Virus record (IMG/VR): IMGVR_UViG_3300009073_000008
Direction: 5' to 3' (one strand)
DNA length: 45,642 nt
DNA from: a virus
Part shown: positions 1 through 45,642 of the stretch, in pieces
Numbering within the stretch: the first letter of the stretch is position 1
Layout of the letters: the number at the start of each line of letters is the position of its first letter
Program-made: the position numbers and the translations under genes
The notes under the pieces: model-generated
Seen by the model: the letters and a program-made list of their open reading frames with translations, nothing else
Databases searched by the model: none
What the model was told of the DNA's origin: nothing

Positions 1-123
1 TGCTGTTAGGTAGTGGGTTGCCATAAAAGAAATTACTTGCAAATGGCTCAAAGACTGTCTTTGCAAAGCCATATACCTTCTCACCCTTGTATGAAATGAG
101 CATCGGTACATCCAAAATGACAA
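1..123. repeat. terminal overlap identical to 45520..45642 (circular-contig closure)
   Basis: Base-by-base comparison: tgctgttaggtagtgggttgccataaaag...tccaaaatgacaa occurs at both window ends. Confidence 0.9.
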
Positions 124-1015
124 TACCGTTAGCGATAACTACGTACTCATCAAGAAACTTGTCATAGTGTTTGATAACCTCAACGTCCTCACCCTCATTG
201 CTGCAACGACTGTGCCACGCGTTTTCCTCATTCATAAAGGTATTGTTCGCGCCGTCTGGTGTGAGTGTAGTGTTTGCTTTTAGCTTTGGTACGTTGTTCT
301 TATCAGCCTTAACAACCTTCTGAGCATCCTTATACGCTCCAAATTCGTCTTGAAAGTCCGCAAGTGAGTAATATTTGATGCGATCTATGTATGGCATCTT
401 CTGAATATTGCCCTTTTCTACTGTAAAAGTAGGGAAATACATCTCTTCAAGGGGTATGATGCTATCACTACACTGCGCCCTAACGATCTTTTCTTCCTCT
501 TCCCAGTCAAAATCCATCGTCTCCACGTTGTAACTTGTGATGGTCTTGTGCTTGCGCTTCACCGTTTCATATGTGCACTCTTCAATCACAGTACCTTTGG
601 TTGCAAGCTCTAGCGCACTGAAAAAGTTGTCAGTCTGCAATGAGTCTTGCAAGTCCTCAATCTGCCGTGAGTAGTCAACTAAGTGAGATATAACCTCTGC
701 ACGCTTCTGGTCTGGTGCGCTCCCTTGCTTGTTGGCTCTAATATTTGCCGTTGGTACACTCCCGGATGCACCTGCGATAATAGCCTTTACTTTGTTTCTC
801 GTTGTAGGATGGAAAAAGTTAGCTTGCCAGTCCTCCTTACCCTGCTCCTCCCGGGACGGCGTGTAACCATTAAAGCGCTTCTCCATGTCATTGATAAACT
901 CAATCAATGTACGGTCATTAAAAAACCTCTGCGATGAATTACGCAAATTGATAGAGACCTGTGCCTTCTGGTAAATCTCTTTTGCTCTATCTTGTTTTGG
1001 GTTTTTCTTTGCCAT
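1..1015 (-). CDS. portal protein, N-terminal ~338 codons (gene crosses the circular junction; remainder is 45519..44615)
   Basis: ATG at 1015-1013 (MAKKNPKQDRAKEIYQKAQVSINLRNSSQRFFNDRTLIEF...). The frame stays open to base 1. It is in phase with ORF 44615..45634 once the 123-nt overlap is removed (1015+905 nt = 640 codons). Lies between TerL and scaffold genes. Confidence 0.75.
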   Translation of the reverse strand, partial: MAKKNPKQDRAKEIYQKAQVSINLRNSSQRFFNDRTLIEFINDMEKRFNGYTPSREEQGKEDWQANFFHPTTRNKVKAIIAGASGSVPTANIRANKQGSAPDQKRAEVISHLVDYSRQIEDLQDSLQTDNFFSALELATKGTVIEECTYETVKRKHKTITSYNVETMDFDWEEEEKIVRAQCSDSIIPLEEMYFPTFTVEKGNIQKMPYIDRIKYYSLADFQDEFGAYKDAQKVVKADKNNVPKLKANTTLTPDGANNTFMNEENAWHSRCSNEGEDVEVIKHYDKFLDEYVVIANGIVILDVPMLISYKGEKVYGFAKTVFEPFASNFFYGNPLPNS

Positions 1016-1024
1016 TACTCAGCT

Positions 1025-1249
1025 TTATTTGGTTGCTAACTCTTCACGATCTCGCTTTGCGTTTAAATCCTCACCGCCTAGATTGCCTAGCTCCTGTCCT
1101 AGCCACATCTTTGCCTCCTGTAACTTGGTGATTGCTAATGCTCTCTCGCGTGAGCCCCCTGTAAAAGTATTGAGATTGTTCACAATCACTTGTATCTCTG
1201 CTCGTAATATCTTGCAAGCCTCTTGAGTCATTTCGTTATCTGGTGTCAT
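1025..1249 (-). CDS. hypothetical 74-aa helical protein (possible Acb2/Tad1-hairpin-like)
   Basis: ORF between TerL and portal. Motif SRERALAITKLQEAKMWLG resembles, from memory, the xLAxTKLEEAxMW hairpin motif of the Phage_gp49_66/Acb2 family. Not verified. Confidence 0.55.
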   Translation of the reverse strand: MTPDNEMTQEACKILRAEIQVIVNNLNTFTGGSRERALAITKLQEAKMWLGQELGNLGGEDLNAKRDREELATK

Positions 1250-1258
1250 AATGTTGTT

Positions 1259-2830
1259 TTAATAATTTGATGCTCTACGATGTAATGCGTTCTTTACTCT
1301 GCGTACTCTACGCTTCTTTCTCTCTGGTTTTTTGTATGATTGAGACCTTGCTTGCCACCCGATAATTCCCGAGGTTAGCAAATCAAAGTGTCTGGTCAGT
1401 ATTCCCTTGGTTTTACCTGCAAAATCAGTCTGTGTAAACGCTCTCATCTCCTGTAAAAATTCAATATCATAAATGGTGATGTTGCCGTCCTCAAAGTCTT
1501 TCTTAAATCCATACCACGCTTCATGCTTTGTGCGACTTGTTGTGCGCCATCCCAACTTATCTGTTTGCTTGTCTGCTGTTTTCTCGATCTCCACTTGCCT
1601 ATAGATGTTGGGGTAACTCTCAGACTTCAATGCTGCTACAGTCGCGTGTCCAGTGTTATTCACTTCCGGGGCTAAGATACATGAGCCATAGTTATTCCCC
1701 AGTCGCATCATCTCGTAACCAAATAAGTCTGGTGCAACGTCTGCGCTGTAGTATGTGCCGATCAGTGCACTCTTGGTGTAGTCAAAGAGTGATAGCGCAT
1801 TTGCATCCCTTCCCTCACCCTCACTTGTATCACCGCCAATGCCGTACTTATGATGTGGCTTGTATGTGTCCCACACCTTCACCAATCCATCCATCTTGAG
1901 TTGGTCAGCAGCCAATTTGATAGCCCTATCCACCAATACACGATTGAAAAAAGCATCTTGCGCCTTGGATGGGTCACATAGGTAGTCACCTTCCCAGTCA
2001 TCAGCATCATCTTTAATCTTTGCAATCTTCTCCGGGGTATTCTTACTCCATGTAGATTTGCCGTCTGCATCAATGATGGGTGTGATATGTGTGACAATCG
2101 TTTTCTTTTGTTTAAACCATTCGATTGAGCCTTGGTCTGATATGTAGTTGGCTGTCACTACATATGAACCGTCATCACTCATACCTTGAATAGCCTCATC
2201 ACATTTCGCCACGATAGACTCCGTTTGAACCAATGATCTGATAGTCTCGCTATCCTCAATGTCCTCAAACCACAACCAATCCGGGCGAAACTCTGCCTGT
2301 GCGTGGCCACGTTGTCGCTGTCCGACTGTACCGCCAAGGTACTTTACGCCGTTTTGCATGGTAAAGGACTTCATTGTTTCCTCACGTTTCTTGCCATCTC
2401 CACCGTCAAAGGCATTTCCATAGATACCCTCCACCTCAACAATGAGGTTGTAGACATCTGTTACGATCTGCTTTGAGTTCTGAATATCGCTTGTGAGTAC
2501 CTTAATGTAGTGTCTACGGTCTTTTCTACCGTCATTGAGCAATACATAAGCATCAAACAATTTCTTTATCGTTGTCTTAGCGCATCCTCGAAAGCCAATA
2601 TTCAAGTAATTCTCTTCTCCAAGGTATGATTTTATGTAATGCACGATCATCTCTTTATGAAATGGTGCACTCTCATGCTTGAAATAGTTAGGAAAATTAC
2701 CCCTAACGAAATATTGAAACTTTTTGTAAATGCGCTCTATGCTATCCTCTCCATCAAAGCCATAAAGTTTTTTCTTTTCTTGATTACTGCCGTATTTGAT
2801 AATATTTTTGATCTCCTTTTTTGCGTCCAT
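1259..2830 (-). CDS. terL: terminase large subunit
   Basis: 523 aa. Walker A-like GFRGCAKTT, Walker B-like DWLWFEDIED, RNaseH-like nuclease segment GIGGDTSEGEGRDANALSLFD. Follows TerS. Confidence 0.92.
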   Translation of the reverse strand: MDAKKEIKNIIKYGSNQEKKKLYGFDGEDSIERIYKKFQYFVRGNFPNYFKHESAPFHKEMIVHYIKSYLGEENYLNIGFRGCAKTTIKKLFDAYVLLNDGRKDRRHYIKVLTSDIQNSKQIVTDVYNLIVEVEGIYGNAFDGGDGKKREETMKSFTMQNGVKYLGGTVGQRQRGHAQAEFRPDWLWFEDIEDSETIRSLVQTESIVAKCDEAIQGMSDDGSYVVTANYISDQGSIEWFKQKKTIVTHITPIIDADGKSTWSKNTPEKIAKIKDDADDWEGDYLCDPSKAQDAFFNRVLVDRAIKLAADQLKMDGLVKVWDTYKPHHKYGIGGDTSEGEGRDANALSLFDYTKSALIGTYYSADVAPDLFGYEMMRLGNNYGSCILAPEVNNTGHATVAALKSESYPNIYRQVEIEKTADKQTDKLGWRTTSRTKHEAWYGFKKDFEDGNITIYDIEFLQEMRAFTQTDFAGKTKGILTRHFDLLTSGIIGWQARSQSYKKPERKKRRVRRVKNALHRRASNY

Positions 2831-2839
2831 CGTGGTATC

Positions 2840-3343
2840 TTAGTCAGTCATCTTGTCGATTGCATCATCAATCTCACCTTCACGTTCCTTGGTCAATGCG
2901 ACTGCGCCAGAGTGTTTTACTGCTAGAGTGTCGCCGTAACCCATACTCTTGCCCTGCGTCTTTGCAACAAACTTTGCTGTGTCCTGCGCCAACTTCCGGT
3001 CTGCCTTATAGTCATCAAGCGTGTCCTCTAGCACTTGCTCTGCCTTATCCAGTAGACGTGTCCTGCGCTCCATCGCGGTCTGAAACCACTCCGGGTTTTC
3101 ATACGTTATCTGGTCTGCATACTCCTCTGAGAACCCTGCTGCGATAGCGCTACCACGCGCATTTCCAAAGGTTTCACTCTGAGGATTGAGATATAACGAC
3201 AAAAACTCTACTTGCCGGGGGCTTAGTAGCTTCTCCGGTGGGCTCTCTTTGACGGCCTTTTTAGCTGCCTTTTTTACCACCTTTTTAGCTACCTTTTTAC
3301 GCGTAGCCTTTTTCTTTACTTTTCTTACTATTCTTTTTGCCAT
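2840..3343 (-). CDS. terS: terminase small subunit with Lys/Ala-rich N-terminal tail
   Basis: LSPRQVEFLSLYLNPQSETFGNARGSAIAAGFSEEYA matches the Terminase_2-type HTH pattern. Immediately upstream of TerL. N-terminus is MAKRIVRKVKKKATRKKVAKKVVKKAAKKAVKE. Confidence 0.8.
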   Translation of the reverse strand: MAKRIVRKVKKKATRKKVAKKVVKKAAKKAVKESPPEKLLSPRQVEFLSLYLNPQSETFGNARGSAIAAGFSEEYADQITYENPEWFQTAMERRTRLLDKAEQVLEDTLDDYKADRKLAQDTAKFVAKTQGKSMGYGDTLAVKHSGAVALTKEREGEIDDAIDKMTD

Positions 3344-3349
3344 TTTGAA

Positions 3350-3400
3350 ATAAAAAAAAGCAACCAGATGTCGCGATATACTCGCGTTATCTGATTGCTT
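3350..3400 (-). terminator. intrinsic terminator of late leader copy 1
   Basis: Minus strand: AAGCAATCAGAT-(19 nt)-ATCTGGTTGCTT, a 12-bp stem with one G-U pair, followed by TTTTTTTTATTTC. Ends just before the TerS ATG. Confidence 0.7.
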
Positions 3401-3453
3401 ATTTTTCGGATGTCAGCAATGGGTAGATTATGTGCTACCTCACTATTCAATTA
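3350..3453 (-). ncRNA. structured late-operon leader RNA, copy 1 (antiterminator/terminator switch candidate)
   Basis: Shares blocks with copy 2: TAATTGAATAG, a variable 5-bp hairpin, TTGCTGACAyCCGAAAAAyAAGCAA, then the terminator. Predicted start is about 7 nt after the -10 hexamer. Confidence 0.5.
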
Positions 3454-3458
3454 ACATT

Positions 3459-3487
3459 ATTATAGCACATAAGCCAACCCACAACAA
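3459..3487 (-). promoter_or_regulatory. sigma70-type promoter with extended -10 (late promoter 1)
   Basis: Minus strand TTGTTG-17 nt-TATAAT, preceded by TGc (TGCTATAAT). Confidence 0.55.
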
Positions 3488-3530
3488 CCACTTTAAGATT
3501 TGCCATATTCTTTATTTTTTCTGCTATCAA

Positions 3531-3623
3531 CTACCAGTTACACGTCCAACATGTACCTTCCTCAATTTCTTTTTCGCTCTCAAGCTCACCGTTGCAAATC
3601 TTACATTTTGATTTCTTGCTCAT
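3531..3623 (-). CDS. 30-aa zinc-ribbon microprotein (below ORF-track cutoff)
   Basis: My translation: MSKKSKCKICNGELESEKEIEEGTCWTCNW, with CxxC-17-CxxC. Fills the gap between the 160-aa gene and late promoter 1. Confidence 0.3.
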   Translation of the reverse strand: MSKKSKCKICNGELESEKEIEEGTCWTCNW

Positions 3624-3672
3624 AATTACTATTTTCAATGATTATAAATATATAATGATATCCTCCATGTAC

Positions 3673-3700
3673 TGTATACCCATATTCCACTGTTTGTCAA
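3673..3700 (-). promoter_or_regulatory. possible promoter
   Basis: Minus strand TTGACA-16 nt-TATACA, directly after the stop of gene 3706..4188. Confidence 0.3.
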
Positions 3701-3705
3701 TATTT

Positions 3706-4188
3706 CTATGACCATTTTATATTTTGAACATGCCACACAATATCTTTATGGTTGCAATTCTGCATCACCTTATCAGCCTTGCCCTGGGTATACGTGACAC
3801 TTGTAACCTTCTTGCAATCATCACATTCTATATGATTTACCAATGATAAAGGTTTACTTTTATTAATCCAATCAGCACTATCCTTGCACCGCTCCACAAA
3901 ATCAGACATCCTATCCCAATCTCCTGCATTCAGTGTTTGTGGTTCTAGCATACGATAGCTTGTAAGATCACCCCAATCTTCCAAGCCTATAATATCTCTT
4001 ACATACTTTTTGAAGTAGTCATGCTGCTCATCATAAGTCTTGCCATTTTCCCACAGTGTCATCACTGAGGTGATACCGCTCATCATGCCAATGGCAATAT
4101 AACCATTACTCACCTCAAGCTCAATCCTTATAGCGTCACACGTCCGCGATCTTTTCATTGTGACCAAAACATCTTCTAGTGTTTTCAT
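3706..4188 (-). CDS. hypothetical 160-aa protein with C-terminal CxxC...CxH cluster (candidate late-gene regulator)
   Basis: Long ORF, last sizeable gene before late promoter 1. Contains ECDDCKKVTSVTYTQGKADKVMQNCNH. Confidence 0.8.
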   Translation of the reverse strand: MKTLEDVLVTMKRSRTCDAIRIELEVSNGYIAIGMMSGITSVMTLWENGKTYDEQHDYFKKYVRDIIGLEDWGDLTSYRMLEPQTLNAGDWDRMSDFVERCKDSADWINKSKPLSLVNHIECDDCKKVTSVTYTQGKADKVMQNCNHKDIVWHVQNIKWS

Positions 4189-4191
4189 AAT

Positions 4192-4887
4192 CTATACTTT
4201 TAAATCAATAAATCTCATATCTATCACACCCTTCATCTTCCAAAAATCGCCCCTTTGAAAGCTCCATATATCATCCCCATCCTTGCCTTTCACACTCACC
4301 CTAACAGTCATTACCTTACCATCATCACTAACAATAATATTTTTACAAAATGCAGATAATTCACCGCGCTTCATGTCGCCAACATTTCTACCAACTACAA
4401 ATAGCATTTTTCTATCGTGCATCCTTCCCACATAGCAATCAATCTCCGGTGACGGCTTCCGGGGCTTTTTGTACACATCAAGTCTCATAGGCGCATATGC
4501 CGGAAACCAATCCTCCCAATACAAATGGCCATATCGTCTATCAATGTTAAAGATCATATACCCACCCTCCAAACAACTCATCACGACTCTCTCTCCAAAG
4601 TCCTCACCCATAATCGGCATATCAAATACATCGTATTCCTTTACAACAATTTTTTCAGATATACCCATGCACCTCTCTCCGCTCAATAAAACACAATACC
4701 CAAACTCGAAACACAGGTAGCCTACATCAGCATATTCATTGTTGGTGGCTTTGATATATGGCTTCGCGTCATCATTCTTTATCATTTCTACCCATCTCTC
4801 TTGTTCGATCTCTTCTTTTTGTTTTGGTGGCTCGCACTCGGGCTTACCGCAAAACATCGTCCGTATCTCTGGTGTACATTTACACAT
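4192..4887 (-). CDS. hypothetical 231-aa protein, Cys-rich N-terminus
   Basis: ORF tightly packed with neighbours. N-terminus MCKCTPEIRTMFCGKPECEPP. Confidence 0.8.
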   Translation of the reverse strand: MCKCTPEIRTMFCGKPECEPPKQKEEIEQERWVEMIKNDDAKPYIKATNNEYADVGYLCFEFGYCVLLSGERCMGISEKIVVKEYDVFDMPIMGEDFGERVVMSCLEGGYMIFNIDRRYGHLYWEDWFPAYAPMRLDVYKKPRKPSPEIDCYVGRMHDRKMLFVVGRNVGDMKRGELSAFCKNIIVSDDGKVMTVRVSVKGKDGDDIWSFQRGDFWKMKGVIDMRFIDLKV

Positions 4888-4901
4888 ATATTTTTGTAAT
4901 G

Positions 4902-5114
4902 TTATTTATTTTTCATGTGCAACTCATAGCACTCTTTGTGATACTTCCAACATTTATCATGGTGTGTCGTACCCTCATTTACCTCAACAAAATCAATCTC
5001 TCTCACAAAATCCTCCTCTTCTGTCATGTTGCACATGCAACAAGTAGAGTCCATGTCACAGCCATCACAAAATAAACTCTCACCTGTCTCAATCGCTAAC
5101 TCTTCCTTTGTCAT
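4902..5114 (-). CDS. hypothetical 70-aa Cys/His-rich protein
   Basis: CDGCDMDSTCCMCNM...HHDKCWKYHKECY. Packed in the operon. Confidence 0.65.
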   Translation of the reverse strand: MTKEELAIETGESLFCDGCDMDSTCCMCNMTEEEDFVREIDFVEVNEGTTHHDKCWKYHKECYELHMKNK

Positions 5115-5136
5115 AGTAATGTTATATGTGGGTTAG

Positions 5137-5229
5137 TTATAAACCTTTTAATATCTGTCCTATCGCATAAAGCTCTCCCACCATCAAGCCCATTAAACCT
5201 ATTATTACTAAATATTGCCAGTCTTTCAT
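5137..5229 (-). CDS. possible 30-aa single-TM microprotein
   Basis: My translation: MKDWQYLVIIGLMGLMVGELYAIGQILKGL. Fills an otherwise empty gap. Confidence 0.3.
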   Translation of the reverse strand: MKDWQYLVIIGLMGLMVGELYAIGQILKGL

Positions 5230-5248
5230 ATACTTTATATCTATTGAT

Positions 5249-5395
5249 TTATAAAATTTTAGAAATTAGATACACGATACCGTAACTCACTGCAAATAGA
5301 TTGATACATGCCACTGCGATGATAGACCAGAAGTAGTCCGGTGGCTTACCATAGTCTGCTACTTCCCATCCGGGCATAAATTTTTCGCGCTTCAT
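5249..5395 (-). CDS. possible 48-aa membrane protein
   Basis: My translation: MKREKFMPGWEVADYGKPPDYFWSIIAVACINLFAVSYGIVYLISKIL. Its ATG overlaps the upstream stop (TAATG). Confidence 0.45.
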   Translation of the reverse strand: MKREKFMPGWEVADYGKPPDYFWSIIAVACINLFAVSYGIVYLISKIL

Positions 5396-5577
5396 TACTT
5401 CGTGATTAAAAAGATTGCTACCAATAGTGCGCCAATAAGTACTGAAAGGAAAAATGCTGCACCAAACCCCACGATTGAAAACAATCTGCGCTCATCCCGG
5501 TACTCATCACATTTCATGCAATGGCAACCCACGGTGTACTTCCAATGCCTACGATGCGATCTTCTCTCTTCTCCCAT
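5395..5577 (-). CDS. hypothetical 60-aa tail-anchored membrane protein
   Basis: Basic N-terminus with CHCMKCDEY, C-terminal TM segment FSIVGFGAAFFLSVLIGALLVAIFLI. Confidence 0.6.
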   Translation of the reverse strand: MGEERRSHRRHWKYTVGCHCMKCDEYRDERRLFSIVGFGAAFFLSVLIGALLVAIFLITK

Positions 5578-5598
5578 AAACTTTTTTAAAATTATTTA

Positions 5599-5862
5599 TT
5601 AGTCCCAACTCGATACCATGCCACCGGTCATATCTCCAATCGGGTCAAGACCTGTCATGTCACCCACAGCGCCACCGGGCGTAAGTGGTATGTGCTCAAC
5701 ACTGCCTGTGCCACCGCCTGTGTCGCCCCCTCTGCGCTCAATGCCTGTAAGACAATTACTTGATGCCTCACACGCCTCTCTTCTCTCTTTCGCTGTAATT
5801 GAGACAAGCATGATAATCAAGACTATCAATACATTGAATAAGATTAAATGTCTGTTTGTCAT
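5599..5862 (-). CDS. hypothetical 87-aa N-terminally anchored protein, Gly-rich C-terminus
   Basis: TM segment LILFNVLIVLIIMLVSI, repeated GDMTG motif. Confidence 0.65.
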   Translation of the reverse strand: MTNRHLILFNVLIVLIIMLVSITAKERREACEASSNCLTGIERRGGDTGGGTGSVEHIPLTPGGAVGDMTGLDPIGDMTGGMVSSWD

Positions 5863-5878
5863 ATGTTTTTGCTAAAAA

Positions 5879-6052
5879 TTAGTTATTCTTTGGTTTTTTC
5901 TCCTCGTTCTCCATGATAATTCTGGGCTTCACATAAATAAGCATCCCTTTCTTGTTTTTCTTAAATTCAAGAATTAATTTGCCACGCATAAATCCCGATT
6001 TTTCAATCAGTACAATATGCTTTTGTATCTCTGCGTAGTCCTCATGTTTCAT
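5879..6052 (-). CDS. hypothetical 57-aa protein (below ORF-track cutoff)
   Basis: My translation: MKHEDYAEIQKHIVLIEKSGFMRGKLILEFKKNKKGMLIYVKPRIIMENEEKKPKNN. Fills the 5863-6068 gap. Confidence 0.5.
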   Translation of the reverse strand: MKHEDYAEIQKHIVLIEKSGFMRGKLILEFKKNKKGMLIYVKPRIIMENEEKKPKNN

Positions 6053-6068
6053 GTGTTTTTTTTAGACT

Positions 6069-6251
6069 CTATTTTTTATTTACCTCCTGTCTGATCTGCT
6101 TTTTTATCCGCTCCCTTCTGCGCCTCGTCCACGCGCGACTATCAAATGGGCTGATATTTTCTTGGCGCTCTCTAAAGCTCAACATCTTTAAAGCCAATTT
6201 TCTTTTCAGACTCTTCTTGTGCCTTCTTTTCATATTGTTATTTTTCGCCAA
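6069..6251 (-). CDS. hypothetical 60-aa highly basic protein
   Basis: Arg/Lys-rich throughout (KRRHKKSLKRK...RRRRERIKK). Confidence 0.55.
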   Translation of the reverse strand: MAKNNNMKRRHKKSLKRKLALKMLSFRERQENISPFDSRAWTRRRRERIKKQIRQEVNKK

Positions 6252-6429
6252 TTACTTTTTTCTCATCCTCCATCTCTACCTCACACTCATTGCCCTTGTG
6301 TCCTTGACCGAAATGCAACTGAAACGCTGTTAACATTTCCTTAATCAAAGGACTTGCTGCTTCGTACTGAGTTTTTGAGCCATACTTGATACGTATAGTT
6401 ATCACTTCCTCGTCGTAAATCTTTGGCAT
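6238..6429 (-). CDS. hypothetical 63-aa protein
   Basis: ORF in operon context. Confidence 0.6.
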   Translation of the reverse strand: MPKIYDEEVITIRIKYGSKTQYEAASPLIKEMLTAFQLHFGQGHKGNECEVEMEDEKKVIGEK

Positions 6430-6446
6430 ATTTTTGAAATAGAAAA

Positions 6447-6710
6447 TTACATCATTATTGTGTACTCGATATATCCAAGTAAAGCCTCCTCTAATGTTTC
6501 CCCAACAAATACGCCGGGGTCGCCCATAAACGGCACAACACCATCACTCTCATACAATTTCTTGTCAAGCTCGTTGTTTATCAATTCTTTTGGTGAGTAA
6601 ACAAAGAACTCATATCTGTGAGTATTTTGTGATGAAACGCTGTGTACAGCCTTAATCTCAATGTCTGGCACTTCTCTTTGTAATATGTACAGATATTCTG
6701 CTTCTCTCAT
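6447..6710 (-). CDS. hypothetical 87-aa protein
   Basis: ORF in operon context. Confidence 0.7.
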   Translation of the reverse strand: MREAEYLYILQREVPDIEIKAVHSVSSQNTHRYEFFVYSPKELINNELDKKLYESDGVVPFMGDPGVFVGETLEEALLGYIEYTIMM

Positions 6711-6711
6711 G

Positions 6712-7083
6712 CTATTTTTTTAGATTGTTGATAATTATTTCTGTTGAAAAATCTTTGTGCCCAGGGGACTTCTTGAAACTTCCCTCTATCACAAGTGCAT
6801 CGTCTTTAATAATCCCTGCCTTCTGCAATACATCATTGATTGACGCAATCATATTGTCCGTATCAGTGTCCATTCGACCCTTCATGCAAAACTCATAATG
6901 GATATGCACCGGCTGCGCGTAGTGGACTTTGTATTTTTTCAACTGCCACAATGCTGCTTCCTCAAAGACTCCATATGCTTTGGACGATATGACAAAGGTT
7001 TTTCCTGTGTGCTTATTGCGACCCACCCTCTTGCTGTTCTTCTTGGATGCCACTCTCCCGGTCAAGTTTATTTTCGTTTTCAT
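6712..7083 (-). CDS. rusA: RusA-family Holliday junction resolvase
   Basis: INLTGRVASKKNSKR N-terminus and DTDNMIASINDVLQKAGIIKDDALV (RusA D-x-DN...DD motif). Confidence 0.85.
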   Translation of the reverse strand: MKTKINLTGRVASKKNSKRVGRNKHTGKTFVISSKAYGVFEEAALWQLKKYKVHYAQPVHIHYEFCMKGRMDTDTDNMIASINDVLQKAGIIKDDALVIEGSFKKSPGHKDFSTEIIINNLKK

Positions 7084-7582
7084 GTTTTTTGTACTTATTG
7101 AGACTGTCTTTATGTGGTATGACCGTTACTAGCACATGACGCGTGTTGATGTTGTCCCAGTAAAAAATGAATATAAACTCATCGTGATACTTGTACAACC
7201 TATTCTTTTCTCCTCTATGTGTAGTGAGGTAATCGTTTATCCAATCTTGATTGATTTTCTTGCCACGACTCAAAGCGCGTCCTGCCTTCTGAAAACGTAA
7301 GTATTTATTATCAATACCCATGCGACTTTCTATGCGGTAATCTGCGTGTCCTGTCACATATAGCTTGTTACTCATTGTGTAAAAAACTCGCTTTGCCTTC
7401 GCTATCTCATTTGCAATATTTATACGCGTGATCTCCTTGCGTAATGCTGTATCGGATATTGCAACATATTTCTCAAGCAACGCCTTTATCATCGTTCTAT
7501 CCTGCTCTGTGAGTGGTGAGCCCTTAATTAGACCCATCTCTTCATAGACAAATTTTCTGAATTGTTTTTTTGACTCTGACAT
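7013..7582 (-). CDS. hypothetical 189-aa protein
   Basis: I prefer the ATG at 7582 (MSESKKQFRKF...), which lies 7 nt after the upstream stop, over the track's upstream alternative start. The 3' end overlaps rusA by 71 nt. Confidence 0.7.
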   Translation of the reverse strand: MSESKKQFRKFVYEEMGLIKGSPLTEQDRTMIKALLEKYVAISDTALRKEITRINIANEIAKAKRVFYTMSNKLYVTGHADYRIESRMGIDNKYLRFQKAGRALSRGKKINQDWINDYLTTHRGEKNRLYKYHDEFIFIFYWDNINTRHVLVTVIPHKDSLNKYKKHENENKLDRESGIQEEQQEGGSQ

Positions 7583-7589
7583 TTTTTTG

Positions 7590-7943
7590 CTAATTAGATT
7601 TCTTAAACGAAACGCTATACACTGGCTCATGCAATGCGTCGTACTCATCTCGCACTTCAACACTCTTACCATCCACTAAATTTGTGATTGAAATATCTGA
7701 TAGCATTTCTGCAAAAGCCTTTACTTCTACTTTTAAATCTTCCAACTTCTCCCAACGCCTCCCCATGTCGCGCTGCGCTGCAAGCTCATGCTTCTTTTTT
7801 GTCTCCCTCAATTCCGCCATCGTTTGCAATAACTCTTGGTATGTAGAGTCCTGTGCCAACGTGTCGCGGTACTCCTTGCGGATGTTGCGCATCTCTTTTT
7901 TTGCCTCCTTCTGGTCATTAAATACCTCTTGTAAATCTTTCAT
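7590..7943 (-). CDS. hypothetical 117-aa coiled-coil protein
   Basis: ORF with charged heptad-like sequence. Confidence 0.7.
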   Translation of the reverse strand: MKDLQEVFNDQKEAKKEMRNIRKEYRDTLAQDSTYQELLQTMAELRETKKKHELAAQRDMGRRWEKLEDLKVEVKAFAEMLSDISITNLVDGKSVEVRDEYDALHEPVYSVSFKKSN

Positions 7944-7968
7944 AGACTTGATTAAACTTGGTTAAACT

Positions 7969-8253
7969 TTATAAACTCACACGTCCGGTGTACTGAATAT
8001 CAACATGGCTCTCTCCGTTTTTTTTGTGCCAATAGATATAATATTTCCTGCTAGTCTTGCCTTTTACCTCTTTACGATGAACTTTTTTATCATCATTCAG
8101 CTCAGTAAGTCGCGACTGAGCTTTGTATGTGATGTATTGCCATGTACCAAATACTTTGTGATCGCCTATAATGCTTCCACAGTCCCACTTCTTTTCTGGG
8201 TCTTGCCTCAAGACTTCAAGTATTATTTCTTTTTGTGAGTACTTTTTATCCAT
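7969..8253 (-). CDS. hypothetical 94-aa protein (possible winged helix)
   Basis: SQKEIILEVLRQ...AQSRLTELNDDKKVHRKE pattern. Weak. Confidence 0.65.
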   Translation of the reverse strand: MDKKYSQKEIILEVLRQDPEKKWDCGSIIGDHKVFGTWQYITYKAQSRLTELNDDKKVHRKEVKGKTSRKYYIYWHKKNGESHVDIQYTGRVSL

Positions 8254-8497
8254 ATCTTTTTACTTTTTTAGAACGTATTACTTCGCTTGGTATCTCTGTG
8301 TGTGTGCATGTTGGGTGAAAATCTTTGAAACAAATGGGTACATGATCTTTGTACATGCCTTTACGCTTTACTTTCGCAACACGTTTCTCCATCGTTTCAA
8401 TATCTCGCTCTTCAAATAGGTCTGCGTTATCCGTTACAAGAAAATGTGCAAACATGTAATTTTTCCTGCGCCATTGTTGATTGACGTAATTTTTCAT
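8246..8497 (-). CDS. hypothetical 83-aa protein
   Basis: ORF in operon context. Confidence 0.65.
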   Translation of the reverse strand: MKNYVNQQWRRKNYMFAHFLVTDNADLFEERDIETMEKRVAKVKRKGMYKDHVPICFKDFHPTCTHTEIPSEVIRSKKVKRYG

Positions 8498-8499
8498 AA

Positions 8500-8667
8500 T
8501 TATTTATCACCGCTACCGTTGTATACATCACTCGCTACACCCTTTAACCCTTCAACTCCAATCGTCTGATTAAACTTGAGTAGACCAACAAAGATTGCGC
8601 TCAATGATAAGAGTGTCAGAATTAGTATTAGTACTGCTGCAAACTTGATTATTGTTTCTAAAATCAT
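8500..8667 (-). CDS. possible 55-aa membrane protein (below ORF-track cutoff)
   Basis: My translation: MILETIIKFAAVLILILTLLSLSAIFVGLLKFNQTIGVEGLKGVASDVYNGSGDK. Fills the gap after dnaB. Confidence 0.45.
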   Translation of the reverse strand: MILETIIKFAAVLILILTLLSLSAIFVGLLKFNQTIGVEGLKGVASDVYNGSGDK

Positions 8668-8683
8668 ATTCTAAAATTAATTT

Positions 8684-9988
8684 TTAAATCGCATCCACTT
8701 GCTCCATGACTCCTGTGCTGCCAAGAAAATCAAGATCAACACTTCCACGCCTCCCATGCCTATTCTTTTTGACATGGCAATCAAGACGTACCGCTTCACC
8801 TGCTGCCTGTTGCCTTTCAAATACTTCCGGCTCTTCCACTGCCGATAGCTCAATGGCCAAGTCTGCTGCTGCTGCGATGCCACCAGACCCCTTGAAACCC
8901 ATAAGCTGCCGGCTACCATTCTTTGCTTGCTCATTACTCACCTGTGACAAAACAATGATCGGTACTTGTAATTGCTTCGCGACATTCTGCAATCGTGTGA
9001 TCGCAACGGTTGTCGTTTCATACTCTCCACGCGCATCTTTGACGTTTGCTAGTTGCAAAAAGTCTATGAAAAATAGATCAACCGGTTTTCTCATCATCTG
9101 GTTTTGCATTTCAATCACGATAGCCTCAAGATTATTTTCTCGCTCATAAACCTCTGTCTCTGCAAGGATGAAATCATCCTTAGCAGCTTGTATTTCTTTC
9201 AACTCCTCCGGCGTACCTCCTGCTTTACGTACCTTGTACATTGACGTATTTGCCATGATGCCAATTAAGCGTCCAAGAATATCTGTGCTTGTCATCTCTA
9301 GTGAGAAAAATACACATCTCTTACCCTGTCTGATTGCATTGCCTAGTATGTTCAAACTAAAAGCTGTCTTACCTGTGTTGGTATATCCGCCAATGACCCA
9401 TAGATGGCTTTTTCTAATACCATCTATCGCGCCATCAAGTTTTGAATACCCTGTAGAAATGCCGTGTATTTTTTGCCCTGCTGCCATGCGCTCTTGATAT
9501 TCTTTCTCAAGAACCTCATACGCTTGCACGACTGACTGCGCATCTGTTTTCTCATCTGTGCCTACTGACTCCGAGACCGCCAACACTTCACCTTGTGCTC
9601 TCTCGATAAGCTCCTGCGACTCGACTGTTACATCCTGTGCAATTTCGTTTATGTTTTGCGCTGCTACTTGCAACCTTCTTTGGGTGGCTATCTTTTTCAC
9701 CAACTTGGCGTAGTACCCAACATTGCTTGCTGATACAACTGCTGCAAAACAATCTGCGATAAATGATGCCGGGACGTGTGGTACTTTTTCACTCAAGATC
9801 AACACGTCAATAGCAGATTGTGCATCAAACAACTCCTCGATACCCTTGTACAATTCTTTGTAGTGTCCATCCGGGAGATCATCACTTGACATGATGTGTC
9901 GCACCAACGGTATCTGCTTGTTGTCCAAGATCAATGAGCCTATGATATTTCTCTGGTATTCAATTTCTGCATTTTGATTTTCGCTCAT
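8684..9988 (-). CDS. dnaB: replicative DNA helicase DnaB
   Basis: ISTGYSKLDGAIDG, Walker A GGYTNTGKTAFSLN, Walker B LFFIDFLQL. The ATGA overlaps the upstream gene. Confidence 0.92.
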   Translation of the reverse strand: MSENQNAEIEYQRNIIGSLILDNKQIPLVRHIMSSDDLPDGHYKELYKGIEELFDAQSAIDVLILSEKVPHVPASFIADCFAAVVSASNVGYYAKLVKKIATQRRLQVAAQNINEIAQDVTVESQELIERAQGEVLAVSESVGTDEKTDAQSVVQAYEVLEKEYQERMAAGQKIHGISTGYSKLDGAIDGIRKSHLWVIGGYTNTGKTAFSLNILGNAIRQGKRCVFFSLEMTSTDILGRLIGIMANTSMYKVRKAGGTPEELKEIQAAKDDFILAETEVYERENNLEAIVIEMQNQMMRKPVDLFFIDFLQLANVKDARGEYETTTVAITRLQNVAKQLQVPIIVLSQVSNEQAKNGSRQLMGFKGSGGIAAAADLAIELSAVEEPEVFERQQAAGEAVRLDCHVKKNRHGRRGSVDLDFLGSTGVMEQVDAI

Positions 9989-10707
9989 AAACGTACTTTG
10001 TTATCCTCTACCTCTTCACGTTCTGGGAAATCCTTATCAAGTGCGTTTCTGAGAAATGCTTTGTAGTTTTTGTATTTCCTACCCTTTGCCTCACAATATG
10101 TGTGTAGCTGCTCTGCCTTTTTCACAACCTGTTTTTGTGTCGCAACAAACTTGAGTGTAAAAATCTCAACATCCTCTGATGGCACGGCAAGCAAATATGC
10201 GCGGCTCTTGAAAAGCGGAATATCCTTTTTACTCTCAATGGGGGCAACCCGAGAAAGAGACTCCGCCTTTTCTTCCCTCTCTCTATCCTTACCTAACCTA
10301 ACCTTACCTATACTGGGTTGCCGTGTGGTTGCCATGTGGTTGCCATGTGGTTTCAGCCCTTTATTTAAGCTATATTTCTTCGTTTCACCGTCAATTTCTA
10401 GTTGGTTCATCTCATCTACCCACTGTGTCTTGGTGTACCTATCTTTGCGTATGAGGTTGTGGATTAACCAATGCTTTATTACGCATACACCAGACTCAAA
10501 TTCCATGAGATAACGCTTTGCCATCAAGACTTTATAATCGTCCGGGGACGCTCCTATCATCTTGAGAATTGTCTTTGGCTTCGCTATGAAACCGTCATCA
10601 TCAGCCCTTAACATTAAGTGGAAATATAGTGCCTGTGTGCTGCTTGGCATTTCCATAAATATGTCAGTGTCGATGATCTTGTCACTCATCATTCTTCTCT
10701 GTGCCAT
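9985..10707 (-). CDS. phage replisome organizer / DnaD-like replication initiator
   Basis: N-terminal DTDIFMEMPSSTQALYFHLMLRADDDGFI pattern typical of replisome-organizer N domains. Directly upstream of dnaB. Contains iterons. Confidence 0.8.
   Translation of the reverse strand: MAQRRMMSDKIIDTDIFMEMPSSTQALYFHLMLRADDDGFIAKPKTILKMIGASPDDYKVLMAKRYLMEFESGVCVIKHWLIHNLIRKDRYTKTQWVDEMNQLEIDGETKKYSLNKGLKPHGNHMATTRQPSIGKVRLGKDREREEKAESLSRVAPIESKKDIPLFKSRAYLLAVPSEDVEIFTLKFVATQKQVVKKAEQLHTYCEAKGRKYKNYKAFLRNALDKDFPEREEVEDNKVRL
10287..10352. repeat. candidate replication origin iterons inside the organizer gene
   Basis: Five phased 5-mers CCTTA CCTAA CCTAA CCTTA CCTAT (10287-10311). Then three tandem 11-bp units GGTTGCCGTGT GGTTGCCATGT GGTTGCCATGT plus a partial GGTT (10316-10352). 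An AT-rich stretch follows. Confidence 0.55.
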
Positions 10708-10722
10708 ATTATTTTTTTTACG

Positions 10723-10802
10723 TCCACCACCCTATCCGACCCACTACTTGCAATTCACTGACAAGCGTGAGACATGAGCCGGATGGGATGGTGGATTTTT
10801 TT
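10723..10802. repeat. 16-bp-arm inverted repeat followed (plus strand) by a T7 run
   Basis: TCCACCACCCTATCCG (10723-10738) and CGGATGGGATGGTGGA (10780-10795), 14/16 complementary, then TTTTTTT. Confidence 0.6.
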
Positions 10803-10804
10803 GC

Positions 10805-11197
10805 TTAGTACTCTGGGTCTGGGGTGGTTATTGCATACTCCTGTGCAAGAAACACCCTCACTTTTTCTATGTACTCGTTAAACTCTTTTGTGTTTAGCTT
10901 TGCTGTACTTGCAACTTGCGTAACATTTTTTCCAAGTATCACCTTCTCAGTTTTCAGAAATTCATTTGCAAGAAATGCGTGTACCTCATCCTTATCTGAA
11001 TTGCTGTAGTCCATCAGCGATTGCACCAACACACCAAAGTAGTAATTGTTTTGCGCCTCAGTACGATTTTTAAACCACTTTTTTATTGAGATCATTACCA
11101 CTTCACCATCGAGATTTCCGAGAACATCCCCCCATAGCCTGTTATTTTCAAGAACTATCTTGCCATTTTGTATTCTTGCCTTATGTTTGATTTCCAT
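10805..11197 (-). CDS. NinB/Orf-like recombination mediator (tentative)
   Basis: RTEAQNNYYFGVLVQSL and STAKLNTKEFNEYIEKVRVFLAQEYAI resemble lambda NinB RSLDQNRKLWACLGDVS and TSRMRVGEFAELLELIQAF. Sits in the recombination module. Confidence 0.5.
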   Translation of the reverse strand: MEIKHKARIQNGKIVLENNRLWGDVLGNLDGEVVMISIKKWFKNRTEAQNNYYFGVLVQSLMDYSNSDKDEVHAFLANEFLKTEKVILGKNVTQVASTAKLNTKEFNEYIEKVRVFLAQEYAITTPDPEY

Positions 11198-11230
11198 TTT
11201 TTCTCTTTAAACTGCTATCAGAATAGGCGT

Positions 11231-11272
11231 ATTGCCCCTAAAAATGATCTGTGTGAGCTTTTTAGGGGCAAT
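11231..11272. repeat. perfect 14-bp-stem hairpin in the ssb / ninB-like intergenic region
   Basis: ATTGCCCCTAAAAA-14 nt-TTTTTAGGGGCAAT. Confidence 0.7.
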
Positions 11273-11279
11273 GTATACC

Positions 11280-12197
11280 CTAGAACGGTACGTCCTCAAT
11301 CTTTACCTCCTCATCCTCAGCAAACGCATCTGCCTCATACGCCTCAATAGGTGGCACTTCTGCTGCTTCTGTTGGTACACCTGTCTGCGTTGGCGGTGTT
11401 GGTGCTGCTGTCTGCGGTTGCGCTTGCTCTTGTACTGGGGGCGGTGTTGCTGCAACGGCTGCTACTGGCGCTGCCACTGCTGCTTGAGCTTGTGGTGCTG
11501 CAATTTGTGCTACCTTCACGCTTCTTGCTGCATCACCTAACGCCTCACGTGCGCCGTCAAAGTTTTCATTCTGGCCACCATCTGTGAATGTTGCTACAAA
11601 GTTTTTCGTACCCTTATCATTCTCAAGCTCAACAATTTTCATCACTGTCTTTACTTTCAATCTATTTGCATCCTCAAAGATGATTGTGCTTTTGGTATAG
11701 TCAAACCACTGACCCTGTGATTGTCCTGTGAGCTGCACTTTAAAAACTTCGTCACCAACTAGCACATATATAATTGATGCGTAGTCATAATGGTTTATTG
11801 TTTTTCCGCCAATGTCTTTGTGTGAGTGCCGTGTTTGAATTTCTTTATACGTACCTTGGTCAACAATTTTTTGTCGCTTTGAGCCTTTTAGGTACAGAAA
11901 AACTTGACCGTCATTACCACTTATAAACTCGTTTGAGTACCATGATGGTGTATTTATATCGTCTGTAAACGGTGAGCTGATTTGAGCGCGCGCCATGATA
12001 ACAACTCCTTCAATTTGCTTTCCGAACTTCTGCCTCTCAAATAGTCCTTGTGGTGTTTTTGTTTTAACCACCCAATCACCTGTTTTGTTTGTGCCGTTTT
12101 TATCGTCACCGTTGTCCACTACCATCTTGCGAAAATACTGTATTGATGGGCTCACTCCCATTGCTTCTTGCTCTTCTGGTGTTAATGCTTGTGTCAT
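11280..12197 (-). CDS. single-stranded DNA-binding protein-like (non-canonical N-domain, canonical acidic tip)
   Basis: Ala/Pro/Gln-rich linker followed by a C-terminus ...AEDEEVKIEDVPF, resembling the SSB DDDIPF tip. Sits in the ERF/YqaJ module. Confidence 0.6.
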   Translation of the reverse strand: MTQALTPEEQEAMGVSPSIQYFRKMVVDNGDDKNGTNKTGDWVVKTKTPQGLFERQKFGKQIEGVVIMARAQISSPFTDDINTPSWYSNEFISGNDGQVFLYLKGSKRQKIVDQGTYKEIQTRHSHKDIGGKTINHYDYASIIYVLVGDEVFKVQLTGQSQGQWFDYTKSTIIFEDANRLKVKTVMKIVELENDKGTKNFVATFTDGGQNENFDGAREALGDAARSVKVAQIAAPQAQAAVAAPVAAVAATPPPVQEQAQPQTAAPTPPTQTGVPTEAAEVPPIEAYEADAFAEDEEVKIEDVPF

Positions 12198-12201
12198 AGA
12201 T

Positions 12202-12912
12202 TTATGATTTGTATGTGTTAATTAACCTGTAAATTTTTATCTCTCCGTTAGAACTTTTTTGTAGGATGTCAGTGTTTTTGTCGTATTCATTTTCTTTAAG
12301 AAACTTCTGAAACGCTGCATCTTTCTTCACATTCTCCATATCCTCTTTAGCTTGTTGTATTTTTTCCTCCTTCTCTTTTTCCAATCGCGCATCAAGGTCA
12401 CTCTTAGCCTTAGCCTCTGCATCCTTTTGCATTTGCTCGCGCTGCTTCTCTTGCTCAACTTTTTCCTCTTCCTCTTTTTTCTTTTGACCGATCTCTTCCA
12501 ACTTCTCTAGCTTGAAAGCTCCGTATGCCGTCTCATCCATCGCAATCAACTCTTCGTCAGTGGCCTCAATACCCATCGCATCTAGCTCTGCTCTCCGCGC
12601 CGGGATAAACTCTTTGCGCACCTCCCGGGCTTCCTTCTCCTTAGCGACTGCGATAACTTCCTTCATTTTTTCCTCATGTGGCACGATCATGTCCAGTAGT
12701 GATTTTTCTTTCTCCAACACTACATTTTTAATGTCGTTAGCCTCTTTACGCATTGCCTTCCCTGCCTTGGTAATTTCAATGCGATTGTCTGCTAGTACCT
12801 TCTTGATGTCTTTTACATCATCAAGATTTGATACATCCACCTCACTTGCTTGCTTTGCAATATTTGCAACCTCAGCAATTTTGTGGTCAAACTTTTCCAA
12901 GTCTAGTGTCAT
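12202..12912 (-). CDS. hypothetical 236-aa Glu/Lys-rich coiled-coil protein
   Basis: ORF overlapping the YqaJ gene stop by 4 nt. Charged repeats. Confidence 0.8.
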   Translation of the reverse strand: MTLDLEKFDHKIAEVANIAKQASEVDVSNLDDVKDIKKVLADNRIEITKAGKAMRKEANDIKNVVLEKEKSLLDMIVPHEEKMKEVIAVAKEKEAREVRKEFIPARRAELDAMGIEATDEELIAMDETAYGAFKLEKLEEIGQKKKEEEEKVEQEKQREQMQKDAEAKAKSDLDARLEKEKEEKIQQAKEDMENVKKDAAFQKFLKENEYDKNTDILQKSSNGEIKIYRLINTYKS

Positions 12913-13529
12913 ACTTTTTTATTTAGTTTTTTTAAGAACTCATCAACCATTTTTTCTCCTGCACGCAAGCCAATGAGTATGCGTTCGTATGCAACCTTGT
13001 CCGGCTCAATCCTTTTAATGAGTAATGATTGTGTAAAGTTGGGATTGTATAGCGCATAATCAGCCCATAGCCTGTTTGAGATCATCATTTGCATCTGTGT
13101 CTGCATGTAATGCGATCTCTCAACTTTTATCTCCGGGTAGGTGAATATGTGCGCCATATGTTTTGTGTCCATCATGCACTTGTACTCAGTCACACCATCC
13201 TCTCCAACAATCCCATCAAGACTCGCCCCGGCACGCTTTGAGATTTTGTCGTTTACCATGAACCCAACCTCTGTCACTGTGTTACCAGTCTCAAGCTCAT
13301 ACATTGAGCGTGCTTCTGGCTCTAGCTCGTTACCTCTGTCTGTGTGTTCGTTTCCAAAACTTGGCTTTGGTCTGCCTGTGTGGATTTCTGCTGCAAGCTC
13401 CATGCAATAGGTCTCAAGTCCTTTACCGTTAGCAGCAATCACCCCTGCTTTGGATGCTGTAAACATCCCTGCTCTGTCCTTAAACCACTGCTCTGTGCCT
13501 TGCTCTGCCTCAAAGATTTTTATAGCCAT
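12909..13529 (-). CDS. YqaJ-type (lambda Exo-like) recombination exonuclease
   Basis: EQGTEQWFKDRAGMFTASKAGVI N-terminal signature and PD-(D/E)xK-like ASLDGIV...VTEYKC. Confidence 0.85.
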   Translation of the reverse strand: MAIKIFEAEQGTEQWFKDRAGMFTASKAGVIAANGKGLETYCMELAAEIHTGRPKPSFGNEHTDRGNELEPEARSMYELETGNTVTEVGFMVNDKISKRAGASLDGIVGEDGVTEYKCMMDTKHMAHIFTYPEIKVERSHYMQTQMQMMISNRLWADYALYNPNFTQSLLIKRIEPDKVAYERILIGLRAGEKMVDEFLKKLNKKV

Positions 13530-13531
13530 GA

Positions 13532-14098
13532 TTATTTTTTAGCTTTTATCTCCGCGACACGATTTGCAACAAGCCTTCCAAACACTCCACCTCTACTCTT
13601 CAATGGCTCGTAATACTTTTTTAACTCCCCAAGGTCATCTATCGCATCTATCTCAGATTTCCATGTGGTTGCTTCGTCCTGTGTTTGGTCTTGCTGCGCA
13701 TAGCTTTTTGTTTCTGTTGCTGCTACGGTGTTGTCTGGGTCAATTCCATCATCAATGAGAAACATCTTGCCTAGTGCATACTTAGCTGCATATGAGGACG
13801 ATGAGCCTGTTACCTGTGCGTCAGACATGCCAATCTCAAACTCCGGCTCTCTGGCATACGCTGAAACTCTTTTGTTTTCTCTGCCGTCAAGGTCAATGAG
13901 TGACACTGTTGCCTTGACATAGACACGTCCTGCAATCGCTAGTATTTCGTCATTGATATAAGCTGCGCACTTATGCTTTGCCAACAATGGCTTTAGTGCT
14001 GCCATAATCTCTTCTGCGTTTCGACTTTTAAACTCCTTACCTTGCACCACCTTCTTTGGTACACGCAATTCTTGTTGTATTGCTAATAGTTTTTCCAT
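13532..14098 (-). CDS. erf: ERF-family single-strand annealing protein
   Basis: VYVKATVSLID...VTGSSSSYAAKYALGKMFLIDDG matches the ERF core pattern (G-x-x-x-SYA-x-[KR]Y). Confidence 0.8.
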   Translation of the reverse strand: MEKLLAIQQELRVPKKVVQGKEFKSRNAEEIMAALKPLLAKHKCAAYINDEILAIAGRVYVKATVSLIDLDGRENKRVSAYAREPEFEIGMSDAQVTGSSSSYAAKYALGKMFLIDDGIDPDNTVAATETKSYAQQDQTQDEATTWKSEIDAIDDLGELKKYYEPLKSRGGVFGRLVANRVAEIKAKK

Positions 14099-14268
14099 GG
14101 TCTCTTTTTTAAATGTTGTTTATTTGATGTCCCGTAGATCATCCTGTGCACTGTCCTGCGAAATGAGCGCCAATACGATACTTCGTCTTGCTGTATTTCT
14201 TGGCACATCTCTTTAAGCTCACCCTCTAGCTCTTCAACCAGATCATTTTTGTTGTGTTCATCTATCAT
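14083..14268 (-). CDS. hypothetical 61-aa protein
   Basis: ORF in operon context, 16-nt overlap with erf. Confidence 0.55.
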   Translation of the reverse strand: MIDEHNKNDLVEELEGELKEMCQEIQQDEVSYWRSFRRTVHRMIYGTSNKQHLKKRPWKNY

Positions 14269-14272
14269 CTTT

Positions 14273-14854
14273 TTATTTCCAACATGACTTACTAGCGTTC
14301 CATTTTCTGAGATACCCTTTGTTTATATGGTGTATTGCCATACGCGTGGCTTTGGTTAAATCTGTCCTATCCTCAAGACCCCACGGCTCTCGCATCTGAT
14401 GCGCACCCTCTAGCCATGTGCCACTAAGATACTGAAACGCGCCAAGTGCACTTGAGTATGGATTTGGTATGTCCGGGCGGATAAGTCCTGTGTCTCTGTC
14501 ACCGCTCTCACACTGCGCGATATGCACCAATAGATCAGCGTTCTCAAATCCTTCGTTCTTTGCCACACTTCGTATAACTTCCTCATATGTCATTTCTACG
14601 ATCTCGACCACCTCTTCATGTACTCCGTGTGCTTTTGCGATTTGTATGATGTTCACGCCCTCAAATTGCGCGTATATGTAGTCAGTAAACTTTACGACTG
14701 ATATATGCCATCCAAGGATTAAAGTGCTACATGCTATCGCCATATTTGCTATCAGAAACGATGTGCTATTTCTTGTCCTCACTTCCTCTCGCACTCTGAT
14801 CTTTATGGGTATATCGTCCTCAATCGCAAATGGGTCAACCGTCCTTTTAGACAT
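14273..14854 (-). CDS. membrane-anchored transglycosylase-like (Rpf-type) protein
   Basis: TM segment FLIANMAIACSTLILGW, then AQCESGDR...SSALGAFQYLSGTW, resembling the CESGGN...GLxQF...TW transglycosylase-like domain. Confidence 0.75.
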   Translation of the reverse strand: MSKRTVDPFAIEDDIPIKIRVREEVRTRNSTSFLIANMAIACSTLILGWHISVVKFTDYIYAQFEGVNIIQIAKAHGVHEEVVEIVEMTYEEVIRSVAKNEGFENADLLVHIAQCESGDRDTGLIRPDIPNPYSSALGAFQYLSGTWLEGAHQMREPWGLEDRTDLTKATRMAIHHINKGYLRKWNASKSCWK

Positions 14855-14864
14855 AAGCGTGATG

Positions 14865-15071
14865 TTAAAATTCTGTTACCTCTACGTTTTGACATGCGGG
14901 GCATGGGTCAATATCAACTCCAAGGCTAAAGATTGATGCTGATACGTTTGTTACTTCACCGCTACCGCCACACACATCACACGTTGCCTCTTCCTCTTGC
15001 ATTTGTAGGTCATATACAAAGTCCATAAATGCCTCTCTTCCTGTTATGAGGGGGCATTTGATTGCTTCCAT
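14865..15071 (-). CDS. 68-aa DnaJ-type zinc-finger protein, first gene of the early operon
   Basis: CDVCGGSGEV (CxxCxGxG) plus CPAC. Confidence 0.65.
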   Translation of the reverse strand: MEAIKCPLITGREAFMDFVYDLQMQEEEATCDVCGGSGEVTNVSASIFSLGVDIDPCPACQNVEVTEF

Positions 15072-15140
15072 ATATCTTTTTGTAGTTGTATATCCTGCGT
15101 ACAGTGCATAAAACTACAGTGAATTGTTATAAGTAAAGAC

Positions 15141-15170
15141 AAAAAAACACTAGATTTTTTTTCTAGTGTT
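15141..15170 (-). terminator. intrinsic terminator downstream of the int-HTH cassette (bidirectional shape)
   Basis: Minus strand AACACTAG-aaaaaaaat-CTAGTGTT followed by TTTTTT. Confidence 0.65.
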
Positions 15171-15263
15171 TATATAGTTTTAGTTGTAGGCCACCTATGC
15201 GACCAATATATTTTTATGTTATGTCGTAGCTGTGTACCCACTTACTGCGACTATATAACTCAC

Positions 15264-15321
15264 TAGAGTATAGTCTTTACTCTACACGCCACCACGTGAG
15301 TGATGATTTATAGAGTAAAGA
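15264..15321. repeat. three copies of TAGAGTA(A/t)A (two direct, one inverted); candidate attP arm or operator sites
   Basis: TAGAGTA at 15264, TTTACTCTA at 15276 (inverted), TAGAGTAAA at 15311. The 11-bp arms TCTTTACTCTA / TAGAGTAAAGA flank a 26-nt spacer containing CACGTG. Confidence 0.6.
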
Positions 15322-15387
15322 TTAAATTGTTAAGGTCTCTTTTTTCCTAACTTATAAAAGTATAACATATGCACAAAATCGTGCAAG

Positions 15388-15555
15388 CTATTTTTCCCCC
15401 TCTTTTTCCCCCTCACCTGTGGATAACTTTTTGAGATATGTTGTTATCGTTCTTTCAGTTTTTCCAGTAGCTAATGCCAATTCTTTTCTAGTTATACCGC
15501 CGTTCTTTATACGTTTGATCTTTTCTAAAAGTAGTATGTCTGTAGAGCGTGCCAT
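15388..15555 (-). CDS. 55-aa helix-turn-helix protein (excisionase or repressor candidate; below ORF-track cutoff)
   Basis: My translation: MARSTDILLLEKIKRIKNGGITRKELALATGKTERTITTYLKKLSTGEGEKEGEK, with an HTH-like ITRKELALATGKTERTITTYL. Lies 37 nt after the int stop. Confidence 0.6.
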   Translation of the reverse strand: MARSTDILLLEKIKRIKNGGITRKELALATGKTERTITTYLKKLSTGEGEKEGEK

Positions 15556-15591
15556 GTTTATATTTTCATTTATAATTTCTCTATTGTATCA

Positions 15592-16530
15592 CTACGCCTC
15601 TTCTTGGTCAAGAAAGCCACGTGCTTTTGTCTCGAGCTTCTTATCATTGATTTGAGTGTACCTATAACTGGACTCCATATGCACGTGTCCAAGTACCAAT
15701 GAGATCAGAGAATTGTTAGCGCCTTTCTCTGTGAGATCATGTCCTTTATGGTGACGATAAGAGTGTGCGTTGACTGTCTGTTTCAACTCAGCTTTTACAG
15801 ATAGTACGCGCATCGCCTGTCCAAAGCCGGACACTTTTAATCTTCCTCCTGCACCAGACCCTTCAAAGTAATTGCCACCTACTCGCACAAACAAAGCATC
15901 ATCATCTTCTAAATCAACTCTCGCGTCAAAATACTCATCACGCAAATCACACCATTCTTGTATTGCACTAGACGTTTCTAACGTCCAAAAAACTTGTCTG
16001 AAAGGTTTAGTCCCTCGCGACTTCTTCGTTTTAATAACGGCTTGTCGCTCTTGCAGATTAACATCACAAACATCTAGTGAAAGTAGCTCTCCTATGCGCG
16101 CGCCAGTGTCCCACAATAAGCACAGTATTGCTTTATCGCGCGCCTTCCGGTACTTCGTAGCCTTACCACTTAGCTCTGCTAATGTAGTTAATAACTTCTT
16201 ATGCTCTTCCTCACTAACCACACGTGGTTGCGTGTAAACACGGCGCGGTATAGCCACGAGCTCCGGGTCAAATATATCAAAGTCTTTCATCTTGAGCCAT
16301 TTGAAAAGACCTTTTATTGCTGTCATGCGTGAGATCATGCCGTTAGGATGCCACCCTAATTCGTGCATCATCATTGAATATTCAGTTACCTCTCTGTCCG
16401 TCACTTCTTCAACATCACAGTTTTTCATGTATAGAACAAACTGCCGTATAAATTCGTATTCTTTCTTTGAGTTCTTGGTTCTCTGAGATCTCCAATCCAT
16501 GTATTCTTTGGTTGCTGTATGTAGTTTCAT
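15592..16530 (-). CDS. int: tyrosine recombinase / phage integrase
   Basis: TGARIGELLSLDVCDV (catalytic Arg), HSYRHHKGH (H-x-x-R), LGHVHMESSYRYTQ (His and Tyr). I prefer the ATG at 16530 (MKLHTATKEYMDW) over the track's TTG at 16734. Confidence 0.9.
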   Translation of the reverse strand: MKLHTATKEYMDWRSQRTKNSKKEYEFIRQFVLYMKNCDVEEVTDREVTEYSMMMHELGWHPNGMISRMTAIKGLFKWLKMKDFDIFDPELVAIPRRVYTQPRVVSEEEHKKLLTTLAELSGKATKYRKARDKAILCLLWDTGARIGELLSLDVCDVNLQERQAVIKTKKSRGTKPFRQVFWTLETSSAIQEWCDLRDEYFDARVDLEDDDALFVRVGGNYFEGSGAGGRLKVSGFGQAMRVLSVKAELKQTVNAHSYRHHKGHDLTEKGANNSLISLVLGHVHMESSYRYTQINDKKLETKARGFLDQEEA

Positions 16531-16568
16531 AAAATCAAAACCGCCAAGGGGTTCAGACCTCGGCGGTT
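16531..16568 (-). terminator. terminator-like hairpin abutting the int start codon (attenuator candidate)
   Basis: Minus strand AACCGCCGAGG-8 nt-CCTTGGCGGTT (11-bp stem), then TTGATTTT and ATG. Confidence 0.5.
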
Positions 16569-16672
16569 CATATATTCTATCACACTTTGTAAGTGCACTA
16601 AAAAATATGCCTCCGCAAGCTGAACCGTACTCTGTGTGAGTACCTTGCAGGTGTATTAAATTTGTACCCAGT

Positions 16673-16700
16673 AATATACACCATGCAGCAATATTGTCAA
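16673..16700 (-). promoter_or_regulatory. candidate int promoter
   Basis: Minus strand TTGACA-16 nt-TATATT, about 140 nt upstream of the int ATG. Confidence 0.5.
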
Positions 16701-16754
16701 GGTTCAACAAATGAGTATAACATATACATGCCAATGTGGCAAGTCCATGACTAC

Positions 16755-16792
16755 AAAATAAAAAAATCCTCAGCTCTTTTTGACTGAGGATT
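16755..16792 (-). terminator. intrinsic terminator ending late unit 2
   Basis: Minus strand AATCCTCAG-10 nt-CTGAGGATT followed by TTTTTTATTTT. Confidence 0.7.
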
Positions 16793-16836
16793 TTATGTTT
16801 ACATAGGGGTTTCCATATAGCTCTATTGACTATTTC

Positions 16837-17022
16837 CTATACTCCTTTGTTGTCTTGCACGCGTATTACATGAGCTCTGTGTGAGTATCGCTCTCGAGAC
16901 TCGCTCTGCCGTTTTGGTTCGCTGTGTATGCGCCTCGCGTTGCACACGCCACATTCCCACACGTTCTTGTCTGATAGGGATTGCCCCATGGGTGTATTGC
17001 ATCTGTGACATTGTATTGTCAT
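16837..17022 (-). CDS. 61-aa zinc-ribbon protein
   Basis: MTIQCHRCNTPMGQSLSDKNVWECGVCNARR (CxxC-15-CxxC). Its ATG overlaps the upstream stop as ATGA. Confidence 0.5.
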   Translation of the reverse strand: MTIQCHRCNTPMGQSLSDKNVWECGVCNARRIHSEPKRQSESRERYSHRAHVIRVQDNKGV

Positions 17023-17297
17023 ATCCCCTGCTCTGGTTGTGGTTGGATGTTTACGTAAGCAAAACTTCCATCTGGTCTGATCTCGATAGTGCTTTGCCAT
17101 TGATTTGCTTTGCTGTAAGCAGCCATATAGAGCTTTCGCCCTTGCATGAAATTGATACACACACCGATCTTTGGCTCTGGATGCTCTACCGAGAAATACA
17201 TGCAACCATAAGTGCTTAATACACTTGATTGCTGCGCGTGTACAGACACCGATAAAAAAAGAGTAAGTGCCACTCCTACCATTATTCTAAAGAACAT
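17019..17297 (-). CDS. 92-aa secreted protein (signal peptide)
   Basis: MFFRIMVGVALTLFLSVSVHA/QQ signal-peptide-like N-terminus. Has the only clear SD I found (GGGAG, 6 nt before the ATG). Confidence 0.7.
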   Translation of the reverse strand: MFFRIMVGVALTLFLSVSVHAQQSSVLSTYGCMYFSVEHPEPKIGVCINFMQGRKLYMAAYSKANQWQSTIEIRPDGSFAYVNIQPQPEQGI

Positions 17298-17353
17298 AAT
17301 GATCTCCCATCATTGCCATGCTCCCAGTATTGAGCGCATGGCACAATGTTATA

Positions 17354-17779
17354 TCACTTCTTACTTGCAATGATTTTATTTAACTGTTTTTTTGTCCACA
17401 CCTTTTTTGTGCCACCATCGTACACATGTGCATATTCCATTTTCAATAATGTTTGCGCAAACCATTTCCTATCTACTTTGAAATCCGCAAGGATGCGCCC
17501 ATACTTTCCACTCTCATCTTTCTGCGTCTCGCCTGTTTTCCACTTGCCAAGCAACTTCTCTCTCGCAAAATCTCTCACAATGATACCTGCCTCACGCTGC
17601 TCACCTCTTACTTCCGGGGTATCAACACCATACAACCTCACCTCTCGATCTTTCCATACAAGCGAAAACTCTATGTGTATGTTAAATCCTACGTCCACGC
17701 TATAGGTTTTCTTTATGTCACAACGAAACGTGCCATCACCATCATAGACACTGTGAAAAAAGAATTTATATACCCACAT
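17354..17779 (-). CDS. staphylococcal-nuclease (SNase/thermonuclease) fold nuclease
   Basis: VYDGDGTF, RLYGVDTPE and GKYGRILADF motifs. I prefer the ATG at 17779, 1 nt after the upstream stop. Confidence 0.8.
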   Translation of the reverse strand: MWVYKFFFHSVYDGDGTFRCDIKKTYSVDVGFNIHIEFSLVWKDREVRLYGVDTPEVRGEQREAGIIVRDFAREKLLGKWKTGETQKDESGKYGRILADFKVDRKWFAQTLLKMEYAHVYDGGTKKVWTKKQLNKIIASKK

Positions 17780-17780
17780 A

Positions 17781-18026
17781 CTATCGCGAAAGTCTAATGT
17801 GCATAGCGTAAATCGCCAAGAAAACAATGCCTAGTCGTATAAGGTACAACGATAAATCAAAGTTTACCTTGATAGCTGTTGCGAAACCAAACACTGCTGT
17901 GATGCTTAGAAATAATCCAAGGATATAATCACTTGTATTTTCTTTGTATCTGAGATATAAGTACGCGCCATACAAACAAAACGCCACCGTGAATAAACCA
18001 AGAATACTTACAATTTGCTCTACCAT
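17781..18026 (-). CDS. 81-aa polytopic membrane protein (about 3 TM)
   Basis: Hydrophobic segments ILGLFTVAFCLYGAYLYL, ILGLFLSITAVFGFATAI and LIRLGIVFLAIYAM. Confidence 0.7.
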   Translation of the reverse strand: MVEQIVSILGLFTVAFCLYGAYLYLRYKENTSDYILGLFLSITAVFGFATAIKVNFDLSLYLIRLGIVFLAIYAMHIRLSR

Positions 18027-18496
18027 TATTCTTCCTTAGTTATTTTAAATGTCTTACCCTCTACGCAACCATCATAAATTTCAACCTTAGCAATACCAAT
18101 CATGGGACTATAAATGATCTTAGACTGCAAACAGTATGTACCCTCCTCAGTTGGTAAGGCACTTATATAATTCCATGTATTGTCATTTGCATTTGTTGGT
18201 CGCTTTTTTACTTGAGCATGATATGACTTATCAACTGCTCGTGAGATAAGCTGTCTACCACCATCACGCACTTTATACAAAGAGTCCTCCCATGTAATGT
18301 CTGTTGGTCTGTACCTTGCACTATCTGAGTGGAAAGATATTTGCTCGCCAACTTCGTATGATGCTTTCTCCGGGTACACCTCAAAGTACTCACCCCAGAA
18401 ACTATGAGGCATAAGATAAAATGCAATAAACTGCGTTGCAAATACAGATGATGTAATGAGTATGTACGCTACAATAATGTCTTTAATAGCTTTCAT
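18026..18496 (-). CDS. 156-aa N-terminally anchored protein with extracytoplasmic domain
   Basis: TM segment IIVAYILITSSVFATQFIAFYL followed by a beta-rich soluble domain. Confidence 0.75.
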   Translation of the reverse strand: MKAIKDIIVAYILITSSVFATQFIAFYLMPHSFWGEYFEVYPEKASYEVGEQISFHSDSARYRPTDITWEDSLYKVRDGGRQLISRAVDKSYHAQVKKRPTNANDNTWNYISALPTEEGTYCLQSKIIYSPMIGIAKVEIYDGCVEGKTFKITKEE

Positions 18497-18696
18497 TATT
18501 TTTTGTTAATTGATACAAGGTTGCTGATGTCGAAACCACCAAGCACTCCAATAAGTCCAAAGATAAAAATTGATAATCCGTCTTTGCTGTTGTAAATCAG
18601 AAACGCATGTATAGCAACAAGGATAACCAGTAAGACGGCGGAAACAATAAGCTGCACTTTGCGGAAACTGTTATCAGCTTCTTTGTTTACTTCCAT
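18496..18696 (-). CDS. 66-aa two-TM membrane protein
   Basis: LIVSAVLLVILVAIHAFLI and IFIFGLIGVLGGF. Confidence 0.6.
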   Translation of the reverse strand: MEVNKEADNSFRKVQLIVSAVLLVILVAIHAFLIYNSKDGLSIFIFGLIGVLGGFDISNLVSINKK

Positions 18697-18865
18697 GACT
18701 TTTTATTTTATACGTCTTATATGCGTTCACTCCCATATTTCCTATCGCTCCTATCGCAACACCCGCGCTGAATATCAAAAACTGAAACCAGTGTGTCTCG
18801 ATATAACCAAGTATTCCTGCAAGGAAAAGTGCAATGCCATTTGTCTTTGTGTAAATATCAATCAT
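18674..18865 (-). CDS. 63-aa two-TM membrane protein (holin- or antiholin-like)
   Basis: GIALFLAGILGYI and FLIFSAGVAIGAIG. ATGA overlap with the endolysin stop. Confidence 0.6.
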   Translation of the reverse strand: MIDIYTKTNGIALFLAGILGYIETHWFQFLIFSAGVAIGAIGNMGVNAYKTYKIKSHGSKQRS

Positions 18866-19485
18866 ATTTTTGACTTAATACTTTTCACTGAGCGCTCAAT
18901 GTCGTCAAGATCTTTGGTTATGTCAATGGTATCTTCCCCCACGATAAGTGACGGCATAGATGGCAACCCTGCACTTACAAGGTATGGCAACATCTCGATA
19001 CTCCCAGAATAGCCATTATTCATATCCGGGTTGTTAGGCTTTCCGCCCCAGTGCAAATGCGGTGCGCTTGAGTCGCCGGTGTTATCAGTTAGTGCAATGA
19101 CCTCCCCTGCTTTCACTGTGTCGCCTTCCGTAATGTACAACTCTTCAAGGTGGCCATACGTAACTGTGAGCCCCACTTTTGGATAGTAGAGACGCAACAT
19201 GTGGCCATATCCGGCCTTGCCTTTAATGGCTTCCGCGACACGTCCATCACACTGCGCATGTACAAAGATGTGGCCGTTGAGTGTATCTTCGTTTACAAGC
19301 ACACCATCAATAACAGTTGATGCTTCTTGGTAATACTCTGTGCTCTTAGGGTTGCGATCTGTGAAGCGTGTGCGGTTATCAATGCCATTATGACCAACCA
19401 TGCCATACTTTGCGTAGTAAGAATTTTTACCAAACTTTTGTGTGGTTCGTATTTTTCTCAGTGGGTAATAGTCAAATTGTTCCAT
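18862..19485 (-). CDS. M23 (LytM-type) peptidoglycan endopeptidase, endolysin
   Basis: GHNGIDNR (HxxxD) and SSAPHLHWG (HxH) motifs. Adjacent to the holin candidate. Confidence 0.88.
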   Translation of the reverse strand: MEQFDYYPLRKIRTTQKFGKNSYYAKYGMVGHNGIDNRTRFTDRNPKSTEYYQEASTVIDGVLVNEDTLNGHIFVHAQCDGRVAEAIKGKAGYGHMLRLYYPKVGLTVTYGHLEELYITEGDTVKAGEVIALTDNTGDSSAPHLHWGGKPNNPDMNNGYSGSIEMLPYLVSAGLPSMPSLIVGEDTIDITKDLDDIERSVKSIKSKI

Positions 19486-19494
19486 ATGTTTTTG

Positions 19495-19980
19495 TTATCC
19501 CAATTTAGGCGCGTCTTTTGCATCAACATCATGGTCAATACCATTGTTGCCACGCTCAAAGCTCTCTGGCGTCCCATAACTAACACTAGTAATGTTGTCG
19601 TTTATATGTGGATTTTTAAAGGCGCTTGTCACATCATCCATTTCTGCTGATGTTTCCATAGGCTTAATCGGCATAAACTTTGCATCGTTCTTATCAGACT
19701 TCATCCATTTTTGATACACGATCTGTGAGACTGTGAATACTGATGTCGCACTTGCAATGATGTCCTGCAAACTCGCAAATGTCAGTGATACGCCGTGTGT
19801 AACCACCGCAATGAGTGCACCAATCACCACTGAAAATGTAACGGCCACTGCAAAGCGTGCATCTGACTCATTGATTTTGTACTTGTGTACGATAAGCCCA
19901 ACGATCTTTGGGGCTACTGTTCCTGTAAGAAACGAGAACCCAAGCATGAACATTGCTGTTGACTCTGGTGTTAATTCCAT
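19495..19980 (-). CDS. putative holin
   Basis: N-terminal TM segments (MFMLGFSFLTGTVAPKIVGLIV, FAVAVTFSVVIGALIAVV) with a hydrophilic tail. Immediately upstream of the endolysin. Confidence 0.6.
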   Translation of the reverse strand: MELTPESTAMFMLGFSFLTGTVAPKIVGLIVHKYKINESDARFAVAVTFSVVIGALIAVVTHGVSLTFASLQDIIASATSVFTVSQIVYQKWMKSDKNDAKFMPIKPMETSAEMDDVTSAFKNPHINDNITSVSYGTPESFERGNNGIDHDVDAKDAPKLG

Positions 19981-19996
19981 ATGTATATATTAGAGA

Positions 19997-22900
19997 TTAA
20001 AAGTCTATCTTATTGCCATCTGTACCTACTTTGAATTGTGCAAAGCGTAGGTATGTAGTCTTTGATGGACTCCATGAGCTATCACCGCCACCGTAAAATG
20101 TGCTCAATGTCATTTCAGTAACATCCCAGTCGCTACCAGATGCAATAAATTGGTGATTTTGTAGATCAATTTTCTTGACTCCATTGATATAAATAACAAG
20201 TGAGCCATCATTATTGCCCGGTGTACCTACATTGAGATGGTGTGTAATGGTTGTCCATTTGTCTGGCTCAACATATACACCAGTATCAAAGTACTCACCC
20301 CAGTAATTAGGCTGATTGAGATGATACATGTACAACTTAATCTGTTTGTCGCTGCCATCTGTATTTGCTTTCCACATCATGCGCGCCGTCATACCTTGCC
20401 CCGGTGTAGCACCTCCTGTTGGTGTGTCTCCACCGCCCGGGCCGGGTAGCTTACCGCCACGTGAGTATTCAAACCCCGGCATAAACTTAAATTTGTACGA
20501 TGTCCACACTTCTTTATGTGAGCCACCAATAAACCACGGCGCAAGAATATGGTTAGAGCCGCCTGATGATGGTATCAACCTACACTCAAGTACATTGCCC
20601 TCCTGTGGGTCTGCAACAATCGCGCAATCCTGTGTGCCGTTAGGTGTGTAGTCAGCACCGTGAGGGCTGTAAGCAGCCATCTCTTGACCAGAAATTTGAC
20701 CATACGCCTTCTGAGACTTCTTTGTGAAATCAATGTGCAAAATATCTGGTGTATTACCATCCGTGCCGGCAACTACTGCACCACCTGTACCAGTATCACC
20801 GCTACCATTGCCACCTTGTACTCCGTCAATTTGACAATTCTCACGCGTAATTTCATAAGTGAATTGTGGCTCATCGTCATAGTGCGCAGCCATCGCATCA
20901 AACGTCTCATCATCATTTGTGATGCCATCGTTATTTTTATCAAAGTATTGGTGTGACTCCCATACAATATTGTCGTCATCAATCCACGGGCCATTCGGGT
21001 GATGCTCCGGGGCGCTGTACGCTCCAGACCACTGTGCTGTAGGTACATAGATCAATCCTGTGTAGCTGTTGTTGCGTAAGTGGTTGACGATAGATGTGCT
21101 CATGCCCTCCCATGTTTGACCTTGCTGCAAAGCAGATTGTCCAGTGTTGGGAAATACCTGCGATGGCTCATTCATAATGTCGATACCATGAAAACATGTG
21201 TAGCCCTTAATTTCATTTACAATATTAAGAATTTGCGCATTACAATTTGCCTGTGTCCAACCTTGGCCAAGGCGCTGCGTTGCAAAAGGTGGTGTTGCAC
21301 CTGTAATAAATGCACCATAGTTGTGGATGTCCACAAGTACACGCACACTTGGGCTCACATTTTGTGCAAAGGTTAGTACGTCCTTTAGCCTATTCATTTC
21401 TAGTGGCTCAAAAGTTGTATCTGTTTGTGATGTGTAAAACTTCTCAAGTCGTACCGGTACACGTATAAATGTTAAACCTCTGTCATAGTGAAATTGCAAA
21501 AGAGCCTGTGATGGATAGCGGTTTTTATCTGAGGTATAATTGTCCTCCCATTCGTTCGTAAAGTTGTTTGCACTATGTACTGAGCTCGGGCCATCTGGTG
21601 CAAAACCAAACTCTGCGCCTGCCGTGTTAGAGCCTCGCAAATAATCTAGCGTTGTGACGTTAGCTTCATTTCCGTATGGGTTGTTTGTCTCAATAAATGG
21701 CTCTTCATTCCAACGTGGCGTGACAAAACTTCCTGAGTCATCATGGATAGAGTATGCGTATGAGCCCCAAAATTCACCTGTCGCCCATAGTGTCGCTTCA
21801 ATCTTCCAGTTATTCCATATAGCAAATACTTTGTTGGTCATTCTAATCCACTTTGCACGATCTGCCGGTGGTATATCATTGTCCTTACCTTCAAAGGGGG
21901 TGTTCGCAAAAGCCCACGGTACACCAAACTCGCCAATCAAACCTTTTTTACCATTGAGCCAATCAACCCATTCTTTCGCAACACGCATTGCTCGCGCTTC
22001 CAGTGCATTTTCAGAAGTGATAACTCCACATGTTGGCAATCCACCGCCACCACCAGAGCCGCCGGTGTATGTGAAAGATCCTTGTCCTGCAAATCCGGAT
22101 GCGTCATTTACTTCTTGCTGATATGTGCGTCCTGCAAAATTTCCAATGTGTGACTTCTCCGGGTAATAATGACCTTGATACACAATGTGGTTTCCTCCAA
22201 GTGGGTCATTTATCCAAGGGCCCCCACCATGCCTAAAGTTCAAGTCCTGTACACCAGAGTAATTGCCAAGTGGCACTGTGATGTCGCCTGTGTAACCAAT
22301 CGTGCTACCACGCAATACATTGACAATGTTTTGTGAGATTGTTTCCCATTCGTTTGAGTCAACTTGTGATGGCTCATTGCATATATCAAGCATGAAAAGA
22401 GCTGGGTGATTTTTCAGTTGTACGTAGTTTCCATTCGCATCATTAAACCCATGATTGCAAAGTGCCGTCATGTATTTAATGTAGTCGTTGTAGCCCTGTG
22501 TTGTTGCAAGTGTATTACCACCAATCTTTGCGTAGTTGCCACCGCCTGTGCCGGGATGTAGATAGTCAAGGATGATCTTAGTGCCATCTTTCTGTGCCTC
22601 ATTAAGCACTCTTTCTACATGTAAGATAAGACTTTCACCCTCAAATGTTCCAAAAGAGTCAGTGTTTACATTCCATATGTTGACATTCTGATTGTTTTCA
22701 CCAATCGCATATCGCTGAACCGTAGCACCCTTTTCTCGAAAAAACTTAAAGTCGCTTGCCAGTGGCGCTTTAGATGCAAGCGTATTAACTGAAACAAACT
22801 CTTGTCCTGCATAAGCGTTACCTGTAAATGGTACATCCCTATCTCCAAGGTTCGTATCAAGTGCTGCTGCTATCGCTGTTGGTGTCCAATTACCACCTGC

Positions 22901-24838
22901 TGCACCATTCTTCACCTCATGTGTAGATAGATTGTAGCTTGCTCCCTGTTCATTATTCCAAAGATGGCTGTTGCTCCAATACGTCCAACCAATATTATCT
23001 GCCTTACACCGTAGTGCAATACAGTTAGCAACACCAATCCACTTCTCAATGTCTCCACGGTCTCGCGGTATACCCCATTCACCAAGATAAAGCCTCACGT
23101 CCGGACTGCCAGCCCATGCACGAAAACGTCCAAGCTCTGCGGAAACCATTGCTAGGAAGTTATCTGCCGGTGTGTATGTTGTCTCTACACCCTGTTCTGC
23201 TGTTGTGTCACCCTCCTCATTTGAGTATGCGCTTTCACCTACTGAATTGTAAGATTTAATTCTGTATGTATAGAGAACGCCCGGGTCTAAATTACTGTCT
23301 GTATATGTCGCCGTGCTCGCGCTCCCTGCGACAATGATACTATCAATCTCAACGAAAGAACCTGTACCAATTTTTCTTTCAATCTTAAAGTTACTTTCTG
23401 TATTTCTCTCCCAAGAAAGACTTGCAAAGTTCGTACCAACACTTGAGATAGAAAGCGCTGTTGGCGCGCTTGGTGCTACCTCTGCCCCTGTAGACCGTAG
23501 CTCAACTGCTGCCATAACCCAATTTGAGTCACCTGTAAATGACCATGACAATGTGTTAGCACCTGTTGTTGCAACTGCCTTATATGCTGCGCTCGACTGT
23601 CCAAGGTTCGCATCCGGGTTCGTCTTGTTGTATGTTTCAATTCCATCGGTTGTAGAAATTTCTCTATCCTCCTGCACGTTTACCGCGTGTACAATCACTG
23701 AGTCATCCTTAGATGTTGTAAGACTTAAGGACGGACTCGCTCCATAATTAGCATCTGAGTTTGTCACTCCAAAAGATGACACTTTATCAAATGTCTCTGC
23801 TGATATATTAAATAGCTTGTAATCAGATGCTTCAACACTGATAACCTTATCAGCTCCTTGTGGTGGATTAAGCAATCCAAAAATAATTACACCAGCTTGA
23901 TTTGCTGTATGCTCTCGCACAAGCTCCACAAGGGGTGTTGCGTCAACTGTTGCGCCTGTAACCGCATCAACATCACGTGAGTAAACTTCAACAATAAGAC
24001 AATTTTCAAAAATGTCGCGAGTAATCGTTGGGTTGTTTGTGTAGCCAAACTCACTGCCAGATGATGTACCCGGGACTGTTTCACCAGATACCGCAAGTGT
24101 AGTAGTTGCTGAAATCTCATCAGTGTACTCAGAATATCCGCCGTCATTCTTTGAACGTAGGCGATATGTATACTCTGTATCATCAGTTAATCCTTGGTCT
24201 GTGTAGCTGTAGCCAACTGCTGTAACAGCATCTGTAGTAGTAAATACCTCCTCAAAACTTCCTGCGCCGGCTTTTCTCTCAAGGTGATAGCTTGTAACAC
24301 CAAGTGCTTCATTCTTCCACGTGAGTGCAAGTTCATTTTCTGAGCCAATATTTGCTGCCGTAAGCTCATATGGTGGATTAAATGGTGGCGTTGTTGTTGT
24401 AATAACTGCCTCATCTGTATAGCCAGAATTACCGGTAGCGTTCTTTGCGCGCACACGGTATATGTATGACGTTCCTGCTGCAAGCAATGTATCAGTATAG
24501 CTCTCAACATTATTTGATACCTCCGCAATCACAGAAAAATCATCATAACCAGACCTACGCTCAATCAAAACACCACTAGAATTTGAGCCATCATCTGTAT
24601 TGCTCCATGCCAAACTGCTCTGAGTGTCACTGATAACCTCTACAGTAAGGCCAGTAGGGGCTTCCGGCACAATGTTTTGTCCGGTCTGTCCTACAATAGT
24701 TTCTGATTTTAACCCTTGAAATGTTGACATATCCTCTTCTAGCTTAATTACTCGCTTCTCAATACTCTCCACTGCTTCATCCTTCTTGTCTGACTCTTCA
24801 AAGTATCTGACAAGTAGATCGACCAATTTTTCACTCAT
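19997..24838 (-). CDS. 1613-aa tail fibre / multi-enzyme depolymerase (3x FN3, GH5-like modules, C-terminal PL14-like lyase-fold domain)
   Basis: FN3-like repeats (APTGLTVEV...YRVRAKN, ELALTWKN...YRLRSKN, APSAPTALS...YRIKSYN). GH5 signatures ICNEPS (E822) with LIGEFGVPW (E970), and IMNEPS (E1224). C-terminus has GGKLPGPGGG...ARMMWKA...LYMYH. Confidence 0.85.
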   Translation of the reverse strand: MSEKLVDLLVRYFEESDKKDEAVESIEKRVIKLEEDMSTFQGLKSETIVGQTGQNIVPEAPTGLTVEVISDTQSSLAWSNTDDGSNSSGVLIERRSGYDDFSVIAEVSNNVESYTDTLLAAGTSYIYRVRAKNATGNSGYTDEAVITTTTPPFNPPYELTAANIGSENELALTWKNEALGVTSYHLERKAGAGSFEEVFTTTDAVTAVGYSYTDQGLTDDTEYTYRLRSKNDGGYSEYTDEISATTTLAVSGETVPGTSSGSEFGYTNNPTITRDIFENCLIVEVYSRDVDAVTGATVDATPLVELVREHTANQAGVIIFGLLNPPQGADKVISVEASDYKLFNISAETFDKVSSFGVTNSDANYGASPSLSLTTSKDDSVIVHAVNVQEDREISTTDGIETYNKTNPDANLGQSSAAYKAVATTGANTLSWSFTGDSNWVMAAVELRSTGAEVAPSAPTALSISSVGTNFASLSWERNTESNFKIERKIGTGSFVEIDSIIVAGSASTATYTDSNLDPGVLYTYRIKSYNSVGESAYSNEEGDTTAEQGVETTYTPADNFLAMVSAELGRFRAWAGSPDVRLYLGEWGIPRDRGDIEKWIGVANCIALRCKADNIGWTYWSNSHLWNNEQGASYNLSTHEVKNGAAGGNWTPTAIAAALDTNLGDRDVPFTGNAYAGQEFVSVNTLASKAPLASDFKFFREKGATVQRYAIGENNQNVNIWNVNTDSFGTFEGESLILHVERVLNEAQKDGTKIILDYLHPGTGGGNYAKIGGNTLATTQGYNDYIKYMTALCNHGFNDANGNYVQLKNHPALFMLDICNEPSQVDSNEWETISQNIVNVLRGSTIGYTGDITVPLGNYSGVQDLNFRHGGGPWINDPLGGNHIVYQGHYYPEKSHIGNFAGRTYQQEVNDASGFAGQGSFTYTGGSGGGGGLPTCGVITSENALEARAMRVAKEWVDWLNGKKGLIGEFGVPWAFANTPFEGKDNDIPPADRAKWIRMTNKVFAIWNNWKIEATLWATGEFWGSYAYSIHDDSGSFVTPRWNEEPFIETNNPYGNEANVTTLDYLRGSNTAGAEFGFAPDGPSSVHSANNFTNEWEDNYTSDKNRYPSQALLQFHYDRGLTFIRVPVRLEKFYTSQTDTTFEPLEMNRLKDVLTFAQNVSPSVRVLVDIHNYGAFITGATPPFATQRLGQGWTQANCNAQILNIVNEIKGYTCFHGIDIMNEPSQVFPNTGQSALQQGQTWEGMSTSIVNHLRNNSYTGLIYVPTAQWSGAYSAPEHHPNGPWIDDDNIVWESHQYFDKNNDGITNDDETFDAMAAHYDDEPQFTYEITRENCQIDGVQGGNGSGDTGTGGAVVAGTDGNTPDILHIDFTKKSQKAYGQISGQEMAAYSPHGADYTPNGTQDCAIVADPQEGNVLECRLIPSSGGSNHILAPWFIGGSHKEVWTSYKFKFMPGFEYSRGGKLPGPGGGDTPTGGATPGQGMTARMMWKANTDGSDKQIKLYMYHLNQPNYWGEYFDTGVYVEPDKWTTITHHLNVGTPGNNDGSLVIYINGVKKIDLQNHQFIASGSDWDVTEMTLSTFYGGGDSSWSPSKTTYLRFAQFKVGTDGNKIDF

Positions 24839-24855
24839 AATTTTTTGCTAGTTTA

Positions 24856-26313
24856 TTAGCTGAGCTTTAAAGTTCCACCATCGCTATATAGTGTGTCGGG
24901 GTCTAATCCTGTAGCAGATGTTGGTATTTCGTGAAATGTTAGCGACCCATCATCATTTGCGTTAAATGGTTTTTTCATGTCATTTTCTGTAACCTCTCGT
25001 ATTTTTATGTCATCAATGTATGCGGTACATGACTCAGACGCACTACTACTTCTAAACCTAAAATATTCCACGCCAGTACTTGACGCTGTAACCTCTACTC
25101 GTAGCTCTTGCCATTCTGGGTCAGTTGGAAAGCTGCCTGATGTAGATAGCCGTGCTGCATTACTTGAGAAAAATAGTGTGCCAGATGTTGTCTTTACACG
25201 CATAAATACCTCATAAACCTTTCCGCTTGTAACAGAGAAAGCCGGTGACATATACATCTGATTTGCGTATGTGTTGTTTTGTGAGTACAACTTGCGTGAG
25301 TGTGAGCCTTGATATACTTCTTCAGTGCTTTGCTCATTGATGTCGCCAGAGGCCGGTGTAGACCAATTCGCATCATTCTCTTGATCGCCATTTATTTGCA
25401 GATTACCTAGCAACTTGTTTTCTGCTTCATATACTTTTGAAACAGTCTTGTATTGGACATCGACATTAAAAAGGCTGAGTGATAGACAACCCTCATCAAC
25501 AATGTTTTGTTTACCATTTCCTGCGTCGTAAGAGGCTGCAATAAAGCCACCAAAGACATTGATTGAGCGTGTATTTTTCCCAACCTTGATACCTTGGTCA
25601 TTGAGCTCAAGATATGGTGAGAAAATATTTATATCAAAAGAGTCATCTTTAATATGTATGCCAGTCTTTGCGTGCGCTTCTACATTTACATTTATCAATG
25701 AAATAGAGTGTGATGCTTCAATCACAACTCCCTCTGTAGTACCAGAGCCGGCTGTAATATTTGCCGGCTTGATACGCGTACCAATAACGCGCATATCATT
25801 AGCAACATCTTTAAATTTGATTCCGTAGCTACCCACTCCATCAGCATCAACTAGTGGATTTGTTATCTCGTTGTAATATGTGTCAAGTTTTTTGCCATCC
25901 ACCAGAAATCCACCAATAACATTTCGCGCATCACAATTATTAAACTTCGAGTGTGCCAAGCCTTCCAACTTAAAACCAACGCCCATGTGTGTAGCGTTTG
26001 TATTTTCTACAACAACATTGTCGAGTACTAAGTTAGATAGTGGTGTATAAGGGTCTGAACCATTGATAATAGGTGTGTCAAACAATGCCGCATCCCATAA
26101 AATCTTGCTTGATCTTCCAAAGTTAAAAATCGCTTGATTTGAAAATTTAAGTAAAGCTGGGGTTGTAAGTGTGAGATCACTTATGAGAGCTATGTCTTTG
26201 CCAGTGTTTAATGCGTCTTGTAAATTTGTGTAATCCGCACCAAAGTTGCCAACTGTTACGTATGGCTTTGCACCAGCTTCACTACTACCAAGGTTTAATA
26301 TCCGTATTCCCAT
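24856..26313 (-). CDS. tailspike-like protein: right-handed beta-helix plus C-terminal carbohydrate-binding module
   Basis: Repetitive beta-helix-like rungs (VVVENTNATHMGVGFKLEG, NCDARNVIGGFLVDG, ISLINVNVEAHAKTGIHIKD). The C-terminal NGDQENDANW...YIDDIKIREV is CBM4/9-like. Confidence 0.7.
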   Translation of the reverse strand: MGIRILNLGSSEAGAKPYVTVGNFGADYTNLQDALNTGKDIALISDLTLTTPALLKFSNQAIFNFGRSSKILWDAALFDTPIINGSDPYTPLSNLVLDNVVVENTNATHMGVGFKLEGLAHSKFNNCDARNVIGGFLVDGKKLDTYYNEITNPLVDADGVGSYGIKFKDVANDMRVIGTRIKPANITAGSGTTEGVVIEASHSISLINVNVEAHAKTGIHIKDDSFDINIFSPYLELNDQGIKVGKNTRSINVFGGFIAASYDAGNGKQNIVDEGCLSLSLFNVDVQYKTVSKVYEAENKLLGNLQINGDQENDANWSTPASGDINEQSTEEVYQGSHSRKLYSQNNTYANQMYMSPAFSVTSGKVYEVFMRVKTTSGTLFFSSNAARLSTSGSFPTDPEWQELRVEVTASSTGVEYFRFRSSSASESCTAYIDDIKIREVTENDMKKPFNANDDGSLTFHEIPTSATGLDPDTLYSDGGTLKLS

Positions 26314-26322
26314 ATAAATAAT

Positions 26323-26652
26323 TTATGCAATTTGTAGTCTCGCGGTTGTATTCGATGGAGCAATAAATGATATTGTTCGCCAGTTGATGGACTCATGTAT
26401 ATCAATTTCTACAGTTGCTCCGGCAGCAACTTTTATAGAACCTGTAGCATTTGCATCTACAGCATTACCATTTGCATCAATGCCAGATTCAAAATAAAGC
26501 TCACTATCAGCCTGTAAGACAATGCTTGGCGTAGCACCATTTACGCCACCACCTTTTGCGCCAAGCGTGTTCAAAAACTCACCTAGTTTTGTACCGTCAC
26601 CGCTCAAGATAGTCTCCAAAGACTGTGGACTTGTTGTTATAGAAATCTGCAT
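26323..26652 (-). CDS. hypothetical 109-aa virion-associated protein, first gene of late unit 2
   Basis: ORF directly after leader copy 2 and upstream of the fibre genes. Confidence 0.75.
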   Translation of the reverse strand: MQISITTSPQSLETILSGDGTKLGEFLNTLGAKGGGVNGATPSIVLQADSELYFESGIDANGNAVDANATGSIKVAAGATVEIDIHESINWRTISFIAPSNTTARLQIA

Positions 26653-26667
26653 ATATATTTTTTAGAA

Positions 26668-26719
26668 ATAAAAAAAAGCAACCAAACCTTGCATCCGGAG
26701 ATACTTTGTTTGGTTGCTT
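26668..26719 (-). terminator. intrinsic terminator of late leader copy 2
   Basis: Minus strand AAGCAACCAAAC-20 nt-GTTTGGTTGCTT (perfect 12 bp), then TTTTTTTTATTTC. Confidence 0.75.
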
Positions 26720-26774
26720 GTTTTTCGGGTGTCAGCAACGGTCTCTATAAGGCGGAGACTTCGCTATTCAATTA
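26668..26774 (-). ncRNA. structured late-operon leader RNA, copy 2
   Basis: Same block order as copy 1, with compensatory changes in all three helices. Confidence 0.5.
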
Positions 26775-26779
26775 CTAGA

Positions 26780-26807
26780 ATTATAGCATTATTTCTTATT
26801 TTTGCAA
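26780..26807 (-). promoter_or_regulatory. sigma70-type promoter with extended -10 (late promoter 2)
   Basis: Minus strand TTGCAA-16 nt-TATAAT, preceded by TGc. Confidence 0.6.
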
Positions 26808-26810
26808 AAC

Positions 26811-26840
26811 AAAAAACAGCCTTATATAGCTGTTTTTTAT
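26811..26840 (-). terminator. weak intrinsic terminator ending late unit 1
   Basis: AAAAAACAGC-8 nt-GCTGTTTTTT palindrome; on the minus strand the stem is followed by a T-rich run. Confidence 0.5.
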
Positions 26841-26845
26841 ATCTA

Positions 26846-27178
26846 TTATCCAGTGATATACCCCCCATACAATGCTATTGCATTTGAAATGAAAACAAAA
26901 CCGACTAGCATTTTCAATGATACGCTTGCGTGATGCTCATTTTTTAGAACCATCACCAATCCTAAGAGAACACAGTAAAGACCTACAAATATTGAGTGCT
27001 CGCCATCAACTGCAAAAATGAGGAAATACAGCAAAGCAGCTAAAGATACCCCATGCCACAATGTAATTGCATCTCCATCCCTGCGTTTAAATCTCCAATG
27101 ATATACTCCGTAAACCAATGAAAGCAGTACAGACCATATCAGTAGCACCACTAATATTGTTGTTTGTGTATCACTCAT
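26846..27178 (-). CDS. 110-aa polytopic membrane protein (about 4 TM)
   Basis: Hydrophobic throughout: ILVVLLIWSVLLSLVYGVY, LAALLYFLIFAV, VGLYCVLLGLVMVL, LVGFVFISNAIALYGG. Confidence 0.75.
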   Translation of the reverse strand: MSDTQTTILVVLLIWSVLLSLVYGVYHWRFKRRDGDAITLWHGVSLAALLYFLIFAVDGEHSIFVGLYCVLLGLVMVLKNEHHASVSLKMLVGFVFISNAIALYGGYITG

Positions 27179-27184
27179 ATCAGA

Positions 27185-27388
27185 TTAAAATGCTGTATGC
27201 GCAAATACTCCTCCTGCAATAAATGAGCTAAAAATCATTATCAGCATCATTTTTTCCTCTGCCGTCATAGCTCTAGTCTTACCACTAAAAATCCAATTCG
27301 ATTTCATGTCGTAAGCAATTTCTTTTAGCAAACCTTTCATATGGTGTATGTTATTTCTGAGAACATTATAACATACACCACACGTCAT
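27185..27388 (-). CDS. 67-aa tail-anchored membrane protein
   Basis: ATG start. C-terminal MMLIMIFSSFIAGGVFAHTAF. Confidence 0.6.
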   Translation of the reverse strand: MTCGVCYNVLRNNIHHMKGLLKEIAYDMKSNWIFSGKTRAMTAEEKMMLIMIFSSFIAGGVFAHTAF

Positions 27389-27401
27389 TTTCTGTCAATG
27401 T

Positions 27402-30400
27402 CTAATCATCTTGCACCTTACGCTTTGCAATATATGATGACCAACCCATCATCTGCCATAGATATTCTGGGTCTCCCTCGCGTACTGTTTTTACAATACT
27501 CTCTGTTTGGTCAACAAGTGTCTCAGCCGGCAATCCTGTTACATTTCCAATCGTTCCTCCTGCGCCACCTAACGCCTTCCAAATGTCAGCTTCCGTAATG
27601 TCTTTGTCGTTTACCAGCCTTACCATATCTGTAATATCATCGACTGCACCATACACTGCCATTTCATTACCAAAGTCTTTTTGTCCCATTGCTGTTCTGA
27701 TAATACTATCAAGACCAGTACCAACCAAAAATATTCCATTCATTGAGCCCAAGAGGCTTGCGCGCATCTGCCCTTCTTTTTCCCAATCAAAACCATTTGC
27801 AACAAATTGAAAAATGTTTGGTAGTAAAATGTGATAAATAAATATTGTTTTAGCATGTTGCTTTGGGTCTCCACGCTTCGCAATGATGTTACGTACCGCA
27901 TCAACTTCTTTTCTGAAATACTGATTTGGTGATGACAAAAATGATGTAAGCAGCTTTGAGACTGAATTTGAGCTCTGCCAAAAAGACTGCTCTGTTATAT
28001 CACCGGACTGTTGTGTTTGCTCTGTTGCCTTTTCAAATTCATATATCGCTTCCTCTTGTGTCTTTCCTTGGTCAAGATGATACTTGTATACAGACCAACC
28101 GCCCATGACAATAGCGCCCTCATCTCCAATTTTGATATTGAGCATCAGCTTATTAAGAAATGTTTGGCTACCAGACCACTTGGCAAATTCGTCTGAGTTC
28201 ATCGCATCTTTAATATCGCGCTCCATGTTTGAGCCACGTTCTTGTAAGAGCACTGAGCTCTCTTTCAGTGTTTTGTAGTTGTTTACAGGGTCTTTCCAAA
28301 AATCTGCATAGTTCTTAATGAAGTCCACAGTTGGTATGCTCTCAGCATATGCCGGGAAAGAAGTAAGCTGTTTGATAGCAATGGCCGGCTTTACCGCAAG
28401 CACGGCACGTGAAAAGTTAATACGCACCATATCAAGTTTCGCAATATTCTGTTTGCTACTCACTCCACCTTGTATGATGCCACTGATTTGATGGTCAAGT
28501 GATTTAAGTATTCCATCACCAAAATTTTGCTTAATTGCCTTGCGCACATCTGCATTACTGAAAGTAGAATTGAGCTTTTTGCTTGTATCAGCAAAAGCGA
28601 TAAAGTGCTCCATCTCAGCTACATGCTGCATAAGCACACCCATATCTGAGGCATCGCGCAATGGCTTCTTACTGCCAACACGGCTTTTCAATGAGCCCTT
28701 GGCTATGCTTTGACGCATTGATTGCTCATCCAAAAATGCTGTTATCGTTGCAAGTTGGTCACTTTCAACATCCCTACGTGCAATAGGACTATAAAACTCA
28801 TTAAATGGTAGTTCAACACCATACATATCTTTGTACACCTCGTTCACGCGTCCATGATAGTCGCGGTAGAAGTCAAGTTGTTTCTGCACAAAAATCTTAT
28901 CTTGTGTGCTAAGGACACCTTTGATCGCATCAACCATTTCGTCTGTATAGCCCATTGAAACAAAAAATGTCTCCTGTAGGGATGGGTCTTGCATCTCCAT
29001 GTATCTCTTGCGTAATTCTGCGCGAGACATCTTTATCTCAAACTTTTTTCCATAGGCATTTTCAAAAGTGCCAAGGTCTAACTCAATAGCATCCTCCGCA
29101 TGTTTTTGCATCGCTTCTTTCTGATCGAGACCATAAACCTCTGTAAATATATCTTGCACTTTTCTCAATGCTTCTGCGGTACTTTTTTTCTGTTCGTTCT
29201 TAGCAGCCAACATATCAAACTCCTGATTAAGAAAACTCTTTTTCGGGTCTGAGCCTTTGTCGTAAAATGACAATATGTCTAGCAAGTTGTCCCATCCAGT
29301 AAATGTCTTAAATGAGCTGATCGCGCCTCTCCTCGCTCTCTGCTTCCAATCCAAGCGCTTCTCTGCTGTAGAGTCATCAACAATACCATCGCCACCTGTA
29401 ATAACATTGACAATCTCCTCGTTACGTGCCATTGCCCCTTGATCAAATATCTCTTTGAAAAACTTGTTTGTAGATCGTCCATCATGTATCAAGCCCTCAA
29501 TACCTGTCAAGAGACTTGATAGCTTCTCTGGGTCTTTACTCAAGATAGCTGTGATAAACTTATTCTCAAAAACTTTGTCATCAGAAATAACACCTTGGTC
29601 TGCACTGTCAATATTTTTTATCACTAAATCTTCCATTGCCTCGTTTGTCATACGTGAAAGATCGCGCATCTTATCGAGCACGTTTTGTATCTCCGGGGTA
29701 AACTTGCCAACTGGCTTACCACCCTGCGTCTTTACTTGTGTTTTTTTCAAGTTCTTTTTGATCTTACCTTTAAGGTGACGCACCTGTGCCTCACTCTGCA
29801 ATCGGTCAATAAATGTGCGTGCAACCTCAATGTCCTTGGCATTTGTAGCATTTCTCACTGTTGCAAGCAATCGCTTCTTTTGCTCCGGGAAATCAGATAG
29901 CCGCTCATCCGCATAATCAGTAACAATTTTCTTCACTTCTTTTATCTCGTCACGCTCAATACGCATGTCCTCAATCTTCTCATCCTTTTTCTCCTTGGCA
30001 TCACTCACAGCCTCTTTCATCTTATCTCTGAGCTCATCCAAACGACTCAATACACGCTCTTTCTGCTCCTGTTTCTCCTGTGTCTTTTTTTGCTCCCGGC
30101 GTGCTGCTTCCTTGGCTGCTATAATCTCATGCGCTTTAATAAGAATACGTGTGTCCATCGACTTCTTTGTAGGCTCAAGCGCTTTGATCTTTTTACGTAG
30201 ACTAGCAACTTTTTTAGAGTCACCCTTCTTACGCGCATCCTTCAAAGACTCTCGCAATCCTGCAAGCTCTTTTCCATATGATGCAATCTTCTGAGCCTTA
30301 GTGATAGTCTCAACATCTTTTTTCTGATACTGAATACTGGCTGCTATGTCCTCTTTAGAGTATCTGCGTATCGGCATTTTATTTGCCTCATAATCATGCA

Positions 30401-33400
30401 TCGTAACATCTTGGCCTTCGATGCCATCAAGTAACATTGCATTAAGTCTTGCATCGTCTCCATCGCCATCATATAGTCCTGAGCCTACATCTGGTGATAT
30501 AAACTCATAATGGTCTGGCAACAAAGTCATTTCTAAAACAGCGCTATTGCCTCCGCCTGTAGCTCTATTCTTATCAAACTCAACTGCTGTAAAATACACT
30601 TCCTCGTTCATGTCACCCTTAAATCCATCTTTTAAGATTTTCTCGGCAACATCCTCACTTGTTTGATGATACATCTTAACACCATCTGGGTACTTCGATT
30701 TTAATATTTCGATAGAGTCCTCAAGTGTTAGCTCATCAGACTTATTCTCATACACCTCAGTACCAAGAACACTTTTAATATCCTTTTTTATCTTGAGCGC
30801 ATTTGCCGGTGATAGCACACGATTAAATAGCGCATCAACTTCTGACACTTTAAATGGTGTAAATACCTCTCTGAGCTTCGTGACAAGCCATGTGAGGTGT
30901 TGTTCTAGCTTAGACTTTGGCTCAATGTTCTTAACAAAGTGCTTTGCAAATTCCTCAGCAAGCACCTCCTCGCGCGCGACATTATCGCTTACACCGTGCT
31001 TCTTTTTGTATGCTGCAACTTCTTCCGGCATCTCTTTTGAAATAAGATCATACGCATCATTGCGCTCTTGCTCTGTAGCAACTAGATCATGGAAAGCATG
31101 AAACATCTCATGTGGCACTGTCGTTGCACGTGGGTTATCTTGAAATTTCACAATCGCATCAAAATATGAACCAAAAGCCTTGCCCCCGGCAACCTCTCTT
31201 GCGCTCTCAAGTGTCACACCCTTAGCAAAACCAAAGCGTTTAAATTGCTCTCTGGCCTGTTCATTCGTGATGACGGTATTAAACTCATCAGCCTTGCGCT
31301 GCATCTGTTCTTTTGGTAGTGTGCTGTACTCTGAAAAACGGTTGGCAATACCTGCTTCAACCATCGGCTTAATTTGTTTTTCAAAAACTTCCTTGCTCCA
31401 ATAAGCAGATCGCGTGAAATATGCTGTTTGACCACGACTGATCGCTACGTACTGCTCAATCATGCGCGCTGTCACTTCCACCTTAGATGCGTAGTATTTC
31501 CTTCTTGCTGAGGTGTTTATCATGTCACTGTAATTATTCATGCTGCGAGCAAACTCTTTCAATCGGTAGTTGTCAAACAACATTGTGTCAACTTCATAAT
31601 CAAGCATGTGGCCAAGCTCATGTGCCATAATTGTGTTCACTTTCTCAACAACCATCTTGCCATCTTTCTTGCCCTTAAAGCTCTCAGTGCCACCAACTGA
31701 AACACTTATACCATCATCTGTCTTTCTATATAGCCCTGCGACACCATTCATCAAAAATGGATTTTTGCCATTCAAATGCACAAGCACCCAACGCTTATCA
31801 GCACCAAGTCTTTCCATATCAAGATTAAGAGCTTTGGAAAACTCTACAACGCCATCAGCTATTTCATCAACTTGCTTTTTCGTTAAAGGTTCTCCATCTT
31901 GTCGCTTCATTCCAATGTTTGTCCGTCCGTCCGGGTCTGTGATAATCCTTGCATCATCAACACCAAAAGACGTAGCAAGCCCCTTTTCGTACCGCTCACG
32001 TGAGTTTACTGCTGTAGAAAAAGACTTGTCGTATGCAACAACTTCCTCAGGGTACTTGTAACCTTTTGATATATCCTTCTTTACACGCTGCTTGTATACC
32101 TTCTCTGCAAAGCCTTCCTCTTTTACCTTCGCAACAAAAGCATCTTTATGTGTACCAAACTGTGTTTTTCTTTTCCTTGTACTTCCCTCAAAAGCAAAGT
32201 CCATTTTCTTTTTACCACTATTCTCAACAATCATGTTTGTCATCTCGACATTTTTCATGTCTGGCAAGTTTTTATCATAATACTGCTGTGAGCTTGCGCT
32301 AACATCCTCACCGCTATTGAGCGCTTTTTCAATCCTCTCCATGCTATTAAAAAAGCCTTTGCTTCCCTGTATAAACCGTGCGCCACCTTCTCTTTTCTCT
32401 GCCTTTTCGATAAATGCCAAGACATCGTCAAACTCTTGCTTGACTGCTTGTATTCCTGCCTCTGGTGTCATCTGCTGTTGTGATATGCGGTCTGGTGCAA
32501 TACGCTTAGGGCCAACTACTTTTGACTCAGTGGCAATATCAACATTTGCCGGCAATGTTTCCACGCTCTGAGCGGTCTGCTTCTTTACTTCATTGCCTTG
32601 CTTAATATTAGACTCTAAAACCTCATTCTTCGCTTTGTTATCACCTTTTCTAACTTCATCGCTTGGCAAACCAAAGTCTACATCCGCGGCACTATAAGTA
32701 TCTTTCGCTGCAACATCTGACTGCTCAACACTCCCCACCGGCGCATCCGTCACGTTCTCTTGTATTTCTTCCCGGGGCTTCAATGATGCAACCTCAGCAC
32801 GCGATATGATTTCTTTTTTTATCTCTGCCAATAGCTCTATCTGTAGCACTGAGCCCTCTTTTGGGGTTTCACCATTCCTGTACATCTCCATCACTTTGTT
32901 AAATAGTGGCCTTTTGCGCAAGTGATCTGATACCCATGATGGAAATGTGGACTTTACAGCCTCAAAATTTAGATCATTATTCTCATAATTCTCTGTCATC
33001 TGACGTGAACCTGCCTCAGCTTGCTCCATTTCTGTGAAAACTTGCGCCTCAGCTTCGCTATAGTCTACAACCTGTGGGCTTATTTCTCTATCATCAGCTG
33101 TTTCAACCTCATTGTTTTCTATTTTCGCAACCATCTCCTCGATCTTTTGTTGCTGTTCTGGTGAAAACTTTGATACATCAAGCGACTCATCACCAAAAAC
33201 AGGGTCAATCTCACCCTCAAGACTTTGCGCATCCTCTTCAATCATAAGAGCATTAATACCACCCTTGCCAGCTTCAAGCTGCAATGCTTCTTTCTCACCT
33301 TCGATTAACGCATTTTCTTTACGTGTCTCAATGAGCTTGAGCGCAACACTCTCAATCTGCGGTGATAAGTCTGCACTAGACATGATCTGCGCGTACGCAT

Positions 33401-34898
33401 CTTTACGTACACGGTCTGATACACCCTCTTGCACCTGCACAGTATCATTCTTTGCAAGGTAGTCAACAACTTCATCAACCTTCTTTGTTCGCGCATCAAC
33501 CTCTTCTTGTACACTCACCACGATCTCTTGGTCAAGATCATTCATTGCGTCAATATCATTCTCAAGGTCTTGCAAGTCTGCAAAAGACATATCTTTCATA
33601 TTGCGCTTTGCTTCTTTGACATCACCTTGTGCAAAGCTATCACGCGCTTTTTGCTCTGCTTCTGATACTGTCGGCTCATCCTTTTGCCCTCCACCATCCC
33701 TATCAACCGTTGTATTTGCTGCATCAGCAATACCGCCGGCCAGTCCAAAAGTAAGCGCACCACCAATAGCGCCCTTTATCGTACTCTCAATCACGCCCTC
33801 GCTAATCTCAATATCTGGGTCTATCTCGTAAAGCTTTGCCATGAGATTTTGTGTAGCGTTCTGCAATCCCTCAGTAGCACCCTCGCCCGCACCTGTAAGC
33901 AACATTTCTTTTGCAATGGCATCCATCATACCAACAATGGATTTCTTTCCTGCCGGGGTACTTGTAAACTTTTTAAGTGTTTTCATTGGTATAACACTCT
34001 CAAGCGCACCGGCTGCCACGCCATATGTTGTTGACGCTTTATTTATCATCTCAATATCCTCATCGCTCAATTCCTCAACTGAGATACCTTTTCTCTCTGC
34101 AAGAATACTTTTATACTCCTCTGCGGATGACCCTTTTTCTATAGCGCCCATTACAGCCGTAGATGCTGCATATGCAAGCTTTGGGTTCTTGGTGGCTGCA
34201 AGTGTTGCGCCACTAGCTGCAAGTCCCGGGACGGTACTACCAAGCGCCTCTGCTGCAATATGCGCGCCTGTACTCATAAAACCTCGCTCATCCTCTGGTA
34301 TTGTATTTTGCATGTAGTCCTGCGCACCACCATCATAAAATCCCTCAACTGCTTCACCACCTGCCTCTGTGCGCTCTCCTGCCTTATTCTGTGCATTTAG
34401 CCAATTCTCTTGTGCCTCAGACTCAATCACTTGAAACTCTTCTTGCGATAGCTTGCCACGCTCAACTCGGCCACGGTCAACTTTTAACTGATTTTCTAAG
34501 CCCTCTTTAAAAGCGCCTTTAAGCTCATCTGATTGACCAGACTCACCGGCAACTTCCAACGCACTACCTGCACTAGAAATACCACCAGAAAGAGAACCCA
34601 TGTATGTATTCTTTACACTCCCCAAGGTTTTCATTGCACCTGCAATTTTACCCGGTTGCTTCTCGGGTATACCACCAGTAGCATCAAGAACATTAAAACC
34701 ACCCCAAGGGTCGTTACTCTTACCAGACGTTGCAACCTTACGCATCTTCTCTCGCTGCGCCATTGCTTGAGCCATTCGCTCCTTTTTTATGTCCTCCAAA
34801 GTCCTCTCTTCTCTTTCATCCTCAGTAGATAGCGTATTGTAGAGTACTGATTTCATTTTTTTGTTGTTAGTCTTTGCTCTCAAATTGGTGTCCGGCAT
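27402..34898 (-). CDS. 2498-aa polyvalent virion (ejected/internal) protein: two zincin HExxH modules, ART-like module, coiled coil, large C-terminal domain
   Basis: Uninterrupted 7.5-kb ORF. MAHELGHMLDY (H1093), VPHEMFHAFHD (H1263), KMYHQTSEDVAEKILKDGF...VYFTA...LEMTL (from residue 1409), and a K/E-rich coiled coil. An alternative ATG at 34856 would remove the 32-nt overlap with the upstream gene. Confidence 0.9.
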   Translation of the reverse strand: MPDTNLRAKTNNKKMKSVLYNTLSTEDEREERTLEDIKKERMAQAMAQREKMRKVATSGKSNDPWGGFNVLDATGGIPEKQPGKIAGAMKTLGSVKNTYMGSLSGGISSAGSALEVAGESGQSDELKGAFKEGLENQLKVDRGRVERGKLSQEEFQVIESEAQENWLNAQNKAGERTEAGGEAVEGFYDGGAQDYMQNTIPEDERGFMSTGAHIAAEALGSTVPGLAASGATLAATKNPKLAYAASTAVMGAIEKGSSAEEYKSILAERKGISVEELSDEDIEMINKASTTYGVAAGALESVIPMKTLKKFTSTPAGKKSIVGMMDAIAKEMLLTGAGEGATEGLQNATQNLMAKLYEIDPDIEISEGVIESTIKGAIGGALTFGLAGGIADAANTTVDRDGGGQKDEPTVSEAEQKARDSFAQGDVKEAKRNMKDMSFADLQDLENDIDAMNDLDQEIVVSVQEEVDARTKKVDEVVDYLAKNDTVQVQEGVSDRVRKDAYAQIMSSADLSPQIESVALKLIETRKENALIEGEKEALQLEAGKGGINALMIEEDAQSLEGEIDPVFGDESLDVSKFSPEQQQKIEEMVAKIENNEVETADDREISPQVVDYSEAEAQVFTEMEQAEAGSRQMTENYENNDLNFEAVKSTFPSWVSDHLRKRPLFNKVMEMYRNGETPKEGSVLQIELLAEIKKEIISRAEVASLKPREEIQENVTDAPVGSVEQSDVAAKDTYSAADVDFGLPSDEVRKGDNKAKNEVLESNIKQGNEVKKQTAQSVETLPANVDIATESKVVGPKRIAPDRISQQQMTPEAGIQAVKQEFDDVLAFIEKAEKREGGARFIQGSKGFFNSMERIEKALNSGEDVSASSQQYYDKNLPDMKNVEMTNMIVENSGKKKMDFAFEGSTRKRKTQFGTHKDAFVAKVKEEGFAEKVYKQRVKKDISKGYKYPEEVVAYDKSFSTAVNSRERYEKGLATSFGVDDARIITDPDGRTNIGMKRQDGEPLTKKQVDEIADGVVEFSKALNLDMERLGADKRWVLVHLNGKNPFLMNGVAGLYRKTDDGISVSVGGTESFKGKKDGKMVVEKVNTIMAHELGHMLDYEVDTMLFDNYRLKEFARSMNNYSDMINTSARRKYYASKVEVTARMIEQYVAISRGQTAYFTRSAYWSKEVFEKQIKPMVEAGIANRFSEYSTLPKEQMQRKADEFNTVITNEQAREQFKRFGFAKGVTLESAREVAGGKAFGSYFDAIVKFQDNPRATTVPHEMFHAFHDLVATEQERNDAYDLISKEMPEEVAAYKKKHGVSDNVAREEVLAEEFAKHFVKNIEPKSKLEQHLTWLVTKLREVFTPFKVSEVDALFNRVLSPANALKIKKDIKSVLGTEVYENKSDELTLEDSIEILKSKYPDGVKMYHQTSEDVAEKILKDGFKGDMNEEVYFTAVEFDKNRATGGGNSAVLEMTLLPDHYEFISPDVGSGLYDGDGDDARLNAMLLDGIEGQDVTMHDYEANKMPIRRYSKEDIAASIQYQKKDVETITKAQKIASYGKELAGLRESLKDARKKGDSKKVASLRKKIKALEPTKKSMDTRILIKAHEIIAAKEAARREQKKTQEKQEQKERVLSRLDELRDKMKEAVSDAKEKKDEKIEDMRIERDEIKEVKKIVTDYADERLSDFPEQKKRLLATVRNATNAKDIEVARTFIDRLQSEAQVRHLKGKIKKNLKKTQVKTQGGKPVGKFTPEIQNVLDKMRDLSRMTNEAMEDLVIKNIDSADQGVISDDKVFENKFITAILSKDPEKLSSLLTGIEGLIHDGRSTNKFFKEIFDQGAMARNEEIVNVITGGDGIVDDSTAEKRLDWKQRARRGAISSFKTFTGWDNLLDILSFYDKGSDPKKSFLNQEFDMLAAKNEQKKSTAEALRKVQDIFTEVYGLDQKEAMQKHAEDAIELDLGTFENAYGKKFEIKMSRAELRKRYMEMQDPSLQETFFVSMGYTDEMVDAIKGVLSTQDKIFVQKQLDFYRDYHGRVNEVYKDMYGVELPFNEFYSPIARRDVESDQLATITAFLDEQSMRQSIAKGSLKSRVGSKKPLRDASDMGVLMQHVAEMEHFIAFADTSKKLNSTFSNADVRKAIKQNFGDGILKSLDHQISGIIQGGVSSKQNIAKLDMVRINFSRAVLAVKPAIAIKQLTSFPAYAESIPTVDFIKNYADFWKDPVNNYKTLKESSVLLQERGSNMERDIKDAMNSDEFAKWSGSQTFLNKLMLNIKIGDEGAIVMGGWSVYKYHLDQGKTQEEAIYEFEKATEQTQQSGDITEQSFWQSSNSVSKLLTSFLSSPNQYFRKEVDAVRNIIAKRGDPKQHAKTIFIYHILLPNIFQFVANGFDWEKEGQMRASLLGSMNGIFLVGTGLDSIIRTAMGQKDFGNEMAVYGAVDDITDMVRLVNDKDITEADIWKALGGAGGTIGNVTGLPAETLVDQTESIVKTVREGDPEYLWQMMGWSSYIAKRKVQDD

Positions 34899-35958
34899 TA
34901 ATATTGTCTTGCATTACTTTGTTGTGAGCCGGATTGCTCAATGGGTCAAAGCCCATTTTTTGTAGTGCGCCCATATCATAAGAGCCTTTATTGAGAAATG
35001 GTGCTATAGCCTGTTGTGTTGATACAGCCTCTTGTTGTAGCATCGCCGGTTGATTTGCTTGCTCAAGATAATATTTCTCCTCAGCAAAGCTCATTTGCTC
35101 ACTTGATGGCTCAACACGTGTATCAAGGTATGTATTAACACTAGATAGGCTCACACCTGCCAATAAAGCCTTACGCTCATACTCTTTGCGGTCTGTATCA
35201 GAGATAAAGCTAGAGCCATAGTTCTTGCCACCTGCGCCAAACGTAAAACCAATCTCTGTATCAATACCCTTGATGAAATCAAGTGTTTGCTGCGTCTTTG
35301 TTGCTGATGCACTCGCGGCTCTACCGCTCGCGCTACCGGTAGGCTGCATAGACTTGTTGAAACGTGCCACTTCCATAGCTCGCTGTTCTGCAATCCACGC
35401 ATCCTCACGTTCTTTCGCTGCTGTTGTGTACTTATCAAACTTCTTGAAAACACCACTGCTCGGCTCTCCGCTATCAAGTGATCGCTTCTCGCTTTTAGAT
35501 AGTGAGTCATACAGTCCCGGGTATTCTGCTGCCATCTTGTATTTAAAATCACGTGCACTCTCCTGCAACTGTGTACGTTCTGCTGTAAGCTGCTTGTACA
35601 TAGAACCAATCTCGGCCTGTGATGTCTGATACGCTTGCATCGTTCCTGCTGCAACACGCGATACATCACCACCACGCCTACTCTCAACACCCTTCATAAT
35701 GCTAGAAAATGTACTACCACCAACCTTCTGAGGGTCAAATTCACCAGACAAAGACTGATATTCTTTTGCCTGTCGCTTGTTGTACGCAATGTTTGAGATG
35801 CCATCCATAGCAGCTTTAACAGTACTAAGCATACCGGGCTTATATGCTGCTGCGGTATTTGCGATATTTGTATTTAGGTCACTCATACGGTTGCCTGTGC
35901 CGTTGTCCACGATACTGACACCACCGCTAAAGCCCTCTGCTCCTACTACATCATCCAT
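34867..35958 (-). CDS. hypothetical 363-aa virion protein (internal-core candidate)
   Basis: Long ORF in the structural operon between the tail-candidate genes and the giant protein. Confidence 0.8.
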   Translation of the reverse strand: MDDVVGAEGFSGGVSIVDNGTGNRMSDLNTNIANTAAAYKPGMLSTVKAAMDGISNIAYNKRQAKEYQSLSGEFDPQKVGGSTFSSIMKGVESRRGGDVSRVAAGTMQAYQTSQAEIGSMYKQLTAERTQLQESARDFKYKMAAEYPGLYDSLSKSEKRSLDSGEPSSGVFKKFDKYTTAAKEREDAWIAEQRAMEVARFNKSMQPTGSASGRAASASATKTQQTLDFIKGIDTEIGFTFGAGGKNYGSSFISDTDRKEYERKALLAGVSLSSVNTYLDTRVEPSSEQMSFAEEKYYLEQANQPAMLQQEAVSTQQAIAPFLNKGSYDMGALQKMGFDPLSNPAHNKVMQDNINAGHQFESKD

Positions 35959-35962
35959 AGTT

Positions 35963-36982
35963 TTATATTAGTTGGCTATAATTCAGTGAGTCTTGATTGA
36001 GCTCTCCAAAGAAAGCGTCCTTACGTTGCTGCCTATCGACTACAACATCCTCATCAAACGTCCCGGAAACATTACCCATCGGGTTATATCCTTCAATGCC
36101 AAATTCAGCCACTCGATCTGAGCCGGCATAAATCTCTGCGCTACGTCCAATTTCCTGTATACGTGAGCCATAGTCTCGAGTGTAGTCGTCAAGCGTCTCC
36201 TGCGCCTCCACATCGCCTCTCTGCGCTTGTAATGTGAGATCGCGCACTTGGTTGCCATACTGACGCTTTGTGCTCTCCACAATGTCGTCATTCTTGATAG
36301 ATAGATCACGCTCCATACCAAAACGCGATAGTTCGCCCTCACCAAAAGTCACACCACTATTAGCAGCGCTTTGTATTACTCCTCTTTGTTGTTCGATATA
36401 AACGTCCTCTGTCTGTGCAAGTTCTGCCTGTAGGTCAAGATCAAGGTCTGCAAGGTTGCGTGACAAGTCCTCTTTCAATTCATCCCTTCTGCGCTGTATA
36501 CGTTCCACTGAAATATGATACTGTCCGTTTGCCTCTTCAAAATAGCGCATGGTCTCGTCCTGCATGATGCGCATGATCTGCTTCATGTAAGGGTCTGAGT
36601 CCGCTACAGCAAGATCAAACGCCTTATCCATCTTCTCAGCCTTATCATCAGCATCAGCAATCATAATCTCGTACGCACCAAAAACGCCCTGTTGCGTGTC
36701 ATAGTCCAACTCCATAAATGATGGTACGTTTTCTATGATCTCCGCCGGGACTGTCTTTAGAAATTCGTCTTGTTCTTTTTGTGCCTCTGCCTGTACAGCT
36801 TCGTATGCCTTACCTGCGCGCTTCGCTTCACCAGATGTGAGTTTGCTTCCTGCATCAGCGTTAGCAAGAACCCATGCCTGTGCTGTTGCATCAAGTGAGT
36901 CAAGATATTTTTGCGCGTCTTTCGAGATTAGAGCCATATTCCATTTTATTTGTGGATATATGGTCTCTTTTAGTAAGTCCAT
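35963..36982 (-). CDS. hypothetical 339-aa acidic helical virion protein (internal-core candidate)
   Basis: Long ORF in the structural operon. Confidence 0.8.
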   Translation of the reverse strand: MDLLKETIYPQIKWNMALISKDAQKYLDSLDATAQAWVLANADAGSKLTSGEAKRAGKAYEAVQAEAQKEQDEFLKTVPAEIIENVPSFMELDYDTQQGVFGAYEIMIADADDKAEKMDKAFDLAVADSDPYMKQIMRIMQDETMRYFEEANGQYHISVERIQRRRDELKEDLSRNLADLDLDLQAELAQTEDVYIEQQRGVIQSAANSGVTFGEGELSRFGMERDLSIKNDDIVESTKRQYGNQVRDLTLQAQRGDVEAQETLDDYTRDYGSRIQEIGRSAEIYAGSDRVAEFGIEGYNPMGNVSGTFDEDVVVDRQQRKDAFFGELNQDSLNYSQLI

Positions 36983-37005
36983 TATACCACATATAGCGTT
37001 ATTTT

Positions 37006-37242
37006 CTAGTTAAACTCCGTTTCGCCTGTGAGTGGGTCAAGCATCCACCCACTCTCTCCCTCTACGTAATTTCTACTCTGCACTGCAACATTCAACTCCC
37101 CCTCTGAAATACTTGATAATGGCGTGCCATTGTTATGCGCATTTTCCTGATATGGTAAACGCTCAAACATTGGCGGCTTCACACCCAACCTGTTATAGCC
37201 ATACTTCTGCAATTCATCCTGATTTTCTTTTACTTGTTCCAT
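37006..37242 (-). CDS. hypothetical 78-aa protein
   Basis: ATG overlaps the stop of the 911-aa gene (TAATG). Confidence 0.65.
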   Translation of the reverse strand: MEQVKENQDELQKYGYNRLGVKPPMFERLPYQENAHNNGTPLSSISEGELNVAVQSRNYVEGESGWMLDPLTGETEFN

Positions 37243-39977
37243 TACTTCAATGCTTTACGTGTATCAGCAATCTCTGTACCACTCTCATCAAACTCGATAC
37301 CATCAAATATTGTCTCGTTGCGCGATATACCTGCAACGGCAATATCAATCAAGTTGTAATCCTTATTGATAAACTCAACGGATGATACAGGGTGCTTACA
37401 TGGAAATGGCTTACTCCATTTACTAAATCGACTCCTGTTTGCCTTGATGCCTCTGTAAATAAGACTTGTATTCTCGCCACCGTAGCAAAGCACTGTGAGA
37501 TACTTGAGTACCTTCACGCGTCCTCTCCGGCCAAGATCAATAGGATGTAACTGCACGCGCCACTCAATCGGCTTCTTTCCATCCATAAAGCCTTCGTTGA
37601 GAAATGCGATGTCATCACCTGCTTCACCGGCAATAAGTATGCGCCGTGTTTGATTTTCTGGGTCAACCCATTGTGTCATTTGTGTAATGGGTCGTGGATA
37701 TGTTCGTATATCCCACGTCTGATCTTCAATATTAAACTTGAGTATCACGTTTTTATAGGTCTCACCCTGCACTGTAAGCGTTCCTACAGACCAATATGCG
37801 TGTACATCGTCTGAGTATGAACACAAGTTTTCAATATTAAGGTCGTCAAGTGCATCAATAAAGTCCTGTATAGGCCGTGAGATACGTACAGGTGCACCAC
37901 CATTGGTAGCCCATACACCCTTTTTGTTCAAGAAATAAGCTGTGCCCTTACCAACACATACTGCTTCTTGTGTAAGCACGCCCTGTGTAAGCTCCTCATC
38001 CGGGAAAGCATTGTAGCCATTCCACCGGTGCATAGTGTTTTCTTTCCATATCATCAAATACCCGGGTACTTTCGCAAGGGCTGTGATCTTTCCACCACCA
38101 TCATTTTGCTCAAGTGAGATGAAGCCACCAGTCGTGAGTGCAAGTGTCTTGTCATTTTCATCGGGGATGTCCCAGAATACAGTCTTTGAATTGTTGTCTG
38201 CAATAGATGAATAGAATAGCTTACCAATATCCTCTTCTTTGTTTGTCGCGCCATAAATACGGTCACGCCATTCAATCGCTACAGATAAGTTGGGTATACT
38301 CTCAAGGCCAAAGGTTGTTGCCTCGTACAGTATGTGGCTCTTAGGCGATGCGATTGTTGCTGTTACCGCGCTGCCATCTTCTTTCTCGGAAATCTGAAAA
38401 CTATTATTATCTTTTTGGATGATGTGGTAAACTTGCCTCTCTTCAATAGGCTCTGGTAGCTCTGTAGCGGTAGTAAAACGTACCTTGTCTCCAACACTTA
38501 AGCCATGACCCTCAATAGAAACCCTTACAGATGAGTCATCTTGACAAATTGTTGATGTTGCAACTTCCGCGATAAGCTCAGTATCAATGATAGATGCTGA
38601 TTTAGAACCAAAGCTACGTTTGATACTCACTTGTCCATTGTTATCTGTTGTGTCGGATATGGTGTATGTACTAGACCCATTCATTGAAAAGTCTTGTCCA
38701 TCAGTACGCCGGATGATATTACCAAGTCTGTAATATTCGTAGATATCACCATCCTCATCTAAACTTGCAATCCACACTTGATCGCCAAGCGCATACATAG
38801 CAAGAGATGTACCAGCCGTACCATCAATCGTCCAATCCTTCTCTTTCACACCATGCACATCATATGCACTGATTTTGTTTTCCTCATTCGTTCCCCTCTC
38901 TATCACATATAACTTATCGCCAGAAATAGAAATCTCTCTGACATCAACTGCACTTGATATGGAAAAACTTGTCACACGCGTCTCTGCATTAGAGCCAGTG
39001 CTTTGCACGAGTGAACCATCTTTATAGAAATAATTAACAGTGTTTGTGCCAGAGCCGTCAATTTTGTGTAGTACAGCAAGAAATGCACCGCGCCAATGTG
39101 CAATACCATATATCTTTCGATTGACTACAGCATCAATTTTACGTCCTGTATACGCTCCAGTAGAGCCATTAAAAGAATATTCGTATGCAGCAAAGACACT
39201 AGAAACCCAAAAATTAGTACCATCAAACGTCAATCCTGTTCCTGCGCGTCCAGTACCACCAACATGGTCACCCACATATATGAATTTACCTGTGTATTTC
39301 ATTTCATAACTAAACTGATAGATGTTTCTACCTATGAGGAAATAATGAAAACCACCTTTATATAATTCAAAAGATCGTATATCACCCAGATCTGCTGCCT
39401 CAGACATATCATCAATCTGTCCTGTGAAATGTCCACCGTAGTCAAAGCTTGTGGTAATACACGGTGTATCGGTTTCAATAGTAGCTGTACGTCCGGAGTC
39501 TGCCTCTACCCAAGACTCACCATCAAATTCACGTATATCTGGTGTACCAGACGTTACCTCTAACGGATTGCGCGGTATAGCAAACTGATAGCCACCATTA
39601 AAACGTATTGTACGTCCCAGAAACGTCAAGAAACGTGTGCGTACGTTACCATTGATACCACTATCAGATAGACTCTCAGATCGCGGTGTGCCTTCCTTAA
39701 CGCGGTACAGATCGCCTGTGTCGTATACAACAAACGTATCACGCTCTCCACCGCCATAATGTTGGAATAGACCTTTTACACTACTGTTTGCAAGCGTAGC
39801 AGTGCTATAAAAAAACTTTCTGAGACCTTTACGTGTCACCAAAGAGCCAAGGACGCTATCGCTATCCATGTTGAGATTGAGTGCTACAGAATTAGATGGT
39901 GCTGCATTGTTTTGTATCTTACGCCAGACACCACCTGCAAAGTTTCTGATATTGATTTGTTGTGATTTTTTGTTCAT
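37242..39977 (-). CDS. 911-aa tail/nozzle protein candidate
   Basis: Large beta-rich ORF downstream of the capsid genes. The assignment rests only on its position matching podovirus tubular protein B genes. Confidence 0.8.
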   Translation of the reverse strand: MNKKSQQINIRNFAGGVWRKIQNNAAPSNSVALNLNMDSDSVLGSLVTRKGLRKFFYSTATLANSSVKGLFQHYGGGERDTFVVYDTGDLYRVKEGTPRSESLSDSGINGNVRTRFLTFLGRTIRFNGGYQFAIPRNPLEVTSGTPDIREFDGESWVEADSGRTATIETDTPCITTSFDYGGHFTGQIDDMSEAADLGDIRSFELYKGGFHYFLIGRNIYQFSYEMKYTGKFIYVGDHVGGTGRAGTGLTFDGTNFWVSSVFAAYEYSFNGSTGAYTGRKIDAVVNRKIYGIAHWRGAFLAVLHKIDGSGTNTVNYFYKDGSLVQSTGSNAETRVTSFSISSAVDVREISISGDKLYVIERGTNEENKISAYDVHGVKEKDWTIDGTAGTSLAMYALGDQVWIASLDEDGDIYEYYRLGNIIRRTDGQDFSMNGSSTYTISDTTDNNGQVSIKRSFGSKSASIIDTELIAEVATSTICQDDSSVRVSIEGHGLSVGDKVRFTTATELPEPIEERQVYHIIQKDNNSFQISEKEDGSAVTATIASPKSHILYEATTFGLESIPNLSVAIEWRDRIYGATNKEEDIGKLFYSSIADNNSKTVFWDIPDENDKTLALTTGGFISLEQNDGGGKITALAKVPGYLMIWKENTMHRWNGYNAFPDEELTQGVLTQEAVCVGKGTAYFLNKKGVWATNGGAPVRISRPIQDFIDALDDLNIENLCSYSDDVHAYWSVGTLTVQGETYKNVILKFNIEDQTWDIRTYPRPITQMTQWVDPENQTRRILIAGEAGDDIAFLNEGFMDGKKPIEWRVQLHPIDLGRRGRVKVLKYLTVLCYGGENTSLIYRGIKANRSRFSKWSKPFPCKHPVSSVEFINKDYNLIDIAVAGISRNETIFDGIEFDESGTEIADTRKALK

Positions 39978-41386
39978 TATCTCCTTCTATTGCGGTTATA
40001 CATCACTCCAAAGACACGTGGGGCATATCTACGCTTGTGAGAATTAACCTCAGTACCCTTCGCACGCTCCACTGTTACTTGATATTGGATATAGTCTGGG
40101 TCATCCTGTGGTATCACGCCGTCATGGTGGCGTATAGACCTTACAAAAGCCATCAGATAGTGATAGGCCATGTCATACCGGTCAACATCGAGCTTGTCAC
40201 CTTCTGTTGTGATACGCTGTGCGCGGTCATAGTAGTCCAACGTAAGCCGTCTGCCATACCATTGTGGACTTGGTAATGGAAATATATGTAGTAATTCGTT
40301 GTATACGGTATAGAATTGCGGTGCTCCTGTGTGTGTAGATGTCTCACCCTGCCAGATATTTGTACCTGTTGTAAATACCTCACTCGCGGCATCCTTCAAC
40401 GTCAGTGTATTCGTCACACGGTTATTCGCGGTGTACTCCAAGGGGGTATATCCTGCTTCATTGTAGACATTGATTGTCCCGGCATCATTGAGATCACTTG
40501 TGTCCTCAAGGTAAATCACACCATCCTCAAGTGCTGTGTCCTGTGAGACCTTGGTATTCACTGCATCGCGATATAATCCCTCCCATTCCGTACGCTTTTT
40601 AAACTTCAAAGGGTCTGTACCCTTGATTTGTACTTGCAATATAGACTTATTTGAGTGCTTTGTATCAATATCATCGGGCAAAGCAAATGTATTACTCCCG
40701 GGCTGTAGCTTGCCAAGGGACTGTACAAAGCTCTGGTTGTTGCTCCACCTGTGCAAACGCCCTCTCACGTCCGCAAGCATACGTGTCAGTGCACCAAAGA
40801 GCATGATTTGTGATAGCTTATCGTCATATCCTACGCCCTGTGTGGTCAATACTTCATCAATTACCTGTCCAACGGTATTCTCTCCATACCCTTCAACCGG
40901 CAAAGCTGCTGAAAATGCACTTACGCTCTGTGTAACTGAGTTGCCATAGCGCGCAAAGTAAAATCCTATCTCATGCTCAAAGTCATCAAAGATAAAAAAT
41001 GTCTGCTCCGGGTTGATTGTTGCGCTTGTGAGGGCTGTCTTAGCGCCATCAATCGTATCAGCATGGTATATCTGTATCTGGTCAAAACTGATTGCATTAA
41101 CACTGTCATCACGGAAATGATCTTTTCTTGGTGATGTTGTGATCTCCATGAGTGGTAAGGATGTGTCCTCATCTGTGCCAAAGTTTATATCTTTTATGTA
41201 TAGAAACTCTGCACCCTCACTCCCAAACGTACCCACAAGGATGATGTCATTATCAGAAAAGCCTACATTTGAGTAGACGGCCATTTCGATTGAGTCATCG
41301 TCATTGATATACAAAGCATCAGCAAGGCTTGTCTGCCCTGCCGGGTTCTTAATCTCCTCAATATTGAGCGTTATTCGTCTTGCCAT
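39977..41386 (-). CDS. 469-aa adaptor / tail tubular protein candidate
   Basis: ORF between the capsid module and the 911-aa gene. Positional inference only. Confidence 0.8.
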   Translation of the reverse strand: MARRITLNIEEIKNPAGQTSLADALYINDDDSIEMAVYSNVGFSDNDIILVGTFGSEGAEFLYIKDINFGTDEDTSLPLMEITTSPRKDHFRDDSVNAISFDQIQIYHADTIDGAKTALTSATINPEQTFFIFDDFEHEIGFYFARYGNSVTQSVSAFSAALPVEGYGENTVGQVIDEVLTTQGVGYDDKLSQIMLFGALTRMLADVRGRLHRWSNNQSFVQSLGKLQPGSNTFALPDDIDTKHSNKSILQVQIKGTDPLKFKKRTEWEGLYRDAVNTKVSQDTALEDGVIYLEDTSDLNDAGTINVYNEAGYTPLEYTANNRVTNTLTLKDAASEVFTTGTNIWQGETSTHTGAPQFYTVYNELLHIFPLPSPQWYGRRLTLDYYDRAQRITTEGDKLDVDRYDMAYHYLMAFVRSIRHHDGVIPQDDPDYIQYQVTVERAKGTEVNSHKRRYAPRVFGVMYNRNRRR

Positions 41387-41456
41387 TGTGATGTGTTTAA
41401 TATTCTCACCTAGTAAGAGGGTCGGGGCTAGATAACCCTCTCACATAGTCAGAACA

Positions 41457-41759
41457 CTAGAGTGCTGCCTTGATTGCTTTCGCAATGTCGGCTTGCTTCC
41501 TTGCGCCCTTGAGATCAATGTCATTGTCTTTTGCAAGCTCTCTGAGCTCCGCAACTTTCATACCATCAATCTCTTCGTCTGTGATGTCCTCTGCATCACC
41601 ATCAGTTTCAGTACCGGTATCATCGGTATCACCTTCTGCATCAATAGCTTCCTCAAGCAAAGCTTTACGCGTTTCAAGCGTTTCAAGCTCTGCCTTCGGG
41701 TCGCCAACGATACGGTTTGGGTGTACTTCCATAATCCGGTGCAAATTTGGTGCTCCCAT
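41457..41759 (-). CDS. 100-aa acidic protein with C-terminal Rho_N/SAP-like helix-hairpin
   Basis: MKVAELRELAKDNDIDLKGARKQADIAKAIKAAL resembles the Rho termination factor N-terminal (SAP-like) motif. Follows the major capsid gene. Confidence 0.75.
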   Translation of the reverse strand: MGAPNLHRIMEVHPNRIVGDPKAELETLETRKALLEEAIDAEGDTDDTGTETDGDAEDITDEEIDGMKVAELRELAKDNDIDLKGARKQADIAKAIKAAL

Positions 41760-41791
41760 AATTTTGCTTTAGAAATGAATTACCACCCGGA

Positions 41792-42793
41792 CTACACTGC
41801 TGCGTCTACACCAGTAGAACCAACAATCCATCGTCCATCAATCCAACCAAGGTCATACATCATGTTTGATTTGAAACCAATATCATCTGTATACCAGTCG
41901 ATTGAGTTGTCGCTCACGTTCGGTGCAACAAACTTTGGATAGTCAGAAATCTCACAAACAGCTCGACTTTCTTTCGTACAAGCCAAGTACCACTGATCTT
42001 TCTTAGTAGCATCGTACTGTCCTGCATTATCAGTAGCCAAGTATGGCAAGATAACGTGAGTGTACTTTCCACCATAGACGTTTGTGGTATCGTTTTGTCC
42101 GCGTCCGTTTGCATTACCCTCATTAACCTGTGACGTTGATTTCAAGAACTCGCGTACTTTGTTAATCGTTGCCGGGTCATCACTTGTAACAATGATGTTA
42201 GGTCGCATGGTAATTTTCTCTCCAAGGTTGTCTTTCATGTTTGTGAAAAGCAATTCAGCCTCTTCAAGTGCTGCACGCCCAAACTTCTTTGTGATCTTGT
42301 TTGAGTATGTTTTATCAGTACCTGTGAGGGTATGTGCTGCATGAAAGTTAGAAAGTCCATCTGCTGTAGCAGTTGAAACAGTCTCACCGTCAAGGTTTAC
42401 ATAGCTGTCCACGAAACCATAGGAAAGTTGATGCGTCATATCAAGCTCAAGGCGGTTCGCTGTCGTTTCGCCAAGCATAGACATAAGACGTTCAATCTCC
42501 CTGTATTTGTCAAACTTACGCATTTCATACGTAATTTTCTTCTCAAGACCAATTCGTGTCTGAGAAAAATTGTACTTGTAACCTTGTACAACCTTACTCT
42601 CACGGTATTCGTCACCCTCCTTTTTGCGTAGTGCAAAAGTGCTTCCGTCCATCTCGCTGTGTTCGCTTGTTTTCTCATCAACGCGGTACACGTCATAGAG
42701 CTGTGCTGCTACCTTCGGCACGCCCATAAAGGCTTTGCGCCAGATAACCTTAGCGTTCTTCACGAGGTCTGGAAACTGTTGTGTAGTTATCAT
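41792..42793 (-). CDS. major capsid protein (HK97-fold, inferred)
   Basis: 333 aa. Its position after the scaffold and decoration-like genes, its size, and flanking intergenic hairpins support the call. No motif-level proof. Confidence 0.72.
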   Translation of the reverse strand: MITTQQFPDLVKNAKVIWRKAFMGVPKVAAQLYDVYRVDEKTSEHSEMDGSTFALRKKEGDEYRESKVVQGYKYNFSQTRIGLEKKITYEMRKFDKYREIERLMSMLGETTANRLELDMTHQLSYGFVDSYVNLDGETVSTATADGLSNFHAAHTLTGTDKTYSNKITKKFGRAALEEAELLFTNMKDNLGEKITMRPNIIVTSDDPATINKVREFLKSTSQVNEGNANGRGQNDTTNVYGGKYTHVILPYLATDNAGQYDATKKDQWYLACTKESRAVCEISDYPKFVAPNVSDNSIDWYTDDIGFKSNMMYDLGWIDGRWIVGSTGVDAAV

Positions 42794-42864
42794 AAGACCA
42801 AGAAAATAGATTAAATAGGTCTCTTATTCAGTCTCTATTTTTGGTTGGCCTCTTTTTTTAAAGA

Positions 42865-43272
42865 CTAAGCATCTTCACGGACGATCTCAAATTCTGCCTT
42901 TGTAGCAGAAATGATACGCACTAGACGCAAACAGTTGATTGAGCTTGCGCCCACGTTTGCGCTATTGGCATCAGAGACATCGTAAGTCTTGCCCAATACT
43001 TTAGTACTTGCATCACCTGCGACACTATCACAGAGGATAGTTGCGTGCTTGTGACCTACCTGTGCATATGCAATCTCGCGTGTTGTTGCATCAGATGCGT
43101 CAACGCCTTCGAGACATACACCAACGAAAGTAGCTGCGTCAGATGTTGCCGTTGCCGGCTCAACTTCACCAGTTGTATCGTTGCGTACAAGTAGCATACC
43201 TACTGTATAGGCTGTGCTTGCCTTCTTGTTTGCGTGTTCAGTCGTAAAACGACCACTTTGAGTGTGAAACAT
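42865..43272 (-). CDS. 135-aa DUF2190-like head decoration/cement protein (tentative)
   Basis: Small beta-rich protein between the scaffold and capsid genes; FVGVCLEGVDASD...GKTYDVSD is DUF2190-like. Confidence 0.6.
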   Translation of the reverse strand: MFHTQSGRFTTEHANKKASTAYTVGMLLVRNDTTGEVEPATATSDAATFVGVCLEGVDASDATTREIAYAQVGHKHATILCDSVAGDASTKVLGKTYDVSDANSANVGASSINCLRLVRIISATKAEFEIVREDA

Positions 43273-43291
43273 AACAAGTTTTAGCGGTAAA

Positions 43292-44134
43292 TTAGAACAC
43301 TATCTCAGCGACATTACTATCATCAACGCTCTCAAGGTCTTTATCAGAGATACCTTTGAAACGCCCAGACATTTCCTTTGCTCCACGGTTTTCATTTTTC
43401 GAGCTAGTCTTTGTAGCCTTACCCTTACTCTTGCCTTTAGAGGCAATTTCTCGAGCTTTTGACTGCGCGACTGCCTTCTTTTTTTCCTTCTCAACATCAT
43501 CGGATGATGCTGTAAGCTCGCCATTTCGCAAACGCATTAGATCATACGCGTCATTGAGATCATTTGTGATACCCTCTTTGGTAGCATCGCCACCCTTCTT
43601 GTAAAACTTCATAACCTCAGTCCAACGCTCTTCATCTACTACATCGGGATGTGCCTTGTTGAAATCAGCAATCGCATCTTCCCGGACTTGCTTGCTCACC
43701 TTACGATCAGCAATTTGCTCCGGGGTCTGCTCCTCTCCCTCTTTAGGTTCTGCTTCGTCTCCGGGGAGACTACGCTTACGGCCTTTAAGGTCAAGTAGTC
43801 CATCGCGGTAGGTATCTCTATCCTTCGCGGTTTTCTCCTGCTCTTTCTCAAGTTCAGCAATACGCTCTTTTAGTGCTTCGGGTGAATTTTGCTTATCATC
43901 GTTCTCATCGTCAGTGTCGTCTTTGTCGTCCGCTTTATCGTCCACTTCGTCATCAGACTTTTTATCGTCATCAGCTTCCGCATCACGTTCTTGCGTATCA
44001 ACATCATCGTCACCGCCTTCTTGTCCCGACTTTCGCATAGCTTCCTCCAAGCTAATAGACTCTTCGTTTTTGTCAATTTCGTCAGTTACTTTCGCATCTA
44101 ACTCCGTTGCCTCAACGCCTTCTTGCTTCTCCAT
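43292..44134 (-). CDS. scaffolding protein
   Basis: 280 aa, highly acidic and helical (DDDKKSDDEVDDKADDKDDTDDENDDK), located between portal and capsid genes. Confidence 0.7.
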   Translation of the reverse strand: MEKQEGVEATELDAKVTDEIDKNEESISLEEAMRKSGQEGGDDDVDTQERDAEADDDKKSDDEVDDKADDKDDTDDENDDKQNSPEALKERIAELEKEQEKTAKDRDTYRDGLLDLKGRKRSLPGDEAEPKEGEEQTPEQIADRKVSKQVREDAIADFNKAHPDVVDEERWTEVMKFYKKGGDATKEGITNDLNDAYDLMRLRNGELTASSDDVEKEKKKAVAQSKAREIASKGKSKGKATKTSSKNENRGAKEMSGRFKGISDKDLESVDDSNVAEIVF

Positions 44135-44278
44135 AATATTTAAGGACTTATTTTAAGACGCTTCCCTACGTCCACAATTATTTAAGCTAGACTTTAAAAG
44201 TCTAACTACAGCAAGATAAGAAAGAGACCAATCAAACTTATCCTGCCATAGTTAGAGCTTCAAACTCTAATTGCATTT

Positions 44279-44605
44279 TTAAGGTGACGCGCCCACCTTG
44301 TTTTTCTTCTCTACCCTTCGCTCCTTGTCCAATACTTCAAGCATGTGGCCTTCCATCAAGCGCATTGAGCGTATCTCTCCCAGAGCCATCAATCGCTCTT
44401 CCTCAGTCCGGGGGATGGATATATACTCTAAACTCTTTTGAATACGTTGGTTTTTGTATGCCTTCCACCCTGCGCTACCGTGCAAACTCTTGAGAAATGG
44501 GCGCATTTCCTTGAGTGTCGTACCGTTCTGCTGCCTCAAGTCAGCCTGTATCAGTCGATACAAGAGCCATGTAAGCAATTTATGTTTGATTTTTGATACC
44601 CTCAT
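44279..44605 (-). CDS. hypothetical 108-aa protein
   Basis: ORF directly after the portal gene. A 144-nt hairpin-rich gap follows it. Confidence 0.65.
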   Translation of the reverse strand: MRVSKIKHKLLTWLLYRLIQADLRQQNGTTLKEMRPFLKSLHGSAGWKAYKNQRIQKSLEYISIPRTEEERLMALGEIRSMRLMEGHMLEVLDKERRVEKKNKVGASP

Positions 44606-44614
44606 ACACTTTTA

Positions 44615-45642
44615 TTATTGTGGTTGCTGTTGTGGTGCTCCTTGCTGCGCTGCTTCTGGTGGCAATGGCGGTGGCGCATCAAGGTTGTACTTACTTACAT
44701 CGTCACCATTATCCCGGGCAAACTCTGTGAATATAGCTTTTTGGTTCGTTCCAAATATCTGAGGAAAGAATTGAGCCATCTGTGCCAACTTCCTATCCTG
44801 CTTGGCCTGTGCAAGCGACTCCTCTTGGTCTCCAATACTCGACTGCTCCACCAAAACATCAAAATGCCACTCATCAACATACTTGTTACGTATGGCCATA
44901 AACTCTTCACTGCGCCCCTCCTTCTCACTCTCGCGCTCCTTATCGTCCATATCTTCACGTGTTGGCATCTTCGCATCATCATCCACCATCTCGATATTGA
45001 GTGTGCCAGTGTTGCCATCTGATAGCTGCGCGTCTGTTACTGCAAAGAATTTACTCTTAACCTTCGGGTCTGCATCACTCAAAGCCATCTCAATAGCCGG
45101 CTGTGTGTAGAACGTGAGGATGTTTGCAATACGTAGGATAGTCTTTTGCTTCCACAAATTTGCTTGAAACATCGTAAATACTCCTGCCAGCTTCTTTGCG
45201 CGCTCTGCTGCGATGATAACCTCACGTGCTGTATTGCCTGTTCCTTGCACTCCCTGTTGGTTCTTGTCCACTGAGGTAAGGTCTAAGCCCTGTGAGATAA
45301 GGTTTACCATTGATAGCTCGCTCTGATTGACGCTAGATAGTGGCATCTCCTTCACTTCATTGACGCTACTAACATAGATAACAGGGTCACGTGGGTCATT
45401 CTCCCAGTCCAAAGCATCCCTATTGGCCTGTCCTGCGATTAACTGCCTGTCCAAAGTCCTGTATGTCTTGTCCATCAACATGTTATAGAGGCTGTTGATG
45501 ATGTCCTGCTCGCCCATCATGCTGTTAGGTAGTGGGTTGCCATAAAAGAAATTACTTGCAAATGGCTCAAAGACTGTCTTTGCAAAGCCATATACCTTCT
45601 CACCCTTGTATGAAATGAGCATCGGTACATCCAAAATGACAA
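44615..45642 (-). CDS. portal protein, C-terminal part (continues upstream into 1015..1; last 123 nt duplicate the window start)
   Basis: Open frame reaches the window end. The track's M at 45634 is a TTG inside the continuous frame. Gln/Pro-rich C-terminus. Confidence 0.75.
   Translation of the reverse strand, partial: VILDVPMLISYKGEKVYGFAKTVFEPFASNFFYGNPLPNSMMGEQDIINSLYNMLMDKTYRTLDRQLIAGQANRDALDWENDPRDPVIYVSSVNEVKEMPLSSVNQSELSMVNLISQGLDLTSVDKNQQGVQGTGNTAREVIIAAERAKKLAGVFTMFQANLWKQKTILRIANILTFYTQPAIEMALSDADPKVKSKFFAVTDAQLSDGNTGTLNIEMVDDDAKMPTREDMDDKERESEKEGRSEEFMAIRNKYVDEWHFDVLVEQSSIGDQEESLAQAKQDRKLAQMAQFFPQIFGTNQKAIFTEFARDNGDDVSKYNLDAPPPLPPEAAQQGAPQQQPQ
45520..45642. repeat. terminal overlap identical to 1..123
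   Basis: Direct comparison of both window ends. Confidence 0.9.

Follow-up and report, generated by a model that had tools for sequence, protein, structure and literature searches.

Genome organization

The window, by which we mean the whole 45,642-nucleotide stretch of viral DNA analyzed here (IMG/VR record IMGVR_UViG_3300009073_000008), has every gene on the minus strand. The early region is laid out in lambdoid style and runs in order from an integrase through an HTH protein, Erf, a YqaJ exonuclease, NinB, a DnaD-like loader, DnaB and RusA to a run of small ORFs, which closes with ORFans of 231, 160 and 30 amino acids; the first of two regulatory cassettes, referred to as copy 1, comes next, and the 12-kb early operon ahead of it has no other terminator. 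Late operon 1 follows copy 1 and contains terS, terL, the portal gene and the head and tail genes, with a 2498-aa ORF near its end. Late operon 2 follows copy 2 and contains a 109-aa ORF, a 485-aa beta-helix protein, a 1613-aa tail protein and lysis-like genes. Each late operon thus opens with one cassette and closes at its own terminator; no strong internal terminators of a sort that would call for processivity were found in the late operons. At the loci of relatives, the head and tail genes are of the SU10 type. The genes and terminators that delimit the two late operons are as follows.

2840-3343, minus strand: TerS gene, first of late operon 1 (phrog_51, E=1.3e-7)
1259-2830, minus strand: TerL gene, after TerS
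26811-26838, no strand assigned: symmetrical terminator closing late operon 1, just upstream of the copy 2 promoter
26323-26652, minus strand: 109-aa ORF, first gene of late operon 2, with its ATG at 26652
16794-16763: terminator ending late operon 2

Anatomy of the two cassettes

The initial annotation of this DNA described, immediately upstream of the terminase genes, a promoter, a sequence 5 nt after the -10 (here the box), a hairpin, a 27-nt block and a terminator with a U8 run, and all of these are read base for base on the minus strand at the places given below (overall span 3487-3341), with the TerS ATG at 3343, 8 nt past the U run. It further claimed a second copy, and a near-identical cassette is indeed present at 26660-26810 on the minus strand with its parts in the same order, its terminator ending 17 nt ahead of the first late ORF. 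The proposed order of promoter, leader of about 100 nt, terminator and late gene is therefore real, and is duplicated before both late operons. The elements of copy 1 are:

3482-3487, minus strand: -35 hexamer TTGTTG, separated by a 17-nt spacer from the -10
3459-3467, minus strand: extended -10 TGcTATAAT, the same in copy 2
3443-3453, minus strand: start-site box TAATTGAATAG, 5 nt (aatgt) after the -10 and covering the predicted transcription start
3422-3439, minus strand: hairpin P1, GGTAG (3439-3435), 8-nt loop, CTACC (3426-3422)
3394-3420, minus strand: candidate antiterminator P2, ATTGCT, 15-nt loop GACATCCGAAAAATA, AGCAAT
3352-3400, minus strand: intrinsic terminator with a 12-bp basal stem and an inner 5-bp stem, followed by U8
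3400-3389 and 3369-3358, minus strand: the two arms of the terminator basal stem, AAGCAATCAGAT and ATCTGGTTGCTT
3352-3359, minus strand: U8 run

The corresponding elements of copy 2 are:

26780-26807, minus strand: promoter TTGCAA-16-TGcTATAAT
26764-26774, minus strand: start-site box TAATTGAATAG
26741-26759, minus strand: hairpin P1, GTCTC, 9-nt loop, GAGAC
26713-26739, minus strand: candidate antiterminator P2, GTTGCT, GACACCCGAAAAACA, AGCAAC
26670-26719, minus strand: intrinsic terminator (stem 26719-26676) with U8 at 26670-26677

Both copies therefore consist of TTGnnn-16/17-TGCTATAAT, 5 nt, the box TAATTGAATAG, a 5-bp hairpin, a conserved 27-nt block and a terminator with a U8 run. The exact 11-mer box has two sites in the window, one in each cassette, and the 27-mer block, searched with up to three mismatches, likewise has only these two window sites and gave 0 matches in 100 dinucleotide shuffles. 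Aligned with each other, the copies form a mosaic in which invariant or nearly invariant blocks (TGCTATAAT, the box, RTTGCT-GACAYCCGAAAAAYA-AGCAAY and GGTTGCTTTTTTTTATTTC) stand beside wholly diverged segments, namely the P1 stem, the P1 loop and the terminator interior. The P1 stem differs between copies at all five of its pairs, every change being compensatory (GGTAG/CTACC versus GTCTC/GAGAC). The P2 loop is identical at 13 of 15 positions; of all the elements, however, conservation is strongest in the start-site box. We take the mosaic pattern to indicate old copies held under selection, and it would disfavor a recent duplication. A leader peptide was considered and rejected, as the small ORFs of the two leaders are not conserved.

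Distribution of the cassette among related and unrelated phages

The suggestion that this element belongs to no known RNA family agrees with Rfam searches, which returned no matches for the whole window at gathering thresholds; at a relaxed cutoff of E<=10, the window, both copies and three related loci gave a best E value of at least 0.065, far under gathering. near and distant BLAST searches of GenBank phages identified neither relatives nor any match to the leader that was meaningful, no close relative was found in IMG/VR, and literature searches by sequence yielded nothing relevant to the cassette. Metagenomes contain homologues of TerL in abundance, the best of them with 61% identity to the window TerL. 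The presence of the cassette in homologous phages is borne out in one lineage, that of the best TerL homologue (L004/5/6, L024 and L104, with TerL about 60% identical), which carries it upstream of terS, but not in other lineages of the same TerL family, which have no such cassette. The promoters of this lineage have the form TTGAC(A/G)-17-TAnnnT. Five bases further on comes TAATTGAATA (for L104, CAATAGAATA), and after it a short leader otherwise unrelated to that of the window, an intrinsic terminator, and terS.

The P1/P2 part of the leader was not found outside the window in regular-expression, covariance-model and pattern scans. No copy of the P2 loop motif, with up to three mismatches allowed, occurs in 802 kb of DNA from related phages, and the loop pattern had zero matches in IMG/VR. 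A covariance model built from the box through P2, a search that had been proposed with the initial annotation, recovers both window copies but nothing else in 99 sources (802 kb). A combined box and loop pattern matched four loci in JGI metagenomes, and these were rejected as chance matches within coding DNA.

The combination of promoter, box and terminator is not confined to this phage. The pattern TTGACA-N16-18-TAnnnT-N5-TAATTGAATA occurs in IMG/VR at 23 loci representing 21 distinct promoters, and the same pattern with a scrambled box, used as a control, occurs at 27 loci representing 19 distinct promoters. The idea that the box is over-represented after consensus promoters is thus rejected, and because the raw count does not exceed that of the scrambled box, the case for a wider family rests on three associations. 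First, a strong terminator lies within 100 nt of 12 of the 21 true-box promoters versus 2 of the 19 scrambled ones, those two being one lineage (Fisher p=0.003, or 0.004 after collapse to lineages). Secondly, the -10 is TG-extended in 16/21 true-box promoters, all 16 in the TGC-TAnnnT form, versus 5/19 with the scrambled box. Thirdly, the terminator association falls away when the true box is moved relative to the -10:

6-nt spacing: terminator in 3/21
7-nt spacing: terminator in 1/16
8-nt spacing: terminator in 0/30
9-nt spacing: terminator in 0/10 (0/40 for 8 and 9 nt pooled)

By these comparisons the terminator association is specific, both for the box and for where the box sits, at the predicted transcription start.

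Many of the IMG/VR loci have a TGC-extended -10, the box, a leader of 40-90 nt, a strong terminator, and a gene within a further 10-60 nt. The sequence backgrounds are very different and include G+C-rich ones (e.g. L126 and L127), and box and terminator are found together again in some ten lineages of metagenomic phages that are unrelated. The downstream genes that can be named are late genes, encoding scaffold (L113), TerL (L124), TerS (L117, L004, L024) and tail (window copy 2) proteins. In L112 this promoter and box stand directly before a tRNA gene, and in some lineages with the box at 6-nt spacing a ribosome-binding site is next. In several lineages an ORF of 56-81 aa ends within the -35; none of them matches Pfam or has a counterpart in the window. 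A further motif shared by the leaders was sought (CTGAC, GCTGAC, CCGAA) and rejected, as it did not rise above the k-mer maximum in shuffles; the promoter, the box and the terminator are the only parts common to all box lineages. The cassette can accordingly be defined as TTGnnn-16/18-(TG)nTAnnnT, 5 nt, TAATTGAATA, a strong terminator within 100 nt and then a late gene, an arrangement seen in both window copies, in L004, L024 and L104, and in 12/21 of the IMG/VR loci. A box serving a phage polymerase or phage sigma factor was also considered, and rejected because sigma-70-type -35 and -10 hexamers stand at fixed spacing in every lineage.

These data bear on the simplest account of the locus, in which there is no switch: a partial terminator or insulator would end the early operon and set a fixed ratio of short to long transcripts, and the likeness of the two copies would reflect duplication. 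Copy 1 does close an early operon that otherwise lacks a terminator, but a terminator separate from the cassette already stands ahead of copy 2 (26811-26838), making a second one there unneeded. The invariant blocks standing beside diverged but compensated stems argue for selection over recent duplication, and the recurrence of the box with a terminator in unrelated lineages also counts against this account, which we regard as highly improbable.

Folding of the leaders and the alternative helix

The full leaders fold with energies of -35.6 and -36.1 kcal/mol (z-scores -6.5 and -5.4) for copies 1 and 2, respectively, and the terminator hairpin (-23.5 and -23.6 kcal/mol) dominates both folds. 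The 12 terminator pairs are all kept between copies, with two double-compensatory changes and one U.G to C-G replacement. In copy 1 the 3' arm of P2 is the first part of the terminator 5' arm, and in both copies P2 and the terminator are mutually exclusive, overlapping in AGCAAY. Folding with and without the terminator 3' arm had been suggested as a check, and the outcome is divided: without the arm, P1 and P2 form in both copies, but the full leader is dominated by the terminator. P2 alone is worth -4.3 kcal/mol in copy 1 and -6.4 kcal/mol in copy 2, so far below the terminator that it would win only if held by something. In the terminator state, folding leaves the P2 loop bases 5' of the A-tract single-stranded between two hairpins.

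The initial annotation had proposed that P2 is an antiterminator whose formation excludes the terminator. This can be elaborated into a local RNA switch of the RAT/BglG type, in which a phage or host factor bound to the 15-nt loop would stabilize P2 (RTTGCT/AGCAAY) and block the terminator, with a P1 extension (UAGYG with CRUUG, 5 bp) acting as an anti-antiterminator. The helix does form in both copies, and several further observations are in keeping with such a switch. All six P2 pairs are kept between copies, with one compensatory change from A-U to G-C; the P1 extension keeps 5/5 pairs, with one change from U-A to C-G at the linked position; the loop is retained at 13/15 positions while P1 and the terminator interior have fully diverged; and just 1.8% of shuffled spacers offer the terminator 5' arm a chance Watson-Crick complement of at least 6 bp. 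The bracketing of each operon by a cassette and an end terminator, which a non-processive mechanism would require, is a further point in its favor, and this arrangement agrees better with local than with processive action.

The claim is nonetheless weak, with a single compensatory pair that is not specific to P2. In a comparison of two sequences, the P2 change is also accounted for by the P1 extension and by the terminator: the positions that vary, three in all, are linked in a single chain, which reads U:A:U(:G) in copy 1 and C:G:C(:G) in copy 2. Such a chain of substitutions would be compatible with a three-state switch, but because the three positions are linked, no helix is independently supported. 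The modest P2 energies set against -23.5 kcal/mol for the terminator, the lack of the loop motif in the 802 kb of relatives, and viral and metagenome scans that gave chance coding matches only, all count against a switch, as does the failure to detect in the window any CAT/PRD, ANTAR, PyrR, HutP or similar protein or RNA family.

Alternative pairing as a kept feature of these leaders did not survive a test of generality. The leaders of 21 cassettes were folded without the terminator 3' arm, and the bases of the terminator 5' arm paired upstream were counted and compared with shuffled spacers. The mean was 6.1 nt observed versus 5.6 nt shuffled, and p<=0.05 was reached by one of the 21 cassettes only, window copy 2. 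The alternative helix is not a general property of box-bearing cassettes; box cassettes elsewhere show no excess of antiterminator pairing, and we consider the local RNA switch unlikely, though plausible for this phage in particular.

Candidate trans-acting factors

No member of the Q, sigma, RinA, ArpU or other regulator families was detected in the window, and no Q protein gene (Pfam PF03589 or PF06530) was found directly upstream of a cassette. The early ORFans ahead of copy 1 nevertheless occupy, by analogy with lambdoid genomes, the position where Q would sit. The ORFs of interest as candidates are:

3531-3623, minus strand: 30-aa ORF with CxxC-x14-CxxC, directly upstream of the copy 1 promoter
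3706-4188, minus strand: 160-aa ORFan at the Q-gene position, with a C-terminal CxxC...CxH
4192-4887: 231-aa ORFan
6069-6233: 54-aa arginine-rich ORF

From its cysteine spacing, the 30-aa ORF may encode a small zinc-ribbon regulator, and the 54-aa arginine-rich ORF is a speculative candidate for the factor. The 30-, 160- and 231-aa ORFs, together with a 70-aa ORF, have no Pfam or PHROG match. The 160- and 231-aa ORFs have no homologues among 5.8 billion proteins or by exhaustive HMMER, and nothing similar by sequence in the PDB; a single-sequence AlphaFold model of the 160-aa ORF had a pLDDT of 34 and was unusable. The ORF of about 80 aa that lies upstream of the cassette in the sister lineage has no counterpart in the window.

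A model for late operon control

The safest statement is that the two copies are late-operon cassettes that would be controlled by antitermination. Our preferred reading goes further, and is put forward tentatively, at a little less than an even chance: both would be Q-like cassettes in which antitermination is set up at the start-site box. According to this model, a host sigma-70-type promoter with an extended -10 would fire, the transcript would start inside the invariant box TAATTGAATAG, and synthesis would by default end about 100 nt further on, at the strong terminator abutting the first late gene. There is no space for a second promoter between the terminator and the first late gene, so that read-through is required, and the late genes would be made only when the terminator is overridden, presumably by a factor acting in trans. 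The override would most likely be established on the early elongation complex, at the box close to the promoter, much as happens with lambda Q at qut. Because the promoter, the box at fixed distance and the terminator are what all box lineages have in common, in phages whose neighboring genes are unrelated, an override based on the box is likelier than one based on a lineage-specific helix. The P1 and P2 block could then be the recognition site of this phage's own factor, or an added local antiterminator; start-site loading and a P2 switch could also operate in the same phage, for example with P2 as the RNA site of the factor.

Several observations count against the Q-like reading. No regulator family was detected in the window, the ORFs beside the promoter lack homologues, the small ORFs upstream of cassettes in other lineages have no homologue in the window, and the bracketing of each operon by terminators suits local action better. 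A further point concerns the box itself. The box covers about +1 to +10, and its core TTGAAT matches TATAAT at 4/6 positions with no A at position 2; the L104 core, TAGAAT, is the only variant with an A there. As a sigma-dependent pause element, whose hexamer would be -10-like (nAnnnT), the box therefore looks poor and is not convincing.

A different function for the terminated transcript is also conceivable, in which the RNA of about 100 nt would itself be a phage small RNA with the conserved 5' end AAUUGAAUA as its seed, and the late genes would be expressed by leaky read-through. In keeping with this, the promoter is strong, the RNA would have an invariant 5' end but a body that varies, and the terminator is Rho-independent; the P2 loop bases 5' of the A-tract would be unpaired in the terminator state, and StxS, made from PR'-tR' of Stx phages, offers a precedent (PMC7547250). 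However, complementary targets within the phage are limited to chance-level 8-mers, and the cassette is always in the same orientation as, and tightly coupled to, an essential late gene otherwise lacking a promoter. The box also precedes a tRNA gene in L112 and, at 6-nt spacing, ribosome-binding sites, so it is not tied to a small-RNA body. We think it improbable that the cassettes serve primarily to make such an RNA.

Returning to the preferred Q-like reading, we can ask how far it extends beyond this genome. It is possible, though on balance doubtful, that the box TAATTGAATA with its extended -10 and terminator represents an undescribed and widespread class of late antitermination, a fourth 'Q-like' system. 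The box would then have as its reader either the host polymerase or small phage proteins that evolve fast and whose genes lie just upstream. A promoter-proximal terminator before late genes is of a kind already known. What appears to be new, in that it was not found in Rfam or in the sequence-based literature, is the invariant start-site box, its spread over uncultivated phages, the presence of two cassettes per genome, and the lack of any known Q family. Late-gene antitermination is a textbook mechanism, yet to our knowledge its molecular detail comes almost solely from enterobacterial lambdoid phages and three Q families. If the proposal is true, a fourth 'Q-like' class would be common to phages of very different G+C and gene content, and a compact cassette of promoter, 10-nt start-site box and terminator that can be recognized from sequence would give a handle on late-gene timing in uncultivated phages. 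Among metagenomic phages that are unrelated, the cassette stands ahead of terS or of portal, scaffold or tail genes, and as such would mark the starts of late operons in unannotated contigs, would point to neighboring small ORFans as candidate new antiterminators, and would supply a portable regulatory part. The two-copy leader of the window, with its box, P1, P2 and terminator, is a ready mutational design for separating start-site loading from an RNA switch.

Comparison with known antitermination systems

In published Q cassettes a Q gene is followed by the PR' promoter, a pause element close to the start, a terminator and then the late genes, and neither sequence nor fold connects the three Q families that are known (10.1101/651190; PMC9388147); since they are mutually unrelated, a fourth unrelated factor is plausible. 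The likeness to lambda PR'-tR' that was drawn in the initial annotation is apt. The window cassettes share with lambdoid Q cassettes a strong promoter with an intrinsic terminator some 50-200 nt on, immediately ahead of the late genes; a default product that is short and terminated, if termination is the default here; a conserved element at the transcription start, which in the window is a predicted one; and an early/nin region in lambdoid style that ends with the cassette. Divergent phages of the Q-lambda family have the same compact layout, with tRNA genes just downstream in some. The window differs in encoding no protein of the three Q families, in having a box that is a poor -10-like hexamer, and in carrying two cassettes, each heading an operon with its own end terminator, where lambdoid phages have one cassette and one long operon. 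The 8-mer ATTGAATA is common to the box region and the lambda PR' spacer but is absent from other Q-lambda-family promoters, and the match is probably a coincidence; the reading of the box as a lambda-type Q-binding element was rejected, ATTGAATA not being a trait of that family.

The expected short RNA is, like StxS of the Stx phages (PMC7547250), a probable by-product of termination at a late promoter. It has no sequence similarity to StxS, and there is no sign of Hfq binding or of targets. With the RAT elements of the BglG, SacY and LicT systems the cassettes have in common a weak hairpin with conserved unpaired bases, whose 3' side overlaps the 5' arm of a stronger terminator, and, as we infer, termination by default. 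They differ in the lack of a CAT-PRD protein, a RAT sequence or an Rfam match, in a 15-nt loop where RAT is an imperfect 29-nt hairpin, and in their context in a phage late operon.

A further reading of the leaders is that of a cis-acting element of the put, EAR or canT type, in which nascent P1 and P2 RNA would bind its own polymerase and make it resistant to the terminator; only transcripts from the cassette promoter would pass, and promoter activity would be the regulated step. Antitermination by RNA only is summarized in PMC11658703. Two stem-loops do lie directly after the promoter, and no protein regulator was found. Against this, polymerases arriving from the early operon would transcribe the element too, giving no insulation; P1 has no conserved sequence; and the other box lineages lack P1/P2-like structure, with no Rfam match. 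We accordingly give this reading little credence.

Phage HK022 has two put sites per genome, putL and putR, with compensatory stem changes and conserved unpaired bases, and the window leaders resemble them in these respects, a point for the put-type reading. Like lambda N/nut and HK022 put, the window has two similar RNA elements per genome with covarying stems and conserved unpaired bases, each with a promoter upstream and a terminator downstream. The window cassettes differ from both in standing before late instead of early operons and in the overlap of the P2 hairpin with the terminator, and from lambda N/nut in that no boxA and no N homologue were found in the window. The loop of lambda boxB is GAAAA, and the GAAAAA of the P2 loop is reminiscent of it.

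Occurrence of the start-site box at other spacings

The 11-nt start-site box, which lies 5 nt past the -10 element in both copies of the window's cassette, is also found at other spacings, and two patterns emerge. First, in a large family of loci (L287-L289, L295, L309, L329, L336 and others like them) the box lies 8-9 nt past the -10 and no terminator is present; these are IMG isolate-derived elements of about 30 kb, in which the box is followed by a perfect palindrome with the same half-site (AATTCAATATTGAATAA), and the box may here be part of an operator. Secondly, in another family (L290, L297, L312, L325, L338, L352, L361 and similar loci) the box is 6 nt past the -10, with GGAAA directly after it and an ATG about 10 nt further; here a short 5′ UTR begins with the box, and there is no terminator.

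At box-bearing locus L112 (about 4806-4930, on that locus's minus strand) the promoter and box are those of the cassette, but a tRNA-like gene comes immediately after them in place of a terminator, recalling those phages of the Q-lambda family that have tRNA genes just downstream of the lambdoid late promoter and terminator, PR′-tR′. At L106 (700-790), as read from the sequence, terS and terL are separated by a tRNA-like element that itself contains an unusually long insert.

Non-coding regions and other promoter-terminator arrangements

At L004 (630-775) and L104 (3350-3440) the cassette terminator is separated from terS by a long non-coding stretch that appears to be structured, and another such stretch, with an N-masked run, adjoins HNH genes at L001 (8560-8860); none of the three has an Rfam match. 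Within the window there are two more promoter, leader and terminator-like layouts (16538-16742 and 15145-15385, both on the minus strand), with unrelated sequences, one directly 5′ of the integrase gene and the other preceding the first early gene.

Other open reading frames

Three open reading frames of the window are listed here:

6069-6233, minus strand, 54 amino acids, with an extremely high arginine and lysine content (MKRRHKKSLKRKLALKM...RRRRERIKK)
1025-1249, minus strand, 74 amino acids, directly 3′ of terL, with a precomputed Pfam match to Acb2_Tad1_hairpin (PF24729)
27402-34898, minus strand, 2498 amino acids, late in the structural operon and directly ahead of the terminator located before copy 2 of the cassette

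The 54-residue product had no family match in searches; it resembles arginine-rich RNA-binding peptides, and we regard it, speculatively, as an antiterminator candidate. The PF24729 match of the 74-residue product, read from the gene at locus L007 (11582-11806), suggests a putative anti-CBASS/Thoeris nucleotide sponge.

Expression signals and possible host

Only six of the 59 genes in the window, all minus-strand ORFs, have a Shine-Dalgarno-like motif, and upstream sequences are rich in A; even so, the intergenic promoters resemble the classic sigma-70 -35/-10 type. The G+C content of the window is 42.6%, and most of the MAG bins holding TerL relatives are of candidate-phyla-radiation bacteria.

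What the first reader, a model, noticed from the sequence alone, without database searches (positions are those of the whole stretch)
26653..26807. Second copy of the leader switch splits the virion genes into two units; three helices differ by compensatory changes
Copy 2 (TTGCAA-16 nt-TGcTATAAT ... terminator ... ATG of gene 26652) shares these exact blocks with copy 1:
- TGCTATAAT
- TAATTGAATAG
- TTGCTGACA
- CCGAAAAA
- AAGCAA
- GGTTGCTTTTTTTTATTTC

Where the copies differ inside predicted helices, both strands change together:
- Hairpin 1: GGTAG/CTACC versus GTCTC/GAGAC.
- Antiterminator: ATTGCT/AGCAAT versus GTTGCT/AGCAAC.
- Inner terminator stem: CAGAT/ATCTG versus CAAAC/GTTTG.

This pattern indicates selection on RNA structure rather than on a DNA-binding site.

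The element sits just after a terminator (26811-26840) that closes the head/core operon. It precedes the fibre, tailspike, lysis and moron genes. Both late units would therefore be gated by the same RNA device.
Basis: seen in the sequence. Interest (0 to 1): 0.8.

Follow-up and report, generated by a model that had tools for sequence, protein, structure and literature searches.

The report
Duplicated terminator-ending leader before phage late genes
An uncultured temperate phage carries two diverged copies of the same promoter, ~100-base leader and terminator cassette, one in front of each virion-gene block, so both blocks can only be made by reading through a terminator; this is a familiar control logic, but the RNA sequence matches no described family.

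Summary
The window is a complete ~45.5 kb temperate phage. It holds exactly two copies of a cassette on the minus strand, at 3344-3487 and 26653-26807.

Each cassette has, in order:
- a sigma-70-type extended -10 promoter
- an 11-nt box, TAATTGAATAG
- hairpin 1
- a conserved block, TTGCTGACAYCCGAAAAAYAAGCAAYCA
- a -24 kcal/mol terminator ending 9-18 nt before the first late gene

The conserved blocks are 100% identical. The segments between them are randomised, yet still form hairpin 1 (chance about 0.5%) and the terminator (four double-sided changes).

The proposed antiterminator helix exists in both copies but rests on a single covarying pair. It is weak (-4 to -6 kcal/mol) and no better than shuffled sequence.

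There is no Rfam match, and no homologue of the full leader in about 200 related or other phage loci. Only the promoter, box and terminator layout recurs, in the two nearest relatives and a few other phages.

Late genes must be expressed by read-through. My best reading is a factor-gated attenuator, with a processive Q/N-like mechanism as the main rival. The effector is unidentified, because the adjacent genes are ORFans.

In passing, the same promoter-plus-box precedes many bacterial riboswitches.

The parts
26811..26838 (-). Intrinsic, bidirectional-looking terminator that ends the packaging/head operon. It lies 3 nt upstream of the copy-2 promoter.
26780..26807 (-). Copy-2 promoter: TTGCAA (26802-26807), a 16-nt spacer, then TG-c-TATAAT (26780-26788).
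   Evidence: 10 of 12 consensus positions, with TG
26764..26774 (-). Box TAATTGAATAG, 5 nt after the -10 element. This is the initial transcribed sequence if host RNA polymerase starts about 7 nt after the -10. It is identical in copy 1, and its first 10 nt are kept in the nearest relatives.
26741..26759 (-). Hairpin 1 of copy 2: GTCTC, a 9-nt loop, GAGAC. The structure is kept and the sequence is unrelated to copy 1.
26713..26739 (-). Conserved block and candidate antiterminator (H2): GTTGCT, 15-nt loop GACACCCGAAAAACA, AGCAAC. Its 3' arm is the start of the terminator's 5' arm.
26665..26719 (-). Copy-2 terminator: a 12-bp lower stem (26708-26719 with 26676-26687), an apical 5-bp stem (26700-26704 with 26691-26695), then TTTTTTTTATTTC.
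26323..26652 (-). First gene of the tail/lysis unit (109 aa, no family hit). It is followed by a 485-aa beta-helix protein, a 1613-aa tail-fibre-like protein, an M23 peptidase and an SNase-like protein. The unit ends at the terminator at 16763-16794.
3459..3487 (-). Copy-1 promoter: TTGTTG (3482-3487), a 17-nt spacer that includes the TG, then TATAAT (TGCTATAAT at 3459-3467).
   Evidence: read from the sequence; the scan did not list it because the -35 matches only 3 of 6 positions
3443..3453 (-). Box TAATTGAATAG of copy 1.
3422..3439 (-). Hairpin 1 of copy 1: GGTAG, an 8-nt loop, CTACC.
3394..3420 (-). Conserved block and candidate antiterminator of copy 1: ATTGCT, loop GACATCCGAAAAATA, AGCAAT.
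3347..3400 (-). Copy-1 terminator: 12-bp lower stem, apical CGCGA/TCGCG stem, then TTTTTTTTATTTC. The ATG of terS is at 3341-3343.
2840..3343 (-). terS, the first gene of the packaging/head unit. The unit continues with TerL (1259-2830) and the portal gene, which starts near 1013 and wraps through the 123-bp terminal overlap.
3706..4188 (-). 160-aa ORFan with a C-terminal CxxC...CxH motif, in the position that Q occupies in lambdoid phages. It is a candidate trans-acting factor by inference only.
3531..3623 (-). 30-aa CxxC-13-CxxC zinc-ribbon ORF between the 160-aa gene and copy 1, with a TTGACA-18-TACAGT promoter-like site at 3671-3700. It is a candidate RNA-binding factor by inference only.

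Best explanation
The two elements are paralogous late-gene leader cassettes that act as termination checkpoints.

Shown:
- Each cassette has a strong host-type promoter, a leader of about 100 nt, and a -24 kcal/mol intrinsic terminator.
- The run of eight U ends 8-18 nt (U-rich tail 3-12 nt) before the first late gene. No other promoter lies in between.
- Every late transcript therefore has to pass the terminator. This holds whether it starts at the cassette promoter or, for copy 1, upstream of it.

Inferred:
- By default the terminator forms, and a short leader RNA is released.
- Later in infection a trans-acting factor recognises the sequence-conserved block UUGCUGACAYCCGAAAAAYAAGCAAY. The factor is most likely phage-made. 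Candidates are the ORFans just upstream of copy 1.
- The factor holds the block as the H2 hairpin. The AGCAAY segment then cannot nucleate the terminator stem, and RNA polymerase runs into the virion genes.
- Hairpin 1 is a structure-only module, perhaps a pause hairpin, a spacer or a 5' stabiliser.
- A second weak pairing, UAGYGA with UUGCUG, could sequester the 5' arm of H2 and bias the default state towards termination.
- Because the mechanism is local, each late unit needs its own copy. This explains why a terminator closes unit 1 directly in front of copy 2.
For: Anatomy:
- The promoter, box, hairpin 1, H2 and terminator occur in the same order in both copies.
- No other promoter-like site lies between terminator and ATG.
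- The window holds exactly two copies.

Conservation pattern:
- The blocks are 100% identical while the N5 spacer, hairpin 1 and the terminator apex are randomised. This points to old paralogues under purifying selection rather than a recent duplication.
- The lower terminator stem and the H2 region are conserved in sequence, whereas the apex only keeps its pairing. A stem constrained by a second pairing or by a binding factor would look like this.

Structure:
- Chance for the hairpin 1 slot is about 0.005.
- The terminator has 4 double-sided and 2 single-sided changes, with 100% of cells paired.
- H2 and the terminator are mutually exclusive in both copies. The flanking pair covaries.
- Before the 3' arm is made, H1+H2 is the minimum-energy fold.

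Genome logic:
- The layout is lambdoid: integrase, Erf, YqaJ, DnaB, NinB, RusA, ORFans, the cassette, then terS.
- Unit 1 ends at a strong terminator 3 nt before the copy-2 promoter.
- The scans show no convincing internal terminator in either late unit.

Relatives:
- L377, L001, L163 and L075 show the same topology, a short hairpin whose 3' arm is the start of the terminator stem. It is individually significant in L163 (3/300) and L075 (6/300).
Against: - H2 is weak (-4.3 and -6.4 kcal/mol) and has a 15-nt loop.
- In both window copies, pairing of the terminator 5' arm with upstream sequence is no better than in shuffles.
- Only one pair covaries. That change is equally consistent with the terminator (U.G to C-G) and with a symmetric DNA site.
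- No RNA-binding antiterminator domain (CAT/PRD, ANTAR, HutP and similar) was found in the roughly 50 proteins scanned.
- The H2 block was found nowhere else, so there is no independent comparative test.
- The only leader element conserved in relatives is the box next to the promoter. That fits promoter-proximal loading of a factor at least as well.
Confidence: 0.4

Rival explanations
1. Processive antitermination loaded at the leader, of the lambda Q / PR'-tR' type or the N/nut or put type. A phage factor, or the leader RNA itself, modifies RNA polymerase near the promoter. The box TAATTGAATAG, or the H2 hairpin, would be the loading site. The modified enzyme then ignores the leader terminator and later ones. 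The overlap of H2 with the terminator would be incidental.
For: - The cassette sits where PR'-tR' sits in lambdoid phages: after NinB/RusA and an ORFan, and directly before terS.
- It combines a strong constitutive-looking promoter with a nearby terminator.
- The box at a fixed 5 nt from the -10 element is the only leader element conserved in the nearest relatives L377 and L001. It also occurs in other phages whose leaders end in terminators.
- Q families are mutually unrelated, so an ORFan Q is plausible (PMC6606751).
- The 160-aa ORFan has a Cys/His motif.
- H1 and H2 are separated by one nucleotide, as I recall for the two stems of HK022 put. This is from memory and was not tested.
Against: - Pfam, PHROGs and PDB sequence searches find no Q, N or AlpA homologue.
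- The structure model of the 160-aa protein is unusable, with pLDDT 34.
- No TAnnnT -10-like pause element is shared by the two initial transcribed regions (read).
- No conserved DNA lies between -35 and -10, where QBEs sit.
- A processive enzyme would run through the terminator at 26811-26838, which would make the second cassette largely redundant.
- L377 and L001 share an ~80-aa protein upstream of their box, and the window lacks it. The box is therefore not the site of one conserved phage protein.
Confidence: 0.3
2. An unregulated, leaky attenuator or insulator. The cassettes set expression levels by constitutive partial termination, and timing comes from promoter control or genome copy number. 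The conserved blocks would serve promoter strength and terminator efficiency, through an A-tract, stem and U-tract.
For: - CCGAAAAA pairs with the U-tract in the minimum-energy fold. This extends the terminator and makes it bidirectional (the plus strand also scores 32-33 bits).
- H2 is not stronger than chance.
Against: - Terminators of -24 kcal/mol with eight U residues are expected to be efficient.
- The block TTGCTGACAY and the exact lower stem are not needed for termination, yet they are invariant while neighbouring positions are randomised.
- In a prophage, constitutive leakage into 32 kb of virion and lysis genes would be harmful.
Confidence: 0.12
3. A metabolite- or ion-sensing riboswitch that couples late gene expression to the state of the host.
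For: - The layout has a P1-like pairing (UAGYGA/UUGCUG), an antiterminator and a terminator, which resembles an OFF riboswitch.
- In bacteria the same promoter-plus-box precedes many riboswitches.
Against: - No Rfam family matches, even at E up to 10.
- The part enclosed by P1, which is hairpin 1 and its loop, is not conserved in sequence between the copies. It cannot be a ligand pocket.
- The conserved single-stranded stretch is only 15 nt.
Confidence: 0.05
4. The box is the promoter of a phage-encoded sigma factor, like the phiEco32 gp36 promoters (tAATGTAtA, with the start 6-8 bp downstream). Late transcripts would then begin at hairpin 1, and the sigma-70-type promoter upstream would be a separate unit.
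For: - TAATTGAATA matches tAATGTAtA at 8 of 9 positions with one inserted base (PMC8948821).
- TerL relatives carry SU10/phiEco32-type capsid and adaptor domains.
Against: - No sigma-like protein was found in the window.
- The box keeps a fixed 5-nt distance from a canonical -10 element in unrelated contigs and in bacteria.
- The terminator would still block such transcripts.
Confidence: 0.05

Closest known systems
Lambdoid late control region (PR' promoter, tR' terminator, Q antiterminator; the 6S leader RNA)
   Same: - A constitutive-type promoter is followed by a nearby intrinsic terminator, directly upstream of the late genes.
- The region lies after the nin/RusA region.
- Late expression requires read-through.
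- A short terminated leader RNA is expected.
   Different: - There are two cassettes instead of one, and the second sits behind a terminator.
- No Q homologue was found.
- No shared -10-like pause element or QBE-like conserved DNA lies between -35 and -10.
- The conserved elements lie in the transcribed leader, and one of them overlaps the terminator stem.
Protein-stabilised antiterminator hairpins that overlap a terminator (BglG/SacY RAT, ANTAR targets, HutP and similar)
   Same: - A short hairpin whose 3' arm is the 5' arm of the terminator.
- It is too weak to compete unless something binds it.
- The loop or bulge sequence is conserved.
   Different: - The phage has no CAT/PRD, ANTAR or HutP-type protein.
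- The loops are 8-9 nt and 15 nt, not the dual hexaloops of ANTAR targets or the RAT fold.
- The host and the effector are unknown.
Lambda/P22 N-nut and HK022 put leader RNAs
   Same: - A linear conserved element is followed by a hairpin with a conserved purine-rich loop.
- GCUGACA...AGC resembles P22 boxB (GCGCUGACAAAGCGC), and GAAAAA resembles the lambda boxB loop. Both comparisons are from memory.
- There are two adjacent stems close to the promoter.
   Different: - The loop is 15 nt, not a GNRA-like pentaloop.
- The leader has no boxA (GCUCUUUA).
- The elements precede late operons, not early ones.
- No N-like gene was recognised.
phiEco32 gp36-dependent middle/late promoters (tAATGTAtA)
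   Same: - An A/T-rich element of 9-10 nt upstream of the late genes.
- The phage group shares SU10/phiEco32-type structural modules.
   Different: - Here the element sits 5 nt downstream of a canonical sigma-70-type -10 element.
- No phage sigma factor was found.
- A terminator follows the element.

Membership tests
Any Rfam family (riboswitches, leaders, phage RNAs) | Score at or above the family's gathering threshold | tested here: not met
   One search gave 0 matches in the whole window. at E up to 10 returned only sub-threshold chance hits, mostly to the terminators.
Lambdoid Q-dependent late antitermination | Promoter followed by an intrinsic terminator directly upstream of the late genes | tested here: met
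   terS and TerL were identified.
Lambdoid Q-dependent late antitermination | A Q protein of the lambda, 21 or 82 family encoded upstream | tested here: not met
   The 160-aa, 231-aa and smaller upstream ORFs have no Pfam, PHROG or PDB sequence match. HMMER against 1.8 billion representatives found no relatives. The AF2 model has pLDDT 34, so no fold test was possible.
Lambdoid Q-dependent late antitermination | A -10-like (TAnnnT) sigma-dependent pause element in the initial transcribed region, plus a Q-binding element in the promoter | tested here: inconclusive
   TAnnnT occurs only in copy 1 (TAATCT, in the hairpin 1 loop) and not in copy 2. No DNA is conserved between -35 and -10. The conserved box could be a non-canonical site.
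Lambdoid Q-dependent late antitermination | Processive read-through of downstream terminators | not testable with these tools
   This needs transcription assays. The genome shows a terminator (26811-26838) between the two cassettes and no convincing internal terminators.
N/nut antitermination | boxA (GCUCUUUA-like) followed by a boxB hairpin with a 5-nt GNRA-like loop | tested here: not met
   Read: there is no boxA-like string, and the H2 loop is 15 nt.
Metabolite riboswitch | A sequence-conserved aptamer core enclosed by the switching helix | tested here: not met
   The segment enclosed by the P1-like pairing, which is hairpin 1 and its loop, shares no sequence between the copies.
Protein-mediated antiterminator/terminator switch (RAT/ANTAR type) | An antiterminator hairpin sharing a strand with the terminator | tested here: met
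   AGCAAY belongs to both helices in both copies.
Protein-mediated antiterminator/terminator switch (RAT/ANTAR type) | A cognate RNA-binding regulator (CAT/PRD, ANTAR, HutP, PyrR and similar) in the same genome | tested here: not met
   No such domain was found in any protein scanned. The host genome is unknown.
phiEco32-type phage-sigma promoter | A single tAATGTAtA element plus a gp36-like sigma gene | tested here: inconclusive
   The box matches at 8 of 9 positions with one indel. No sigma gene was detected, although gp36-like sigmas are very divergent.

The most novel reading that the evidence does not exclude
The leader is the founding member of an undescribed class of phage cis-regulatory RNA. 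In this reading it is a small antiterminator hairpin with the conserved loop GACAYCCGAAAAAYA, read by a new ORFan-encoded RNA-binding protein. The protein could be the 30-aa zinc ribbon or the 160-aa Cys/His protein. The hairpin gates both virion operons locally. The adjoining promoter-proximal box TAATTGAATA would be a general, so far undescribed initial-transcribed element that accompanies attenuation leaders, including riboswitches, T-boxes and PyrR sites across bacterial phyla as well as phage late leaders.
Probability: 0.15. Interest if true: 0.8.

Novelty: new variant of a known kind. Interest (0 to 1): 0.5.

Why it matters
If the leader is a factor-gated attenuator, it is a compact RNA device of about 100 nt. 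Here it controls about 32 kb of virion and lysis genes from two points.

Three things would make it worth further study:
- Its sequence matches no described family, and its effector would be new.
- It offers a tractable pair of natural variants. The same blocks are combined with different hairpin 1 and different terminator apex, which suits dissection of what is read as sequence and what as structure.
- The box shared with bacterial riboswitch leaders, if it survives proper controls, would point to a promoter-proximal signal tied to attenuation control in general.

If the mechanism turns out to be Q-like, it adds a fourth, unrelated Q-type system with duplicated loading sites.

Tried and rejected
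Searches that found nothing:
- Rfam at gathering threshold and at permissive thresholds found nothing.
- Megablast of 20 kb against GenBank phages gave no match. TerL by tblastn gave only hits below 30% identity.
- The exact H2-block pattern in IMG/VR gave 0 hits.
- The covariance model run over 199 phage loci gave only a marginal hit, L075 at 23 bits.
- No tRNA gene, and no trans RNA complementary to the conserved blocks, exists in the window.

TerL relatives:
- 160 TerL-related loci were collected from IMG/VR and JGI metagenomes. More came from Logan, NCBI and ENA.
- Most have no such leader before terS.
- Only L001/L186 and L377 keep the promoter, the box and a terminator.

Candidate regulators:
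- The 160-aa protein has no homologues and a poor model.
- The 57-aa DUF2292-like ORF has no homologues and no PDB match. Its Pfam matches are below threshold, so I dropped this lead.

Ideas rejected:
- Leader peptide. A TTG-started frame runs through copy 1, but it stops after 8 codons in copy 2.
- Antisense ORFs. The plus-strand ORFs of 57 and 59 aa are similar only where the DNA blocks are conserved.
- A motif CUGAY..CCGAA that seemed to recur in box-bearing leaders. It did not hold up: a direct scan returned only L170 and its close relative L356, plus chance coding hits.
- Bacteroidota-type promoters (TAnnTTTG). Only one intergenic match was found.
- The Cobalamin Rfam consensus does not contain the box.

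Full report
**What the window is.** The 45,642-nt window begins and ends with the same 123 nt. It is therefore a complete genome of about 45.5 kb, either circularly assembled or terminally redundant. G+C is 42.6%. Nearly all genes lie on the minus strand. Read in the direction of transcription, the order is:
- integrase (15592-16734)
- a small HTH gene
- Erf, a YqaJ exonuclease, NinB, a DnaD-like loader, a DnaB helicase and RusA
- a run of small ORFans, then a 231-aa ORFan, a 160-aa ORFan and a 30-aa zinc-ribbon ORF
- copy 1 of the element
- terS, TerL, a 74-aa gene, the portal gene (which wraps across the window ends), a decoration-like protein, the major capsid protein, a 911-aa virion protein and a 2498-aa protein
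- a terminator at 26811-26838
- copy 2 of the element
- a 109-aa protein, a 485-aa beta-helix protein, a 1613-aa tail-fibre-like protein, an M23 peptidase, an SNase-like protein and a terminator at 16763-16794

The phage is temperate with a lambdoid-style layout. It has no close cultured relative.

**Check of the observation.**
- The two copies share TGCTATAAT, TAATTGAATAG, TTGCTGACA, CCGAAAAA, AAGCAA and TGGTTGCTTTTTTTTATTTC exactly.
- The 5 nt after the -10 element, the hairpin 1 slot and the apex of the terminator are essentially unrelated.
- This block pattern points to old paralogues under selection, not a fresh duplication.
- A covariance model built from the pair scores them at 125 and 118 bits. 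It finds no third copy in the window.

**Structures.**
- Hairpin 1 is GGTAG/CTACC in copy 1 and GTCTC/GAGAC in copy 2. Its position is the same to within one nucleotide. Shuffles of either slot form such a terminal 5-bp hairpin in only 0.4-0.5% of trials. One DNA-binding protein could not read two unrelated sequences. Selection on a folded single strand is therefore the sensible reading.
- The terminator has 16 pairs in common columns, all of them paired in both copies. Four are changed on both sides and two on one side. It is worth -24 kcal/mol and is followed by eight U residues.
- The proposed antiterminator (H2) has six pairs closing a 15-nt loop. Five pairs are invariant, and the outermost covaries from A-U to G-C.
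- I estimate the chance of that one double hit at about 0.07, given four substitutions in the 32-nt block. The same U-to-C change also improves a G.U pair in the terminator.
- H2 is worth only -4.3 and -6.4 kcal/mol.
- When the region upstream of the terminator arm is shuffled, pairing as good as the real one arises in a third or more of trials.
- I also noticed a further pairing, UAGYGA with UUGCUG. It encloses hairpin 1 and competes with H2, and the single difference there (U.G to C-G) is compatible with it.

In sum, two helices are well supported. The switching helix is plausible but unproven.

**What can be said firmly about function.**
- The run of eight U of copy 1 ends 8 nt before the terS ATG (the conserved U-rich tail UUUUUUUUAUUUC ends 3 nt before it). 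That of copy 2 ends 18 nt before the next ATG (tail 12 nt).
- Nothing promoter-like lies in between.
- Any transcript of either virion unit must therefore read through a strong terminator.
- The cassettes are termination checkpoints whatever the detailed mechanism. This matches the logic of lambda PR'-tR', and the genomic position (after NinB/RusA and before terS) is the same.

**Local switch or processive antitermination?** These points favour a local switch:
- AGCAAY belongs to both H2 and the terminator in both copies.
- The lower terminator stem and the H2 block are frozen in sequence, while the apex is free to vary. This suggests a second constraint on those nucleotides.
- Unit 1 ends at a strong terminator 3 nt before the copy-2 promoter. 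A processively modified polymerase would ignore that terminator.
- Neither late unit shows a convincing internal terminator that would call for processivity.

These points favour a Q/N-like mechanism:
- the lambdoid position of the cassette
- the weakness of H2
- the comparative picture described next

No Q, N, AlpA, sigma, CAT/PRD or ANTAR protein was found. The two ORFs just upstream of copy 1 have no relatives at all, and the structure model was unusable. I put the local, factor-stabilised attenuator at 0.4 and the processive reading at 0.3.

**Relatives.** TerL has hundreds of metagenomic relatives, but none above 61% identity. I looked at 160 loci from IMG/VR and JGI and five more from other assemblies.
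- The full leader occurs in none of them.
- The two nearest relatives, L377 (61%) and L001/L186 (60%), do keep TTGACA-17-(-10)-5 nt-TAATTGAATA. In both it is followed by a shorter leader and a terminator before terS.
- Both also have a homologous ~80-aa protein immediately upstream, which the window lacks.
- The same -10-plus-box pattern picks out further phage contigs with a -35 element, hairpins and a terminator in front of structural genes: L162/L181, L163/L164, L170/L356 and L197.
- Two composition-matched control 10-mers gave 4 and 1 promoter-like hits. None of these had a consensus -35 followed by a terminated leader; one control hit without a -35 (L394) is followed by a terminator-like hairpin.

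The conserved unit across the group is therefore promoter, box and terminator. The middle of the leader, including H2, is lineage-specific, as are the adjacent small genes. This fits a generic role for the box and a lineage-specific factor-and-target pair in the middle. The numbers are small.

**An unexpected side observation.** The same 24-nt pattern was scanned over one genome per bacterial species.
- 45 of the 122 matches have a TTG -35 element at the right distance.
- Of the 37 such loci that I scanned with Rfam, 16 have a known attenuation leader or small RNA starting within a few nucleotides of the box on the same strand. These are T-box, FMN, TPP, SAM, lysine, Moco, six cobalamin riboswitches, a PyrR site and a tmRNA.
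- The pattern selects near-consensus constitutive promoters, and such promoters are typical of attenuator-controlled operons. Some enrichment is therefore expected.
- If the enrichment survives controls, the box is a general promoter-proximal signal that accompanies attenuation leaders. That would argue that the phage leaders are read by host machinery as attenuators.
- The box also resembles the phiEco32 gp36 promoter element tAATGTAtA (PMC8948821). However, no phage sigma factor was found, and the fixed distance from a canonical -10 element argues against that reading.

**Comparison with known systems and novelty.** In logic, the element works like the lambdoid late leader or like protein-stabilised antiterminator switches. 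It is not a demonstrable member of either:
- The defining proteins and sequence signatures were tested and not found.
- The leader matches no Rfam family.

I classify it as a new variant of a known kind. The duplication with structural covariation is a useful natural experiment. The effector and the role of the box are the open questions.

**Verdict.**
The antiterminator switch is plausible but rests on one covarying pair.
- Interest is 0.5.

Noticed in passing
window 3443-3453 and 26764-26774; genome loci L205-L324 (e.g. L226:1010-1180, L232:4542-4797, L217:2387-2512, L271:3144-3275): The pattern of extended -10, 5 nt and TAATTGAATA lies directly in front of many bacterial attenuation leaders across phyla: T-box, FMN, TPP, SAM, lysine, Moco, cobalamin, PyrR and tmRNA. 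This holds for 16 of the 37 promoter-like genome hits that I scanned. No genome-wide control was possible, so the degree of enrichment over ordinary strong promoters is unknown.
   Followed up: partly
window, all genes (e.g. upstream of 3343, 26652, 42793): Only 8 of 52 genes have a Shine-Dalgarno-like motif, and the upstream regions are A/T-rich. This resembles Bacteroidota-type translation signals. Yet the intergenic promoters look sigma-70-like with an extended -10, and only one intergenic TAnnTTTG exists. The host phylum is unclear.
   Followed up: partly
window 1-123 and 45520-45642: There is an exact 123-bp terminal overlap, and the portal gene runs across it. The contig is a complete circular assembly or has direct terminal repeats.
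   Followed up: yes
window 1025-1249 (minus strand): The 74-aa gene between TerL and the portal gene carries a precomputed Pfam hit to PF24729 (Acb2_Tad1_hairpin). It may be an anti-CBASS or anti-Thoeris nucleotide sponge, in an unusual place inside the packaging operon.
   Followed up: no
window 3531-3623 (minus strand): A 30-aa ORF, MSKKSKCKICNGELESEKEIEEGTCWTCNW, with CxxC-13-CxxC lies right upstream of copy 1. It has its own TTGACA-18-TACAGT site at 3671-3700. From memory, it is reminiscent of the Mu Com zinc-finger RNA-binding activator. No family hit passes threshold.
   Followed up: partly
window 15072-15387 (minus strand): A 316-nt non-coding stretch follows the small HTH gene. It has a TTGCAC...TATACT promoter-like site and a perfect bidirectional terminator at 15145-15171. 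It could be a small RNA gene, or an origin or immunity region.
   Followed up: no
L377:297-542 and L001:1022-1255: Homologous ~80-aa proteins (62% identity over the C-terminal 47 aa, with the motif DNTVLYEFGG) sit immediately upstream of the box-bearing late leader in the two nearest relatives. They are absent from the window. They are candidate lineage-specific late regulators.
   Followed up: partly
L162:7974-8162, L163:9268-9462, L164:3599-3799, window 5879-6052: Small ORFs of 57-66 aa with a DUF2292/YezD-like motif lie near box-bearing leaders in several phage contigs. Their Pfam matches are below threshold. The window's version has no homologues in the databases.
   Followed up: partly
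window 27402-34898 (minus strand): A 2498-aa protein at the end of the head operon has no PHROG hit. It may be an ejection or internal virion protein.
   Followed up: no
L229 (5509-bp contig; box promoter at 14-37 and 5468-5491) and L252:2-1250: The box-bearing promoter with a terminated leader also occurs in other small mobile elements. One is a 5.5-kb contig that carries the motif at both ends. The other is a tRNA-integrase island in an Anaerolineaceae MAG.
   Followed up: no
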